Shown one piece after another: positions 1-64,000 of a DNA stretch of 64,000 bases. The notes under the pieces are model-generated. The model saw nothing but the letters and a program-made list of their open reading frames with translations, had not been told where the DNA came from and made no database searches. Each line of letters opens with the position of its first letter. The first letter of the stretch is position 1. The stretch spans positions 1 through 64,000 of the forward strand of contig CAWCVB010000010.1 in assembly GCA_963798915.1 (NCBI GenBank), given 5' to 3'. This DNA comes from an uncultured Gemmatimonadales bacterium. GTDB taxonomy: Bacteria; Gemmatimonadota; Gemmatimonadetes; Gemmatimonadales; GWC2-71-9. A program made the position numbers and the translations under genes.

Positions 1-155
1 ACGCGCTCCAGGAGAGCGACAGCCGAGCTGCGTGCACCCCGGGCATCGGCGGCGATGGACCAATCGTGCAACTTGGGCATCGCCATCATCAACATCAGAC
101 CCATGACCACGATGACGACCATCATTTCGATGAGTGTGAAACCATTTCGACGCAT
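1..155 (-). CDS. Pilin/pseudopilin-like protein (FimT/GspH-like), 5' part; runs off the window
   Basis: Manual translation from ATG 155: MRRNG|FTLIEMMVVIVVMGLMLMMAMPKL, a class III signal peptide (G|F, E5). Not in the ORF track. Confidence 0.85.
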   Translation of the reverse strand, partial: MRRNGFTLIEMMVVIVVMGLMLMMAMPKLHDWSIAADARGARSSAVALLER

Positions 156-207
156 GCGGGTGCCTGCCGGATCAAGAGGGACGTGACCGGGTATCGACCT
201 GGGCAGG

Positions 208-223
208 TGCACGCGTCATACCA
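208..223 (-). promoter_or_regulatory. sigma54 -24/-12 promoter of the pilin-like gene
   Basis: Minus strand TGGTATGACGCGTGCA = GG-N10-GC. Confidence 0.7.
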
Positions 224-277
224 GACAGTGATCTGTTGCCGAATAACGACTTACGTCACCTGATGCAGGAACTGGAA

Positions 278-293
278 GTGCAGAAAACGGCAC
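278..293. promoter_or_regulatory. Putative enhancer (bEBP/PilR-type binding site)
   Basis: GTGCAGAAAACGGCAC (GTGC-N8-GCAC). Near-identical site at 4192-4207 at similar spacing from the other sigma54 promoter. Confidence 0.55.
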
Positions 294-308
294 GGAGTGC
301 AAGAAAAG

Positions 309-548
309 AGGATGGGCAGGATGGGCAGGATGGCAGGACGGGCAGGATGGGCAGGATGGGCAGGATGGGCAGGATGGGCAGGATGGGCAGGCCGAAGCTC
401 GCCCGTGCGTCACCACGGTGCAAACCGGGGTCCATGAGGGACCCGAACATGGCGACTCGCTGGGTGAGCCCTCAGGGATTCCCGCGTGCGCGGGAATGAC
501 CTCCGGCCAGGACCCGCCCATCTCGTCCATCCTGCCCATCGTGCCCAT

Positions 549-550
<2 letters not shown>
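309..550. repeat. 9-mer tandem array with an inverted arm, enclosing a GTCA-type REP-like doublet
   Basis: (AGGATGGGC)x~9 at 309-391; inverted degenerate copies at 516-550; hairpin doublet at 409-434 and 476-500. Confidence 0.9.
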
Positions 551-1930
<1,380 letters not shown>

Positions 1931-1943
<13 letters not shown>

Positions 1944-3109
1944 CGGGTCCATTCCATTGCTTGACTGGGAAGAAACACCTTGAACGCCGCACCGCCTTCT
2001 CTGGCACGGTCCACCCACACCATCCCGCCGGCGTCGTCCACAGTCCGGGCGACGATCGCCAGCCCGAGACCGGTCCCCTTGCCGGGGTCGCGCGTGGTGA
2101 AGAACGGGTCGAAGACCCGCTCGCGATCTGTCTCCGGGATGCCGGGACCATCGTCGGCCACGACCAGGAGCACCCCACTGGTGCCGGCGACGAAGTCGGC
2201 TAGCGCCGGCCGAGCCTCGAGACGCCGGAGCCGCCGCACTCCACCTGAATCGCTGTCGCGAACGGCAGCGACCCGTCCTCGCCGCAGCGTGTGCGGCGCT
2301 ACACGAACCACGATGTGCCGTGCGCCGGAATCACGCGCATTGAGCATCAGGTTGATTACCACTTGCTCGAGTGCATGGGCATCCCCGACAACTTCAGGGA
2401 CGGCGTCCGCCAGGCACAGTTCGATGGCGGCCTCCCGTAACGCGCCCTGCTCCTCCAGAAAGCTCGACGCCCGCCGCACGACATTCGCCAGCTCCGTCCG
2501 ATCCGTCGACGGCAACGGCTTGGAATACTCCAGCAGTGACGCCACGATCCGGTCGATCCGCGCCACGGCCGAGCGCATCTGTTCGAGCACGGCCGGATCC
2601 ACGCCCCGCTGCCGCAGCACCTCGACCCAGTTGGCAATCGCGCCGAGGGGGTTGCGCACCTCGTGGGCGACGCCTGCCGCCAGCCGACCGATGCCCGCGA
2701 GCTTCTCGCTCCGGACCACGTGTCCCTGGGCATCCAGCAGCCCCTCGGCCATCGAGCGGAAGCGCTCGGCGAGGGCGGCGAATTCCCGGGTTTCGTACTC
2801 GGCGGCTCGGCGGCTCGGCGGCTCGGCGGCCTCGACCCTCGACCCCCGACCCTCGACCGCCAGCGCATCCGCTTCCGCCGCAAGCTGATCCAGTGGTCGC
2901 AGCACCTGGCGCCGCAGCAGGTGCAGGCCGAACAGCAGCAGCACCAGCGTGCTTCCCGCCCAGAACGTGGCGAGCGGCAATGCCAAGGCGGTCACATCGG
3001 CCCCGGCGACCAGCGCGGTAATGATGCCTACCAGCACAACAGCCGCGCTCGCCACAAGGACGAGCTCGGCCACGAGTTGCGAGCGAAGCGAGCGGCGCGC
3101 GGTGGTCAC
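1931..3109 (-). CDS. Membrane sensor histidine kinase (2 TM, HAMP, HisKA, HATPase)
   Basis: AHEVRNPL H-box, NLMLNA, DDGPG, GTGLGL. Start placed at GTG 3109 because the upstream part of the ORF belongs to the pilin. Confidence 0.9.
2798..2858. repeat. Intragenic (CTCGGCGG)4 + (CTCGACC)4 arrays
   Basis: Directly visible; in frame within the HAMP region. Confidence 0.85.
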
Positions 3110-3125
3110 GGTCGACCGGCATAGC

Positions 3126-3575
3126 CTACGGCGAACAAGCGATCTGCCCCTCGAGTCGGTTGCAGGTGCGGGCGGCGTGCACGCCTCCGAGAACAGCGCG
3201 CACGTGCGACTGAGCCGATCGGGGAGGAAGCGACGGCAGCCCAACCGACTGATGAAGCCACCGTAATCGTGATCGTTACACCGCTAGACGGGTTATAGAT
3301 CAAGGTTGCGTTCGGCACCGCCCCGCGTAGTAGGTGGAGTTGTCCGCCGAGAAGATTTCTTGAGCCGTCGCCAGGTTGCGCAAATCAGCTTTCATGGACG
3401 CAACCCGAGCCTGATCCTTGGTAGCCGCAAACTTCGGAATTGCGATGGCGGCCAGAATGCCGATGATGACCACTACGATCAGCAATTCGATCAGGGTGAA
3501 GCCGCCCCGGGGCGCGCGATGTGAAACGCTGGCAGCCATCCGGACCTTCTCGCTGTCAGTTGTGAACGCGCGCAT
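3126..3575 (-). pseudogene. Second type IV pilin, frameshifted (probably sequencing indels)
   Basis: GGAGG RBS; G|FTLIELLIVVVIIGILAAIAIPKF. Pilin-like sequence continues across frames (VPNATLIYNPSSGVTITI; TCALFS; LEGQIACSP-stop). Confidence 0.8.
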
Positions 3576-3605
3576 CGAGCAGTCCTCCCGATAGTGATGT
3601 GACGA

Positions 3606-3631
3606 GGGCGGCGACCCGAAGACCGCCGCCC
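3606..3631 (-). terminator. GC hairpin with cUUCGg loop downstream of the major pilin (no U-tract)
   Basis: GGGCGGCGGTCTTCGGGTCGCCGCCC on the minus strand. Confidence 0.5.
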
Positions 3632-3657
3632 CGCACAGGGTTTGGATCACGCGTGCG

Positions 3658-4044
3658 TTACGGGCAGATGATGACGCCATCCACGCCGACACCGCCGCTG
3701 CCAACCTGAACATGGCAGGCGTTGATGCTGCCGGTCGAGATCGACGCGTTGGTGATCGTCATCGAATAGTCTGCCGCAGTCGCGGCCTCAGCCGTCACCG
3801 CGTTGCCAGCCGACAGCGTAAAGTTCGACGCGGTCTGGAGCTGGGCGAAGGTGCCGTAGGTGTTGAAATCCGAGAAGTACGCTTCCTGCGCGGTCTCGAG
3901 GTTACGCAGGTCGGTCTTGACAGAGGCCAGCTTGGCCTTGTCCTTGGTCGCGGCGAACTTCGGAATCGCGATCGCGGCCAGGATGCCGATGATCACGACC
4001 ACGATCAGCAGCTCGATGAGCGTAAAGCCCTTGCGGTTCGACAT
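3658..4044 (-). CDS. pilA: Type IV major pilin
   Basis: MSNRKG|FTLIELLIVVVIIGILAAIAIPKF; C-terminal Cys pair; sigma54 promoter upstream. Confidence 0.9.
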   Translation of the reverse strand: MSNRKGFTLIELLIVVVIIGILAAIAIPKFAATKDKAKLASVKTDLRNLETAQEAYFSDFNTYGTFAQLQTASNFTLSAGNAVTAEAATAADYSMTITNASISTGSINACHVQVGSGGVGVDGVIICP

Positions 4045-4124
4045 GGTGCCCTTCCTCCGAGAGTGAGATGCCTGCCGTGAACAACGAACCAGAGAGAGTC
4101 GAGTCCGTCCGGCGGCAAGGGAGG

Positions 4125-4139
4125 GCAACCGCTATGCCA
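4125..4139 (-). promoter_or_regulatory. sigma54 promoter of pilA
   Basis: TGGCATAGCGGTTGC, close to the consensus TGGCACNNNNNTTGC. Confidence 0.85.
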
Positions 4140-4191
4140 AGCCCCGGTGATACTGGGTAACGCGTTGATCTACCGAGGGTTGGGATGCTGG

Positions 4192-4207
4192 GTGCAGAGT
4201 TCGGCAC
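4192..4207. promoter_or_regulatory. Putative PilR-type enhancer; IHF-like site at 4158-4170
   Basis: GTGCAGAGTTCGGCAC; minus-strand GATCAACGCGTTA resembles WATCAANNNNTTR. Confidence 0.55.
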
Positions 4208-4338
4208 CCGGCCCTGACCGGGGTATGCAGGGGATTTTGCAAGAGGCCGGCGGCGTGGCTGCCCGGAAACGATGTAAGGGCGGGGTGCCGGACGGGTGGC
4301 ATCGCCGGGATGCGGGATGGTGCGTTAACGCCCGGGAC

Positions 4339-4960
4339 AATCCGCGGGTGGGGTCGGGTAGGCACCGGCGCGCGGGCCGGGTATCGCGTGGCCATCCGCG
4401 GGCGGGGTCGGGTACGTACCGGCGCGCGGCCGGGTATCGCGTGGCCATCCGCGGGCGGGGTCGGGTACGCTACCGGGCGCGCCGGGCCGGGTATCGCGTG
4501 GCCATCCGCGGGCGGGGTCGGGTACGTACCGGCGCGCGGGCCGGGTATCGCGTGGCCATCCGCGGGCGGGGTCGGGTACGTACCGGCGCGCGGGCCGGGT
4601 ATCGCGTGGCCATCCGCGGGTGGGGTCGGGTACGTACCGGCGCGCGGGCCGGGTATCGCGTGGCCATCCGCGGGTGGGGTCGGGTACGTACCGGCGCGCG
4701 GGCCGGGTATCGCGTGGCCATCCGCGGGTGGGGTCGGGTACGTACCGGCGCGCGGGCCGGGTATCGCGTGGCCATCCGCGGGTGGGGTCGGGTACGTACC
4801 GGCGCGCGGGCCGGGTATCGCGTGGCCATCCGCGGGTGGGGTCGGGTACGTACCGGCGCGCGGGCCGGGTATCGCGTGGCCATCCGCGGGTGGGGTCGGG
4901 TACGTACCGGCGCGCGGGCCGGGTATCGCGTGGCCATCCGCGGGTGGGGTCGGGTACGTA
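4339..4960. repeat. 54-bp tandem array, about 11.5 units, next to the RAYT
   Basis: Unit CCGGGTATCGCGTGGCCATCCGCGGG(C/T)GGGGTCGGGTACGTACCGGCGCGCGGG; no variable spacers. Confidence 0.95.
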
Positions 4961-4987
4961 GGGGCAAAGCCATGGCTTTGCCCCTAC
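4958..4987. repeat. GTAG-family REP, perfect 30-bp palindrome
   Basis: GTAGGGGCAAAGCCATGGCTTTGCCCCTAC. Confidence 0.9.
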
Positions 4988-5007
4988 CACACCACCATCC
5001 CGCCCGT

Positions 5008-5604
5008 TCACCGGACGGTACCCGACCCCACCCGCGGATTACCCATCCCAACCCGCCCGGCCAACCGCGCCGGATTGTTCGCGATGTATTTCCGCACGGC
5101 GGTCAAGTGCCGCCCATCCCGAATAATGGATTCGTAATAATTCCGTTGCCACAGTCTCGCGCCACGAGGGATCGGCGGGTCGGTCAACAATTCCCGTTTC
5201 GCGCGCCAGGTCGTGGTGGATTTCAATGCCTGCACCACATGCGGCAGGGACCCGGGAGTCACGCCAGCCGCATTGGAAGAACAGGTATCCAGGTTGACTC
5301 CCTCATTCAGGTACACCAGGCCGTGGAGATGATCGGGCATCACTACCGAGTCGCCCGATTCCACCCAGGGAAATCGCTGGCCCAGTCGATCCCATTCCTC
5401 CGCGATCATCATTCCCAACGCTGACAGGGTGCAGGAGTTCCTGCGGACGATCCCGAACAGCCCAGTAGCTTGACGGCGTCGGAGACCGGCGCCCAGGGCG
5501 AGGCGATCATCACAGCAGATGGTGAGAAAATACCAGCCGGGGCGGGCATAGTTTCGGTCCGGACGCCGGATCGAGTGACGACGCAACAGCCGAATACGAC
5601 CCAT
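5008..5604 (-). mobile_element. REP-associated tyrosine transposase (RAYT/TnpA-REP, HUH Y1 family)
   Basis: RHSIR..NY..PGWYFLTIC, VVMPDHLHG (HUH), LWQRNYYESIIR, YIANNP; flanking GTAG REP. Confidence 0.9.
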
Positions 5605-5680
5605 GGCCCAGTATCAGGCCACGGAGCGCGAAGGGCGCTATCGCTTTACCGCGAGGCTAATCAAGGGAATGCGGGACATA

Positions 5681-7075
5681 TCACACCGTCGGCACCACTT
5701 TCGCCTCGGGCTGCTCCTCATACCGGCTGAGCTTCCGGTACAGGGTCGACGGATCAATCCCCAGGACTTCGGCCGCGCGAGTCTTGTTGCCTCCCTCGGC
5801 CTGGAGCACCCACATGATGTAGGCACGCTCGATGACGTCCAGCGCCGGATTCTGGAAGGAGCGTTCCGCCACCAGCGGCTCCTTCCGGCGCGTCGTGATC
5901 CGTTCAGGCAAGGACGAACCTTCGATGACAGTCCCCCGACTCAACACGACTGCGTGCTCCAGCGCGTTCTCGAGCTCGCGCACGTTGCCGGGCCAGTCAT
6001 AGACCACCACGGCGTCCAGCGCTTCCGAACTCAGCGCCCGGATCTCCGATTGATGCTCCGCTGCCAGCCGGGTCAGGATCGCCTCGATAAGCAGTAACAG
6101 GTCGTCGCGACGTTCACGCAGGGGCGGCAGGTCCAGCGCGATCACATTGAGGCGGTAAAAAAGGTCGGAGCGAAAGTTGCCGCGCCGGATTTCCTCTTCC
6201 AGGTTCCGGTTGGTTGCCGCGATGATGCGCACGTCCACCGGAATGGACTCGGTCGCGCCGACCGGGATCACCTCGCGCTCCTGGAGCACTCGCAGCAGCT
6301 TGACCTGGAGCGACGGCGGCATCTCACCGACTTCGTCAAGGAAGAAGGTGCCGCCGCGTGCCGCGGCAAAGAGGCCCTGCTTGTCCCGGATGGCCCCGGT
6401 GAAGCTGCCCTTCACGTGCCCGAACAGTTCGCTCTCCAGCAGGTTTTCCGGGAGCGCGCCACAGTTGATGGACATGAAGGGACCTTCGGAACGGGTCGAG
6501 AGGTTGTGGACGTAGCGTGCGACCACCTCCTTGCCCGTGCCACTCTCGCCGGCGATGAGCACGGTGGAGTCGGTCGGCGCGACATGCTCCGCGAGCTTGA
6601 GCAGCTCGACAAACCGCCGGGACTTGCCGATCGGGCGCTCCACTGTCACGCCGCGGTCGCGCCGACGGATTTCCTGGCGCAGCTGCTTGTTCTCCACCCG
6701 CACCGCGCGATACTCGCTGGCCCGCCGCATGATGGCGACCAGGTCATCGTTGTTGAACGGCTTCTGGATGTAGTAGTAGGCCCCGGTATTCAGGGCGTCG
6801 ATGGCGCTGCGGAGATCCGCCTGCGCTGTCATCAGGATGACCGGCGTCATCACGTCCTGCTCCTTGGCAGCCGCGAGGATGTCGAGACCGCTCACCCCTG
6901 GCATCCGGACATCCGTCAGAATGATCTCGTGGTGACCGGTGCGGATCTGCTCCAGCCCGGCCTTGCCACCCTGGGCCGTGGTCACGTCGAAGCCCTCGTT
7001 CCGCAACAGGATGCGCAACGTGTCGAGGATGCCCGATTCGTCGTCCACGATCAGGACGCTCGGCTTCTGGCTCAT
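5681..7075 (-). CDS. pilR: sigma54-dependent response regulator, PilR-like
   Basis: REC domain, GESGTGKE, GSFTGA, HTH; upstream of the sigma54 pilA promoter; downstream of a PilS-like kinase. Confidence 0.8.
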   Translation of the reverse strand: MSQKPSVLIVDDESGILDTLRILLRNEGFDVTTAQGGKAGLEQIRTGHHEIILTDVRMPGVSGLDILAAAKEQDVMTPVILMTAQADLRSAIDALNTGAYYYIQKPFNNDDLVAIMRRASEYRAVRVENKQLRQEIRRRDRGVTVERPIGKSRRFVELLKLAEHVAPTDSTVLIAGESGTGKEVVARYVHNLSTRSEGPFMSINCGALPENLLESELFGHVKGSFTGAIRDKQGLFAAARGGTFFLDEVGEMPPSLQVKLLRVLQEREVIPVGATESIPVDVRIIAATNRNLEEEIRRGNFRSDLFYRLNVIALDLPPLRERRDDLLLLIEAILTRLAAEHQSEIRALSSEALDAVVVYDWPGNVRELENALEHAVVLSRGTVIEGSSLPERITTRRKEPLVAERSFQNPALDVIERAYIMWVLQAEGGNKTRAAEVLGIDPSTLYRKLSRYEEQPEAKVVPTV

Positions 7076-8730
7076 GCGGATCCCTCCCCTGCATCTCGTG
7101 CCGGCAAGTAAATAGTAAAGGTAGTGCCGGCACCCGGTGCCGACTCCACGAGGATAGCTCCACGATGCGCCTCGACCGCCCGCTGGACTATGGCGAGGCC
7201 GAGTCCGCTTCCGCCGCTGCGGCGGCTGACGAACGGCTCGAAAAGTCTGCCCCGGATGTCCTCGGGAATTCCCGGTCCCGTGTCACGAACCTGCACCCGC
7301 ACACCAGCCGAGGCCGGTCGCATGCTGGCCGGAAGCGCCGCTCCGGCCACGGTGTCGAGCGTGACGACGACCTCCACCGGCACCTTCCCTGCCACCTGCA
7401 CCGCGTTCAATACCAGGTTGGCGAGGGTCCGATGCAGGAGGTCCTCGTCGCCAGTGACGACGGTGGTGCCGCCCTGCACCCGGAGGGTGGCCGTCGGCGC
7501 GCGATCGGGATGGGCCTCGACCAGCCGCACCACGGCCTTGGCCACCTCCAGCAACTCGACCGGCGCCATGCGCGCGGCCCGCACCCTCGAAAAGTCGAGA
7601 AACTCGGTCAGCAGGCGACTGAGCCGGTCGCTTTCGCGGACAATGAGTTCTGCCAGTGTCTGCTCGTCCTCGGTGGCGTACTTGCTGCGCGCGAGCTGCT
7701 GCACCGAGCTGCGGATCGAGGCCAGCGGATTCTTGATTTCGTGCGCCAGCGACGCACTCAGCGCAGTCACGGCTTCGAGCCGCTCCGCCCGGAGCTGCAG
7801 TTCCGCCACGCGCTTCGAGTCCGAAATGTCGGTGAACACGGCCGTCACCGACGGGCCACTTTGTCCCGGTTGCTGAAAGGTGGTGGTGCTGAGGCCAATG
7901 AAGAACTCGTTCCCGTTGGCTTCCACAAGGGCTTCGCCGCGCTGGATGCGGCGGCCCTGCTCCAGACCTTCCACCAGCGCTGTCCAGAGCGCCGGCGCTC
8001 GCTCACGCACCACGCTCATCACCGGCGCCCCGACGGCGGGGCCCCGCTCGAGCCCAAGCAGCCGCTGGGCGGTCGGATTGGCGTATTCCAGAAGTCCGTC
8101 CGTCCCGACCGTCAGCACGCCTGAATGGATGTTCCGGAGGATGACGTCGGCCTCGAGCCGCACCCGCTGCAGTTCGTATTCAAGCGTCTCCTGCTCAGCA
8201 CTCGCCTCGCGCAGACGCTGGCCCAGCACGGCCACGACCGAAAACACGAGCACAAAAACCACCACTTGAAGCGCGAGTGCCGCAACGACGTTAGCATGGC
8301 GGAGCGAGTCCACCAGGTAGATGCCCGAGATGAGTCCGAGGGCCGCAAGGCCGTAGCGAAACGGCAGCAGCACCGAGTACGCGGCGATCAGCAGGACGAA
8401 GAGCGCCGGACCCGTGCCACCGCCCGGCCCGAGAAAATGCACCAGCGCCAGCACCAGCCCGAGATCGGCGAGCAGCTGGAAGCTCAGGAACACCGGGCCT
8501 GGGCTGGCCGACGGCGCGCGCACCACCCAGACGCCGTACGCCGTGACCACCAGTGCCAGAATGATCCCGACGCTGGCGAGAAATGAAACCTGCGGGACCT
8601 CGGTCCAGACCAGCCCCGCCGCGATGAGGACGGCGACGGCCAGAACCAGTCGCCCGGCGAAGAGCCACAGCAGCAGCAGCCGTCGGTCCGGAAGCCGGGA
8701 TCGAGTTGTCAGCCGCAGGCTTTCACTCAC
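7072..8730 (-). CDS. pilS: PilS-like sensor kinase (multi-TM, PAS, HisKA, HATPase)
   Basis: About 6 TM N-terminus, PAS, AHEIKNPL, GSGLGL; ATGA overlap with the regulator. Confidence 0.8.
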   Translation of the reverse strand: MSESLRLTTRSRLPDRRLLLLWLFAGRLVLAVAVLIAAGLVWTEVPQVSFLASVGIILALVVTAYGVWVVRAPSASPGPVFLSFQLLADLGLVLALVHFLGPGGGTGPALFVLLIAAYSVLLPFRYGLAALGLISGIYLVDSLRHANVVAALALQVVVFVLVFSVVAVLGQRLREASAEQETLEYELQRVRLEADVILRNIHSGVLTVGTDGLLEYANPTAQRLLGLERGPAVGAPVMSVVRERAPALWTALVEGLEQGRRIQRGEALVEANGNEFFIGLSTTTFQQPGQSGPSVTAVFTDISDSKRVAELQLRAERLEAVTALSASLAHEIKNPLASIRSSVQQLARSKYATEDEQTLAELIVRESDRLSRLLTEFLDFSRVRAARMAPVELLEVAKAVVRLVEAHPDRAPTATLRVQGGTTVVTGDEDLLHRTLANLVLNAVQVAGKVPVEVVVTLDTVAGAALPASMRPASAGVRVQVRDTGPGIPEDIRGRLFEPFVSRRSGGSGLGLAIVQRAVEAHRGAILVESAPGAGTTFTIYLPARDAGEGSA

Positions 8731-9002
8731 ACGCCGTCGCGGTGTGCCGTCGAATCCCTGAATCCCGCGGGAGCGCCCGGCCCGTCAGGCGGGCGGCCGG
8801 CGTTTCCATCGGCGTTGGGATGCTGGATGTTCGGCTCATCCGGGGCCTTCACCCGCCCCGAGATTGCCGTCGGATCGGCGCCGCCGGTGACCTCGTCCAC
8901 CGGCTCGGCGCTGGCAGGCTCGGTTCCCGCCCGGCGGTATTCGGGCTCGCAGGCGGCGAGCAGCAGCAACGTCGCACCGACAACAAACATCCGTGCTTGC
9001 AT
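8727..9002 (-). CDS. Small lipoprotein
   Basis: MQARMFVVGATLLLLAAC lipobox; purine-rich RBS; GTGA overlap with the kinase. Confidence 0.65.
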   Translation of the reverse strand: MQARMFVVGATLLLLAACEPEYRRAGTEPASAEPVDEVTGGADPTAISGRVKAPDEPNIQHPNADGNAGRPPDGPGAPAGFRDSTAHRDGV

Positions 9003-9040
9003 TCCCTCTCTCCTCTGGTCAGCGACTGATGCCAAACATA

Positions 9041-9158
9041 GACGGGAAGACGGGAAGACGGGAAGACGGGACGTAAGGCAGGAGGGCGGGAAGACGGGAA
9101 GACGGGAAGATCTGGCGGAGTCACGCTTCCCGCCTTCCCGGCTTCCCGTCTTCGCGTC
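9041..9158. repeat. 8-mer array (GACGGGAA)n with an inverted arm
   Basis: 9041-9110 direct; 9126-9158 (CTTCCCGN)x4 inverted, encoding the hybrid kinase C-terminus. Confidence 0.9.
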
Positions 9159-11940
9159 CATCAATCGCCTCCCGCACCCGGCGAACCAGCTCTGTCGTTG
9201 CGAAGGGCTTGGTCAGAAACGCCGCATCAGTGACCGGGCCGGCGTGCGATGCCGCGTGGCCCGACATGAGCACCACCGCGAGCCCCGGCCGGCTTTCCGT
9301 GGCAATCGCCGCCAGTTCGGTGCCCGACATGCCCGGCAAAACGAGATCGCTCACCAGCGCCCTGAAGGATTCACTGCCTTTCAGCAGTTCGATGGCCTGG
9401 TCGGCATCGCTTGCCACGGTCACCCGGTATCCCGCCTGGCTGAGCGCGCGGTCCACCAGTTGCCGCACGGCCCGCTCGTCCTCCACCACAAGCACGGATT
9501 CGTGACCTGCTGGCGCCACGTCGGCCCCAGCGGGGGACACGATGGCAGGCACCGCGATGCGGGGAAAGCAGAGCGTAAAGCGGGAGCCCACCCCGGGCCT
9601 GCTGGTCACCCACACGTGGCCGCTGTTCTGGGTGACCATTCCGTACACCACTGACAGGCCCAATCCGCTGTTGCGCGATCCGGCTCGCGTAGTGAAGAAG
9701 GGCTCGAAGATTCGGGCGCGGGTTTCCTCATCCATGCCATGCCCGCTGTCAGCGACCTCCACCAGCTCGTACTCGCCGGGCGCAATCTCGACTCCGCTTT
9801 CGGGCACCGGCCCATCGTTGACCGTAAGGCTGCGGGTGGACATCGTCAGCCGGCCGCCAGTGGGCATGGCATCCTTGGCGTTCAGTGCCAGGTTGAGCAG
9901 CGCCTGCTCCAGGTGGCCGCGATCCATGCGGATGCCGCCCGGGGCGGGGTTCAGCTCGACCCTCAGCTGGATGCTCTCGCCCAGCACCGAGCGCAGCATG
10001 TCGCCCAGCGCGAGGATCACTTCATTGAGGTCGACGGCAGTTGGCCGCATCGGGATCCGCCGCCCGAACATCATCAGCTGCTGGGTCAGCGCGGCCGCGC
10101 GCTCGGACGCCTTGCGGATCTCCGTCGCATCCTTCCTGCGCACGTCCGACTCGTCCATTGCCGCCACCAGAAAGTCGGCAAAGCCCATGATGATCATGAG
10201 CATGTTGTTGAAGTCATGGGCGACACCACCCGCCAGCCGACCCAGCGCCTCCATCTTCTGCGCCTCGCGCAGCCGCTCCTCGGCCCCCTGCCGCTCCGAA
10301 TCATCCTGCACGTTGGCGGCGAGCAGCACGCCACGCCCATCCGAAATGGCGCTGAGATCCACCCGCACCGGGAACTCGGTGCCATCGCGCCGCTGGTGGC
10401 GAGACGAGTACGCCACGCGACCGACGCTGAGGGCCCGACGGGTCTGTTGCTGCGCAAAATCACGATTTGACGGTGTGGTCAGCGACCAGATGGGCGAAGC
10501 CGTGAGCTCCTCGACGCTGTAGCCATGCATGCGAGCGTAGGTTTCGTTGACCCTGACATAGCGTCCGGTTTCGGGGTCTCCGATGGCCACGCCCCATCCC
10601 GCATGCTCAAAGATCTTGTCCCACTGAGTCAGCTCAGCCTGGGCCTTGGTGCGCCGCGCCAGTTCGTCCTGCATTGTCCGGAACAGCCGGGCATTGACGA
10701 TCGAGAGCGCCATGCGATCTGCCAGCGACCGCAACAGCTGCAGATCATCGGGCCCATAGCGCCGGCCGCTCGCACCGTACGCCACGGTCAGCACGCCAAG
10801 CACCTGCCGCTGCGCCACGAAAGGTACCGAGATCAGAGAAGACCAGGCTGCGCTCCGCAGGACGGAGCGATGACGCTCGGTCTGCACAAAGCGCTCCCGG
10901 TCGGAGTCCGTCACCTCATACAGCGCCACCGGTTCGGCAGTGCGCAGGGCGACTGCAATCGGGTGGTTACCCCATTCCGGTGCGGGCAGAAAGCCGCGCA
11001 GTTGGTCAGCGAGCTTCGGCTCACCGATGGTCTCGGCAACCGCCACACGAATCCGTTGCACCATACCAGTGGGCAGGAGGATGTCCACCAGGCAGTAATC
11101 GGCAAAGGCGGGCGTGACCAGCTCGGCGATCGTGTCAAAAGTGGCATCGAGATCGTGCGAACTCGCGAGCCGTGCACCCGCCTCATAGACGAGTTCCTGC
11201 CGCTCTCGCTCGCGCCGGCTGTCAGTGATGTTGCGCGAAATGCCGAGAATACCCGTTGGACGACCGGCGTCGTCACGCAGCACGCTTTTGTTGCTTTCGA
11301 AGAGAAATGTCTGGCCGTCAGGAGTCGTGACCGCTTCTTCAAAGCTGAGCGGCAGGTCGCGTTCGAGTACCAAGCGGTCATTGGCTTCGATCTGTGCCGC
11401 GGCCGCCTCGGGAAGGAGCTGGCGGTCGGTGAGGCCGGTAATGTCGCGTCCGATGAGCGTCGACGCGGAACGGTTGGCCAGCACATATCGCCCGGTCAGG
11501 TCCTTGGCATAGATGCCGTCGCCAATGCCGTTGATGACCGCCTGCACCAGGTCGGCGCTGGAGCGGGCCGCCAGTTCGGCGACGCGCTTGGCGGTAACGT
11601 CGCGGAGAAAGCAGCTCAGGCCGCCAGCGCCCGGCAGGAACCGGACGGACAACCAGCGATCCAGCGAAGGAAGAAACTCCTCCACCTCCACCGGCTGCCG
11701 CTCCTGCAACGCGCGCCGAGCGGCACGGACGAACGAGGTCCCGGCCCATGCGGGGACCGCGTCCCAGATAACCTGGCCCATGACCCGGCCGGGGTCCGTT
11801 CCCAGCTGAGCCAGATACTCCCTGGCGGCCCGATTGAGCCGAGCGACCCGAAAATCTTCGTCGAGCAGGACGAACAGCTCGGCAAAGTGGTCGATGGTGC
11901 TGAGGCCGTCGTCCCGACGGCGCCTGTCCCCGACTGACAT
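9121..11940 (-). CDS. Cytoplasmic hybrid histidine kinase (PAS-PAS-GAF-PAS-HisKA-HATPase-REC)
   Basis: AHDFNNML H-box, GLGLS, C-terminal REC (VLVVEDE, SDLVLPG). Confidence 0.92.
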   Translation of the reverse strand: MSVGDRRRRDDGLSTIDHFAELFVLLDEDFRVARLNRAAREYLAQLGTDPGRVMGQVIWDAVPAWAGTSFVRAARRALQERQPVEVEEFLPSLDRWLSVRFLPGAGGLSCFLRDVTAKRVAELAARSSADLVQAVINGIGDGIYAKDLTGRYVLANRSASTLIGRDITGLTDRQLLPEAAAAQIEANDRLVLERDLPLSFEEAVTTPDGQTFLFESNKSVLRDDAGRPTGILGISRNITDSRRERERQELVYEAGARLASSHDLDATFDTIAELVTPAFADYCLVDILLPTGMVQRIRVAVAETIGEPKLADQLRGFLPAPEWGNHPIAVALRTAEPVALYEVTDSDRERFVQTERHRSVLRSAAWSSLISVPFVAQRQVLGVLTVAYGASGRRYGPDDLQLLRSLADRMALSIVNARLFRTMQDELARRTKAQAELTQWDKIFEHAGWGVAIGDPETGRYVRVNETYARMHGYSVEELTASPIWSLTTPSNRDFAQQQTRRALSVGRVAYSSRHQRRDGTEFPVRVDLSAISDGRGVLLAANVQDDSERQGAEERLREAQKMEALGRLAGGVAHDFNNMLMIIMGFADFLVAAMDESDVRRKDATEIRKASERAAALTQQLMMFGRRIPMRPTAVDLNEVILALGDMLRSVLGESIQLRVELNPAPGGIRMDRGHLEQALLNLALNAKDAMPTGGRLTMSTRSLTVNDGPVPESGVEIAPGEYELVEVADSGHGMDEETRARIFEPFFTTRAGSRNSGLGLSVVYGMVTQNSGHVWVTSRPGVGSRFTLCFPRIAVPAIVSPAGADVAPAGHESVLVVEDERAVRQLVDRALSQAGYRVTVASDADQAIELLKGSESFRALVSDLVLPGMSGTELAAIATESRPGLAVVLMSGHAASHAGPVTDAAFLTKPFATTELVRRVREAIDGREDGKPGRREA

Positions 11941-11968
11941 TCGCTACCTCATGCGCACGGCCGCGCCC

Positions 11969-14254
11969 TCACGGGCTGGCCGGAATCTTCCAATCGTAAA
12001 GGGCACGGTAGAAATCCATGTTCCGCTGGATGATGCGCACGTAGTCCCGCGTTTCGGCGTAGGGAATCCGCTCGGCGAAGACTTCGGCGTCGGCGGCTCC
12101 CGTCTTGCCCTTCCAGCGCTCCACCCGGCTGGCGCCCGCGTTGTACGCTGCCAGGATCTCCACCGCCGTATCATAACGGTCGCTCAGTTCGCCCAGATGC
12201 GCCATGCCCAGCTCGAGGTTGACGTCCGGTTCGTACAGCAGGACGGCGTCCCAGATGGGATAGCCCAGTGCGCGGGCCACGCCATGGCCGACCGATGGCA
12301 TGAGCTGCATCAGGCCGCGGGCGCCAGCGTGCGAGAGCGCCGACGGAGTAAAGTTGGATTCCTGCCGGATCAGGGCCGCCGCGAATGCCGGGTCCACCTT
12401 GCGCCGCGCCGCTTCGGCCAGCAGCGCCGAGCGGTGAACCACGGGATAGAGCAGGCGGTACGTCCGGGCGTCACGGCGCGCGCCGGCGGCAATGGCGCGC
12501 CAGGCCAGCCGCATGGCCCTGGACGCCTCGTCGGCCTGACGCAGCGCCGCAGCGACCGCCAACAGGCGCTCGACGTCGTCGCTCGCCTCTGCCGACAGCA
12601 CGCCCAGCTCCCAGCGAGCTTCACGGTCCATGCCCAGGCGCCGGAGCAGCGCCACGCGTGACAGGGTGCTGTCCACATCGGGAACGGCGACAAAGCGATC
12701 GGCTGCTTCGGCTGGCGCCCACGGCGCAAGCTCCAGTCGCCGGCTGGCGAGTGCCCCGTAATAGTCCAGGGTGTCGCGCGCCGCGCTGCGCCAACGATCT
12801 CGCGCCGCGGCTGAGTCGCCGACCTGGGCCCAAGCGCGCCCGGCCCAGTAGCGCGCCGCCTGCGCTTCGGTACTGGCACCAGCGGCTCCGGCCAGCCTGT
12901 CAAGTTCGGTCGCGGCAGTCCGTGCATGGCCGCTCACCAGCGCAATAATGGCGGCCCGAAAGGCAGATTCGGGCGCGAGACTGGCGCGGGGATAGCGCTT
13001 GACGATGGTGAGAAAGGCATCCCGCGCTGCCTCATCGCGATCTTCATCCGTGGCGAGATCGCCGAGCAGAAAGAGCGCCGTCGCGGCGGGCTCGGTTTCG
13101 GACGGGAAGTCGCGCAACAGGTCACGCAGCGCGTCCCGGCCCGCTTTGAGCTGGCCTTCGCGCACCAGCGCCCGGCTGCGCTGGTATGCAGCCGAGGCGG
13201 CAAGGCTGGCCGGCGCTTTCACCCGGGCAAATTGGGCCGCAGCCTCGGCATAGCGGCCGAGGGCGAAGAGGGCCCTGCCGTACTCCCATCGGTCGCGGGA
13301 TCCGCCCAGTCCGGCGCCCAGTGCATGGCGATAGGCATCAGCGGTACGGCGAGCCGGCCCTCGTGGGGCGAGCGCACGACCCACATCGAGCTCCAGCTGG
13401 GTACTCAGCGGGGCGTAGCCAGCGTCGAGAAGCTCCACTGCGGCGCCAGCTCGCGCGGTCCCGGGTGCGGACTTGATGACATGAACCAGTTCGGTGCGGA
13501 GTGAGTCGCGATCCTCGCGATGCCGTGGCGTGAGTGCAAGCCGGATCTGCCACGACTGGGCATAGTCGCCAGCAGCCGCGTACGCTGCGACTGCCGCCGC
13601 TGAATCGCCGCTGCGCTTGAATCCATCGGCCCGGCCTACGGCCAGCTGCTGGCGCACCACGGGGCTGGCCAGCTGCTGGAATCGCGCTCGCCGGGTGCCG
13701 CTGTCGCGCGTCACGATGGCGGCGCGGTACATGAGCCAGTCGTGAATGGCCGGCAGGCGCTGGGCGGCGGCCGCATAGGCATCGGCTGCAGGCGTGAGTG
13801 AATCGAGCCGATCCAGGGCGCGCGCGAGGATCACCTGGCGCTCGGCCCGGCTCCGGTCATCCGATGCGGTGGCGACCGCACGGCCTGCCGCATCCGCTGC
13901 CGCCGAGTCGGCGCCGGTCTCGAGGAGCGCGCGGGCCAGCAGGGCGCGGCCTTCGCCGTTCCCATCATCAAGCCACGATTCCCCCCGCAACATGTCGCGC
14001 ACGGTCGTCCAGCCGCCCCAGCGGCTGGCCGCCACCGCGGCAAGCAGTGACACCTCGGGGGTCCGGCGCGCCGTGTCGGCGAGCACCGCCGCGAGCAGCC
14101 GGCTGGCGTGCCAGGGCTGGCCCCGGTCCAGCGCCGCGCGCGCCCGATCGATGGTGCTGTCGGTCGCCGCGGCGATCATCCGGTCCACCGATGGAGTCAC
14201 CATCGGGACCGGAAGGGGACAGAAGAGCGCCAGGGAAAGCGAGAAGAGGATCAT
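11969..14254 (-). CDS. slt: Soluble lytic transglycosylase with TPR-like repeats
   Basis: IRQESNF, GLMQLMP, AYNAG, ETRDYV; signal peptide. Confidence 0.9.
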   Translation of the reverse strand: MILFSLSLALFCPLPVPMVTPSVDRMIAAATDSTIDRARAALDRGQPWHASRLLAAVLADTARRTPEVSLLAAVAASRWGGWTTVRDMLRGESWLDDGNGEGRALLARALLETGADSAAADAAGRAVATASDDRSRAERQVILARALDRLDSLTPAADAYAAAAQRLPAIHDWLMYRAAIVTRDSGTRRARFQQLASPVVRQQLAVGRADGFKRSGDSAAAVAAYAAAGDYAQSWQIRLALTPRHREDRDSLRTELVHVIKSAPGTARAGAAVELLDAGYAPLSTQLELDVGRALAPRGPARRTADAYRHALGAGLGGSRDRWEYGRALFALGRYAEAAAQFARVKAPASLAASAAYQRSRALVREGQLKAGRDALRDLLRDFPSETEPAATALFLLGDLATDEDRDEAARDAFLTIVKRYPRASLAPESAFRAAIIALVSGHARTAATELDRLAGAAGASTEAQAARYWAGRAWAQVGDSAAARDRWRSAARDTLDYYGALASRRLELAPWAPAEAADRFVAVPDVDSTLSRVALLRRLGMDREARWELGVLSAEASDDVERLLAVAAALRQADEASRAMRLAWRAIAAGARRDARTYRLLYPVVHRSALLAEAARRKVDPAFAAALIRQESNFTPSALSHAGARGLMQLMPSVGHGVARALGYPIWDAVLLYEPDVNLELGMAHLGELSDRYDTAVEILAAYNAGASRVERWKGKTGAADAEVFAERIPYAETRDYVRIIQRNMDFYRALYDWKIPASP

Positions 14255-14289
14255 GGTGTTCCGGGCGGGTGCGGAAGTACAATGCAAGC

Positions 14290-14712
14290 ATGCGCGACGA
14301 CGCAAAGGATCCAACGTCCGGCCCGCAAGCACCGGGCCGCACCCGGCTCGATCAGTGGCTCTGGGCTGCGCGATTCTTCAAGACGCGGACTCTTGCCGCC
14401 AACGCCGTAGCGGGAGGCAAGGTCGAGCTCAACGGCCGGCATGCGAAACGCGCGGCAAGCGTACGCCCTGGAGATGAACTGCGGATACGGCTGGGGCCTT
14501 TCGAACACATCGTGCTGGTGCGTGGTGTCGCCTCCCGCCGTGGACCGGCAAGCTCGGCTGCGCTGCTCTACGAGGAAACGGCGGCGAGCCGCGAGGCGCG
14601 TGAACGGCTGGCCTGGCAGCTCAAGCATGCCCCTGCCCCGCTTACCTTCGAGGAGAAGGGCCGGCCGACGAAACGGGATCGGCGGAGGATCGAAAAGGAG
14701 AGGGGCCGGTAG
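14290..14712 (+). CDS. hslR: Ribosome-associated heat shock protein Hsp15 (S4 domain)
   Basis: RLDQWLWAARFFKTR, GRPTKRDRR. Confidence 0.92.
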   Translation: MRDDAKDPTSGPQAPGRTRLDQWLWAARFFKTRTLAANAVAGGKVELNGRHAKRAASVRPGDELRIRLGPFEHIVLVRGVASRRGPASSAALLYEETAASREARERLAWQLKHAPAPLTFEEKGRPTKRDRRRIEKERGR

Positions 14713-14753
14713 ACGGCGACGGTCGACGGTCGACGGTCGACGGTCGACGGTCG
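14712..14753 (+). repeat. Heptamer array (GACGGTC)x5-6
   Basis: Directly visible; inverted partner at 15181-15206. Confidence 0.95.
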
Positions 14754-14820
14754 CGCGAATATGCTGCCGGATGCGGCGATCCGGTCCTCTCGCTCTCGCC
14801 TGCATGTCCTACAGTGAGGC

Positions 14821-15204
14821 ATGGGAAACTACCGCGCGCTCGACGCCTGGCAGGCCAGTCGCACCTTGGCCGGGCTCACGTACCGGGCGACGGAGCGGTT
14901 CCCGCCTGCCGAGCGCTACGGCCTCACAGCCCGGATGCGACGCGCCGCGGTCTCGATCATGTCGAATATCGCCGAGGGAGCGGGTCGATGCAGCGACGCC
15001 CAATTCCGTCCCTTCCTGCAGATTGCTCGCGGCTCTCTCCATGAACTCGAAGCCCAGACCATCCTGGCGAGCGACCTGGCATTCGGCAGCGAGGCTTCAC
15101 TCGCCGAACTGACTGAGGCGACCCGCCAGACGGCCCGACCCCTGCACGGCCTCCTCCGCTCACTGAAGAACGCCCACCAGCGACCGTCGACCGTCGACCG
15201 TTGA
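14821..15204 (+). CDS. Four-helix-bundle protein (23S rRNA IVP / Avd-like family)
   Basis: YRALDAWQ, FPPAERYGLTARMRRAAVSIMSNIAEG, IARGSLHELE. Confidence 0.93.
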   Translation: MGNYRALDAWQASRTLAGLTYRATERFPPAERYGLTARMRRAAVSIMSNIAEGAGRCSDAQFRPFLQIARGSLHELEAQTILASDLAFGSEASLAELTEATRQTARPLHGLLRSLKNAHQRPSTVDR

Positions 15205-15206
15205 CC
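15181..15206 (-). repeat. Inverted heptamer array (GACCGTC)x3.5 containing the stop codon of the four-helix gene
   Basis: CGACCGTCGACCGTCGACCGTTGACC. Confidence 0.9.
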
Positions 15207-15207
15207 T

Positions 15208-16515
<1,308 letters not shown>

Positions 16516-16531
16516 GGGGGAAAGTAATGCC

Positions 16532-16568
16532 GTAGGGGCCCGGCTCGCCGGGTCCGGCAAGCCGGGCC
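16532..16568. repeat. GTAG-type REP-like hairpin
   Basis: GTAGGGGCCCGGCTCGCCGGGTCCGGCAAGCCGGGCCC. Confidence 0.55.
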
Positions 16569-16608
16569 CGGACTTGCGCATCCCCAGCCCATTCCCCACA
16601 TTGTCGCC

Positions 16609-16695
16609 ATGACGATGCGTCGCGCCGCGTTTTTTGCATTTGCCTTCTACTTTGGTTCCCCCGGGGGCCCAGGTCGAACAGGCGTGCGCGGCTAG
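16609..16695 (+). CDS. Phe/Tyr-rich attenuator leader peptide (28 aa)
   Basis: [32 protein letters not shown], upstream of DAHP synthase. Confidence 0.85.
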
Positions 16696-16715
16696 GCAGA
16701 CGCTCCCATGTTCCG

Positions 16716-16754
16716 ACGGGCCCCCGGCAAGACGCCGGGGGCCCGTTTCTTTTT
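16716..16754 (+). terminator. Attenuator terminator hairpin with U-tract
   Basis: ACGGGCCCCCGGC-aagac-GCCGGGGGCCCGT-TTCTTTTT; alternative pairing with 16661-16670. Confidence 0.85.
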
Positions 16755-16781
16755 CCCATTCCCAGTGCTTACGAGGCCCGG

Positions 16782-17849
16782 ATGCTCATCATCACTCGCC
16801 CGAGTGTCAGTGACAGCGAACTTGCGCAGGTCTGCGAACGGGTGGAGGCCCTTGGGCTCACCGCGCATGTGATCCGGGGCGCGCAACGAACCGTTGTCGC
16901 CTGTGTCGGTGACGATAATCAGCTCTCCGAGGTACCCCTGCTGGCGCTCCCGGGCATCGAATCGGTCACACCAGTACTGCGACCCTACAAACTGGCGTCG
17001 CGCGAGGCAGCGCCGGGACCAGGCGCCACGCTGATCAGCGCCGGCACCGCGGCCTTCGGCGGCCGCGACATCGCCGTCATCGCGGGGCCCTGCTCGGTCG
17101 AGGGGAGAGAAATGCTTCTTCGCTCCGCCCGATCGGTGCGGGACGCCGGTGCGGTCATGCTTCGCGGAGGCGCCTTCAAGCCGCGCACGTCACCGTACGC
17201 CTTTCAGGGCGTCGGCGCCGAAGGGCTCCAGTTGCTGGCCGAGGCTCGGGCGGCCACGGGGTTGCCGGTCGTGACGGAGGTGATGGATACCCGCCAGGTC
17301 GAGCTGGTCGCCCGCCACGCCGACATGCTCCAGGTGGGCGCCCGCAACATGCAGAACTTCGCGCTGCTCGCCGAAGTGGGTCGAAGCGCGCGACCAGTGC
17401 TGCTCAAGCGGGGCCTGTCCGCCACGATTACCGAACTGCTCATGGCGGCGGAGTACGTGATGGCAGCCGGCAATCCGGATGTCGTGCTCTGCGAGCGCGG
17501 CATCCGCACATTCGAGCCATCGACCCGGAACACGCTGGACATCGCCGCGATCCCGGTGCTGAAGGCGGAAACCCACCTGCCGATTATCGTGGATCCGAGT
17601 CACGCGGGTGGCCAGCGGCGCCTGGTACTGCCACTCGCCTGCGCCGCCGTTGCGGCAGGTGCGGACGGTCTCATGATTGAAGTTCACCCGCAACCTGACG
17701 CGGCTCGCTCCGACGGGGAGCAGTCACTCGACTTTGCCGAGTTCGCGGCGCTGATGCGACAACTGGCCGGCTTTGCCGCCGCGGCCGGCCGGACCTTGGC
17801 GCCAGCACATTCCGGCGCCGCACGGCGCCCTGCGCCGGCCGTCGCGTGA
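16782..17849 (+). CDS. aroF: DAHP synthase, type I-beta with N-terminal regulatory domain
   Basis: [37 protein letters not shown]. Confidence 0.95.
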
Positions 17850-18835
17850 CGGCGGCAACGGTGCCTCATCCGGCGATGCGGGTGGGGATCCAGGGCGAGG
17901 CTGGCTGCTTCAGTCACGCGGCACTGCACCGACTGCTCGGCGGCGAGGCAGATGCCCGATTCTACCGATCATTCCCGGCTGCGGTGGCGGCACTCGAGGC
18001 GGGAGAAACCGACCGGCTGCTGCTGCCGGTCCATAACACGCTTGCGGGCGTGGTGGCGGAGAGCCTGCGCGCCATCGCTGCCAGCGACCTCCGGATCGAC
18101 GACGAGATCGAGCTTCCCATTCGGCTGGTATGTGCGGCGCTTCCCGGTACCCGGATCGACCAGGTGAGCTGGCTGCGCTCGCACCCCGTCGCGCTCAGGC
18201 AGTGCAGCCGCTTCCTCGCGCACCACCCCCGCATGAGCGGCCAGCCGGTGCACGACACCGCCGGTGCAGCCCGGCTGCTTGCCGAGCATCGCGAATCGGG
18301 TGTCGCGGTGGCCACCAGCGCCGACGCCGCCAGGCAATTCGGCCTGGTCACCCTGATGGAAGACATCCAGGACCGGGCCGACAACGTGACGCGCTTCTGG
18401 CTCCTGGCCGCGCGCCAGCTGGCGGATCCTGGTGTGGGCGGGCGCATGCACCGCCATCTTGCCGCGCACGTCGAGAGCAGTTCGGTGGCGAGTCTCCGAG
18501 GCGCCATCGCGGTCCCGGCCAATACGCCGGACGCGATTTCGGAATCCACCGCCGCGTTGCTCGACACGCTACTCGCCGCCAACGGCCTCAGTTGCAGTGA
18601 CGTGATCAGCGCCATCTTCACCATGACGCCGGACCTGAATGCCCTGTTCCCGGCGAATGCTGCCCGGCAGGCGGGCTGGCATGGCGTGCCCATGCTCTGC
18701 GCCACGGAGGTCGCGGTGCCCGGGGCGCTCCCACGTTGCCTCCGCCTGCTCCTGCACGTGCGACCGCCCCGGGACAACTGGGAACCGTCACATCAGTATC
18801 TGGGGGAGGCGAGGGCGCTGCGGCCGGATTTGTAG
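17846..18835 (+). CDS. Prephenate dehydratase fused to an AroH-type chorismate mutase
   Basis: N-terminus: [29 protein letters not shown]-terminus: [39 protein letters not shown]. Confidence 0.88.
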
Positions 18836-18839
18836 GGCA

Positions 18840-19580
18840 TCATCCCGCCTTCCCCTCCTCGCGTCCTCCCGCCTGTTCATCAACCAGCCAGGTCAGGTGA
18901 CCCGCCGGGCGGATCCGGGATACCGGATAGCGTTCGGCGGCGGGCCCTCCGGCCTGGATTGCCTCGAGCACGGGGCGCTTGGACGGCCCGGACGCGAGCA
19001 CCAGGACCGACCGTGCAAGGTTGATGAGGGGAAAGGTAAAGGTGAGCCGCTTGCGTACCTCAAGGGACGCCGGTCCCTCCACAGGTATCACCAGCCGCTC
19101 GGTTTCATCCAGCGCGGGTTGCCCCGGAAAGAGCGAGGCGGTGTGTCCATCGTCTCCCACGCCGAGAATCAGCAGGTCAAATGCGAGGTCGGGCACCTGC
19201 TCACGCACCAGCGCCTCGTAGTGCCGAGCGGCCCGATCGAGATCCTCGCTGTCGGCGGGCATGCGGTGGACCCGCGCCGGCGGCACTGGTGCGCGAGCCA
19301 GCATCACCTCATGCGCAAGGCGAAAGTTGCTCTGCTCACTGTCGGGAGACACGGCGCGCTCGTCACTCCAGAACCAGTCGATCTCCTCCCAGGGAACCGC
19401 GGCGCGATACTGCTCCGACGCGAGCATTTGGTAAAGCGGCTGGGGGGTGTGGCCGCCGGACAAGGCCACCGCCGCGCGGCCAGTACAGATGACTGCCTCA
19501 CGCGCCGCAACGACCAGGCAGCGTGCCGCCTCGTGGCTCAGGGCTTCGAGCGACTCAAAGACCGTAATCTCGGGCGTCAC
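18840..19580 (-). CDS. pgl: 6-phosphogluconolactonase
   Basis: ALSGGHTP, DERAV, GDDGHTASLFP; GTGA overlap with zwf. Confidence 0.93.
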   Translation of the reverse strand: MTPEITVFESLEALSHEAARCLVVAAREAVICTGRAAVALSGGHTPQPLYQMLASEQYRAAVPWEEIDWFWSDERAVSPDSEQSNFRLAHEVMLARAPVPPARVHRMPADSEDLDRAARHYEALVREQVPDLAFDLLILGVGDDGHTASLFPGQPALDETERLVIPVEGPASLEVRKRLTFTFPLINLARSVLVLASGPSKRPVLEAIQAGGPAAERYPVSRIRPAGHLTWLVDEQAGGREEGKAG

Positions 19581-21031
19581 CCGTTCCGCCACTGGAGCGC
19601 TCCTGGTCCCGCAAGGCGGTCTGCCGCCTCGGGGCCCCAGCTCCCCGAGGGATAGAGCAGCGGCGCGGCACCGTCCTCCAGGACCGGGGTGTATAGCCGC
19701 CATGAGGCCTCGACCTCGTCGGAATGCACAAACAGCATCTGGTCGCCCTGGAGCACATCCAGCAGCAGGGTCTCGTATGCCTTGGGCAACTGGCCGAACG
19801 CCTCGCGATACTCGAAGTGCAGGGGCTCACGGGAAAGTTCGAAATTCGGGCCTGGCACCTTCACATCGAAATAGAGAATGAAGCCCTCGTCCGGCTGCAA
19901 CCGCAGGACCAGCGTGTCCCCACCCATCTTGCAGGATTCGAAATCCTTGAACAGACTCACCGGCGGCTCGCGCAGCGTCAGCACGATTTCCGTCAGGCGC
20001 ATGGCCATGCGCTTGCCGGTCCGCAGGAGGAAAGGCACACCCTGCCAGCGCCAGTTGTCGACCTCCAGCTTCATCGCCGCGAACGTGCTCGTCGTGGAGT
20101 CGGATGCCACGCCCGGCTCCTTGCGGTAGGCCGGCAACGCACGGCCGGCAATGCGCCCGGCAGCATACTGGCCAAGAACGACATCTTCCGGCCCGATCGG
20201 CTGCGTCGAGCGCAGGACCTTGACCTTTTCCTGCCGGATGGCGGCGGCATCAATGGCGCTTGGAGGCTCCATGGCGACCAGGGTCATGACCTGCGTCAGG
20301 TGATTCTGGATCATGTCGCGAATCACGCCGGCACCTTCGTAATAGTTGGCGCGCTTCTCGACGCCAAGCGTTTCGGCAACGGTAATCTGCACGCTCGACA
20401 CATGTTCCCGGTTCCACAGCGACTCGAACATGGCGTTGGCGAAGCGGAAGACCATCAGGTTCTGGACCGTGTCCTTGCCCAGAAAATGGTCGATGCGGTA
20501 GATCTGGTCCTCGCGCCATCCTTCGTGCAGCTCGGCGTTCAGCTTGAGCGCCGAATCGAGGTCGCTGCCAAACGGCTTTTCTACCACCAGGCGCACCCAG
20601 CCAGGAGATGTGTTCAGCCGTGCCCGCGCGATACCGCACGCGACCGGGCCGAAGAACCGGGGCGGAAGCGCCAGATAGAAGACCCGGTTGCCCGGAACCT
20701 TGTGCCGGGCTTCGATCTCGTCCAGGCGATTCCCCAGCAAGCGATAATCCTCGGCGGTCCCGTCGCCGATCGGCTGGTAGTACAGGAATTTTCCCGCCCA
20801 TGCCCTCGCCTTGGTCCGCGCCACACCGTCGCGAACCAGTGCGTCCACGGCCATGGCCCGGAAGGCGGCATCGTCGCTGTCGCCCCGCGTCACTGCAACA
20901 ACGGGAATGTCAGCGGCCTCGCCACGCGCATGCAGGTGGAAGAGCGCCGGCAGGACCAGTCGCTGCGAAAGATCGCCGGTGCCGCCGAAGATGATATACG
21001 TCGCGAGGCCGCGCTCGACCGAGTCCACCAC
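19577..21031 (-). CDS. zwf: Glucose-6-phosphate 1-dehydrogenase
   Basis: GGTGDL, EKPFG, RIDHFLGK, RDMIQNH. Confidence 0.96.
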   Translation of the reverse strand: MVDSVERGLATYIIFGGTGDLSQRLVLPALFHLHARGEAADIPVVAVTRGDSDDAAFRAMAVDALVRDGVARTKARAWAGKFLYYQPIGDGTAEDYRLLGNRLDEIEARHKVPGNRVFYLALPPRFFGPVACGIARARLNTSPGWVRLVVEKPFGSDLDSALKLNAELHEGWREDQIYRIDHFLGKDTVQNLMVFRFANAMFESLWNREHVSSVQITVAETLGVEKRANYYEGAGVIRDMIQNHLTQVMTLVAMEPPSAIDAAAIRQEKVKVLRSTQPIGPEDVVLGQYAAGRIAGRALPAYRKEPGVASDSTTSTFAAMKLEVDNWRWQGVPFLLRTGKRMAMRLTEIVLTLREPPVSLFKDFESCKMGGDTLVLRLQPDEGFILYFDVKVPGPNFELSREPLHFEYREAFGQLPKAYETLLLDVLQGDQMLFVHSDEVEASWRLYTPVLEDGAAPLLYPSGSWGPEAADRLAGPGALQWRNG

Positions 21032-21032
21032 C

Positions 21033-21941
21033 CTAGGCCTCCGCCTTCACGGCATGCCCGCCGAACTGGTTTCGCATGGCCGCCAGCAGCCGGTCGGCAA
21101 ACGCCTCACTGCTGCGGGAGCGGAGCCGCGCCATGAGTGCCAGGCCGATCACGGGAGCCGGCACGTCGAGGTCGATTGCCTCGGCCAGCGTCCAGCGCCC
21201 CTCGCCCGAGTCAGCCACCCACGGCGCGATGTCCGCCATGCCGGGATGGGCCTCGAGGGCAGCGGTGGTGAGTTCCAGCAACCATGACCGCACCACGCTT
21301 CCGTATTGCCAGACGTGGCCGATCTGTGCCAGGTCCAGGTCGAATTCCTGCTTCTTGTGAAGAATCTCGAAGCCTTCGGCGTACGCCTGCATCAAACCGT
21401 ATTCGATGCCGTTGTGGACCATCTTGACGAAGTGGCCGGCGCCAACTGGGCCCACACGGCCCCAGCCACGATCAGGTGCCGGCGCCAGCGCCTCGAAGAT
21501 CGGGCGGATTCGGGCCACCACCGACTCGTCGCCACCCACCATCATGCTGTAGCCCTCCTTCAATCCCCACACCCCGCCGCTGGTGCCGCAGTCGACAAAG
21601 TGAATCCTGCCTTGGTGCAGCGCAGCTCCTCGGCGCACCGAGTCCTTGTAGTAGCTGTTGCCCCCATCGATCACGATGTCGTCTGGTGACAGGGCCTGGG
21701 CCAGCGCCGTGACGGTTGCCTCGGTTGGTTCGCCCGATGGCACCATCACCCAGACCGCACGCGGCGGGGGGAGCGCCTCGACCAGCGCGCCGAGCGACTC
21801 GACCCCGGCCACGCCGTGGCCTGCCGCCCTCGACAGCGCCTCGGCTGAGCGGTCGTACGCTACCACCCGGTGCCCCGCCTTGCTGAGCCGCGCCGCCATG
21901 TTCGCCCCCATCTTGCCCAGCCCGATCATGCCTATTTCCAT
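21033..21941 (-). CDS. gnd: 6-phosphogluconate dehydrogenase (short form)
   Basis: GLGKMG, DGGNS, KMVHNGIEYG, MRNQFGGH. Confidence 0.95.
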   Translation of the reverse strand: MEIGMIGLGKMGANMAARLSKAGHRVVAYDRSAEALSRAAGHGVAGVESLGALVEALPPPRAVWVMVPSGEPTEATVTALAQALSPDDIVIDGGNSYYKDSVRRGAALHQGRIHFVDCGTSGGVWGLKEGYSMMVGGDESVVARIRPIFEALAPAPDRGWGRVGPVGAGHFVKMVHNGIEYGLMQAYAEGFEILHKKQEFDLDLAQIGHVWQYGSVVRSWLLELTTAALEAHPGMADIAPWVADSGEGRWTLAEAIDLDVPAPVIGLALMARLRSRSSEAFADRLLAAMRNQFGGHAVKAEA

Positions 21942-22106
21942 CGCTGCCTCCACAAAAGTCGTCCGCTGCATCAATGGTACCCTGTTCCATCATGGATGAA
22001 AGCGCGCCCGACCGCTTCGGGCAGCTTCCTGGCGATCCTGGCGGCAAGTGGAGGCAGTACGGTGGACGGTGCTGCGGGTAGCGGGACGGATGGGCCGGGC
22101 TGATGC

Positions 22107-23177
22107 TCAAGCCCGTGGCGTGAGGCGACGCTCGATGATGGGCCGGCGACCTTGGAGCCACTCCGGAAGATTGAGTGCTCGGCCTGGCTGAGCAGACTCT
22201 TCATCGAGCCGGAAACCAGGTCCGTCGGTCGTGATTTCGATGAGCAGCCCATCGGGCGCCGTAAAGTAGATGCTCTTGAAGTAGGTGCGGTCCACCACGG
22301 GTGACACACCGACGCCCAGCGTCTCCAGCCGGTCGCGCCAGTCCAGTTGCGCTTCCTCACTTGCCGCTCGGAACGCGATGTGGTGCACCTGGCCGACGCC
22401 GCTCCGCGATTGGAACTCCGATCCGGGCCAGCCGAAGAACGTCAGGGAACTATGCGGCGTCACCACACGCCCGTCATACCGGGCCCAGAACCAATGCCGG
22501 GTTTCCGGGGCATCCTGGTTGAACGACCGCTTGACCAGCGAGAGACCAAGGGTGACCCCGAGGAAATCATTCATGCGCTCGAGATCATCGGTGATGGCGG
22601 AGACATGATGAATGCCGTTGAGCGCCATGTCGGCGGAAATCCCCGGGAGTGGCTCGGGCCAGGTGCGAGCAGCGATGGCCGCGTCGTTCCGCCCCTTTCG
22701 CAAGTCGGCGCCTGGTGGCGTGGTGTCATGCTGGCCCAGCGCATCTGGCGGCTCGTCCACGCCATAGCCTGGACCGGCAGTGGCGATCTCCAGCACGTGT
22801 CCATCCGGATCGCGAAAATAGAGGCTGTGGAAATATCCCCGGTTGAACGGGCCTGACACCCCAACCCGATGGTCCGTGAGCCATCGCTTCCACTTGAGTT
22901 GCGCGTCGACGCTCCCGACGGCCAGCGCCAGGTGATGGACGCCGCCCACACCCCACTGGCCCCGAGCCGCACCACGCCATTCAAAGAATGTCACCAGGGA
23001 ACCGGGCCTGCCCCCATCCGCACTGAAGAAGAGTTGATACGAGCCGGGATCATCGGGATTGGCCGTCCGCTTCAGCAGCGTGAGCCCGAGGAGGTCATGA
23101 TAGAAGCGGATGGTGCGGCGGGCGTCGGCGGCCACCAGCGTGACGTGGTGGAAACCTTCCGTGGCAAGCAGAGTCAT
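22107..23177 (-). CDS. VOC-family ring-cleaving dioxygenase (MhqA/MhqO-like)
   Basis: GFHHVT, HHLAL, DRTYFKSIYF, EITTDGPGF; duplicated VOC domains. Confidence 0.88.
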   Translation of the reverse strand: MTLLATEGFHHVTLVAADARRTIRFYHDLLGLTLLKRTANPDDPGSYQLFFSADGGRPGSLVTFFEWRGAARGQWGVGGVHHLALAVGSVDAQLKWKRWLTDHRVGVSGPFNRGYFHSLYFRDPDGHVLEIATAGPGYGVDEPPDALGQHDTTPPGADLRKGRNDAAIAARTWPEPLPGISADMALNGIHHVSAITDDLERMNDFLGVTLGLSLVKRSFNQDAPETRHWFWARYDGRVVTPHSSLTFFGWPGSEFQSRSGVGQVHHIAFRAASEEAQLDWRDRLETLGVGVSPVVDRTYFKSIYFTAPDGLLIEITTDGPGFRLDEESAQPGRALNLPEWLQGRRPIIERRLTPRA

Positions 23178-23382
23178 CGTACCACTCGCCTTCCCGGCGC
23201 CTCCGCGGGATGCGACGGCCAGGGCGCGCATCCGACGGACAATCCCGAGACCGCAGCGCGCGCGTTGGAAGCCGCCATCCTTTGGGTGCGTCGTGCGATC
23301 GGGAATCGACTTGCCATGGTATCTCGAACTATCTCCGCGATGAAATGTTCAGTTCTGAGACAATTCCACAAATGAAGGTGGC

Positions 23383-23862
23383 TCATGCCATCCGTGCCCC
23401 AGCCTGCCGTAGCGAGAGACCCAGTTTTCGAACCAGCGCAGCGGCGGCTTCCTGTTCGCCGGGAGTCAGCGCCGACATGGCGTCGGCAATGACCGCCGAG
23501 TGCTCCGGGAAGATCCGGCCAATGAATGCCGCGCCGGCTGCCGTCAAGGCAACATAGTTGGCTCGGCGGTCAGTTGGGCAGGGCTGGCGCTCGACGAGGC
23601 CGCGGGCAGCCAGCCGGTCCACCAGGTAGGTGATCCCACCACTGGAGACGAGCGTCCGCCGCTGAACCTCGCCTGCCAGCATCGGGCCCTTGTGGTACAA
23701 CGCCTCGAGCACGCCGAACTCTGCCAGGGTGAGATCATGGCGCGCCACGTCCTCGCGGGCGCGCCGTTCGATGGTCGCGGTCGCGCGCGAGAGAACCACC
23801 CAGAGCTTGAGGGCTCGGCTCGTGTCGGCGTCGTAGGCGGGGGGAACGATAGCTGCAGGCAT
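23383..23862 (-). CDS. MarR-family regulator, MhqR-like
   Basis: EFGVLEALYHKGP, SSGGITYLVDRL, CPTDRR. Confidence 0.88.
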   Translation of the reverse strand: MPAAIVPPAYDADTSRALKLWVVLSRATATIERRAREDVARHDLTLAEFGVLEALYHKGPMLAGEVQRRTLVSSGGITYLVDRLAARGLVERQPCPTDRRANYVALTAAGAAFIGRIFPEHSAVIADAMSALTPGEQEAAAALVRKLGLSLRQAGARMA

Positions 23863-23880
23863 CTCAGTAATAAGATAAAG

Positions 23881-24008
23881 CGTCGACAGTCATCGGTCTA
23901 CGGCCGACGCCAGCCGTTGACCGTCGACCGTTGACCGTCGACCGCTGCCGTCCACCGTCGACCGTCGACCGTTGACCGTTGACCGTCGACCGTCGACCGT
24001 CGACCATC
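23881..24008. repeat. Heptamer array (GACCGTY)x~13 with a short opposite arm
   Basis: Same unit as the arrays flanking the four-helix-bundle gene. Confidence 0.92.
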
Positions 24009-24011
24009 AAC

Positions 24012-24575
24012 TCACCTGGGCCACAACCAGCCAAATACTCCCGCCGTCACCAGACCGTAAAGAAGACCGTCCACCGTGCCGCGGATGGTGGTGCCCAAGT
24101 TGCGGCTGTACCAGATGGACATGGGCCAGAGCGCGCCGGCATAGCCCAGGAAGGCCACGATCGCCACCAGGTGAAAGACCCGCAGGTAGGAAGCGCCGGG
24201 ATCGAGAACGTTGCAGGCGGCCAGCCCTGAGAACAGACTGATCACCAGCGCAAAGATGAACCATCCCACCAGGTTCGGCCCCATGGAGAGGCTCTTTCGC
24301 GGCAGGAAGGTGGCCATGAAGGTGGGACCGGCCTTCCACTTGGCCTGGAATTCGGGCGTCTTCATGTCCGCCATGGAGTCGCACTGCGGCACCATGTAGT
24401 CACCCGGCGGAATGTCAAATGGGCGAAGGGCCGCCATCACGCCGTCCTCATCGGGCAATCGCCGGTGATCACCGGCGTGCCAGAACGACAGCACCATGTG
24501 AATGACCGAGCTCACGACGAATACGGCGACCGCGGACAGCAGAATCGGGAGCCACAGCGAGCCGATCGGCGTCAT
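24012..24575 (-). CDS. Hypothetical membrane protein
   Basis: [16 protein letters not shown]; several TM segments; GGAGG RBS. Confidence 0.75.
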
Positions 24576-24731
24576 CAGAACCTCGAGAGAGAGTGGGATG
24601 GGGCCAAGGTGCGTCCCGAATGGCCGCACGTCAAGATTGCGGCGGCCGGTTGCGGCAGTCGATGCGCTGGCGATTCCGTCGCGGGCCCCGTAGGTTTGAA
24701 CCGTTCCGACTGCCACATTCAGGAGTGCCCT

Positions 24732-27700
24732 GTGGATCTGCGCGCGCAATTGCAGCAGGATCTGGGTTCCACTTTTGCGCTCGAGCGAGAGCTCACCGGC
24801 GGCGGCATGTCGCGCGTGTTCGTGGCTCAGGAACTCCGCCTGGGGCGCACGGTCGTCGTGAAAGTGCTGAGCCCGGAGCTGGTGCAGGGGCTCAATGCGG
24901 AGCGATTCGAGCGCGAGATTCGGCTCGCCGCCTCTCTGCAGCAAGCCAACATCGTGCCGGTGCTGGCGGCGGGCGAAGTGGGCGGGATGCCCTATTTCAC
25001 CATGCCCTATGTGGAAGGCGAGTCACTGCGGGTGCGGCTGGCCCGCGGCCCCCTGCCGATCGGTGAGGTCGTGGCCATTCTGCGGGACGTCGCCAAGGCG
25101 CTGGCCTATGCACACGCACGCAACGTGGTGCACCGCGACATCAAGCCGGACAACATCCTCCTGTCCGGCGGCACCGCCGTCGTCACCGATTTCGGCATTG
25201 CCAAGGCAATCAGCGCGTCGCGCACCGAGGGCGCTGGCGCCACGCTCACCCAAATGGGCACGTCACTCGGTACCCCCGCCTACATGGCGCCGGAACAGGT
25301 GGCCGGTGATCCCGACGTAGACCATCGTGCGGACCTCTACGCCCTTGGCTGCATGGCCTACGAACTGCTGACCGGCCGCCAGCCCTTCGGCGACCGCACC
25401 ACCCAGAAGATGCTCGCGGCACACCTCACCGAAGCCGCTCCCGATGCCGCTTCCAGCCGACTCGACTGCCCGCCGCAGCTGGCGAGCCTTGTGCGCCAGC
25501 TCATGGCCAAGGACCCGGATGACCGGCCCGCCTCAGCGGGCGAGGTCCTGCCGGTCCTCGACGCCTCCGTCACCACGAGCGGCACCACGGTGGCATTCAG
25601 CCACCCTGGCATGTTCAAGAAGGCGCTGGGCTTCTACGTAGTGGCGCTGGTCGGCGTGGCGGTGGTCGCCAAGGCGGCGGTCATCGCCATTGGACTTCCC
25701 GACTGGGTCTTCCCTGGTGCGATCCTGATGATGGCCCTGGGTCTCCCGGTCATCCTCATCACTGCCTATGTGCAGCGCGTCGCCCGGCACGTGGCCACTG
25801 CCACGCCCACGCTCACGCCGGGCGGCACCTCCGTGGCGCGTCCCCCAGGCGGTACGGTGGCCACGATCGCCCTCAAGGCCAGTCCGCATGTCACCTGGCG
25901 ACGGACCATGCGTGGTGGGATGTACGCGGTGGGAGTCTTCACCGTGCTCGTGATCGGGTTCATGCTCCTGCGCGCCTTGGGGATCGGACCCTGGGGTTCG
26001 CTCTTTGCCGCGGGCACGTTGGCGCAGAATGACCATATCCTGGTGAGCGACTTTGCCGTAGCACCCGGCGACTCGGCGCTCGGCCCCATTCTGCTCGAGG
26101 CGGTGCGAGCGGCGCTGAGCCAGTCGCGCTCGGTCCAACTGGTGGAACCGGCCGCCATCGCGGAGATCCTGCATCAGATGCGGCGCTCGAGGGATGAGCA
26201 CATGGATCCGACCCTCGCACGCGAGGTGGCGACCCGGGCCGATGCCCCCGCGGTGCTTGGTGGGCGCATTGCCCGGGTCGGCAACGGCTACGCCGTGAGT
26301 CTCGACCTGACCAACACCCAGAGCGGCGCCACCCTGGCCTCATTTCAGGGAACCGCCGATGGGCCAAAGGACCTGCTCGACGTGGTGGACGGGCTCACCC
26401 GCAAGCTCCGGGGCCGGATGGGCGAGTCGCTGCGGCGGGTCCAGCGCTCGGTGCCACTGGAGCGGCCACGACGGCGTCGCTGCCGGCGCTCCGGAAGTAC
26501 AGTGAAGCGGTGCGGGCCAATGACGTGGACTACGATTTCCACGCGCCATCCGCGCCGCCCGCGAAGCGGTGGCACTGGATTCCACATTTGCCCTGGCCTG
26601 GCGCAAGTTGTCCGTAGCCCTGAAGAACGGGCAGGCGTCTCCGGCCGCGATCGACTCGGCGGTCAAAAGGCAGTCAAGTACGCCGACCAACTGCCGGATC
26701 GTGAGCGTACCTTGCCCTCGGCTTCATATTATGAGACGGCGCGCGACGCCCAGGACCGGGGCAAGGCGCTGGCGGCGTATCGGCTGCCTATAAGCGGATT
26801 CCGGGAGACCGGCGCCACCCACGAGCTGTTCCGCGCATACATGGCTCGACCGGCAAGACTGATAGCGCCTTCGCTATGCTCCCGGGAACATCAGATCACC
26901 GCGAGGCCACGCCAGACGGCCTCATGGTTGCGGCCATCCTGTCCACGGCCGGCCGGCAGGATTCGGGACTGGCGGTCTATCAGTCCACACCTGGCCCAGC
27001 ATCCCGGAGCTGAACGAGCTCGCCGATCCGGTATCAGGCGGAATCAATGTCTAGGGCACAGCACATGGAGGACCGGTGCGCGCGCTCGCCGAGCGCATGC
27101 GAAAGGCGCCATCGGTGTCCATCCGGGGCCAATGCGCGGGACCGGTTTTTCGAGCCTTGCTATGACGCACGGCAAGCTGGCGGCATGCCCGTCAACTGGA
27201 CGAGCAATGGGTTGACGAGATGTCGGCGAGCGGCGCCATCACGAAGTTCGATGGCCTCTCGGACGCCATGCTTGACATCCGCTTCCGGGACAAGGCTGCC
27301 CGAGGCGTGGGCCGTCTGGATACCATCGTGAGCGGACGGCAGTGGTCCGGCACGGAGCCGACCAACCGTCCTTACAGCATGATCTCCGGCCTCTATGCCG
27401 TGGCGGCCGACCCGATCGGGCACAGGCGATGCTCGACGAGTACCGGCGCGCCGCTCCCGGGCATGGGATGCCCCCGACAAGCAGGCTGGCATCGCGGAAC
27501 TCAGGGGAGAGATCGCGCTGGCGTCGGGGGGGCATCGGAGGCCGTGCAGCAGTTCCACGCTGCCGACATGGGCCCGGACGGGGCGCCCGACTGCTGCGAG
27601 GCGTGCATCGACTACAACCTGGCGCGCGCCTTCGAGGCCGCCGGGAACGCCGACAGCGCGCTGGCGCACTACGCCACTACCTCGATATCCGCCGTGCCAA

Positions 27701-27906
27701 CGCTGGTTCTGAACATGGAGTGGATGGGCGATGCCGCGGTGCAGAAGCGGCTGGGCGAGATCTACGACTCACGCCATGATCGCACCAACGCCATCAAGCA
27801 TTACGCCGAGTTTGTGGACCTGTGGAAGGACGCCGACCCCGAACTGCAGCCGGTGGTGGCCACGGTCCGCAAGCGCATTGGCGAGCTGACAGCGCAGCGC
27901 GACTGA
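24732..27906 (+). pseudogene. Ser/Thr protein kinase with TM and TPR-like C-terminus, multiply frameshifted after ~26465
   Basis: GGGMSRV, HRDIKPDN, DFG, GTPAYMAPE; TPR-like pieces in other frames ending LWKDADPELQP. Confidence 0.85.
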
Positions 27907-27933
27907 CGCGGGCCGCGGCTGGCCACTCTCCCC

Positions 27934-29595
27934 ATGCTCCTTCCCAAGCTCGTTACCACCCTCAAGACGTACAATCGCCAGCAATTCACGGCAGATGTCG
28001 TCGCGGGCATCATCGTCGGCATCGTCGCACTGCCGCTCGCCATTGCGTTTGCCATCGCCAGCGGAGTCACGCCCGAGCGGGGCCTCGTTACCGCGATCGT
28101 GGCCGGGTTCCTGATTTCGGCGCTGGGCGGGTCGCGGGTGCAGATTGGCGGGCCGACCGGCGCGTTCGTCGTGATCGTGGCCGGCATCGTCGCCAAGTAC
28201 GGGGTGGACGGATTGATGATTGCCACGCTCATGGCCGGCGTGATGCTCATCATCTTTGGCCTCGCGCGCCTCGGGGCCGTGATCAAGTTCATTCCGTACC
28301 CGGTGGTGGTGGGCTTCACCAGCGGCATCGCGGTGGTAATCTTCTCGAGCGAACTTCGCGACTTCTTCGGCCTTCGCATGGACGCTGTGCCGGCAGGATT
28401 CCTTGCGCGGTGGCGGGCGTTCGCGGAGCATGCCCCCAGCTTCAACCCCTGGGCCCTTGGCGTGGCGCTCGGGTCACTGGCCATCATCGTCTGGTGGCCC
28501 AAGGTGAGCCGCCGGATTCCAGGGCCCTTCGTCGCACTGGTCGTCGCGACGGCGCTGGTGTACGTCTTTTCCCTTCCGGTCGAAACCATCGGCAGTCGCT
28601 TCGGCATGCTGCGCCCGGGGCTCCCCGCACCCTCGCTTCCCCACCTCAGCGGTGTCGACGTCAGCGCCCTGATCGGACCTGCGTTTACCATTGCGCTGCT
28701 GGGAGCCGTCGAGTCGCTGCTCTCAGCCGTCGTGGCCGACGGCATGATCGGTGGGCGCCACCGCTCGAACGTGGAACTGATTGCCCAGGGCATCGCCAAC
28801 CTGGCCAGCCCGCTGTTCGGCGGGATTCCTGCAACGGGCGCCATTGCCAGGACGGCGACCAATATCAAGAATGGTGGGCGAACCCCGATCGCCGGCATGG
28901 TTCACGCGCTCACCCTGCTGATCATCACGCTCTTTGCGGGACGCTGGGCCGCGGCCATCCCGCTGGCCGCGCTGGCAGCGATCCTGGTGGTGGTGGCATA
29001 CCATATGAGTGAATGGCGCACCTTCCGAAGCGTGCTTCGCTCGCCGCGCAGCGACGTGCTGGTGCTGCTGACGACTTTCCTGCTGACCGTGCTCGTCGAC
29101 CTGACCGTGGCGATCCAGGTCGGCATGGTGCTGGCCGCCTTCCTGTTCATGAAGCGCATGGCCGAGGTGACCGACGTCTCTGCGGTGACCAGGGAACTCG
29201 CCGAGCCGGCCGCGGCAGGCGTGGCCCAGCCGGACTCGCTGTTCCGCGTCGAGGTACCGGCCGGCGTTGAAGTCTACGAAATCAATGGCCCCTTCTTCTT
29301 CGGGGCCGCGGAGAGCTTCAAGAGCGCGGTGCAGCAGGTGGCCGGCCGCTCCACGGTGCTGATCATCCGGATGCGTCACGTACCAGCCATGGACGCCACT
29401 GGCCTCAACGCATTCAGGGACCTGATCCGCCGCAGCCGGAACGAAGGCACGAGTGTGCTTGTCGCCGAGATTCACGCCCAGCCCATGACAGCGCTCGCGC
29501 GATCGGGAGTGCTGGACGAATTGGGAAGTCAGAACGTATTTGGCACGCTGCAGGAGGCGCTGGCCCGGGCTCGGACCGTCGTACAGGCTATGTAG
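27934..29595 (+). CDS. SulP/SLC26 anion transporter with STAS domain
   Basis: [34 protein letters not shown]. Confidence 0.95.
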   Translation: MLLPKLVTTLKTYNRQQFTADVVAGIIVGIVALPLAIAFAIASGVTPERGLVTAIVAGFLISALGGSRVQIGGPTGAFVVIVAGIVAKYGVDGLMIATLMAGVMLIIFGLARLGAVIKFIPYPVVVGFTSGIAVVIFSSELRDFFGLRMDAVPAGFLARWRAFAEHAPSFNPWALGVALGSLAIIVWWPKVSRRIPGPFVALVVATALVYVFSLPVETIGSRFGMLRPGLPAPSLPHLSGVDVSALIGPAFTIALLGAVESLLSAVVADGMIGGRHRSNVELIAQGIANLASPLFGGIPATGAIARTATNIKNGGRTPIAGMVHALTLLIITLFAGRWAAAIPLAALAAILVVVAYHMSEWRTFRSVLRSPRSDVLVLLTTFLLTVLVDLTVAIQVGMVLAAFLFMKRMAEVTDVSAVTRELAEPAAAGVAQPDSLFRVEVPAGVEVYEINGPFFFGAAESFKSAVQQVAGRSTVLIIRMRHVPAMDATGLNAFRDLIRRSRNEGTSVLVAEIHAQPMTALARSGVLDELGSQNVFGTLQEALARARTVVQAM

Positions 29596-29968
29596 CAAAC
29601 CCCAAGTTTGTTGCCACGTCGCGCTGCCGCTTGTCCAAGGTCAGGAAGGAGATGTTCGCTGGATCTCCAGCCAGGTAAAGCGCCGTCGCCAGATGCCAGC
29701 AGTCGGCGCCGAGCACGAGCCCTGCCGCGAGCACCTGTCCGATTTCATCAGTGAGTGACCGGTCGGGTAATACCCACGCCAGCACCGAGAGTTGCGCCAC
29801 GTCCAGCTGGACACTCTCGCGCGCACAGGCCGCACGAAATTCCGCCTCCAGCAGGTTGGAGGACACCAGACGATCAAAACCTTCCAGCCGCCGGGCCAGC
29901 GCCGTAGCACCCCGCTCGCCGAATGCTACGGCCACCAGGCATGACGTGTCGACGTAACCGAGTTTCAG
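29588..29968 (-). CDS. PIN-domain (VapC-like) protein with no canonical start and no antitoxin
   Basis: In-frame extension LKLGYVDTSCLV upstream of GTG 29935; LEAE, ADCWHLATA, LTLDKRQ. Confidence 0.75.
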   Translation of the reverse strand: MKLGYVDTSCLVAVAFGERGATALARRLEGFDRLVSSNLLEAEFRAACARESVQLDVAQLSVLAWVLPDRSLTDEIGQVLAAGLVLGADCWHLATALYLAGDPANISFLTLDKRQRDVATNLGFAT

Positions 29969-30098
29969 GCTGAAGGCTGAAGGCTGAAGGAAGCGTCGAG
30001 CGTCGAACGTCGAGCGTCGAGCGTCGAGCGTCGAACGTCGAGCGTCGTGCGTCGAACGTCGAGCGTCGTGCGTCGTGCGTCGTGCGTCGTGCGTCGCG
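29968..30098. repeat. Composite heptamer array (GGCTGAA)3 / (GCGTCGA)n / (GCGTCGT)n
   Basis: Directly visible. Confidence 0.92.
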
Positions 30099-30227
30099 AC
30101 CGGGACCCCAACTGTGCCGCCCGGGACAACACTTCACCGAAATGTCATTCCCCTGTCATCCGTGTTTCCGCCCAGCGCCATCTCCGCATGCCATCGTGGT
30201 GGGACCACGAGCCAGGGAGATGGCATC

Positions 30228-30914
30228 ATGTTCGATCGCCTGCTTGCATCCGCTCAACCTCGTCGCCGGCCGCTCTGGCAGACCGGTACCTCCCTTGGCG
30301 TCCACGCCCTCATCATCGTGACTGCGGTGTGGGTCACGCGCCGTCCGTCGGTGGTAACTCCGGCCAGCCCGCCAATGCCCATTGTGATGCCCGCGTTCAT
30401 CGAGCGATCGAGGTCGACCGAGCGTTCACCGTCTCGTGGTGGTGATGCCATTATCGCGCGGCCGGTGTTCCCGGTGGTCACCAATGTACCGCTCAGCATC
30501 CCCTCCATCAGCGAGCACTCGCCCGTTGACCCTTCTGATCTGCTCGGCTCGAATCATGAGCGCGATCCTCTGGCCGGACTGCTGTCCCCACCCGATACAA
30601 TCGGCGCGCGGAATGGCGTTGTCACGTCGGCCGAGGCTGATGTGGTGCCGCTGCTCCTCGAGAGCGGACCACGGGTCGCGCCTCCGGGAATGGCAGGAGT
30701 CGTGGCGCGCGTGCGGCTGCAGTTTGTGATCAGCATCGATGGCCGGGTGGAGCCCGGTTCCGTCAGGGTGCTGGAGAGCAGCAGCGCGGCGTTTGACGCG
30801 TCAGCCCGACGCGTGGTGGGAGGAAGTCGCTATCGGCCGGGCCGGCGCAACGGAATACCGGTGCGCGTGCTGGTGGAGCAGGGTGTGGTGTTCGGAGTGG
30901 AGAGTCAGGAGTGA
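30228..30914 (+). CDS. Energy transducer TonB family protein
   Basis: N-terminal TM with SLGVH motif, Pro-rich linker, VRLQFVISIDGRV, YRPGRRNGIPVRV. Confidence 0.8.
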   Translation: MFDRLLASAQPRRRPLWQTGTSLGVHALIIVTAVWVTRRPSVVTPASPPMPIVMPAFIERSRSTERSPSRGGDAIIARPVFPVVTNVPLSIPSISEHSPVDPSDLLGSNHERDPLAGLLSPPDTIGARNGVVTSAEADVVPLLLESGPRVAPPGMAGVVARVRLQFVISIDGRVEPGSVRVLESSSAAFDASARRVVGGSRYRPGRRNGIPVRVLVEQGVVFGVESQE

Positions 30915-31812
30915 GACGGCTCGTCCTGGAACGGCCGGGCTGGTGCCGGATCAGCACCACGGCGCCGAGCACCAGTCCGGCCGCCATGGCAGTGGCGGGC
31001 CCGATCCGTTCGTCACCCGTGAGCCAGGCAAGCCCGACGGCGACCACTGGATTGACGAATGCATAGGTGCCGACCGCGTGGGCTGTGCCCACCCGAAGCA
31101 GCCAGGTGTAGGCAACGAAGCCGATGATGGTGCCGCAGAGCACCAGAAAGGCGAGGGCGCCGGCCGCGCGCGGCGTAATCATGGCCAGGGACCAGTGAGC
31201 AAACTCGCCCGCTAGCAGACTGACTGCGGCCAGCACCAGCCCACCACCCGTCAGCTGCATTGCGGTGGACTGGAGCGAAGGAAGCGTGGACAGCCCCTCT
31301 CGCGCCACGATGGAGCCGAGCGCCCATGCAAGGGCCGCGGCGACCAGCAGAACCTGCTCCCGCCCCGTGGCGCCGCCCGCCCCGGTCCCGAGCACAGCAA
31401 CACCCGCGACGCCCAGCAGCAGGCCGGCGACCACGCGCCGGGATGGGAACTGGCGAGCGTGCACCGCCTGCAAGAGGACCATCCAGAGTGGAATCGCCGT
31501 GAGGATGAGGGCGGCCGTGCCCGATGGCACTCGGCGCTCAGCCCACGCGAGTACGGCCTGTCCTGCGGCAAAGAGGAGCGCACCGGCCAGAATGCTGAGC
31601 GCCCACTGCCTGCCAGTGGGCCGGACCAGCCCACGGCGCATCGTGAGCCAGCCGAACAGCAGGAGGGCGCCCATCGTGCAACGGAACGCGATGGCCAGAA
31701 AGGGGGGAACCGCCTCGACCACATAGCGGATGGCCAGATAGGTGCTGCCCCAGATGAAGTAGATCGCGGCAAAGGCGCCGATCAGCCCCGCCCGCCTCGG
31801 CGGCGCGTTCAT
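30763..31812 (-). CDS. EamA/DMT transporter (YedA-like)
   Basis: IYFIWGSTYLAI, YAFVNPVVAV; 10 TM. Confidence 0.9.
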   Translation of the reverse strand: MNAPPRRAGLIGAFAAIYFIWGSTYLAIRYVVEAVPPFLAIAFRCTMGALLLFGWLTMRRGLVRPTGRQWALSILAGALLFAAGQAVLAWAERRVPSGTAALILTAIPLWMVLLQAVHARQFPSRRVVAGLLLGVAGVAVLGTGAGGATGREQVLLVAAALAWALGSIVAREGLSTLPSLQSTAMQLTGGGLVLAAVSLLAGEFAHWSLAMITPRAAGALAFLVLCGTIIGFVAYTWLLRVGTAHAVGTYAFVNPVVAVGLAWLTGDERIGPATAMAAGLVLGAVVLIRHQPGRSRTSRLTPDSPLRTPHPAPPARAPVFRCAGPADSDFLPPRVGLTRQTPRCCSPAP

Positions 31813-32126
31813 GGCGAATGCCGGAGATCACGATCGAGCGAGAAGTGCTGCACTATCACGTCGCGCCGGGTCAGGTATCGGTCGTCCTCCGGATAGAACC
31901 GGGCCGATTCGATGTCCCGGCCAGCGAAGGCCCGAATGCTCTCCTCGGTGTCCCAGTAGGAAAGAAAGCGGAACTCGGTCTCGGTTCCTACCGGCCTGCG
32001 CAGCACCATGACGCCGCGGTTGCCAGGAGTCGCAAGACAGTCGGCGACCCCCGTGCGATCGACGTAGTCGAGATAGGCATCGGCATCCGCGGCTGCCGTG
32101 GCACCGCGCCAGCTTCGTACGATCAT
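31809..32126 (-). CDS. Antibiotic biosynthesis monooxygenase-like dimeric alpha/beta protein
   Basis: MIVRSWRG, TPGNRG, IRAFAG.DIE.ARFYPEDD. Confidence 0.8.
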   Translation of the reverse strand: MIVRSWRGATAAADADAYLDYVDRTGVADCLATPGNRGVMVLRRPVGTETEFRFLSYWDTEESIRAFAGRDIESARFYPEDDRYLTRRDVIVQHFSLDRDLRHSP

Positions 32127-32133
32127 GGCTGCC

Positions 32134-32208
32134 TCACAGCAGTGTGGTGCGGGCGAGCGGGCTGGCGATCCTGGTCCACAGAGTCCACCAGCGATCGATC
32201 CAGGTCAT
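32134..32208 (-). CDS. Trp-rich small ORF (24 aa)
   Basis: AAGGAG RBS; MTWIDRWWTLWTRIASPLARTTLL; stop overlaps the RBS of the next gene. Confidence 0.5.
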   Translation of the reverse strand: MTWIDRWWTLWTRIASPLARTTLL

Positions 32209-32230
32209 GTGCTGCTCCTTGCGCCTCATG

Positions 32231-32308
32231 GTATAACCACCAATATTCCCCATACGGGTTATACAATACTGGTGATCCTATAACCTGTCAAGAGTATTTT
32301 GGAGGTTA
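32231..32308. promoter_or_regulatory. Two palindromic operators TAACC-N18-GGTTA
   Basis: GTATAACC-N18-GGTTATAC (32231-32264) and TAACC-N18-GGTTA (32281-32308). Confidence 0.75.
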
Positions 32309-32310
32309 GT

Positions 32311-32949
32311 GTGGCGCATGCACCGCCGGAGGGATCAGAACGGAACGTCGCCAACATGGCGCTGGTGGGGGGCAAACCTGTGGTGGACTTCGTCAACACG
32401 CTGAGCGACAGGGCGCTCCCCGCGCCCCTGGAGCGGCTGGCTACCTATCAGGACCTGTTGCTCTGGTGTGTCCGGTCCGAGCTCTTCGGCGAGGCAGAGA
32501 AGTCGCGGCTTGAGGCGCTGGCGGCGAAGCATCCGGCAGAGGCGGAGCACGCGCTCGCGCTGGCACGGACGCTTCGTGAACTGCTGTTCCGGCTCTTCGA
32601 TGCGACTGCGGAGGGACAGGATCCGCCAACAGAAGCCTTGGGGAACTTCAACACCATGCTGCAGGAGGCTGCGAGGCATCGCCGGCTGGAGTCGTCCGAC
32701 GGCGACCTCCGGTGGCTCTGGTTTCGTGGCGACGACCGGCTCGACTGGATGCTCTGGCCTCTCGTCTGGTCGGCGGCTGAGTTGCTGGAAAGCGACGACC
32801 GCGCGCGCCTCAAGGAGTGCGCCCAGAACGATTGCCGCTGGCTCTTCCTTGATCTCAGCAAGAACCGCAGCCGCCGTTGGTGCACCATGGAGGAATGCGG
32901 CAACCGGGCCAAGGCCAAGCGGCATTATGCGAAGAGGCGCAGGGGGTGA
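32311..32949 (+). CDS. ABATE/CGNR zinc-finger protein
   Basis: DFVNT, C..C.WLFLD.SKNRSRRWC.MEECGNRAK. Confidence 0.92.
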   Translation: MAHAPPEGSERNVANMALVGGKPVVDFVNTLSDRALPAPLERLATYQDLLLWCVRSELFGEAEKSRLEALAAKHPAEAEHALALARTLRELLFRLFDATAEGQDPPTEALGNFNTMLQEAARHRRLESSDGDLRWLWFRGDDRLDWMLWPLVWSAAELLESDDRARLKECAQNDCRWLFLDLSKNRSRRWCTMEECGNRAKAKRHYAKRRRG

Positions 32950-33141
32950 GGGCATGGAGGGTCGTGAGTCGGCTGGACGGCTGGACGGCTGGACGGCTAG
33001 CCCGAAGCGAATGATCGGTCATCCCGAGCAACGCGAGGGATCTTCTGGCCAGCGTCGGAACTAGGCGAGCAGATCGCTCGCTCGCCCTGCTCGCTCGGGG
33101 TGACACACCTGCTCGGTCCGCGACCCACGACCCATGACTCC
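32949..33141. repeat. (CGGCTGGA)3.5 and degenerate heptamer arms around a GTCA-type REP-like doublet
   Basis: 8-mer at 32970-33000; GTCATCCCGAGCAACGCGAGGGATCT at 33018-33043 with partner 33071-33104; CGACCCA-like units at 33121-33141. Confidence 0.75.
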
Positions 33142-33203
33142 ACCCTGTTGCGGCGCGGGCACCTGCATGTTTCTCTTGTTCCGACTCCCGATAGCGAGGT
33201 CCC

Positions 33204-33830
33204 GTGCCGCTGCCCCTCGCAGCGTGGGAAACGTTCTACGTCATTGCCGGCTCGTCTGGCGCCGTCCTCACCGGGCTGGTGTTCGTCGTCGTCTCGTTGG
33301 CGGCGGAGCGGGTTGACACCACGTCGACCGACGGCTTCGGCGCATTTTCTACACCCACCGTCACGCATTTCGTCGCCGTCCTCTTGCTCGCTGCCATCAT
33401 GACAGTCCCAGTGCAGACGATCGTGAGCCTGGCCATCTGTCTTGGCGGGTGCGCCGTCGCAGGCATTTTTGCCAGCACGCTCGCGGGCCTGCGCATGCGA
33501 CGACTGCGAAGTTATTCTGCTGGCGCCGACGATTGGACCTGGCATGTCATTCTGCCGTTCATCACCTACGTAATCCTGCTCGCCATGGCCCTGCTGCTTG
33601 CCAAGGCGGAGACCTTCGCGCTGGTGGGGGTCGCTGCCGCTGCCATGGCGCTCCTCGCTATTGGCATCCACAATGCCTGGGACGTAGCCGTCTTTCTGGT
33701 CGCCTCTGACCTTCCACGCAGTCGTGGCCCCGACGCCGCTTCGGCTTCTGCCTCCGCAGCGCCGGAGCATCCGCCGGCTGCGACATCCGTCACCCAAGCC
33801 GCAGATAGCCCACTGCCGGGGGGCGACTGA
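33204..33830 (+). CDS. Hypothetical membrane protein
   Basis: WETFYVIAGSSGAVLTGLVFVVVSL, IGIHNAWD; multi-TM. Confidence 0.8.
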   Translation: MPLPLAAWETFYVIAGSSGAVLTGLVFVVVSLAAERVDTTSTDGFGAFSTPTVTHFVAVLLLAAIMTVPVQTIVSLAICLGGCAVAGIFASTLAGLRMRRLRSYSAGADDWTWHVILPFITYVILLAMALLLAKAETFALVGVAAAAMALLAIGIHNAWDVAVFLVASDLPRSRGPDAASASASAAPEHPPAATSVTQAADSPLPGGD

Positions 33831-35167
33831 GCACCACCGACGTCGCGATCATCGGAGCGGGCGTCGCGGGACTGGCTGCCGCCCGCCATCTGGCAGCAGC
33901 CGGCCTGGACGTCACCGTGCTCGAAGCGCGCGACCGGATTGGTGGCCGCGTGTGGACCGTCCATGATCCGGGCCTGGCCGTCCCGATCGAGCTGGGCGCC
34001 GAGTTTGTCCATGGGGCCGCGCCACCGGTCGAGGAGGTGGCGCGCGCCGCGCGCCTGGAACTCGTGGATATCAACGGGAGCTTTCTTACCGGAACTGGCG
34101 GAAGACTGCATCCGGCCGATCGCCTCTGGACGCGGCTCGGCCGAGTGTTCCAGCACCTCGATGCGCAGCGGCAGCCGGACCGGTCATTTGCCGAGGTGCT
34201 CGCCAGCATTCCCGGCATGCGGCCCGCCGACCGGCGAATGGCAACGCAATATGTCGAGGGCTTTGAGGCCGCCGACCCCACCCGAATCAGTGAGCGCGCC
34301 CTGGCCCGCTCGCTGAATCGCCCCGACGGCGACGGCAACGATAGTGCGAGGGTGCAAGGAGGCTATGACGGAATCGTGAATGCTCTGGCGGCGCCGGTGG
34401 GCCCGCGCATCAAGCTCCAGCACATCGTGACCGCGGTGAGGTGGAGGCCAGGGGAAGTGGAACTTCGGATCCGGTCGCACTCTGGCAGGCCGCTACTGAC
34501 GCTTTCGGCGCGGGTCGTGCTGGTCACCGTGCCGCTGGGCGTGCTCACGGCGCCGCCCGAGGCGGCGGCGCGAATCGCGTTCGATCCCCCGCTGCCCTCG
34601 CAGGAGCGCGCCATGCAGTCGCTGGCGGTGGGTGCGGCGATACGCGTCTCCCTGGTACTCGACGAGCCTTTCTGGCTGTCCCGGCGGTTTGCCGCGCGGC
34701 GGGGTCATCGCAACTTCAGCAATATGTCATTCGTGCTGGCGGGCTCGGTCGTTCCCTTCCCTGCCTGGTGGACGGCCTATCCCACGCAGGCACCGTTGCT
34801 GGTCGGATGGCTCGGCGGCCCGAGGGCGCGGGCGATGTCGAACCAGCCGCGCGCCGCGATCGTCCGTGACGCCATCCACTCGGCCGCGGTGCTGTTCGGC
34901 ATGTCGCCCACGTCCGTCGCTCGGCAAGTGCGGCAGGTCCACACGCATGACTGGAACAACGACCCGTTTTCGCTTGGTGCCTACAGCTACGCCTGCGTCG
35001 GTGGGGCAACCGCGGCGGCCTCCCTGGCGCGTCCGGTCAAGGACACGGTGTATTTCGCCGGCGAGCACGTATATGGCCGAGGCCGCGAGGGTACGGTGGA
35101 TGGCGCGATCGCATCCGGGCGTCATGCCGCGGAACTGGTGATACGGGCAGCGGAGCGATCAAAGTAG
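33827..35167 (+). CDS. Flavin monoamine oxidase family protein (probable CTG start)
   Basis: DVAIIGAGVAGLAAA, LEARDRIGGR, ELGAEFVHG, GAYSY, FAGEH, GTVDGAIASG. Confidence 0.88.
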   Translation: MSTTDVAIIGAGVAGLAAARHLAAAGLDVTVLEARDRIGGRVWTVHDPGLAVPIELGAEFVHGAAPPVEEVARAARLELVDINGSFLTGTGGRLHPADRLWTRLGRVFQHLDAQRQPDRSFAEVLASIPGMRPADRRMATQYVEGFEAADPTRISERALARSLNRPDGDGNDSARVQGGYDGIVNALAAPVGPRIKLQHIVTAVRWRPGEVELRIRSHSGRPLLTLSARVVLVTVPLGVLTAPPEAAARIAFDPPLPSQERAMQSLAVGAAIRVSLVLDEPFWLSRRFAARRGHRNFSNMSFVLAGSVVPFPAWWTAYPTQAPLLVGWLGGPRARAMSNQPRAAIVRDAIHSAAVLFGMSPTSVARQVRQVHTHDWNNDPFSLGAYSYACVGGATAAASLARPVKDTVYFAGEHVYGRGREGTVDGAIASGRHAAELVIRAAERSK

Positions 35168-35296
35168 GACCGGGCGACGCAGGTCGACCCGGCCACAGGT
35201 GCGCCACTGGCGCTGGTGGTCGCTGGTCTCAGCATTCTCACACGGCTGAAGCCGTTGCTTGGCCCGTGTCGCCGGCGGCGACATCTCTCCAACGCA

Positions 35297-35623
35297 TCAG
35301 TTCGTTTCTTCGTCCACCGCACCCAGGAGTCGCACGTACAGAGCGACCGCCGCGAAGAGCCCCAGCGTCAGTGGACCGATAACTACCACCTCGGGTTGAG
35401 CTCCAAGAACGAGGAAGAGCACGCAGCCAATCACCAGGTGTGCCCCCCAGTTGACGCGCGGTGAGTGGATGGCCAGAAGCGTGCGCGCCTCGATGCGTGA
35501 CCGCATGCCGAGCGGCAGTGGCGCCTCCTCGCGGAGGGCGGCGCGCAGCGTCTCCACGTCGTCGGGCGTGAGCGGCTCTGGGCTCGCGATCGGAGCGTCG
35601 GGATGAGAGCGGTCAGGCATCAT
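35297..35623 (-). CDS. Putative anti-sigma membrane protein
   Basis: ATGA overlap with the ECF sigma; C-terminal TMs. Confidence 0.6.
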   Translation of the reverse strand: MMPDRSHPDAPIASPEPLTPDDVETLRAALREEAPLPLGMRSRIEARTLLAIHSPRVNWGAHLVIGCVLFLVLGAQPEVVVIGPLTLGLFAAVALYVRLLGAVDEETN

Positions 35624-36165
35624 GGTACATCCGAGGGACATGGGTTTGCGGCCGGCGGCGTCTCCAGAACAGTCAACTCCCCGCGAAGCCGATGAAGCGC
35701 GCGTGACAGCGAGGCTTTGACGGTGCCCTCCGCCCGATCGATGGCCACCGCCGTTTCGGCAGTCGAGAGCCCCTCGAGCACACGAAGCACCAGCACCCGT
35801 CGCTGCAGTGGCGGCAAGCGCGCTACGGCGCGCCAGAGCCGTGACCGGGGGTGCAGGTTTGCGAGCTCTCCTTGCTCCGCGACCGGAGTGGGCCACGCCC
35901 AGATGCGGCGCAGCCGCTCGCGTCGCTGAACACGGCGTTGATGGTCTCGCGCCACGTTCAAGGCAATCACGATCAGCCATGCGCGCACCGGGCTCTCGAT
36001 CCGGCGGGCAGGTGCCGCGTCATAGGCGCGGAGCCAGACCTCCTGCAGCAGGTCCTCGGCCTCCACGGCGCCAGAGGCGTATGAGGACACAACCGCGAGC
36101 AGGTGGCCGCTGTACTCCCGCATCCAGCGCCGCAGTTCATGCTCGGCGAGCTCTGGACCGGGCAT
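35620..36165 (-). CDS. ECF sigma factor
   Basis: AEDLLQEVWLRA, WLIVIALN, LPPLQRRVLVLR, GTVKASLSRA. Confidence 0.9.
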   Translation of the reverse strand: MPGPELAEHELRRWMREYSGHLLAVVSSYASGAVEAEDLLQEVWLRAYDAAPARRIESPVRAWLIVIALNVARDHQRRVQRRERLRRIWAWPTPVAEQGELANLHPRSRLWRAVARLPPLQRRVLVLRVLEGLSTAETAVAIDRAEGTVKASLSRALHRLRGELTVLETPPAANPCPSDVP

Positions 36166-36170
36166 GAAAT

Positions 36171-37029
36171 TCAGGGCTCCGCCTCGCGCACGACACGAGC
36201 CGCGGCGCGCCAACCGAACGCGGCGAGAACGACTGCGGGCAGCGCGGCGAGTGGAATCCAGAACATCGAGCTGTGACCTGCGCTCATGCTGACCATCCGG
36301 TTCTGATTCAGCTCGCCGAGGTAGTCGACGGTGTACAGGACCACCATCCAGGCAATGACCACCAGCCCGATTCGTTTCACGCGCCTTGATCGGAATGTGA
36401 CGTGCTTTGCGCTCAACGCGAGCAGCCCAAGCACCAGTCCGCATGTGATGAACGGCCGAAGGAAACCGGCCAGCTGCATGGCAGTCCGCACGGCCTCAAT
36501 GCGAACCAGGACATCAGGCGCGACCGGCTCGAACGCCCTCAGTCGATACTCTGGCCTCGTCGTGTCAGGCGGGGCCCAACTCGGCTGAATATCATGGATG
36601 GTGACTTGGCCTCGCGCGAAGGCCGCGGCCCTTTCGAGTGTGCCGATGGTGTCGTGGATCGTGAGAAATGGTGGCTTGCGTGTTGGGCCACTCCGAGTCG
36701 CCAGCGTGGGCGTATTCGGCGCGGTTCACTTGCGGACCGATCCAGACGTCGTAGACAATCATGGCGCCAATGGTAAGGACAGCTATGATGACGGCCGTCC
36801 TCATGGCACCCCGGTGCAGGTCCAGCACGGCAAGTGAGATTCCCGCCGCCAGCGGTAATTCGCCGATCAGAAGCCAAGGCAACCGGAAGCCCAGCGCGCG
36901 TGCCACCCCGAACCAGGGCATTGGACTCGGATGGGGCACGTGGATATAGCTGTTGAGCTGCCACACAAGATCGTACAATACCAGCAGGAGGAGTACCAGC
37001 GCGAAGTGCTTCCACACGGTCCGTTGCAT
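36171..37029 (-). pseudogene. Hypothetical membrane protein split by one frameshift near 36670
   Basis: The downstream ORF frame stays open back to ~36670, overlapping the upstream ORF. Confidence 0.6.
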
Positions 37030-37140
37030 GGTGGCTCCCGGGAACAGGTACCTGACGGCATCACGATATCTTATCGCCAGAACGTCAGGAACCGGCCGAC
37101 CGGTTTACACGATCATCTCGGGAGCGGAAGCACCCTGCGC

Positions 37141-38805
37141 TCAGAATCCCCGGAAGGGTGGGCTCGCAAAATTGTAGTGGTAAGTCAGGAAGAAGGGCCC
37201 GTAGGCCAGGGCGATGAGGACGATGAGCACCAGGGCCCAGAGCCAGATGCGATCGAGGTTTCGTTCCCAGCCGGTGGTGGCTGGCGCGGTGAGCTGCTCG
37301 GAAATCGGGATATCCACCGGGGCACTGCCAACGCGCCCCCGCAGCACCGTCATGGCGACAACAACAAAGAAGAGCAGGATGCCCAGGAACATGAGTGATC
37401 CGCCGACGCCAGTCAGGATCCCACCCAGGTGCCATGCCGGATCGTCGTAGGTCGCGCCAGCCCGGAAGATCCGGCGGGGCATGCCCGCCAGCCCAGCCGA
37501 GATCATGCCACGCGCGAAGATCATGATGCCGATGCCATAGATCCACGATGAGGCGAGTGCCACCTTCCGGCCCCACAGCCCCTTGCCGGTCAGATAGGGC
37601 ACGAGCCAGTAGGCCACGCCCATGAACGTGAGCGTCACGGCGCTGCCGACCGTCATGTGAAAATGGCCCGGCACCCAGGTCGTGTTGTGGATGACCTGGT
37701 TCATGGTAAAGCTGGCGTTCACGAGACCGGTGGCGCCGCCCAGCACGAACGTGAGCATGGCCAGCAGCTGCGCCGTGACCGACGGGTCGCTCCACGGCAG
37801 GGCCCGGATCCATCCGAGCAGGCCGGTTCCGCCTCGCCGCCGTCCGCCGATTTCAAGTGATGCCATGACGGAGAACGCCGTGGCGAGACTCGGAAAGAAC
37901 ACGCCGAACGTGAGCACCAGCTGCACCGCCTTCATGCCGGCAGGGATGCCCGGGTCGGTGAACTGGTGATGAAGCCCGGTGGGCTGCGAGAGCAGCAGAA
38001 AGAGAATGAACGTGCCACGGGCATACTGGTCGCTCACTACGACCCCGCCCACCTGGCGTGGGATGAGGGCATACCAGCTCACGTAGGCCGGCAGGAGCCA
38101 GGCATAGACGATGGCGTGGCCGGTGAACCAGAAGAGGGTCCGGGTGAACAGGGGATCAATGTAGGTGCGAAGTCCCAGTGACCAGGGAAGCAGGAAACCG
38201 AGAAAGGAGACAGCAATGGGCAGGGAGGCGAAGAACCACATGACCCATGACACGATCGAAATGAACGCCAGCAGCGGCACCCGGGCCCCGGCGTGTTCCC
38301 GCTTCCAGGCCCGCAACGCCAGCAGCATGTTGAGCAGCGCCAGCCAGGTGCTCACCACCACCAGCGCCAGGCCCAGGTAGAACGTCCAGTGGGCCTGCAG
38401 CGGCGCATAGGCCGTGTAGAGCACGCTGGCCTGGTTGCTCACCACCGCGTAGATCACCAGCACGTTCCCGATCACGAGCGTGCCGAGCGTGGCCCAGAGC
38501 AGTTGCAGGCTGAGCGGCCGGCCCAGCGAGCGTCCGCACATCAGCGGCAGGAAGGCATTGCCGAACGAGAAGGTGAAGATGATGGCGTTGGCCACGCCGT
38601 GCGCGGTGAGGCCCTGGTAGTATGTCTTGAGGGCCGGGAAATAACCCAGCACGTTGATGTGGGCGTAGCTCAGCGCGTTGGCCAGTCCATGGAAAATCCC
38701 GGCGGTCAGCGCCAGGTATCCCACGTACAGCGTCCACCGGATCACGCGGCGATGCGACGCCGGCAGCTCGTAACCGGTGGGATCGAAGACGGTGGTCGTG
38801 GTCAT
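37141..38805 (-). CDS. cbaA: ba3-type (B-family) heme-copper oxidase subunit I
   Basis: YYQGLTAHG, LFWFTGHAIVY, GLHHQFTDPGI, WVPGHFHMTVG, GMPRR. Confidence 0.93.
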   Translation of the reverse strand: MTTTTVFDPTGYELPASHRRVIRWTLYVGYLALTAGIFHGLANALSYAHINVLGYFPALKTYYQGLTAHGVANAIIFTFSFGNAFLPLMCGRSLGRPLSLQLLWATLGTLVIGNVLVIYAVVSNQASVLYTAYAPLQAHWTFYLGLALVVVSTWLALLNMLLALRAWKREHAGARVPLLAFISIVSWVMWFFASLPIAVSFLGFLLPWSLGLRTYIDPLFTRTLFWFTGHAIVYAWLLPAYVSWYALIPRQVGGVVVSDQYARGTFILFLLLSQPTGLHHQFTDPGIPAGMKAVQLVLTFGVFFPSLATAFSVMASLEIGGRRRGGTGLLGWIRALPWSDPSVTAQLLAMLTFVLGGATGLVNASFTMNQVIHNTTWVPGHFHMTVGSAVTLTFMGVAYWLVPYLTGKGLWGRKVALASSWIYGIGIMIFARGMISAGLAGMPRRIFRAGATYDDPAWHLGGILTGVGGSLMFLGILLFFVVVAMTVLRGRVGSAPVDIPISEQLTAPATTGWERNLDRIWLWALVLIVLIALAYGPFFLTYHYNFASPPFRGF

Positions 38806-39269
38806 TCGACGATCACCTTTCCGTACATGGTCTGGTGGCCAAGACCGCAATACTCATGGCAGATGAGGAGATACTCGCCGGGCTCGCTGAAGTGGTGGGT
38901 CGCGCGCGAGACCTGGCCGGGAATCAGCATCATGTTGAGCCGGGTGCGCTCCACCTCGAAGCCGTGGATGATATCGGCGGACGTGGCGATGACGGTCAGG
39001 TCCGAGCCGGCCGGGATCCGGATCTCCCGCGGCATGAAGATCCAGGCCTGGGCGACCACGACCGCCTGGTACTGGTGGTCACCGACCTGCGTCACGCCGG
39101 GATGATCGAATGGCGGCGTCTTGTAGACCTGCTTCGGATCCAGCTCACCGACTGCCGTCGGCAGGTGCATCCCCCGAACGGTGGTGGCGTAGATCAGCGC
39201 GCCGAGGCAGGCGAGCAGCAGCGTCGCGCCCACGCTCAGGAAGGCCTTTTCGTAGGTATGGACGCGCAT
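38802..39269 (-). CDS. cbaB: ba3-type oxidase subunit II (CuA)
   Basis: DIIHGF, CHEYCGLGHQTM. Confidence 0.92.
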   Translation of the reverse strand: MRVHTYEKAFLSVGATLLLACLGALIYATTVRGMHLPTAVGELDPKQVYKTPPFDHPGVTQVGDHQYQAVVVAQAWIFMPREIRIPAGSDLTVIATSADIIHGFEVERTRLNMMLIPGQVSRATHHFSEPGEYLLICHEYCGLGHQTMYGKVIVE

Positions 39270-39274
39270 GAGGC

Positions 39275-39412
39275 TCAGCGGTTGAGGAGCGTGGAATACA
39301 TGACGATCCAGATCGCGAAGATGATCATGAGCAGAATGATCATGAGGAAGAGCGTGCCGGTCACGACCGGTTCCTCGTCTGGCTCGAGCGGCCCGCCGGG
39401 CTCGTCGCTCAT
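39275..39412 (-). CDS. ba3-type oxidase subunit IIa (single TM, 45 aa)
   Basis: MSDEPGGPLEPDEEPVVTGTLFLMIILLMIIFAIWIVMYSTLLNR; position in the operon. Below the ORF-track cutoff. Confidence 0.75.
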   Translation of the reverse strand: MSDEPGGPLEPDEEPVVTGTLFLMIILLMIIFAIWIVMYSTLLNR

Positions 39413-39663
39413 GAGACCCCCCTCTCGTCATGGGCTGTTGCCGGGCCACCCTGCCGGGCCGCCCAGCGGGCAGCGAACCGCCAGACCAGCAGCAGTGCGA
39501 TCAACAATGGCACGGAAATGAGCAGGCGCGGCAGGTTCACGTGCCCGGCGAGCAGCTGGTTCAGCGATTCCCACACATAGGCAAGGAGGGGCGCTCCCAG
39601 CAGGGCAAAGCCGGCTATCCCAAGCATCAGCGGCAGGGCACGAGGGGATCGGGACTCAGCCAA
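39409..39663 (-). CDS. Small membrane protein in the oxidase operon
   Basis: 2 TM; ATGA overlap; AGAGG RBS. Confidence 0.65.
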   Translation of the reverse strand: MAESRSPRALPLMLGIAGFALLGAPLLAYVWESLNQLLAGHVNLPRLLISVPLLIALLLVWRFAARWAARQGGPATAHDERGVS

Positions 39664-39805
39664 GGCAGTCCTCTGGGTATCAGCGATTCAATCTGGATCG
39701 AGGCATGCGACCAGCGAAGGCAACCTGGCCAAACTATGACCGGTCGGCGGAACAAGCATGAAGATTCCATGAAGAATGGATGAGGCCGGCCGGAAGGGGC
39801 TGGGG

Positions 39806-40372
39806 CTAGAGTTCAGCCTCGAGGCAGACCTGGCAGATGCCGTGGCTCAGCCGGATCCGGCTGTGAAGGTTCACGTACCGTTCAACGCTCCAGGACGCGT
39901 CATCGTGCAGGATTTCCCGGCAGTAGCCGCAGACCGACAGCACAGGCCCCGCACGCTTCAGCTCGGCCACGGCCTCGGCCAGTTCGCGCCGCTGGCGCTC
40001 GCGTTCCGCGTCGGCCAGCTTGAGCGCCGTGATGTCGGAGGCTACCGAGTAGATAGCACGTTCGCCGGTATCGGGCGCAGCATGCCACAGCAGCCACCGG
40101 TACGATCCGTTCTTGCAAAGGTAGCGATTCTCGAACGCGACCGCCTGCCCGCCCCGTCGCACTTCGGCATTCTGCCTGCGGGTGCGCTCGCGGTCGCCAG
40201 GGTGCACGAACGCGGTAAAGGGCCGGGACATGAGCTCGTCCCGGCTGAAGCCCAGGACCCGCTCCCAAGCCGGATTCAGCCGCGTGAAGTGGCCGCTGAA
40301 ATCCAGCCTGCAGAGCAGGTCAACTGCGATCGCAAAGCTGTGGTCGTCAAGGGCCTCATCCGTCGGCCGCAG
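39806..40372 (-). CDS. Single PAS-domain protein (start uncertain)
   Basis: In-frame PAS start DLLCRLDFSGHFTRLNPAWERVLG upstream of ATG 40231; FENRYLCKNGSYRWL; C-terminal CGYC...SHGIC..C. Confidence 0.75.
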   Translation of the reverse strand: MRPTDEALDDHSFAIAVDLLCRLDFSGHFTRLNPAWERVLGFSRDELMSRPFTAFVHPGDRERTRRQNAEVRRGGQAVAFENRYLCKNGSYRWLLWHAAPDTGERAIYSVASDITALKLADAERERQRRELAEAVAELKRAGPVLSVCGYCREILHDDASWSVERYVNLHSRIRLSHGICQVCLEAEL

Positions 40373-40418
40373 GCCGGGGGCGGCCGCAGGCCGGGGGGCG
40401 GCCGCAGGCCGCCCCTAC
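40364..40418. repeat. GTAG REP with triplicated core
   Basis: Minus strand GTAGGGGCGGCCTGCGGCCGCCC; core GGCCTGCGGCCG occurs three times. Confidence 0.8.
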
Positions 40419-41617
40419 TACTGGATCGCATTCATCATGTCGAAGATCGGCAGGTACATGGCGACCACCATGCCGCCGACGATCACGCCGAGTACCACGA
40501 TCATGACCGGTTCCATGAGCGACAGCAGCGCGCCCACTGCCACGTCCACTTCCTCATCGTAGAAGTCGGCGATCTTGGAGAGCATCTCATCGAGGCCGCC
40601 GGTCTGCTCGCCCACTGCAATCATCGAGATGACCATGGGCGGGAAGACCGCTGACTTCTCCAGCGGGGCGGCGATGGTATCGCCGCCGGCGATGCTCTGA
40701 CGGCTCTGCATCACCGCGTCATGAATGACGCGGTTGCCCGCGGTCTTGGCGGTGATTTCGAGGCCGTCGAGGATGCTGACGCCGGAACTGATCAAGGTGC
40801 CGAGCGTCCGGGTAAATCGGGACACGGCCGACTTCCGGAGCAGGTCGCCCAGTACCGGGGCCTTGAGCAGCAGCGTGTCAATGTGCTTCCGGCCGCCGCT
40901 GGAGGCGTAATAGCGCTTCACGGCAAAGATGGACAGGCCGATCGCCGCCAGCATGGCCCACCAGTAATGGATCAGCAGCTGCGACATCCCGATCACGATA
41001 CGGGTCGGCAGCGGCAGCTCCATGTTCACCGAAGCAAACATGCTCTGGAAGGTCGGAATGACGAAGATCAGCAGGACGGCCACGGCTCCCGCTGCCACGG
41101 TCAGGATCACGCCCGGATAGATCATGGCACTCTTGACCTTCCGGATCAGCGCATCGCTCTTCTCCAGGAACGTGGCGAGCCGCAGCAGGATCGTGTCCAG
41201 GATGCCGCCGGCCTCGCCGGCGGCGACCATGTTCACATACAGGTCGCTGAAGGCCTTGGGATGCTTGGCAAAGGCGTCGGCCAGGGTGTTGCCGCTCTCC
41301 ACGTCATACACCACCGCCTTGGTGACTTCCTTGAGCGCCTTGTTTTCCGTCTGCTGCGCCAGGATCGTGAGCGACTGCACCAGCGGCAGGCCCGCGTTGA
41401 TCATGGTGGCAAACTGTCGCGTGAAGATGACGATGTCGCGCGTCTTGGGCCGTGACCCGCCGCCCAGCTTGATGGACTTGGGCGCCTGGCGCACGCTCAC
41501 CAGCATCATGCGGTTCTTGCGCAGGTGCGCGTTCACGTCCTCGGGACTCTGGGCCTCGAGCTGGCCCTTCTGGATCTGTCCCGTGGTATTGCGCGCAGTG
41601 TACTCATAGAGCGGCAT
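40418..41617 (-). CDS. pilC: Type IV pilus platform protein
   Basis: FTRQFATMINAGLPL, AGEAGGILD, VGEQTGGLD, MYLPIF. Confidence 0.95.
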   Translation of the reverse strand: MPLYEYTARNTTGQIQKGQLEAQSPEDVNAHLRKNRMMLVSVRQAPKSIKLGGGSRPKTRDIVIFTRQFATMINAGLPLVQSLTILAQQTENKALKEVTKAVVYDVESGNTLADAFAKHPKAFSDLYVNMVAAGEAGGILDTILLRLATFLEKSDALIRKVKSAMIYPGVILTVAAGAVAVLLIFVIPTFQSMFASVNMELPLPTRIVIGMSQLLIHYWWAMLAAIGLSIFAVKRYYASSGGRKHIDTLLLKAPVLGDLLRKSAVSRFTRTLGTLISSGVSILDGLEITAKTAGNRVIHDAVMQSRQSIAGGDTIAAPLEKSAVFPPMVISMIAVGEQTGGLDEMLSKIADFYDEEVDVAVGALLSLMEPVMIVVLGVIVGGMVVAMYLPIFDMMNAIQ

Positions 41618-41693
41618 CGTGTCTCTCCTCGTGGCGACGGGCCGCGGCCCGTCCAGTATGCGCGGCCCGCGGGCCGCCCCTTCCTCTACCTGC

Positions 41694-42833
41694 CTACCGC
41701 CGTCCGCCCGCCACGGCGGCCATCCGGGCGCCCTTGTCGCCAAAGGCGCCGTCGGCCTCATCCAGCGGCTTCTCGCCGATGGCACGCAGGAACTCGTTCG
41801 GCTCGGGCGAGACGCGCAGGCACTCGTCCGATGTGACCTCGCGCGACATGTAGAGCTGGTACAGCGCGTCGTTCATCGTCTGCATGCCATGCTTCTTGCC
41901 GGCCTGCATGGCAGAGTAGATCTGGTGCACCTTGTCATCGCGAATCAGGGCGCGGATGGCCGGCGTGGCCACCATGATTTCCGCCGCCATGGCGCGGCCC
42001 CGGCCGCTCGCCTTCTGAAGCAGCGTCTGGGTCAGCACCCCTTCCAGCACAAACGCCAGCTGGGCTCGCACCTGCGGCTGCTGGCTGGACGGGAAGACGT
42101 CGATGATGCGGTTGATGGACTCGGCCGCGGAATTGGTATGGAGCGTTGCCAGGGCCAGGTGGCCGGTCTCAGCGATGGTCAGCGCCGCCGAGATCGTCTC
42201 CAGGTCCCGCATTTCGCCCACCAGGATCACGTCCGGGTCCTCGCGCAGCGCGTACTTGAGCGCGCTGCCAAAGCTCTTGGTGTCGGTTCCCACCTCGCGC
42301 TGGTTGACGATGCACGACTGGTGGCGGTGGATGAATTCGATCGGGTCTTCCACCGTGATGATATGGCCCTTGCGTTCCTTGTTGATCTTGTCGATCACGG
42401 CGGCAAGCGTCGTGCTCTTGCCCGACCCGGTTGGCCCGGTCACCAGGATCAGCCCGCGTGGCTTTTCGGCCAGCTTGGCAACCACCGGCGGCAGGCCGAG
42501 GTCCTGGAAGGTCCGCACGTTGAAGGGAATCATCCGGATGACCACCGCCACGCAGCCACGCTGCTTGAAGACATTGCCGCGGAAGCGCGCCAGGTTCTGG
42601 ATGCCGAAGCTGAAGTCCAGCTCGTCCTCGGTCTCGAACCGTTTCTTCTGGTTCTCCGTCAGTACGGAGTAGGCAAGCTGCAGCGTATCCTTCGGTGTCA
42701 GGATGTCTGGCACCGACGAATCCGTGATATCACCGTCGATGCGGAGCTTGGGTCGCTCGCCCGCGGTAATGTGCAGATCCGAGGCCTCGCGCTCGATCAT
42801 TTCTTCGAGGAGCGCACGAAGGTTGAAACTCAT
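41694..42833 (-). CDS. pilT: Retraction ATPase
   Basis: ASDLH, GPTGSGKSTT, ALREDPD, AIRALIR. Confidence 0.96.
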   Translation of the reverse strand: MSFNLRALLEEMIEREASDLHITAGERPKLRIDGDITDSSVPDILTPKDTLQLAYSVLTENQKKRFETEDELDFSFGIQNLARFRGNVFKQRGCVAVVIRMIPFNVRTFQDLGLPPVVAKLAEKPRGLILVTGPTGSGKSTTLAAVIDKINKERKGHIITVEDPIEFIHRHQSCIVNQREVGTDTKSFGSALKYALREDPDVILVGEMRDLETISAALTIAETGHLALATLHTNSAAESINRIIDVFPSSQQPQVRAQLAFVLEGVLTQTLLQKASGRGRAMAAEIMVATPAIRALIRDDKVHQIYSAMQAGKKHGMQTMNDALYQLYMSREVTSDECLRVSPEPNEFLRAIGEKPLDEADGAFGDKGARMAAVAGGRR

Positions 42834-44545
42834 GCCGCCGTCTCCTTCACAACTTCCTCAAGGGTGGTCACGCCCCGCTCGATTTTCTTGATGCCGTCCA
42901 TCCGCAGCGTCAGCATCCCTTCCCTGACCGCGGTATCCCGCAAATCGGCCACCGAATCGCCCCGGAGAATGGAGCGCCGCAACTCGGGTGTCAGCGCCAT
43001 CACTTCATAGAGGCCAGCCCGGCCCTTGTAGCCCAGGCCGCCGCACGTGTCGCAGCCCTTGCCCCGCCGGAACTCGATGTGCCCGATGGCGTCGAGATCA
43101 TCCGACAGCGACTTGAGCTCTTCCTGCCGATAGGTCACCGTCTCCGCGCAGCCCTTGCACACCCGGCGCACCAGCCGCTGGGCGACCACCAGGTTGACCG
43201 CGCTCGCGACGTTGAATGCCTCGACGCCCATGTCGATCATGCGGGTGATCGTGCTGGGCGCGTCGTTGGTATGCAGCGTCGAGAGCACCAGATGGCCCGT
43301 GAGCGCCGCCTTGATCGCGATTCCACCCGTCTCGAGGTCGCGGATTTCGCCGATCATGATGATGTTCGGGTCCTGCCGCAGGAACGCCTTGAGCGCGGCG
43401 GCAAAGGTCAACCCGATCTCATTCCGCACCAGGACCTGGTTGATCCCGTGGAGATTGTACTCCACCGGGTCTTCCGCGGTCATGATGTTCACTTCCTCCG
43501 TGTTGATGCGCTGAAGGCAACTGTACAGCGTCGTCGTCTTGCCCGAGCCAGTCGGCCCGGTGACCAGCACCATGCCGTACGGATTCAGGATGGCCTTCAT
43601 CAGATTCGCCTCGGCCTGGGGCTCGAACCCGAACTTCTGGAGGTCCAGTGTCAGGTTGCCCTTGTCGAGGATACGGAGCACGATCTTTTCGCCGAACAGC
43701 ACCGGCAACGTCGAGACACGGAAATCGATCACTCGCGTGCCCATCTTGAGCTTGAGCCGGCCGTCCTGTGGCACCCGCCGCTCGGCGATGTTGAGGTGCG
43801 ACAGGATCTTCACCCGGCTCGTCAGCGCCGCCTTCATCTTGAATGGCGGCTTCATGATTTCCTGCAGGGCGCCGTCAATGCGATAGCGGACCCGGATCTC
43901 GTGCTCAAAGGGCTCGATGTGGATGTCGCTCGCGCCGCGCTGGACCGCATTCTTGAGGATGCCCTCGACCAGCTTGACCACCGGCGCGTCGTCAATCTGG
44001 GCCTGGGTGGCGGCTTCCTCTTCTTCTTCGTCCACGACCTCGACGTCGCCATCCTCCTGCTCCAGCTCCTTGAGGATGTCGGCAAACTGCTGGTCCGCCG
44101 GGCTGCCGTAGTGCTTCTCGATCAAAGCCCGAAGCGTGAACTCGCCGGCCAGCACCGGGAACAGGTCGTACCGGGTGATGAACTTCAGGTCCTCGAGCAG
44201 GCCGATGTCGGTCGGGTCGGCCAGGGCCACGGTCAGCGTGCGCCCCTCCCGTTTCAGCGGAACGACGATGTGCTTCTGCGCCACGTCCGGCGGGATCAAC
44301 TTCAGGATCCGCGCATCCACCTCGAAGCGCTGCAAGTCCACGGCGGGCATCCGATACTGCCGGGCCAGCAGCTTGGTGACCTCGATTTCCGACGCCAGGC
44401 CCAGCTTGACCACCGCGTACGGGAGGCGGCATTTCGACGAGCGCTGCTCGACCTGGGCCTGGACCAGCTGCTCACGGGTGAGCAACCCCTCCTGGACCAG
44501 AATCTGGGCAAGCCTGTCACCGTGCTGCGCCGCCGCAGTTGCCAT
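42830..44545 (-). CDS. pilB: Extension ATPase
   Basis: ASDIHIEP, GPTGSGKTTT, LRQDP, CxxC...CxxC. Confidence 0.95.
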   Translation of the reverse strand: MATAAAQHGDRLAQILVQEGLLTREQLVQAQVEQRSSKCRLPYAVVKLGLASEIEVTKLLARQYRMPAVDLQRFEVDARILKLIPPDVAQKHIVVPLKREGRTLTVALADPTDIGLLEDLKFITRYDLFPVLAGEFTLRALIEKHYGSPADQQFADILKELEQEDGDVEVVDEEEEEAATQAQIDDAPVVKLVEGILKNAVQRGASDIHIEPFEHEIRVRYRIDGALQEIMKPPFKMKAALTSRVKILSHLNIAERRVPQDGRLKLKMGTRVIDFRVSTLPVLFGEKIVLRILDKGNLTLDLQKFGFEPQAEANLMKAILNPYGMVLVTGPTGSGKTTTLYSCLQRINTEEVNIMTAEDPVEYNLHGINQVLVRNEIGLTFAAALKAFLRQDPNIIMIGEIRDLETGGIAIKAALTGHLVLSTLHTNDAPSTITRMIDMGVEAFNVASAVNLVVAQRLVRRVCKGCAETVTYRQEELKSLSDDLDAIGHIEFRRGKGCDTCGGLGYKGRAGLYEVMALTPELRRSILRGDSVADLRDTAVREGMLTLRMDGIKKIERGVTTLEEVVKETAA

Positions 44546-44632
44546 CGTGTTCCGTCGTTCCGGGACAAAGTGATTACGAGAGGACCGCATGGATAGCCAA
44601 CCGTGGGCCACGCGCCACAGCCGCGGCCGGCA

Positions 44633-45262
44633 TCACCGTATGTCCAACATGTGGCGCAACTTGGCCACGGTTGCAGGGCCAATGCCCGGAACGTTCGTCA
44701 GGGCCTCGATGCTCGCAAACGGCCCATGCGACTCGCGATACGCCACAATTGCAGTCGCCCGGCCAGGTCCGAGTCCCGGCAATTTCGCTAACTCGTTTGC
44801 GGACACAGCGTTCACATTAAGTGACCGAATCTGGGACGTTGCAGGCCCAGGTACAACTTTTGGCGCGGGTATGCCCGAAAACCGGACATGCCCGGACAGA
44901 CGGTCGAGCAGCGAGGGTCCGACGCCCGGCACCTGGTCCAGGCGCTCGATGCCGCCAAAGGCACCGTGAGCCTCGCGATACTCGACCAGCCGCCGGGCGA
45001 GGCCCGGGCCAATCCCGGGGAGGCGAGCCAGCTGGGCAGCCGGCGCACGATCCAGATCGATCAACTCGCCCTCGCGGAGCGGGGCGGCGGCCGCTCGAGC
45101 GCTGTCACGGTGTGCGAGCGCCGCGGCCGAGTCCCCACCGGGCCCACCCAGGAGCACGATGCTGCCCGGAGCGTCGCCAGGATCGAGGATCAAGGTGCGC
45201 ACCGCCTGCCCCGCCACCGCCAGCCCGACGAGCAGGAGCACGGAACGGTATTCAGGGGCCAT
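44633..45262 (-). CDS. comEA: ComEA-like helix-hairpin-helix DNA-binding protein (two HhH pairs)
   Basis: LPGIGPGLA, VPGVGP, LPGLGPGRA, VPGIGP; N-terminal TM. Confidence 0.85.
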   Translation of the reverse strand: MAPEYRSVLLLVGLAVAGQAVRTLILDPGDAPGSIVLLGGPGGDSAAALAHRDSARAAAAPLREGELIDLDRAPAAQLARLPGIGPGLARRLVEYREAHGAFGGIERLDQVPGVGPSLLDRLSGHVRFSGIPAPKVVPGPATSQIRSLNVNAVSANELAKLPGLGPGRATAIVAYRESHGPFASIEALTNVPGIGPATVAKLRHMLDIR

Positions 45263-45339
45263 GACGGCAATGTCGGGCAGGAAGGAGCGGAGGGTGGGAT
45301 CGGGAAAACGCGGGGAGGGGCGAAACAGGCCGGGCGTCT

Positions 45340-45434
45340 GTAGGGGCGGCCTGCGGCCGCCCATTGACATCCCGATGCCAGTCGAGCGGCGTGGGGACCG
45401 CGATGTAAGGGGGGCGGCCGCAGGCCGCCCCTAC
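45340..45434. repeat. Inverted GTAG REP doublet (REPIN-like)
   Basis: GTAGGGGCGGCCTGCGGCCGCCC at 45340-45362 and reverse copy at 45412-45434. Confidence 0.85.
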
Positions 45435-45505
45435 AATGACCTGTTGAGATCCCGACGCCTGCCGTCTCCACGGCCCATCCGTCCGTCTGTCCGCCTGTCC
45501 ATGTC

Positions 45506-46435
45506 TTATTCCTCTCGCGCCACCAGCGCCAGCGCCAGCCGCCCCACAATGCCGAGGCTTTGCGCGCTGATCTTGTCCATGGTATCGCGCGGGGTATGCC
45601 AGTAGGGATAATCAAAGTCCACCACGTCAATGGCGCGGATGCCGGCCTGCTGCAACTCGACGTGATCGTCGGTGAGCGTTACGTTCTCATAAGGCACGAA
45701 CACCGCGCCATACCCGAGCTTGTGCGCCGTGTCCCAGACGAGGTCCACGACCTCGCCCGCTCCGATCATCGAGTTGCCCTCCTGCGAAATGCGCAGGTCC
45801 TTGTCGCCCACCATGTCGAACAGCACCGCGTACAGTGGCTTGGGACCGAGCTGGTGCTGGCCGTAGTAGCGGCTGCCAATGAGCACGTCGCCCCGTTCGG
45901 TGAAGAAGTCGCCGTAGTCTTCGCCATCCGCAAAGAGCAGGTCGACGCCAACACCGGGAGCGGCGGCCTTGAGCGCATCGGCCACGCCCAGCAGCACGGC
46001 CACGCCGGAGGCGCCGTCATTGGCGCCGGGCACCGGCTGGGCGCTGTCACCCGGTTGCGCATGGGTGCCATCCGAATAGGGACGCGTATCCCAATGCGCC
46101 ATGAACAGGAGCCGCTTGGTGGCGCCGGGATTGAAGCGGGCCACGAAGTTGGTCAGCGCCAGCGAGTCCCCACGCACATCCACATGAGTCCAGCGCTGGT
46201 CAACGACGGTGTCGGCGCGGGCCCGCAGGAGGCTGTCGAGCCAGCGCGCTTCAGCGGCGTGACCTGGCCTGCCCGGAATGCGCGGCCCGAAGGCGACCTG
46301 CGCGGCCGCGTACTGGAGCGCAGCATCCGCGTCGAAGGCGCGCGGCTCGGCCAGCGGCTCCTCGCCGCAGGCCGCCACACTGGCGAGAGCGAGCACGAAC
46401 AGCAAGGCGACGCGGCACGTTCGCGGAACGATCAT
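45506..46435 (-). CDS. M28-fold lipoprotein, glutaminyl cyclase-like
   Basis: VAAC lipobox; HWDTRP, GANDGASG, DGEDYG, DMVG, DDH, YWHT..DT. Confidence 0.8.
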   Translation of the reverse strand: MIVPRTCRVALLFVLALASVAACGEEPLAEPRAFDADAALQYAAAQVAFGPRIPGRPGHAAEARWLDSLLRARADTVVDQRWTHVDVRGDSLALTNFVARFNPGATKRLLFMAHWDTRPYSDGTHAQPGDSAQPVPGANDGASGVAVLLGVADALKAAAPGVGVDLLFADGEDYGDFFTERGDVLIGSRYYGQHQLGPKPLYAVLFDMVGDKDLRISQEGNSMIGAGEVVDLVWDTAHKLGYGAVFVPYENVTLTDDHVELQQAGIRAIDVVDFDYPYWHTPRDTMDKISAQSLGIVGRLALALVAREE

Positions 46436-49400
46436 CGCAGGTCCCCGGCAAAAAGACTGAGCCGGAAGCTGACGGTCATGTAGAGCGTCGATATCCGGCG
46501 ATTGAGGTGCTCGGCTTCGTTCACAAGATAGCCGAAGTCCAGCGCGCCCTCGAGCAGGTTGGCGAGGTCGGTCCGGAACGTGGCGCTGAATTCCTGGGTG
46601 CGCGTGTCACTGACCGGCACGCACTCGATCTGGCTCTGGGCCTGCAGGCAGGTTGTGCTGTGATCGGTCCGCGCGGTGACGGTGGAACTGATCCGCTTGC
46701 GTGAGCTGCTGATGCTCTGTGGCAGACGGAAGTTGTAGGACAGGGTCGTCAGCAGGTTGTTCTGGTCGAGCAGTGTCGAGGAGCCATTTCGATCGTTGCG
46801 CTGGCTCAGATCCGACATGGTGGCGGTCAGGGCCATGCCATTCCGGAAACCAACCTGCAGGTCAGGCGATAGCGTACTGGACCGGATGGCGCTGCTCGCC
46901 GCGATCACGTCAGACGAGGGTTGGGAACTGATGCCGCTGCGCTTACGGAACGTGGCACCCATGGCCATCAGCGTCACCGGGCCGCTGCTGAAGGTCTGTG
47001 ACCAGCGCAGCGAACCGGACGGCCATTCAGTCTGATTGGAGATGAGCGGCTGCAACTTACCGTTGATCCGCTGATAGCGGGTGGCGTCGGTCTGGCCGTA
47101 GCTCAGCGAGAGCGAGAGGCCAAAGGGCAGGTCGGCGCTGCTCGTCAGCGTCCGGATCCTCACGTCGCTGGCCCCGATCGCCTGCTTGCCGTACTGTGTG
47201 AGAAAATCGTTCAGCCCACCCAGCGCGAACTGGTAGGTCAGGCTGGGGTCAAACGCAGCAAGGTCAAAGCTCGAGGACAGCATATGCCGGGAACTGACGT
47301 CGACCGGTCGAATGTGGGAAAGCCCACGGCTCACGGCGCTCGAGTCGCCGGCCAGCAGCCGGACGAGGCGCGACAGGTCGAAGAGGCGCCCAGCTCGTCG
47401 CTGCGGCTGTTGTTCAGCGTTTTGGGAAGCACGAACATGCCCACGCTGTCGCCGCCCACCTGGATGGGCGGCCGGCTGGTGAGGTAGCGCGAAAGCGTAA
47501 AGCCACCCCGATGCACCAGCCGGGGACGGAACCAGCTCGACACCACCGGTGTCAGCGTCATCGACGTGCTGAGCTGCCGGTCCCGCTCCACGCCGGCATC
47601 GATGCCCAGAAAGCTTCGCCGCGAGAGCGACGCCAGCCGACCAATTTCGGTGGAGTCGGAATAGTGCCGCAGGTCCCGCGTGCTGCTGAGGTCACCGCTC
47701 AGGGTGAGCATCCCCAGCGGCTGCCAGCTCACGCCGGCATTGTTGCGCCAGACCTGGTTCAGTGACCCGGTCGGGTGGACCGCCGTATCCTGTGCAGTGA
47801 AGATTGGAACCTGGTACGCCGTCAGCGTGTTCGCGTCGCGCGCCAGACCGGACGAGAGCCGGATGCTGGTAGGTGCCAGGCCGAATCGTGCCTTGGCCAG
47901 CGCCTTGCCCATCTCGCTCTTGCGCAGAAAGCCGGGCAGCAGCCCCTCGAAGGTCGACGGTTGGCCCGCTGCGCCCAAGCGGCAGGTTGTAGGTCACGGC
48001 AAAATTGTTGTTGCTGCTCTGCGCGCGGCTCAGCTCGGTCAGCGCCAGGCCGCGGGCGAAGGCGGCCCGTCACTGACACCGGATCGATCAGGCCCTGGGT
48101 CAGCCAGTCCTTGCCCCGCACCGAGCGTCGGAGCGAAAAACTGTATGCGGTCGACCACGACCGCGGTCGGCGAAGGCCCTCGAGCGAGCCGCCGCGAATA
48201 TCGGTGCCGCTGATCAGCTGGGGATCGACGGCCTGCCGGGACAACGAGATGCTCACCGGAATGGCGATGCCCAATGACGCCGGCAGGAAACGATCCAGCC
48301 GCATGCTGCTCGACAGCCGCACCGTGTTGGTAGTGCGGAAACTCGGCGACTGTCCGATCTGGCGGAACTGGCCATCCTGGCCAATCAGCGAAACCGAAAT
48401 ATCGCCCACGTCGGATGCGGAAAGCCGCGCGTCCAGTGCATAGGCCTTGCCAAGTTGCGAAACCGGGTCCGTGACCCTGATATCATCGATCCAGACCTCG
48501 GCCTCAGGAAGGGGGCCATGATCCGCTACCCGGTACACGCCGGCCGACAACTCCTGGATCGCGGCAAGGTTGGGCGGGTTGATGCCGGGACTGCCGACCT
48601 GCACCATGTACCCACCGTCGCAGGCAACGTACGCGTTTGGGTCGCCGCCGCACTCGGCCGAGCCCGAGGGTGCTTCGCCGCGGAGCCAGCGCGCCTCGAT
48701 CTCGGCTCGCAGCGTCCGCCAAACCTCGAGATCGATGATCATCTCCGGCTCCCAGGAGGTCGTGCTGGCCGGCGCGCGGTACAGATAGAAGTTCCGGTCG
48801 TCACTCCCGAGCTTGATGAATGCCTCCAGGTCCCCGCGTTCCCACCCCGGACCATGTCCCCTGGCCCAGACGCGAAGTTGGCTGTAATTGAGCAGGCTCT
48901 GCGGCCCCGCACCAAAGCGAAGATACGTTTCGGCGCGCTCGTTCACCTCCAGGTCGGTGGCGAGGATGCGCAGCGACTTCTCGTTGATCTGCTGGGTCAG
49001 CTGGCCGGAGCCGGCATTTTTGTCATTGAGCGAGTTGATGGCGCCGGGCGGTGGCGTGTAGCCAAGTTCGACGTTTTCGGTGGAGACGGTCGCGGCCGCC
49101 ACCGAGCCATGCGGCTGGCCGGTTGAACCGCTCAGTCCGGCGATCGGAGTCTCGGCGCGCCGATTCCACGGGGCCCCCACAAACCGCATGCGCGCCAGCC
49201 CGAGCCGCCCAACGATATCGGGCCCGCCGTCGTCCGGCGGCGCGACGAAGGTAAGGCGCAGTTGCTGGATGAGCCGGATATTGGGCGAGCCGAGCTGTGC
49301 CGCGTTGGAGCCTCGCAGCGGGATCCGGTACAGTGTCCAGCCGGCCAGTCCCGCGCCATCGAAACTCTTCTGGCCCCGGCCCTTGACGATGTACGTGCTG

Positions 49401-52400
49401 TCGCGAAGGTCCACCACAAAGCGGAACACGTTGTCGTTGCCGCCGCTGGCGTTGAGAAGGTTGTCGCCGTTGAGATCCTCGGTATCGAGATGGCCGTTGC
49501 CGCTGGTGCACCGTGCCCCCAGGTCGCCCCACGGAAACACCGCCACGACGGATTGCAGCTCCCGGTGACAGAGCTCGAGGTCGTGCACGTAGCCGCTGCC
49601 CGTCTTGATGGAGTCGGGCCGGTCACCCAGGATACCGATATCATCGGTGGCAGCGTTGAAGATGCCATCGGCGCCCCGTTCGGTGTTGAGCTGGCCCGTG
49701 CCGACCAGCTGCCGGCCAAAGTAGGTCGTATCGGTGCCATTCACCGCCAGACTGTCGGGGGCAAGGCCAATGGCGTCCTCGTTCACGCTTCCCACGTCAA
49801 TCACCATCTGCATGCCGGCCGAATCGGCGCTATGGATCCCCGATTGGTAGACGTAGAACTCGAGATACTCCGAGCGCGACAAGTCCACGCCGGTGGTGCT
49901 GAGGGAGGACACGATGGAGCGCCAGCGCGGCCGCATCGGACGCGGTTCCATGGTCCAGTGCGCTGTGTTGTCGCGCTGCACGATGCCGCCGGCCGTGTCG
50001 GCATGGAGCGTGAGCCACAGCAGCGTCTCGAACTGGTCGCCCCGTCCTGCCAGCACGACGGTCGAATCGATGTCCTGGGGCCGGTACTGCGTCGCGTGCC
50101 CGCTGCCGTCGATGACCAGGTTCTGCCAGGTGAGCTGCACGGCGTCGGCCGGGTCGAAGCCTGCGGCAAAGCCGAGCGCCGGATCCAGTCCGTCGGGGCG
50201 CTGAGGCGCGCTACCGAAGCCCCACACCTGTTCCGTCGAGCGAGACGGGTGTGCCGAGTTCCCGCTCGAATTCCTCAAGGTAGGCAGCCCCGGAGCGGTT
50301 GGGATCAGGCTTGGAAACGGCGACTTCAGCGTTCAGGTCCAGCCGGGAGGGTGCGGACGACGGGGAGCTTACGAGGCCGTTCATCATGCGGGTCAGCCCG
50401 TCCGAGCGAAAATGCAGATCCGCGGTCGCGCCCGCGACCAGGTTGGCCTTGGCCTCGAACCCGAGCTGCGGCCGGTTGAAGGCGCTGGCTTCACGCTGGA
50501 AGACACCGATAAGGTTGACCGAGCCCACCTCGCCAAGGGAATAGCGTGAACTGAGCCCGATGATCGAGGTCGGCGCGACCGCAAACAGGTCCTGCTGCTC
50601 GAATCGCGCCTGGACCGTGGCCGTGCCCGAGCCGAAAAGCGCATCCGGATCGTTAAACGTCACCACACCGGTGCTGTAATCGATCGCATAGTCGACGCCG
50701 CGAACCAGCAGGCGGCTGTTCACCTCGATCTGCTCCGACCCGTCCTTCAACTGCAGTGCGTTCAGGTTGAGCTGCGACCGGTCTCCCCCCGACGCGGCGC
50801 TGTACTGCAGCCGGAACTGGAAGCGCGAGGGCGGGCCCTGCGGGGACAAGATCAGGTATGCCGGCGTCTGGTAGAGCGAGTCACTGATCTCGCTGGGTGA
50901 CAGGTTGGCTGGGTCCGCGAACGGCCGGACGTTCGGAAACACGATGTACGATTCGCGCAGGACGCCACTGGTACTGATCGAGTCGCGGTCTCGCGGGAAG
51001 AGCCGGTTGGTGACGTCGAAGGACGCGGGGTCGGAGGGAACCGCGAGGCCGAGCTGGGCCAGGTACGTGGCGGCTCCGCCCTGCGGGACGCTCGGACTGG
51101 TTCAGCGTGATCGCCACCTTCAGGCTGCTCCGCTCGAGGTCGCTCCCCGCCACGCGGTAGATCTGCCGCATCTCATGCCGGAAGGTGCCGGCATCCGGAC
51201 CGCGGCGCGGCTCGACAATAAGCTCGAGTGAATCAACCACCGCCGGCTGGTCGACCGCAGGGAAGGTCCCTACCCGCCCTCCGTCGGCCGTCGTATAGCT
51301 GACGGCCAGATAATCTGCCGGATCCAGTTTCGATGCCAGAACGAACCAGAGGCCCGAAGGATCGAGGTAATAGTCGCGGCCCTGGAGCAGCAATTCCCAC
51401 TGCGCACCTTCGTCCGGTGCAACCTGGCCAAGCCGCTGGGTGGGATCGGCCGTATTGGACGCGAAGGCCTTCACGCCCCCAAGAATGGGCGTGGCATTGT
51501 TCCCGGCTGCTGCCGGCCGGTAACGATAGACGCGCACCTGCGCCGGCCGGGTGGTCGGCGGCAGGCCGGTCTCGTCGAGGCTGAGGATGTCGACGGCGGG
51601 ATACCCTGCGATGATCGTGGGATCCACGACCCAGTAGAACCGGCCCGACTCGAAATCCAGGTCCCGCATGAGCCGATCCTGCGGCGTCGATGTCGCGCCC
51701 GTCCCGACCTGGAAGGTACGTTCGTTGACCGAACTGCCCTTCTGGGTGGCAAACAAGGCCTGGAACTGGAGAGGCCCCACTTCAAACAGACCATTGATGC
51801 CGAAGTTGCTGCGAGGAACGGCGGCAGTCAGGAATCGCGACGGGGGTGGCTGGAAGGTCACCGTTCCGACTTCCACGCGTCGCACGATTTCGTCACTCAA
51901 TCCCTGGTAGTAGACCTGGATATTGTTGTTGGCGTCGAAATCGCGCGCCGACTGGTAGTCCACATTGACGTGCACCCGTCGTCCGATGAGCCCGGACGAA
52001 CGGACATCGATGTTGTTCTCGAGTTGCGGCGCCTTGATACTGCCGCCGCAGTTGGAAGCCGGACTGTTCAGCTCCGCCGGCGTGCACCGCTGGTTCTTGA
52101 CCCGTTCCGTCCGGATGTCGAGTGTCGCCTGCCCATCGATCGCCAGATCAGCGTATTTTTCATCCAACCCCAGGATGCCGCGGCGCTGCGCCGCCGTCCG
52201 GATCGTATCGGCCTGGTCGCGCCCGTAGATGGTCCGGGCCCGCCGCGCCAGCGCTCTCGCGGTCCGGGCCGAGTCGAGTGCCTGACTGACGGCGCTATCG
52301 AAGGCCACCAGGCCGCTCCTGCCCGCCCAGCCAGGGCGCCCGAAGCACCGATGGCTCGCGCAGCTCAGGGATGGGCACATTGAAGCGGGCGGGCGGGAGC

Positions 52401-52492
52401 GGCAGCGTGGAGTCAGGGACCTGCGCCAGCGCCACCCCTGGGAGGGTGAGCGCCATGAAACCCACGATAGAAGCAAGCCGGGAACAGGCCAC
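46432..52492 (-). pseudogene. sprA: SprA/Sov-like giant outer-membrane protein (~2000 aa) broken by at least 5 frameshifts
   Basis: Signal peptide ending VALA|Q; YQGLSDEIVRRVEVG, LVRGVDYAIDYSTG, AYLEEFE, DTEDLNGD; collinear ORF fragments. Confidence 0.75.
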
Positions 52493-52580
52493 GCGAACTC
52501 GGAATCGGGACCGGGTATAAAGGAAGGTCGGGCAGAATATAATGTTACGTCGAAACCCTTACAACCACGTTACTTAGACC

Positions 52581-54059
52581 GTGCGACGCCTGACTCGCTA
52601 CGTGCTGGGCCGGCTGGTGGCGCCGTTCGGATTTGCGCTGGCAGCACTGACCGGCTTCATGCTCCTCAACCAGGTGGCCCGGCAGTTTTCCAAACTGGCC
52701 GGCAAGGGCCTCGACTGGAAAGTGATCGCCGAGGTGTTCGTGCTGGCGTTGCCGTTCATCCTGGCGCTTACGCTGCCCATGGCAGTGCTCGTGGCGACGC
52801 TCTACGGCTTCAGCCAGCTGGCGGCGGAGAACGAAATCACGGCGATGCGCAGCAGCGGGGTGAGCGTCGGCCAGATGCTCGGTCCGGTGCTGCTGGTCTC
52901 AGTGCTGGTTGGCGTGGCAACGTTCGGCTTCGTCGACCAGGTGCTGCCCCGAAGCAATGCCCGGCTACGCACGCTCTTTTTCGATATCGCGCGCAAGAAG
53001 CCGACGTTTGAACTGCACGAGCAGGTCCTCAATTCCATCCCCTCCTCGCAATACTTCCTGCGCGCCGCCAAGATCGACCAGGCAGAGGGGCAGCTCCGCA
53101 ACGTGACCATCTTCGACATGGGTGGCCAATGGAGTCGCCGTGTCATCTACGCTGACAGCGGCTCCATGGCCGTCGCCGGGCCAGCCGGCGCCGACCTGCT
53201 GCTGACCCTGCACGATGGCGTCGTGCACGAGTTTCCGGCCGCGGCGCCGGCCGACTTCCGCCTGGTCCGGTTTCACGAAAATCAGGTGGTACTGCGCGGC
53301 GTGTATGACCAGTTCCAGCGCAATGAAGGCACGATCGCCCGCGGCGATCGCGAACAGAGCACTTGCGAGATGCTTGGCGTGGTTCGCGCGGCCGATCGAG
53401 ACGAGCGCCAGGCCGAGCGCGACCGGGATGCCCTGCTCGACCGCGACCTGCGCTTCCTGCTCGGCGTGCCAGCCAGGCCAGCCCCGGCGCCGGTCGAGCA
53501 GGCGCCGGCCCGGGGCTACTGCAACTGGGCCAGCCGGATCCGGGACCTCATCCTCCCAGAGACGGCCAAGGCGCAGCAGGCTGCACAGCTGCCGGCAAGC
53601 AAGGTACGGAGCGCGCCACCGAGCCGCCTTTCGGGTCGGGGTGAGGTCACCGGCACGGCCAGCCGCATTGAGTCGGCAGAGCGCCAGAGTGATCGGTTTC
53701 TCGTCGAAGTCCACAAGAAATGGGCGATCGCCTTTGCCTGTCTTCCCTTTGCCCTGGTCGGCATCGTCGTCGCGCTGCGCTTTCCTCGCGGCGGCATGGG
53801 CCTCGTGATCGGCGGTGCAATGGGCGTGTTCGCGATCTTCTGGGTCGGGCTCACCGCGGGCGAGGCCCTGGCGGACAAGGGCATCCTGTCGCCCTGGCTG
53901 AGCATGTGGGCCCCGGACCTGGTGCTCTCGGTGCTGGGACTCATCGGCCTGGTCGTCGTGAGCCGGGAGATGGGCTCCACTCGAGGCGGCGACTGGCAGG
54001 AAATGGCCGACTGGTGGGGCGACCGCTGGCGGCGTGCGTGGCGCCGGGTGCGGCCATGA
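52581..54059 (+). CDS. lptF: LPS export permease LptF
   Basis: LTLPMAVL, ENEITAMRSSGVS, VEVHKKWAIAFAC. Confidence 0.88.
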   Translation: MRRLTRYVLGRLVAPFGFALAALTGFMLLNQVARQFSKLAGKGLDWKVIAEVFVLALPFILALTLPMAVLVATLYGFSQLAAENEITAMRSSGVSVGQMLGPVLLVSVLVGVATFGFVDQVLPRSNARLRTLFFDIARKKPTFELHEQVLNSIPSSQYFLRAAKIDQAEGQLRNVTIFDMGGQWSRRVIYADSGSMAVAGPAGADLLLTLHDGVVHEFPAAAPADFRLVRFHENQVVLRGVYDQFQRNEGTIARGDREQSTCEMLGVVRAADRDERQAERDRDALLDRDLRFLLGVPARPAPAPVEQAPARGYCNWASRIRDLILPETAKAQQAAQLPASKVRSAPPSRLSGRGEVTGTASRIESAERQSDRFLVEVHKKWAIAFACLPFALVGIVVALRFPRGGMGLVIGGAMGVFAIFWVGLTAGEALADKGILSPWLSMWAPDLVLSVLGLIGLVVVSREMGSTRGGDWQEMADWWGDRWRRAWRRVRP

Positions 54060-55135
54060 TACGCCTGCTTGATCGGTACCTGCTCGGTTCGTGGATCAAG
54101 CTGTTCATTGTAACCGCCATCGGCTTTCCGATCGTGGCCGTGGTCACCGAAATGATTCAGGAACTCCATGACCTGCTGGGCCGAGGGCTGACGCTGCGCC
54201 AGGTTGCGGTCAGCTACGTGTTCGGGATTCCCGCCTGGGCGTCGCTGGTGATGCCGGCCGCTGTCCTGTTCGCCACCATTTTCACGGTGGGCAACATGGC
54301 GCGCCATTCCGAGCTCACCGCGGCCAAGGCAGGCGGCGCGAGCTTCCATCGCCTGGTCCGACCGCTGTTCCTCGCCTCGCTGGCAGCATCGGGCCTCGCA
54401 ATCCTGGTGGGCGAACTGGCCGTGACAGCCTCTGCCCGGCAGGCGGATATGCAGAAGGCATCTGCCCTGGTCAATTCCGGCTCACGCTTCAACTTCGTCT
54501 ACCGCGCCAACCTCGGCTGGATCTACACCATCCGCGCGCTGGATGTCGCCTCGCATACACTGCGTGAGCTGGTGCTGGAGCGGGCCGGTACCGGTGATGA
54601 TTACCCGACGCTGGTCATTCGTGCCGACAGCGCCACCTGGGCGGATTCGTCGGCCCAGTGGACGCTCTGGAACGGCCAGAGCCGGGTACTGGGAGACGCC
54701 GGCCGCCTGGCCACGTTCGGCTTTGCCACCATGCAACTGGCGGCCTTCTCGCAGGATCCGTCCGAACTTCTGCTCAAGGACAAGGCGCCCCAGGCGATGC
54801 GCTACGCCGAACTCGGCCGATACATCGAATCGATGCATCGCGCCGGCAACCCGACCGGCGAGCTCGAGGTCCAGCGTGCCCAGCGCATCGCGATCCCGAT
54901 GGCCTGCCTGGTCATCGCGCTCTTTGGCGCCCCGCTGGCGATGGCCGCTCCGCGCTCCGGCACCGCCTTCGGCATCGGCGTGAGTCTCGCGGCCACGGTC
55001 GTCTACATCCTGCTCTCCCAGATTGCCACAGCAATGGGCGACAGCAACTTCCTGAGCCCCACCCTGCTGGCCTGGCTGCCCAACGCGCTGTTCCTGATCG
55101 CGGCGCTGGTGTTGCTGGACCGGGTGAGGTCGTAG
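54056..55135 (+). CDS. lptG: LPS export permease LptG
   Basis: MIRLLDRY, SELTAAKAGG, AWLPNALF; ATGA overlap. Confidence 0.88.
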   Translation: MIRLLDRYLLGSWIKLFIVTAIGFPIVAVVTEMIQELHDLLGRGLTLRQVAVSYVFGIPAWASLVMPAAVLFATIFTVGNMARHSELTAAKAGGASFHRLVRPLFLASLAASGLAILVGELAVTASARQADMQKASALVNSGSRFNFVYRANLGWIYTIRALDVASHTLRELVLERAGTGDDYPTLVIRADSATWADSSAQWTLWNGQSRVLGDAGRLATFGFATMQLAAFSQDPSELLLKDKAPQAMRYAELGRYIESMHRAGNPTGELEVQRAQRIAIPMACLVIALFGAPLAMAAPRSGTAFGIGVSLAATVVYILLSQIATAMGDSNFLSPTLLAWLPNALFLIAALVLLDRVRS

Positions 55136-55258
55136 GGGTTGGGGAATAGGGGTTGGGGAATAGGGATAGGGGAACAGGGGTTGGGAGAAGCGGAAAGGGC
55201 CGAAGCTCACCTCGAGCTCCGGCCCTTCCCTAACCCCTAACCCCAATCCCTAGCCCCT
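55134..55258. repeat. G-rich heptamer arms around a hairpin between convergent genes
   Basis: GGGGTTG/GGGAATA units at 55134-55186; hairpin 55195-55227; CCCCTAA-like units at 55228-55258. Confidence 0.85.
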
Positions 55259-58200
55259 CAGAACGAATACTTCGCGCCGAACTGCATGCGCCAGCGTGAG
55301 GAATTCGGACCGAGGATGGTCCGCTCAATGGTGGCCGGCGGCGAGAAGTTGTAGATCGGCCGGTTGTTGACCACATCGTAACCGACGGCGCGGAGGAAGG
55401 ACGGGCCTTCCTCGAACCCGCTCACCTGCTTGAAGGCGCCCCACTCGTTGTCAATCATGTTCAGGACGTTGAACACGTCCCACGAGAGCAGCAGGCTCTG
55501 CCCGGCCGGAAGCGGCAGGGTGGTCGCCAGACGGGCGTTCAGCAGGTTGGACCACGGGTTCCGGCAGGAGTTGCGCTCCAGGATCTTCCCGCGGCTGTCG
55601 GCCAGGCACGGCTGGCTGTTGATGAAGTCATCCAGCGCACTGAACTGCGTCGGGTCGGCCAGCGTGATGTCCGAGGCGCTCGCCGGAACGTACGGCAGGT
55701 CGTTGCCGCTGATGCCGTCGGCATTGACGTCGCTGCCCACCGTCCAGCCATAGGGCGAGCCGGAGAAGCCCTGGTAGATCAGGGAGAACTGGCCCCGATA
55801 CGGCAGGTTGGCGGTGCCGCTGATGGTAATTTTGTGCGGCACGTCAAAGGCCGAAGTCGTTACGTTCCGGTCGAACAGCGACCCGTCCAGCGACGCAAAC
55901 TGGTAGTTCGAGAACGCGATGCTGCTCGTCAGGGAGATAGATGTCCTTGGTCTTCGAATAGGTGTAGCCGGCATTGAAGGCCAGCCCGTTATTGAAGCTC
56001 TTGGACAACTGCGCCGTGATCGAGACACTGTTGCCACCGTTGGCGTTGCGGTGAAACAGGGCGTTGCCAATGTCGGACCGGACAACGTTCTTGCTCGCCC
56101 GGCCGTCGGCCGGGTTAAAAGTGCCATACAGGTAGCGGCCCTCACCCGAGGTCGTCGGGGATTCCACCAGGTTGTTGTCCTGGATGTAGAGACTGTTCCG
56201 GTTGGTGGTGTAGAGGAAGTCCACCGTCCCGATGATGCCGTGCGGGAGCTGGTGATCAAGACCCAGTGCCGCCCGGAAGTTCTGCGGGAACTTGAAGTTC
56301 GGGTCAAAATACACCGGGTTGGCCCGCGGCAGCGATGGCGTTCCGCCGCCCACGCACGCGGTCGGCTGGTCAGCCAGGGCCGTGCCCGGGAAGGTCGGCA
56401 CCTCGGCGCCGGTGCAATTCAGCGTGACGCTTTCGAGGCCGGTGCCGACATAGGCATTGGACAGCCACACGTATGCCGGACGCCCGGTGAAGATGCCGGC
56501 GCCGCCGCGGAGCACGGTGGTACCGCGCCCGTCCACGTCCAAATTGAAGCCCAGCCGCGGCGACCAGAGCGCGTTGCCGCTGGGGAAGTCGCCGGTATTG
56601 ATCGGGAGGTTTGGGTCGCTCACCAGGTTCGGGTTGGTGATCGGGGCATTGAAATACGGCACGTCCACGCGGACGCCCGCCGTCACCGTTGCCCGGTTGC
56701 TCAGCGTCCACTGGTCCTGGACGAAGCCGCCAATCTGCTTCACCGAGAAGTCGGCCACCGGGCCGTTCGGCGCCAGCGAAGGATCGCCCGGCAGTGAGCG
56801 CTCGTACACTTCGGCCATACCCTGCTGCAGGCTGTCCAGCGAGGCGAACATCCAGTTTCCGTAGGAGCCCTGGGCAAAGACGTTGTGGAAGGTGAAGAAC
56901 TCGTCGCTGGTACCGACCGTGAGCCGATGCTGGCTGGCCACGTTCCAGCTCAGGTTGTCGGCCACCGAGTAGATGTCCTGATTCAGCAGGTTGCCCTGCG
57001 AGAACCGGTCGGCACCGGCCGCAAGCCAGGAATCACTGGAGCCGACCACGCCGGCATCGAGCAGGATGAGCGGGGCGTCATTGGCGATTTCGCGATGATC
57101 GCGAACCCACTGGCCGCCTCCCAGGAACTCGTTGGACATGTTCTGGCCAAACGTGGTGGTCCACTTGAGCCGGGTGGTATTGGTCCGGTTGGCCTGGCCA
57201 TAGCCGCTGTTGGAAAGCTGATAGCCATCACGCAGCCGGGAGGAGAAGCGCGGGCTGGTGGGGTTTCGAATCAGCTGGTCCTGGGTGGCATCCACCCAGT
57301 TGTGCGACAACTCCAGCCGGCTGTTGGGCGCGATCTGCCAGCTGAGCTTGCCGAACAGATTCTTGTCCGGATTCTTGATCGGCGGCGCCGTACCGTTGCC
57401 CGGATCACCGAGGTTGTACGTGTTGACCAGGACGTCCCGGAAGTCCTGCGCGTCGGCCAGGGTGAAGCCGACGTTGGCGATGTCCTCGGCGTCGTTGCCG
57501 GTCAACTGGTTGCTGCTGGAGAACGAGCTGCTGCTGCTCTGCAGGTCGGCCGAGACGAAGAACTGCAGCTTGTCCCGCATGATGGGACCGCTGAAGGTGC
57601 CGCCGTACTGGTACACGTTGAAGGAGCTGAAGGTCGGATCGTCCCGCTGGCCGGCCAGGCTCTTGCCCCGGTAGTAGCCAAACAGCGAGCCGTGGTAGTC
57701 GTTGGTGCCTGACTTCGTGACGGCGTTGATCAGCCCGCCAGTGAAGTTGCCCTGGCGCACGTCGAAGGGTGCCACCTGCACCTGGAATTCCTGGATCGCT
57801 TCGAGCGAGATCACGGTGGCGTTGGCCTGGCCGCCCGGAGTGCCGCTGGCAGCCAGCCCGAAGAGGTCGTTATTGACGCCGCCATCCACCTGGATGTTGT
57901 TGAACCGATTGTTCTGGCCAGCCACCGAGTTGCCATTGACCTGGGGAGCGGTCTGGATCAGGTCGGTGAAGTTACGGCCCTGCAATGGATAGCGCTGGAT
58001 GGCCGTGTCGGACACGACGGTAGAGGCGCCGGTCCGGGAGACGTCGGCGAGGATGGAGGTCTGGGTGACGACGTTGATATCCTCGAGCTGCACCGTGGTG
58101 CGCTTCAGGGTGACATCGTGCGAGACTCGCTGCCCCAGCGTAAGGTGGAGGCCTTCATCCCTGAGCGGCTGGAATCCGATGGCGCGTACCGACAGGGTGT

Positions 58201-58450
58201 ACGGGCCGCCCGCGGAGGCGTTGTCCACCACATACCGGCCATCAGACCGGGTGGTGACAACGTGGGTCTCGCCCGTGGCGGGCTTGATGAGCGACACATC
58301 CGCCCCGCCGACCGGCGCTCCATCCTCGGCCATCACGGTTCCGACGATTGCCGCTGAGGTGACGCCCTGCGCCTCAGCCCGGCTTACCAGCCCGGCCGTG
58401 AGCGCAAGCGCCAATACCGCCGCGCCTGCCCTACCTGACCATGATCTCAT
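55258..58450 (-). CDS. Oar-like TonB-dependent receptor with carboxypeptidase-regulatory-like domain; one frameshift near 55935
   Basis: GRNFTDL, GGLINAVTKSGTN, SPRLGF, terminal QFGAKYSF. Confidence 0.88.
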
Positions 58451-58517
58451 ACCGACTCACCTCTCGGAAGTGGAAACTGTGGAAGCGCGCCCAAAGTTAC
58501 CGCCGCGCCGGAAGCGG

Positions 58518-59879
58518 TCAAGCACTCGGATTGGCCGTGACGGAACCTTTACCTCCGAACCGCCGCCAGAGGAGATAGGCCGGCACGCCGGCCAGGATGA
58601 TCGAGAAGGTGATGCCGGTGTCGATCGGCTGGGTCCACAGCGCGTTCAGCACCATGGCCAGCGACGCCAGGAGAAATAGCGCGGGAACCACGGGGTACCC
58701 CCAGGCCCGGTAGGGTCGCTCCAGCTCGGGCCGGGTGCGGCGAAGCACATAGACCGCCGCCACGGCCAGCGCGTAGAAGGGCCAGATCCCGAGAATGAAC
58801 TTCTCGGCCAGCTGCTGAAAATCATTGAGCAGGACGTAGATCACGCCCAGAATGGTCGCAAGCCAGATGGCGACCGACGGACTCTGGTACCGAGGGGATA
58901 CCCGGGCAATGCGTTCGAAGAAGAGCCCCCGATCGGCCATCGCGAAGAAGATCCGGGGTCCGGTCATCATGGAACCATTGAGTGTCCCGAAGCACGAGAT
59001 CATCACCATGGCCGCCACAATGGACGCTCCGGCAGCACCGAGTGCTGGAATCCGTTCGGCCGCGGTCGAGGCAATCAGGGCACTGCCCGCCATCTGGGGC
59101 AATGGTACCAGGTACACATAGGCCGCGTTGATCAGCAGATAGACCACCACGATGGACGCGGTGCCGATGATCAGTGCCAGCGGCAGCGTCCGCCCGGGAT
59201 TCCGGACCTCACCACCCATGAAGGAAAGATCCGCCCAGCCATCATAGGTCCACATGATGGTGATCAGGGCAGTTCCCATGAGCGACAGGTCCAGGCCGTG
59301 CGGCCAGACCGGCACGAAGTGGGCACCACTCCCCTGCCCCACGGCGAACGCGAGCACCGCGAGGCCCGCAAGAGCCAGATACTTGACCACCGTGGTCAGG
59401 TTCATGACCAGGGCCGCGACGTTCACGCCGGTCCAGTTGAAAATCCCGACCAGAACGATCCCCGCGGCCGCCACCAGACGAACCTGCATCGGGCTCATCG
59501 GAATGAAATGGCCGAGGTATTCGGCGAAGATCGTTGCGATGGCGCCCAGCGCCGAGGCACGGATGACACAAAGCTCTGACCAGCCAAAGAGAAAGGCCGG
59601 CAGCGGGCCGAAGGCCTCGAGGATGTAGGCAAAGACTCCGCCTGAGCGCGGCAGGGCCGCCGCCAGCTCGGCATAGGTCAACGCTCCGAACAGCGCGATC
59701 AGACCACCCAGCACCCAGGCCAGCAGGACCGGGCCCGGATCGCGAAGCTGGCCCGCCACCGTCGCCGGCACCCGGAAGATGCCGCTGCCGATGGTCGAAC
59801 CCACCAGAACGGCGACAGCACTCCAGAGGCCCAGGTGTCGGGGCAACCGTTCGCCCCAGGCATCGCGCTCTTGATTCAT
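58518..59879 (-). CDS. APC-family amino acid permease
   Basis: GSTIGSGIF, YAELA, WTYDGW, RPYRAWGYP. Confidence 0.92.
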   Translation of the reverse strand: MNQERDAWGERLPRHLGLWSAVAVLVGSTIGSGIFRVPATVAGQLRDPGPVLLAWVLGGLIALFGALTYAELAAALPRSGGVFAYILEAFGPLPAFLFGWSELCVIRASALGAIATIFAEYLGHFIPMSPMQVRLVAAAGIVLVGIFNWTGVNVAALVMNLTTVVKYLALAGLAVLAFAVGQGSGAHFVPVWPHGLDLSLMGTALITIMWTYDGWADLSFMGGEVRNPGRTLPLALIIGTASIVVVYLLINAAYVYLVPLPQMAGSALIASTAAERIPALGAAGASIVAAMVMISCFGTLNGSMMTGPRIFFAMADRGLFFERIARVSPRYQSPSVAIWLATILGVIYVLLNDFQQLAEKFILGIWPFYALAVAAVYVLRRTRPELERPYRAWGYPVVPALFLLASLAMVLNALWTQPIDTGITFSIILAGVPAYLLWRRFGGKGSVTANPSA

Positions 59880-60019
59880 TACCACCACGGGGAGTTTGAG
59901 GGGGGATTCAACTGGGAAAATCGACCGCAATCGTATGCTTGACAAGGGGGGAGCCGCTCCCGTTCTTTCGCTCGCCGCAGGGCCCCGCAGGTCCGCGCGC
60001 CCTCTCTGGAGATCTATTC

Positions 60020-62038
60020 ATGCACCAGTCGCAGCCCGATCCAGCCCGGTCACTCCGCCGCCTTGCCTGGGCAGGCGTCATCCTGGCGATCGGGCTGGTG
60101 GTCCTTGGCGGGGTGGTTCGAATCACCGGCTCCGGGCTGGGCTGCGGCAACCACTGGCCTCGGTGCGATGGCGCATGGTTCCCCCCGCTTGACCTGGCCA
60201 CGGCCATCGAGATCGGTCACCGCTGGGTGGCTGCCCTGCTGAGCGTGCTCGTCGTTGCCGTGGCAGTCCAGGCCTGGCGCCGCCATCGGGATGAACCCAG
60301 GCTCCGGCGTCCGGCATCGCTGGCGTTGCTGCTGCTGGTGGTCCAGGTCCTCCTGGGCGCGGTGACGGTCAAGCTCGACCTCCCGGCTTCGGTGGTCATC
60401 ATTCACCTGGCCAACGCCATGTTCCTGCTGGCCGCCCTGCTGGTCACCGCCATGCGGGCGGGCACCACGGCGATGCCGCTGCCCCGGCCGGACAGGCACC
60501 CTGACCACCGCCTCATCCTGGTGACCACCGCGGCCTCGCTGCTGGTGGTACTGCTTGGCGCCCATGTCGCCAACCTGAATGCCGGGTGGGTCTGCCTCGG
60601 TTTCCCGTTCTGCCGCGGATTCGGCCTGGGCCCGCCACCGACAGCGCTCGGCGCCCTGCACTGGACCCACCGGATCCTGGCCTACCTCTTCCTCGCGCTT
60701 GTGGCCGTGACCTCGATCCGGCTTTCGGCCCGGAGGGACGAGGACGCAGCGCCAGTCCGAACGGTGGCCAATGCCCTGCTCGGCCTTACCGTGCTGCAGG
60801 TCATCGTGGCCGCCACCATGGTGCTCGCAAGCCTGCCGACCGCGCTGCGGGCGGCGCACCTGATGCTCGGAACGCTGATCTGGACCTCCGGAGTGATGCT
60901 GGTGTTCCGATCCCGCCGTCTTGGCAGGGCAATCGCGGCCGTTCCGGCAGGGGATCTCGGGGCGTCAGCGAGCTTTGCCGACTTGGGTAGGGGTGGCCTG
61001 CGGTCCACCCCTACCGTTGTCGGGCGGGATTCAGAAACAGATGGAGTTATCCCGGATCACGCCGAATCGCTTGCCGTCCCGGCGGCGCCGTCGTTTGTCC
61101 AGGACTTGGTCACCCTCACGAAACCCCGAATCATTTCGCTGCTGCTGGTCACCACGGTCGCGCCCATGTTCATCACTCCGGCCGGGCTGCCTTCCATGCG
61201 GCTGGTCTTGCTGGTGGTCGTCGGCGGGTATCTGATGGCGGGCGGCGCCAACGCCATCAACATGTGGTTTGATCGTGACATCGACACCCGGATGGCACGC
61301 ACGCGCCTCAGGCCGATTCCCGCCGGGCGGGTCAGTCCCGGCGCTGCGCTCGTCTTTGGCGTCGGGCTGGGGGTCATCGCATTCTTCATCTTCTATCGCT
61401 TCGTGAATCCGCTGTCGGCGTGGCTTGCGCTGGGTGGTCTGCTTTTTTACGTGTTCATCTACACGATGTGGCTCAAGCGCACCACCACCCAGAACATTGT
61501 CATCGGCGGGGCGGCCGGCGCCTTCCCGCCGCTGGTTGGATGGGCAGCCATGACCGGCCGGCTCGATCTCGCGGCCATTTATCTCTTTGCCATCATCTTC
61601 TATTGGACCCCTCCCCACTTCTGGGCCCTCGCACTGATCAAGCAGCGTGACTATGCCAAGGCCGGGGTCCCGATGATGCCAGTGGTCCGGGGTGAGCGCC
61701 GCACCAAGGTGGAAATGCTGCTGTATACCCTGTTCCTGCTTCCCCTCACCCTGATGCCGTCACTGTTCGGGGCCCTGGGATTGGTCTATTTCGTTTCAGC
61801 TCTCCTGCTTGGCGCGAGACTCTTGTGGTACTGCGTGCAACTACTACGAGAATCCGGCGTAACACCAACGGCCTGGCGGATGTACAAGTATTCGCTGCTA
61901 TATCTCTTCCTCCTGTTCCTCGCGATGGGCGTCGACCGACTGGTGCCCATTCGCCGAGCGCTGCCACCTGCCCGACTTATGCTCGACAACGCTGACCCCC
62001 ACCCGGGGGCGGCCGGACTCCGTGAGCTGACGCACTGA
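60020..62038 (+). CDS. Heme A synthase (CtaA)-heme O synthase (CtaB/CyoE) fusion
   Basis: GSGLGC..WPRC, EIGHR, HWTHR; then LTKPRII, DRDID..M.RT..RP, WTPPHFWAL. Confidence 0.92.
   Translation: MHQSQPDPARSLRRLAWAGVILAIGLVVLGGVVRITGSGLGCGNHWPRCDGAWFPPLDLATAIEIGHRWVAALLSVLVVAVAVQAWRRHRDEPRLRRPASLALLLLVVQVLLGAVTVKLDLPASVVIIHLANAMFLLAALLVTAMRAGTTAMPLPRPDRHPDHRLILVTTAASLLVVLLGAHVANLNAGWVCLGFPFCRGFGLGPPPTALGALHWTHRILAYLFLALVAVTSIRLSARRDEDAAPVRTVANALLGLTVLQVIVAATMVLASLPTALRAAHLMLGTLIWTSGVMLVFRSRRLGRAIAAVPAGDLGASASFADLGRGGLRSTPTVVGRDSETDGVIPDHAESLAVPAAPSFVQDLVTLTKPRIISLLLVTTVAPMFITPAGLPSMRLVLLVVVGGYLMAGGANAINMWFDRDIDTRMARTRLRPIPAGRVSPGAALVFGVGLGVIAFFIFYRFVNPLSAWLALGGLLFYVFIYTMWLKRTTTQNIVIGGAAGAFPPLVGWAAMTGRLDLAAIYLFAIIFYWTPPHFWALALIKQRDYAKAGVPMMPVVRGERRTKVEMLLYTLFLLPLTLMPSLFGALGLVYFVSALLLGARLLWYCVQLLRESGVTPTAWRMYKYSLLYLFLLFLAMGVDRLVPIRRALPPARLMLDNADPHPGAAGLRELTH
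60987..61014. repeat. Intragenic GTAG REP
   Basis: GTAGGGGTGGCCTGCGGTCCACCCCTAC. Confidence 0.75.
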
Positions 62039-63807
62039 TGGCATTGCCGTCTCCCCGGCGGCTGAATCGCCTGTGGGTCAGAGTTCGACCGTACAGGGCC
62101 GGGCTCTTCTGGGCCGTGGCGGCGCTTCTCGCCTCGAGCGCCATCAATCTCATGTTTCCCGGGATTGTCGGATACCTGCTTGATGCCGCCTTTGAGAAGG
62201 GCAACCGCGACCTCCTGAACCGCATAGCGATCGGCCTGGTGGGCCTTTTTGCCATCCAGGCGCTGCTGAACTACGCCCAGACGTACCTGCTCTCGGCCAC
62301 GGGCGAGCGGGCTGTGGCCGGGCTGCGACGGGAGCTCTTCAACAAGCTGCTTACGCTACCGCCCGGCTTCTTCACGGAGCGGCGGACCGGCGAGCTCACC
62401 AGCCGGCTCACGACCGACATCGGCCTGCTGCAGGGCGTATTGAGCCACCAGATCGCCGAGTTTTCGCGCCAGGTCATCATGCTGGTGGGTGGGCTGGTGC
62501 TGCTCACGATCATGCAGCCCACGCTTACGCTGACCGCCGTGGCCGTCGTACCGGTCGTGGTCCTGACGGCCATGTTCTTTGGCCGGCGGCTGAGGCGGCT
62601 GACCACGGGAGTGCAAGACAAGGTGGCAGAAGCCACCGCGGTCGCGGAAGAGGCGATGAGCCAGATCCGCACCGTGCAGGCCTTTGTCCAGGAAGACATG
62701 GAGCGCCGGCGCTATGGTGCCCGCATCACCGAGAGTGTACGGGAGGCGCTCAAGCGGGCGCACTTCCGTGGCATCTTTTTCGGGGTGCTGACGCTCGCCT
62801 CGTTCTGCGGCATCGTCATTGTGCTCTGGCAGGGCGGGAGGCAGGTACTGGCAGGTGGCCTTACTGCCGGTCATCTGGTGTCGTTTCTTCTCTATACCAT
62901 TTATATCGCGGCGGCGGTGGGCTCACTTGCATCGTTCTTCAGCGCCTACCAGGAGGCGGTGGGGGCAGCCGAGCGGGTCTTCGATCTGATAGAGACGCCG
63001 GTGGCCATCGCCGATCCTCTGCACCCGGTGCCGCTGCCTCTGCCGGTCAGGGGAGCCGTCGCCTTCGACAAAGTGTCGTTCCGCTACCATCCTGAGGACG
63101 AGAATCGGTGGATCCTCCGGGACATCAACCTTGAAATCCGGCCGGGCGAGGTGGTGGCGCTGGTTGGCCCTTCGGGGGCCGGCAAGACCACGCTGATTTC
63201 GCTGCTGCCACGATTCTGGGATCCTACAGAGGGCGTGATCCGACTGGAAGGTGTGGACCTGCGGGCGCTGGCGCTCAGCGATGTCCGCCACGCAGTGGGC
63301 ATCGTCCCGCAGGAGCCGGCCCTGTTCAGCGGGAGTGTGCGGGACAACATCGCCTATGGCCGGCCTGACGCCGCCCACGCCGCTGTCGAGGCGGCCGCCA
63401 AGGCGGCGCATGCCCATGAGTTTGTCATGGCTCTTCCGGCCGGATATGACACCCTGGTCGGGGAGCGTGGGGTCAAGGTCTCCGGGGGCCAGCGCCAGCG
63501 GATCGCGATCGCCCGTGCCATCCTCAAGAATCCCGCTGTCCTGGTGCTCGATGAGGCAACCAGCAACCTGGATACCGAGAGCGAGCGGCTGATCGAAGAC
63601 GCTCTGGAACGCCTGCTGGTAAACCGGACCACTCTCATCATTGCGCATCGGCTGAGCACCGTCCGCCGGGCCGACCGGCTTCTGGTGCTGGACCAGGGTC
63701 AAATGGTTGAGGAAGGGACCCACGCCAGCCTGCTCGAGCTGGGCGGGCTGTATGCCCGGCTGTATCAGCGGCAGTTCAGGGACGGGGAGCTGCTGCTCGA
63801 GGGATGA
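62038..63807 (+). CDS. ABC exporter, fused TMD-NBD (MsbA/ABCB-like)
   Basis: GPSGAGKTT, VSGGQRQR, LDEATS. Confidence 0.95.
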   Translation: MALPSPRRLNRLWVRVRPYRAGLFWAVAALLASSAINLMFPGIVGYLLDAAFEKGNRDLLNRIAIGLVGLFAIQALLNYAQTYLLSATGERAVAGLRRELFNKLLTLPPGFFTERRTGELTSRLTTDIGLLQGVLSHQIAEFSRQVIMLVGGLVLLTIMQPTLTLTAVAVVPVVVLTAMFFGRRLRRLTTGVQDKVAEATAVAEEAMSQIRTVQAFVQEDMERRRYGARITESVREALKRAHFRGIFFGVLTLASFCGIVIVLWQGGRQVLAGGLTAGHLVSFLLYTIYIAAAVGSLASFFSAYQEAVGAAERVFDLIETPVAIADPLHPVPLPLPVRGAVAFDKVSFRYHPEDENRWILRDINLEIRPGEVVALVGPSGAGKTTLISLLPRFWDPTEGVIRLEGVDLRALALSDVRHAVGIVPQEPALFSGSVRDNIAYGRPDAAHAAVEAAAKAAHAHEFVMALPAGYDTLVGERGVKVSGGQRQRIAIARAILKNPAVLVLDEATSNLDTESERLIEDALERLLVNRTTLIIAHRLSTVRRADRLLVLDQGQMVEEGTHASLLELGGLYARLYQRQFRDGELLLEG

Positions 63808-63865
63808 CCTGGCGGAAGCCGAGCCCACCGAAGTGGCTGACTTGCATCGTGGGCATGTGAGGGCA

Positions 63866-63903
63866 AACGAACCCCCCGGGGAGCACTCCCCGGGGGGTTC
63901 GTT
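63866..63903. terminator. Long hairpin between convergent genes
   Basis: AACGAACCCCCCGGGGAG-ca-CTCCCCGGGGGGTTCGTT. Confidence 0.75.
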
Positions 63904-63919
63904 CTGGTGAACAGCCGGC

Positions 63920-64000
63920 TTACTGGCCGATCATCCGGAAGAGGTAGTGCGCAGCAGGCTTTGGCGATGCCGAGTAATTGAAGTAGACGATCGCCACGTA
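63920..64000 (-). CDS. 3' end of an unidentified gene
   Basis: YVAIVYFNYSASPKPAAHYLFRMIGQ-TAA followed by a hairpin. Confidence 0.45.
   Translation of the reverse strand, partial: YVAIVYFNYSASPKPAAHYLFRMIGQ

Follow-up and report, generated by a model that had tools for sequence, protein, structure and literature searches.

The closest described counterparts of the element analysed here are the intervening sequences (IVSs) of 23S rRNA genes, as found in Leptospira and in helix 45 of Coxiella, whose open reading frames (ORFs) belong to the S23p/IVP protein family. To our knowledge, no function has been assigned to this family since 1993, apart from that of its cousin Avd. Intergenic arrays of tandem 7-mers are known from cyanobacteria as STRR, and RAYT/REP systems combine dispersed extragenic hairpin repeats with a gene flanked by inverted copies of the repeat. 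The Coxiella IVS is described, in the accessible text of PMC4990558, as a 428-nt sequence with a 28-bp stem and an S23p ORF, excised by RNase III and carrying, ahead of the S23p start, tandem heptamers that vary in copy number. Intergenic tandem heptamers have also been reported in Xanthomonas and Nostoc (Rehm et al. 2015, PMC4692102). In Xanthomonas, 70-75 convergent array pairs are able to form stem-loops, and the terms "S23", "four helix" and "intervening" do not occur in the accessible part of that article. Finally, as far as the accessible parts of the two sources go, the S23p/IVP family is homologous to the Avd protein of DGRs (PMC10053308), and Avd is a pentamer that binds stem-loop RNA (bioRxiv 10.1101/2023.10.23.563531).

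We analysed a window of 64,000 nucleotides, positions 1-64000 of contig C10, in an assembly of 3.31 Mb and 17 contigs with a completeness of 84.8% (genome G000). The ~0.5 kb between the hslR-like and icd genes of this window are best read, with a probability of about 0.72, as a self-contained cassette, one of eight in the genome, that is the free-standing counterpart of the ORF-bearing IVSs of 23S rRNA. The likeness covers the protein family of the ORF, the size (~0.43-0.5 kb), the terminal inverted repeats and the placement of the ORF in the loop of a 26-28-bp stem. Unlike an IVS, the cassette lies between protein-coding genes and not in rRNA, and its arms are long periodic arrays whose unit varies from copy to copy. 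Its ORF is under purifying selection, whereas that of Coxiella is reported to be decaying (PMC4990558, accessible text). The 23S rRNA gene of this genome harbors no large insert; it measures 2971 nt against a model of 2925 positions and gives only three weak rows in a TRF tandem-repeat search, with 2.1-2.9 copies. In the main texts of the literature searched, we found no description of S23p/IVP genes as hairpin-bracketed cassettes outside rRNA.

The cassette between hslR and icd

The left neighbour is an hslR-like gene on the plus strand (14251..14712), coding for an S4-domain protein of the Hsp15 type (Pfam S4, E-value 1.2e-9; the NCBIfam Hsp15 model matches with an E-value of 8.6e-28 but below its cut-off). 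The right neighbour, on the minus strand and thus convergent, is icd (15208..16599), which codes for NADP isocitrate dehydrogenase and matches the NCBIfam equivalog TIGR00183 with 636.8 bits against a cut-off of 567. The spacer is filled from stop codon to stop codon by two arms and a gene, in the order G-rich tandem-repeat arm, leader, S23p/IVP gene and complementary C-rich arm. The 5' arm (14713..14753) comprises one degenerate 6-mer and five perfect heptamers in the GACGGTC register; TRF reports it as 14707-14753, with a period of 7 and 6.9 copies. A leader of 67 nt (14754..14820, plus strand) connects this arm to the ATG, and is conserved in two sister copies of the cassette according to a three-copy alignment. 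The four-helix-bundle gene (14821..15204, plus strand) codes for 127 residues and overlaps the 3' arm (15181..15206), in which TRF finds 3.7 complementary heptamers.

A first-pass annotation, made from the sequence alone, had placed the start of the GACGGTC array at the hslR stop codon, and the TAG at 14710-14712 indeed directly adjoins the array. It had also stated that the inverted array supplies the stop codon of the enclosed gene and abuts icd. Both statements are correct: the ORF terminates at a TGA within the last unit of the right arm, and the icd stop codon (15208-15210, minus strand) is three bases from the cassette. The origin of the in-array stop is, however, derived. Both sister copies end at a TAG located 24 nt upstream, and the three-copy alignment places a CAG (15178-15180) at this position in the present copy. 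Since the ancestral TAG is now CAG, the ORF runs eight codons into the array and its present stop is secondary.

Three tandem heptamer units with at most two mismatches are matched 11 times in the window and 0 times in 100 dinucleotide-preserving shuffles. The same heptamer family forms a gene-less hairpin at 23880..24008, where about four degenerate G-type units (23880-23912) face a C-type array of 13 units (23914-24008, 13.3 copies). The first-pass annotation listed 23881-24008 as an array without a cargo gene. There is no gene, as stated, but the array is not solitary: because a short arm of complementary units stands opposite, it is one side of a short-loop hairpin.

The assignment of the enclosed gene to a four-helix-bundle family, also proposed in the first-pass annotation, is confirmed by two profiles above their cut-offs, PF05635 (E-value 3.7e-30, 104.7 bits, cut-off 33.8) and TIGR02436 (E-value 7e-29, 100.2 bits, cut-off 24), both of which describe S23p/IVP, Avd-like proteins. 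PF05635 is the only Pfam match of the gene. Among solved structures, the only sequence match is Xanthomonas XCC0516 (PDB 2GSC, E-value 5.7e-24), an entry with five chains. The core motif of the family, R-x3-S-x3-N-x2-E, is quoted in the accessible text of PMC3936711 and is present in the cassette protein as R41, S45, N49 and E52. R41, N49 and E52, together with G53, S72 and E75, are invariant across 21 diverse family sequences. The protein is under purifying selection, with dN/dS values of 0.07-0.23 in all but one of 17 close pairs. The remaining pair has only 13 differences; the present copy gives 0.20 and 0.23 against its two sister copies.

Like Avd, to which it is homologous (PMC10053308, accessible part), the gene could be thought to belong to a DGR, either as a remnant or as an accessory that acts as Avd. 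This explanation is barely credible here. The genome, at 84.8% completeness, has 0 RVT_1 matches, and the lack of a reverse transcriptase domain argues that the gene is not part of a DGR. The eight copies are dispersed single-gene cassettes, and no pair of template and variable repeats was noticed around this copy on reading the sequence. What the cassette shares with the Avd of DGRs is a homologous four-helix bundle, pentameric in Avd, which is described as binding stem-loop RNA in the accessible part of its source; it differs in that it consists of one gene between inverted arms of its own, with no reverse transcriptase found.

Array-flanked genes in the genome, the order and other phyla

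TRF identified 590 merged arrays with a period of 6-10 in the 3.31 Mb of the genome, among which 49 pairs are adjacent and inverted. The gap between the two arms is at most 210 bp in 33 pairs, 419-479 bp in 8 pairs and more than 500 bp in another 8. Between 211 and 566 bp there are no gaps other than the 8 at 419-479 bp, and these 8 pairs enclose exactly the eight PF05635 matches of the genome. Pairs with gaps above 500 bp contain no cassettes; they surround ordinary genes or other repeats. Inverted arrays around the paralogs, which the first-pass annotation had put forward as a check, are thus found at 8 of 8 family genes. The repeat units differ between cassettes; the eight cassettes use seven units, which are 7-mers apart from one 8-mer and one 9-mer.

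The hairpins also have a handedness, the G-rich arm coming first and the C-rich arm second when read 5' to 3' on either strand. This order is observed in 30 of the 33 short-loop pairs and in 7 of the 8 cassettes of this genome, as well as in 53 of 69 cassettes of the order; examples in the window lie at 309-549 and 9040-9158.

PF05635 genes are present in 26 of the 31 genomes of the order that were searched, at 0-13 copies each. The flanks are more complementary than in any of 30 shuffles at 82 of the 89 testable loci from these 31 genomes, and a same-strand control passes at 11 of the 89. TRF arrays are located on both sides of the gene at 69 of these loci, on one side at 11 and on neither at 9. 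The period of the upstream arm is 7 at 48 loci, 8 at 16, 9 at 7 and 6 at 2, and the leaders of loci with an upstream array are mostly 60-80 nt long. The family is abundant beyond the order, a query with a six-sequence alignment giving at least 594 confirmed relatives in species genomes. We analysed the best 80 of these at least 594 relatives, 75 of which are testable, and found complementary flanks at 63 of the 75 loci versus 16 of 75 for the same-strand control, with arrays on both sides at 47. The loci include records labelled as Acidobacteriota, Planctomycetota, Bacteroidota, Chloroflexota-type, candidate-phyla and cyanobacterial MAGs. Not every locus shares this layout: complementary flanks are absent at 7 of the 89 order loci and at 12 of the 75 cross-phyla loci. 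Family members borne on plasmids are mostly cyanobacterial. A plasmid survey revealed armed cassettes in Calothrix and in the cultured Gemmatirosa kalamazoonensis KBS708, whose cassette lies on plasmid 1 at about 1,007,583-1,007,933 and has octamer arms; no arms were seen around the copy on a plasmid of Nostoc PCC 7120.

The uniform build of all eight copies in one genome makes this 30-year-old orphan family testable. Discrete cassettes with co-evolving periodic arms also explain the odd intergenic positions of family genes, which are sometimes taken as operon members; a 23S_rRNA_IVP gene located between cmr3 and cmr2 is reported in the accessible text of PMC3936711. The cassette nature of these genes warns against annotating them by guilt by association. 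The cassettes moreover connect the family to the rRNA IVSs and to heptamer arrays, so far unexplained, from several phyla. Like the Xanthomonas and Nostoc arrays, as described in the accessible part of PMC4692102, the present ones are intergenic and built from tandem 7-mers. Those arrays use one unit per genome, whereas 133 canonical units (6-10 nt, mostly 7-9) are found here, and here the arrays bracket a gene.

The abundance of free arrays bears on the proposal of the first-pass annotation that the gene and its repeats form a RAYT/REP-like pairing, in which the four-helix-bundle protein would recognise, spread or maintain the 7-9-mer arrays and the cassettes would be their master copies. We consider this proposal distinctly unlikely. 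The units of 299 of the 590 free arrays are within one mismatch of a cassette unit of the same genome, and units are inherited together with the protein, as the proposal would have it. Own-genome cassette units are nevertheless the best match for the free arrays in only two of four genomes, and 241 of the 590 free arrays here match the cassettes of a sister genome. Array density, which was obtained in 17 relatives from samples of 34-80 kb each, correlates only weakly with gene copy number (Spearman rho 0.45, p 0.06) across 18 related and non-independent genomes. Array density is low, at 0-4.6 per 100 kb, in four genomes with zero copies (G013, G014, G015 and G017), and is 18-47 per 100 kb in the four genomes sampled from the array-rich genus, which contain 8-11 copies. 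Against this trend, G016 and G025 possess 13 and 8 copies but have array densities of only 4.6 and 1.2 per 100 kb, and G022 has no copy but 18.9 arrays per 100 kb, although its units consist of G and C only. The loops of gene-less hairpins contain no gene remnant (no significant similarity). The family is without a known catalytic fold, and the protein is not a Y1 (HUH) transposase, its sole Pfam match being PF05635.

The part of the proposal that stands is that the gene is flanked by a dispersed repeat; there is no Y1 transposase in the pairing, and the coupling to copy number is weak. The resemblance to REP/BIME elements and RAYT is therefore limited to dispersed hairpin repeats and a gene flanked by inverted copies of the repeat, and the cassette differs from them in its four-helix bundle, in periodic arrays with many units and in the weak coupling between gene and repeat numbers. 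Since the multi-copy genomes G016 and G025 are nearly array-free and the correlation is weak, the arms are an intrinsic part of the cassette, and the abundance of free arrays is a trait of the genus. Three Y1_Tnp matches of the IS200/RAYT type are present elsewhere in the genome (C2:384349-384693, C2:342391-342645 and C2:114086-114352), none of them beside a cassette.

Insertion sites and the linkage of arms to gene

Eight congeners have hslR and icd on one contig; in all eight the genes are adjacent and convergent, and the spacer lacks a four-helix-bundle gene. Empty hslR-icd sites, which the first-pass annotation had suggested looking for in relatives, thus exist. As judged by eye, six of the eight congener spacers contain short-loop inverted short-repeat hairpins, whose unit differs in almost every genome; of the remaining two spacers, one contains a plain palindrome and the other a one-armed array.

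These spacers relate to a further explanation, according to which the arrays are ordinary repeat-built 3' hairpins and the gene merely arrived or persisted in one hairpin loop, as a passenger with no functional tie to the arms. The gene-less hairpins of six of the eight congeners, the 33 short-loop inverted array pairs of the genome and the abundance ranks of the cassette units among the 133 free-array units (1, 2, 7, 8, 10, 11 and 21), which place them among the most frequent, are consistent with it. It accounts poorly for the observation that the arms accompany the gene to new loci, and for the recurrence of the layout at 63 of 75 loci in other phyla. Furthermore, free arrays are scarce in G016 and G025 (4.6 and 1.2 per 100 kb, respectively), yet locus L034 of G016 is arrayed on both sides and the flanks of locus L048 of G025 are strongly complementary. 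At C1:49.5k, where this genome has an unrelated palindrome, the cassette of G008 is armed with octamers. A mere passenger is quite improbable. The arms of the present copy in particular could be locally recruited, given that congeners have hairpins at this site and that 299 of the 590 free arrays share units with cassettes.

A total of 86 cassettes from relatives were compared with the present genome through their flanking genes. Sites that are empty here, with both flanking genes present, correspond to 42 of them, and filled orthologous sites to 5; no position could be assigned to 37, and the two flanks of a further 2 map to separate places. The hppA-ychF spacer, for instance, is ~10 nt long here and holds a cassette in G007, G019 and G003. 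The palindrome at C1:49.5k is plain and unrelated to the octamer-armed cassette that G008 has at this site. Cassettes occupy several of the sites in 2-5 genomes, which makes these sites either hot spots or old residents. The gene and its arms are one evolutionary and insertional unit. One and the same site can be filled in one species and empty in another, and the unit has spread to new sites within the genome. No target-site duplication was observed by eye at three pairs of filled and empty sites, the cassette contains no transposase according to Pfam, and no recombinase was found. On these observations it does not qualify as a transposon or a MITE, in the sense of an element that has or derives from a transposase and generates a target-site duplication.

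The copies at C10:14.7k, C10:106.5k and C7:23.8k illustrate this unit. Their proteins are 94.9-97.5% identical (dS 0.08-0.14), and their arms are built from one unit family. The three loci are unrelated, and homology between the copies extends no further than the outer boundaries of the arms. Likewise, L057 and L058, from two genomes, are 92% identical and have a unit common to both at different loci. More generally, the proportion of pairs that share a unit (at most one mismatch) declines with protein identity, from 10 of 11 pairs at 90% or above to 6 of 11 at 75-90%, 22 of 122 at 60-75%, 21 of 801 at 45-60% and 14 of 2139 below 45%. At the orthologous site C3:116k, four genomes have four different units, and both arms agree within each of them. 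The arms thus change sequence quickly but together.

A cassette can lie in either orientation at one site. At C5:154k, L036 and L038 are oriented opposite to L123, L145 and L155. L036 and L123, which are compared across orientations, are 79% identical and have units one base apart, which points to a probable inversion in place between the inverted arms.

The orientation of cassettes with respect to co-directional flanking genes seems to depend on the lineage, and the result is sensitive to the method. Within the order, the ratio of antisense to sense cassettes is 30:9 by a crude method that mislabels the present locus, and 15:2 (39 unclear) or 14:6 (47 unclear) by other methods; it is 2:34 in the cross-phyla set.

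Pairing of the arms and a possible mechanism

Prediction of the RNA fold of 14700-15215 pairs 14721-14746 with 15181-15206, over 26 consecutive bp, in both the minimum-energy and the centroid structures (z -3.06). The suggestion of the first-pass annotation that the arms pair and loop out the gene is borne out by these two folds. Mismatches between the arms that would be G-U wobbles number 218 in the sense versus 180 in the antisense direction, or 33 versus 30 when counted by cassette. The arm comparison contains 363 transversions over 3738 matched positions, and a comparison of duplex energies between the strands gives a Wilcoxon p of 0.19. As no clear strand bias is observed, pairing may be kept in DNA or on both strands. 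A search of public sequencing runs for this DNA gave two DNA runs, each with a 0.05 share of the sampled words, and no RNA run. Signal scans of the cassette revealed no sigma-70 consensus promoter and no canonical terminator, and it has no Rfam match. An alignment of 26 leaders displays a weak T at -7/-6 and a weak A at -10; with signals this weak, a promoter of its own with a leaderless start remains a guess.

We infer that the cassette is transcribed and translated. A read-through transcript from hslR or icd would carry both arms and fold into the 26-bp stem, with the gene in its loop. The stem would then serve both host genes as a 3' hairpin and as an RNase III site, and the insert would be harmless to its neighbours because of this double role. 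The same logic would explain why an IVS is tolerated inside rRNA. At the level of DNA, the inverted periodic arms may offer homology for inversion and for copying into other repeat hairpins, so that no transposase would be needed. The most likely ligand of the Avd-like protein, presumably a pentamer, would be a structured RNA or the stem that the repeats of its cassette form.

A bolder mechanism would give the protein a direct part in this spread. A ring pentamer might read about five tandem units in a lineage-specific manner and drive concerted turnover, inversion and copying, with the cassettes as the masters of STRR-type 7-9-mer arrays. The IVSs of rRNA would then be no more than cassettes that had inserted into rRNA, and the cassettes would represent a novel type of mobile element, one that has no transposase and spreads by repeat homology. 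We hold this to be unlikely.

Array frames are also observed around sequences other than the four-helix-bundle gene. In the window, inverted nonamer arrays (309-391 and 516-549) surround a 124-nt structured element, which recurs in array loops at C2:93.5k, C2:335k and C2:496k. A second family of structured loop elements, of ~100 nt, is found at C1:122k, C1:143k, C5:37k and C2:500k. Array frames thus hold cargo besides the four-helix-bundle gene. At C1:114068-115498, an inverted heptamer pair encloses long tandem repeats and a 100-aa ORF that looks, by its sequence motif, like a small GIY-YIG protein; at this site the relative G001 has a four-helix-bundle cassette, L031. The spacer at ~45262-45505 of the window contains a pair of ~30-nt GC-rich repeats and short degenerate arrays, and no four-helix-bundle gene. 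Flank mapping assigns to it a cassette of G008 (L150) and a four-helix-bundle locus of G003 without complementary flanks (L171).

Two further repeats of the window may be mentioned. At 55133-55258, 3.8 copies of a 14-mer (TAGGGGTTGGGGAA) stand opposite 4.6 copies of CCCTAAC, and the units of both arrays look telomere-like. A 54-bp tandem repeat occupies 4340-4960, with 11.5 copies and 97% matches.
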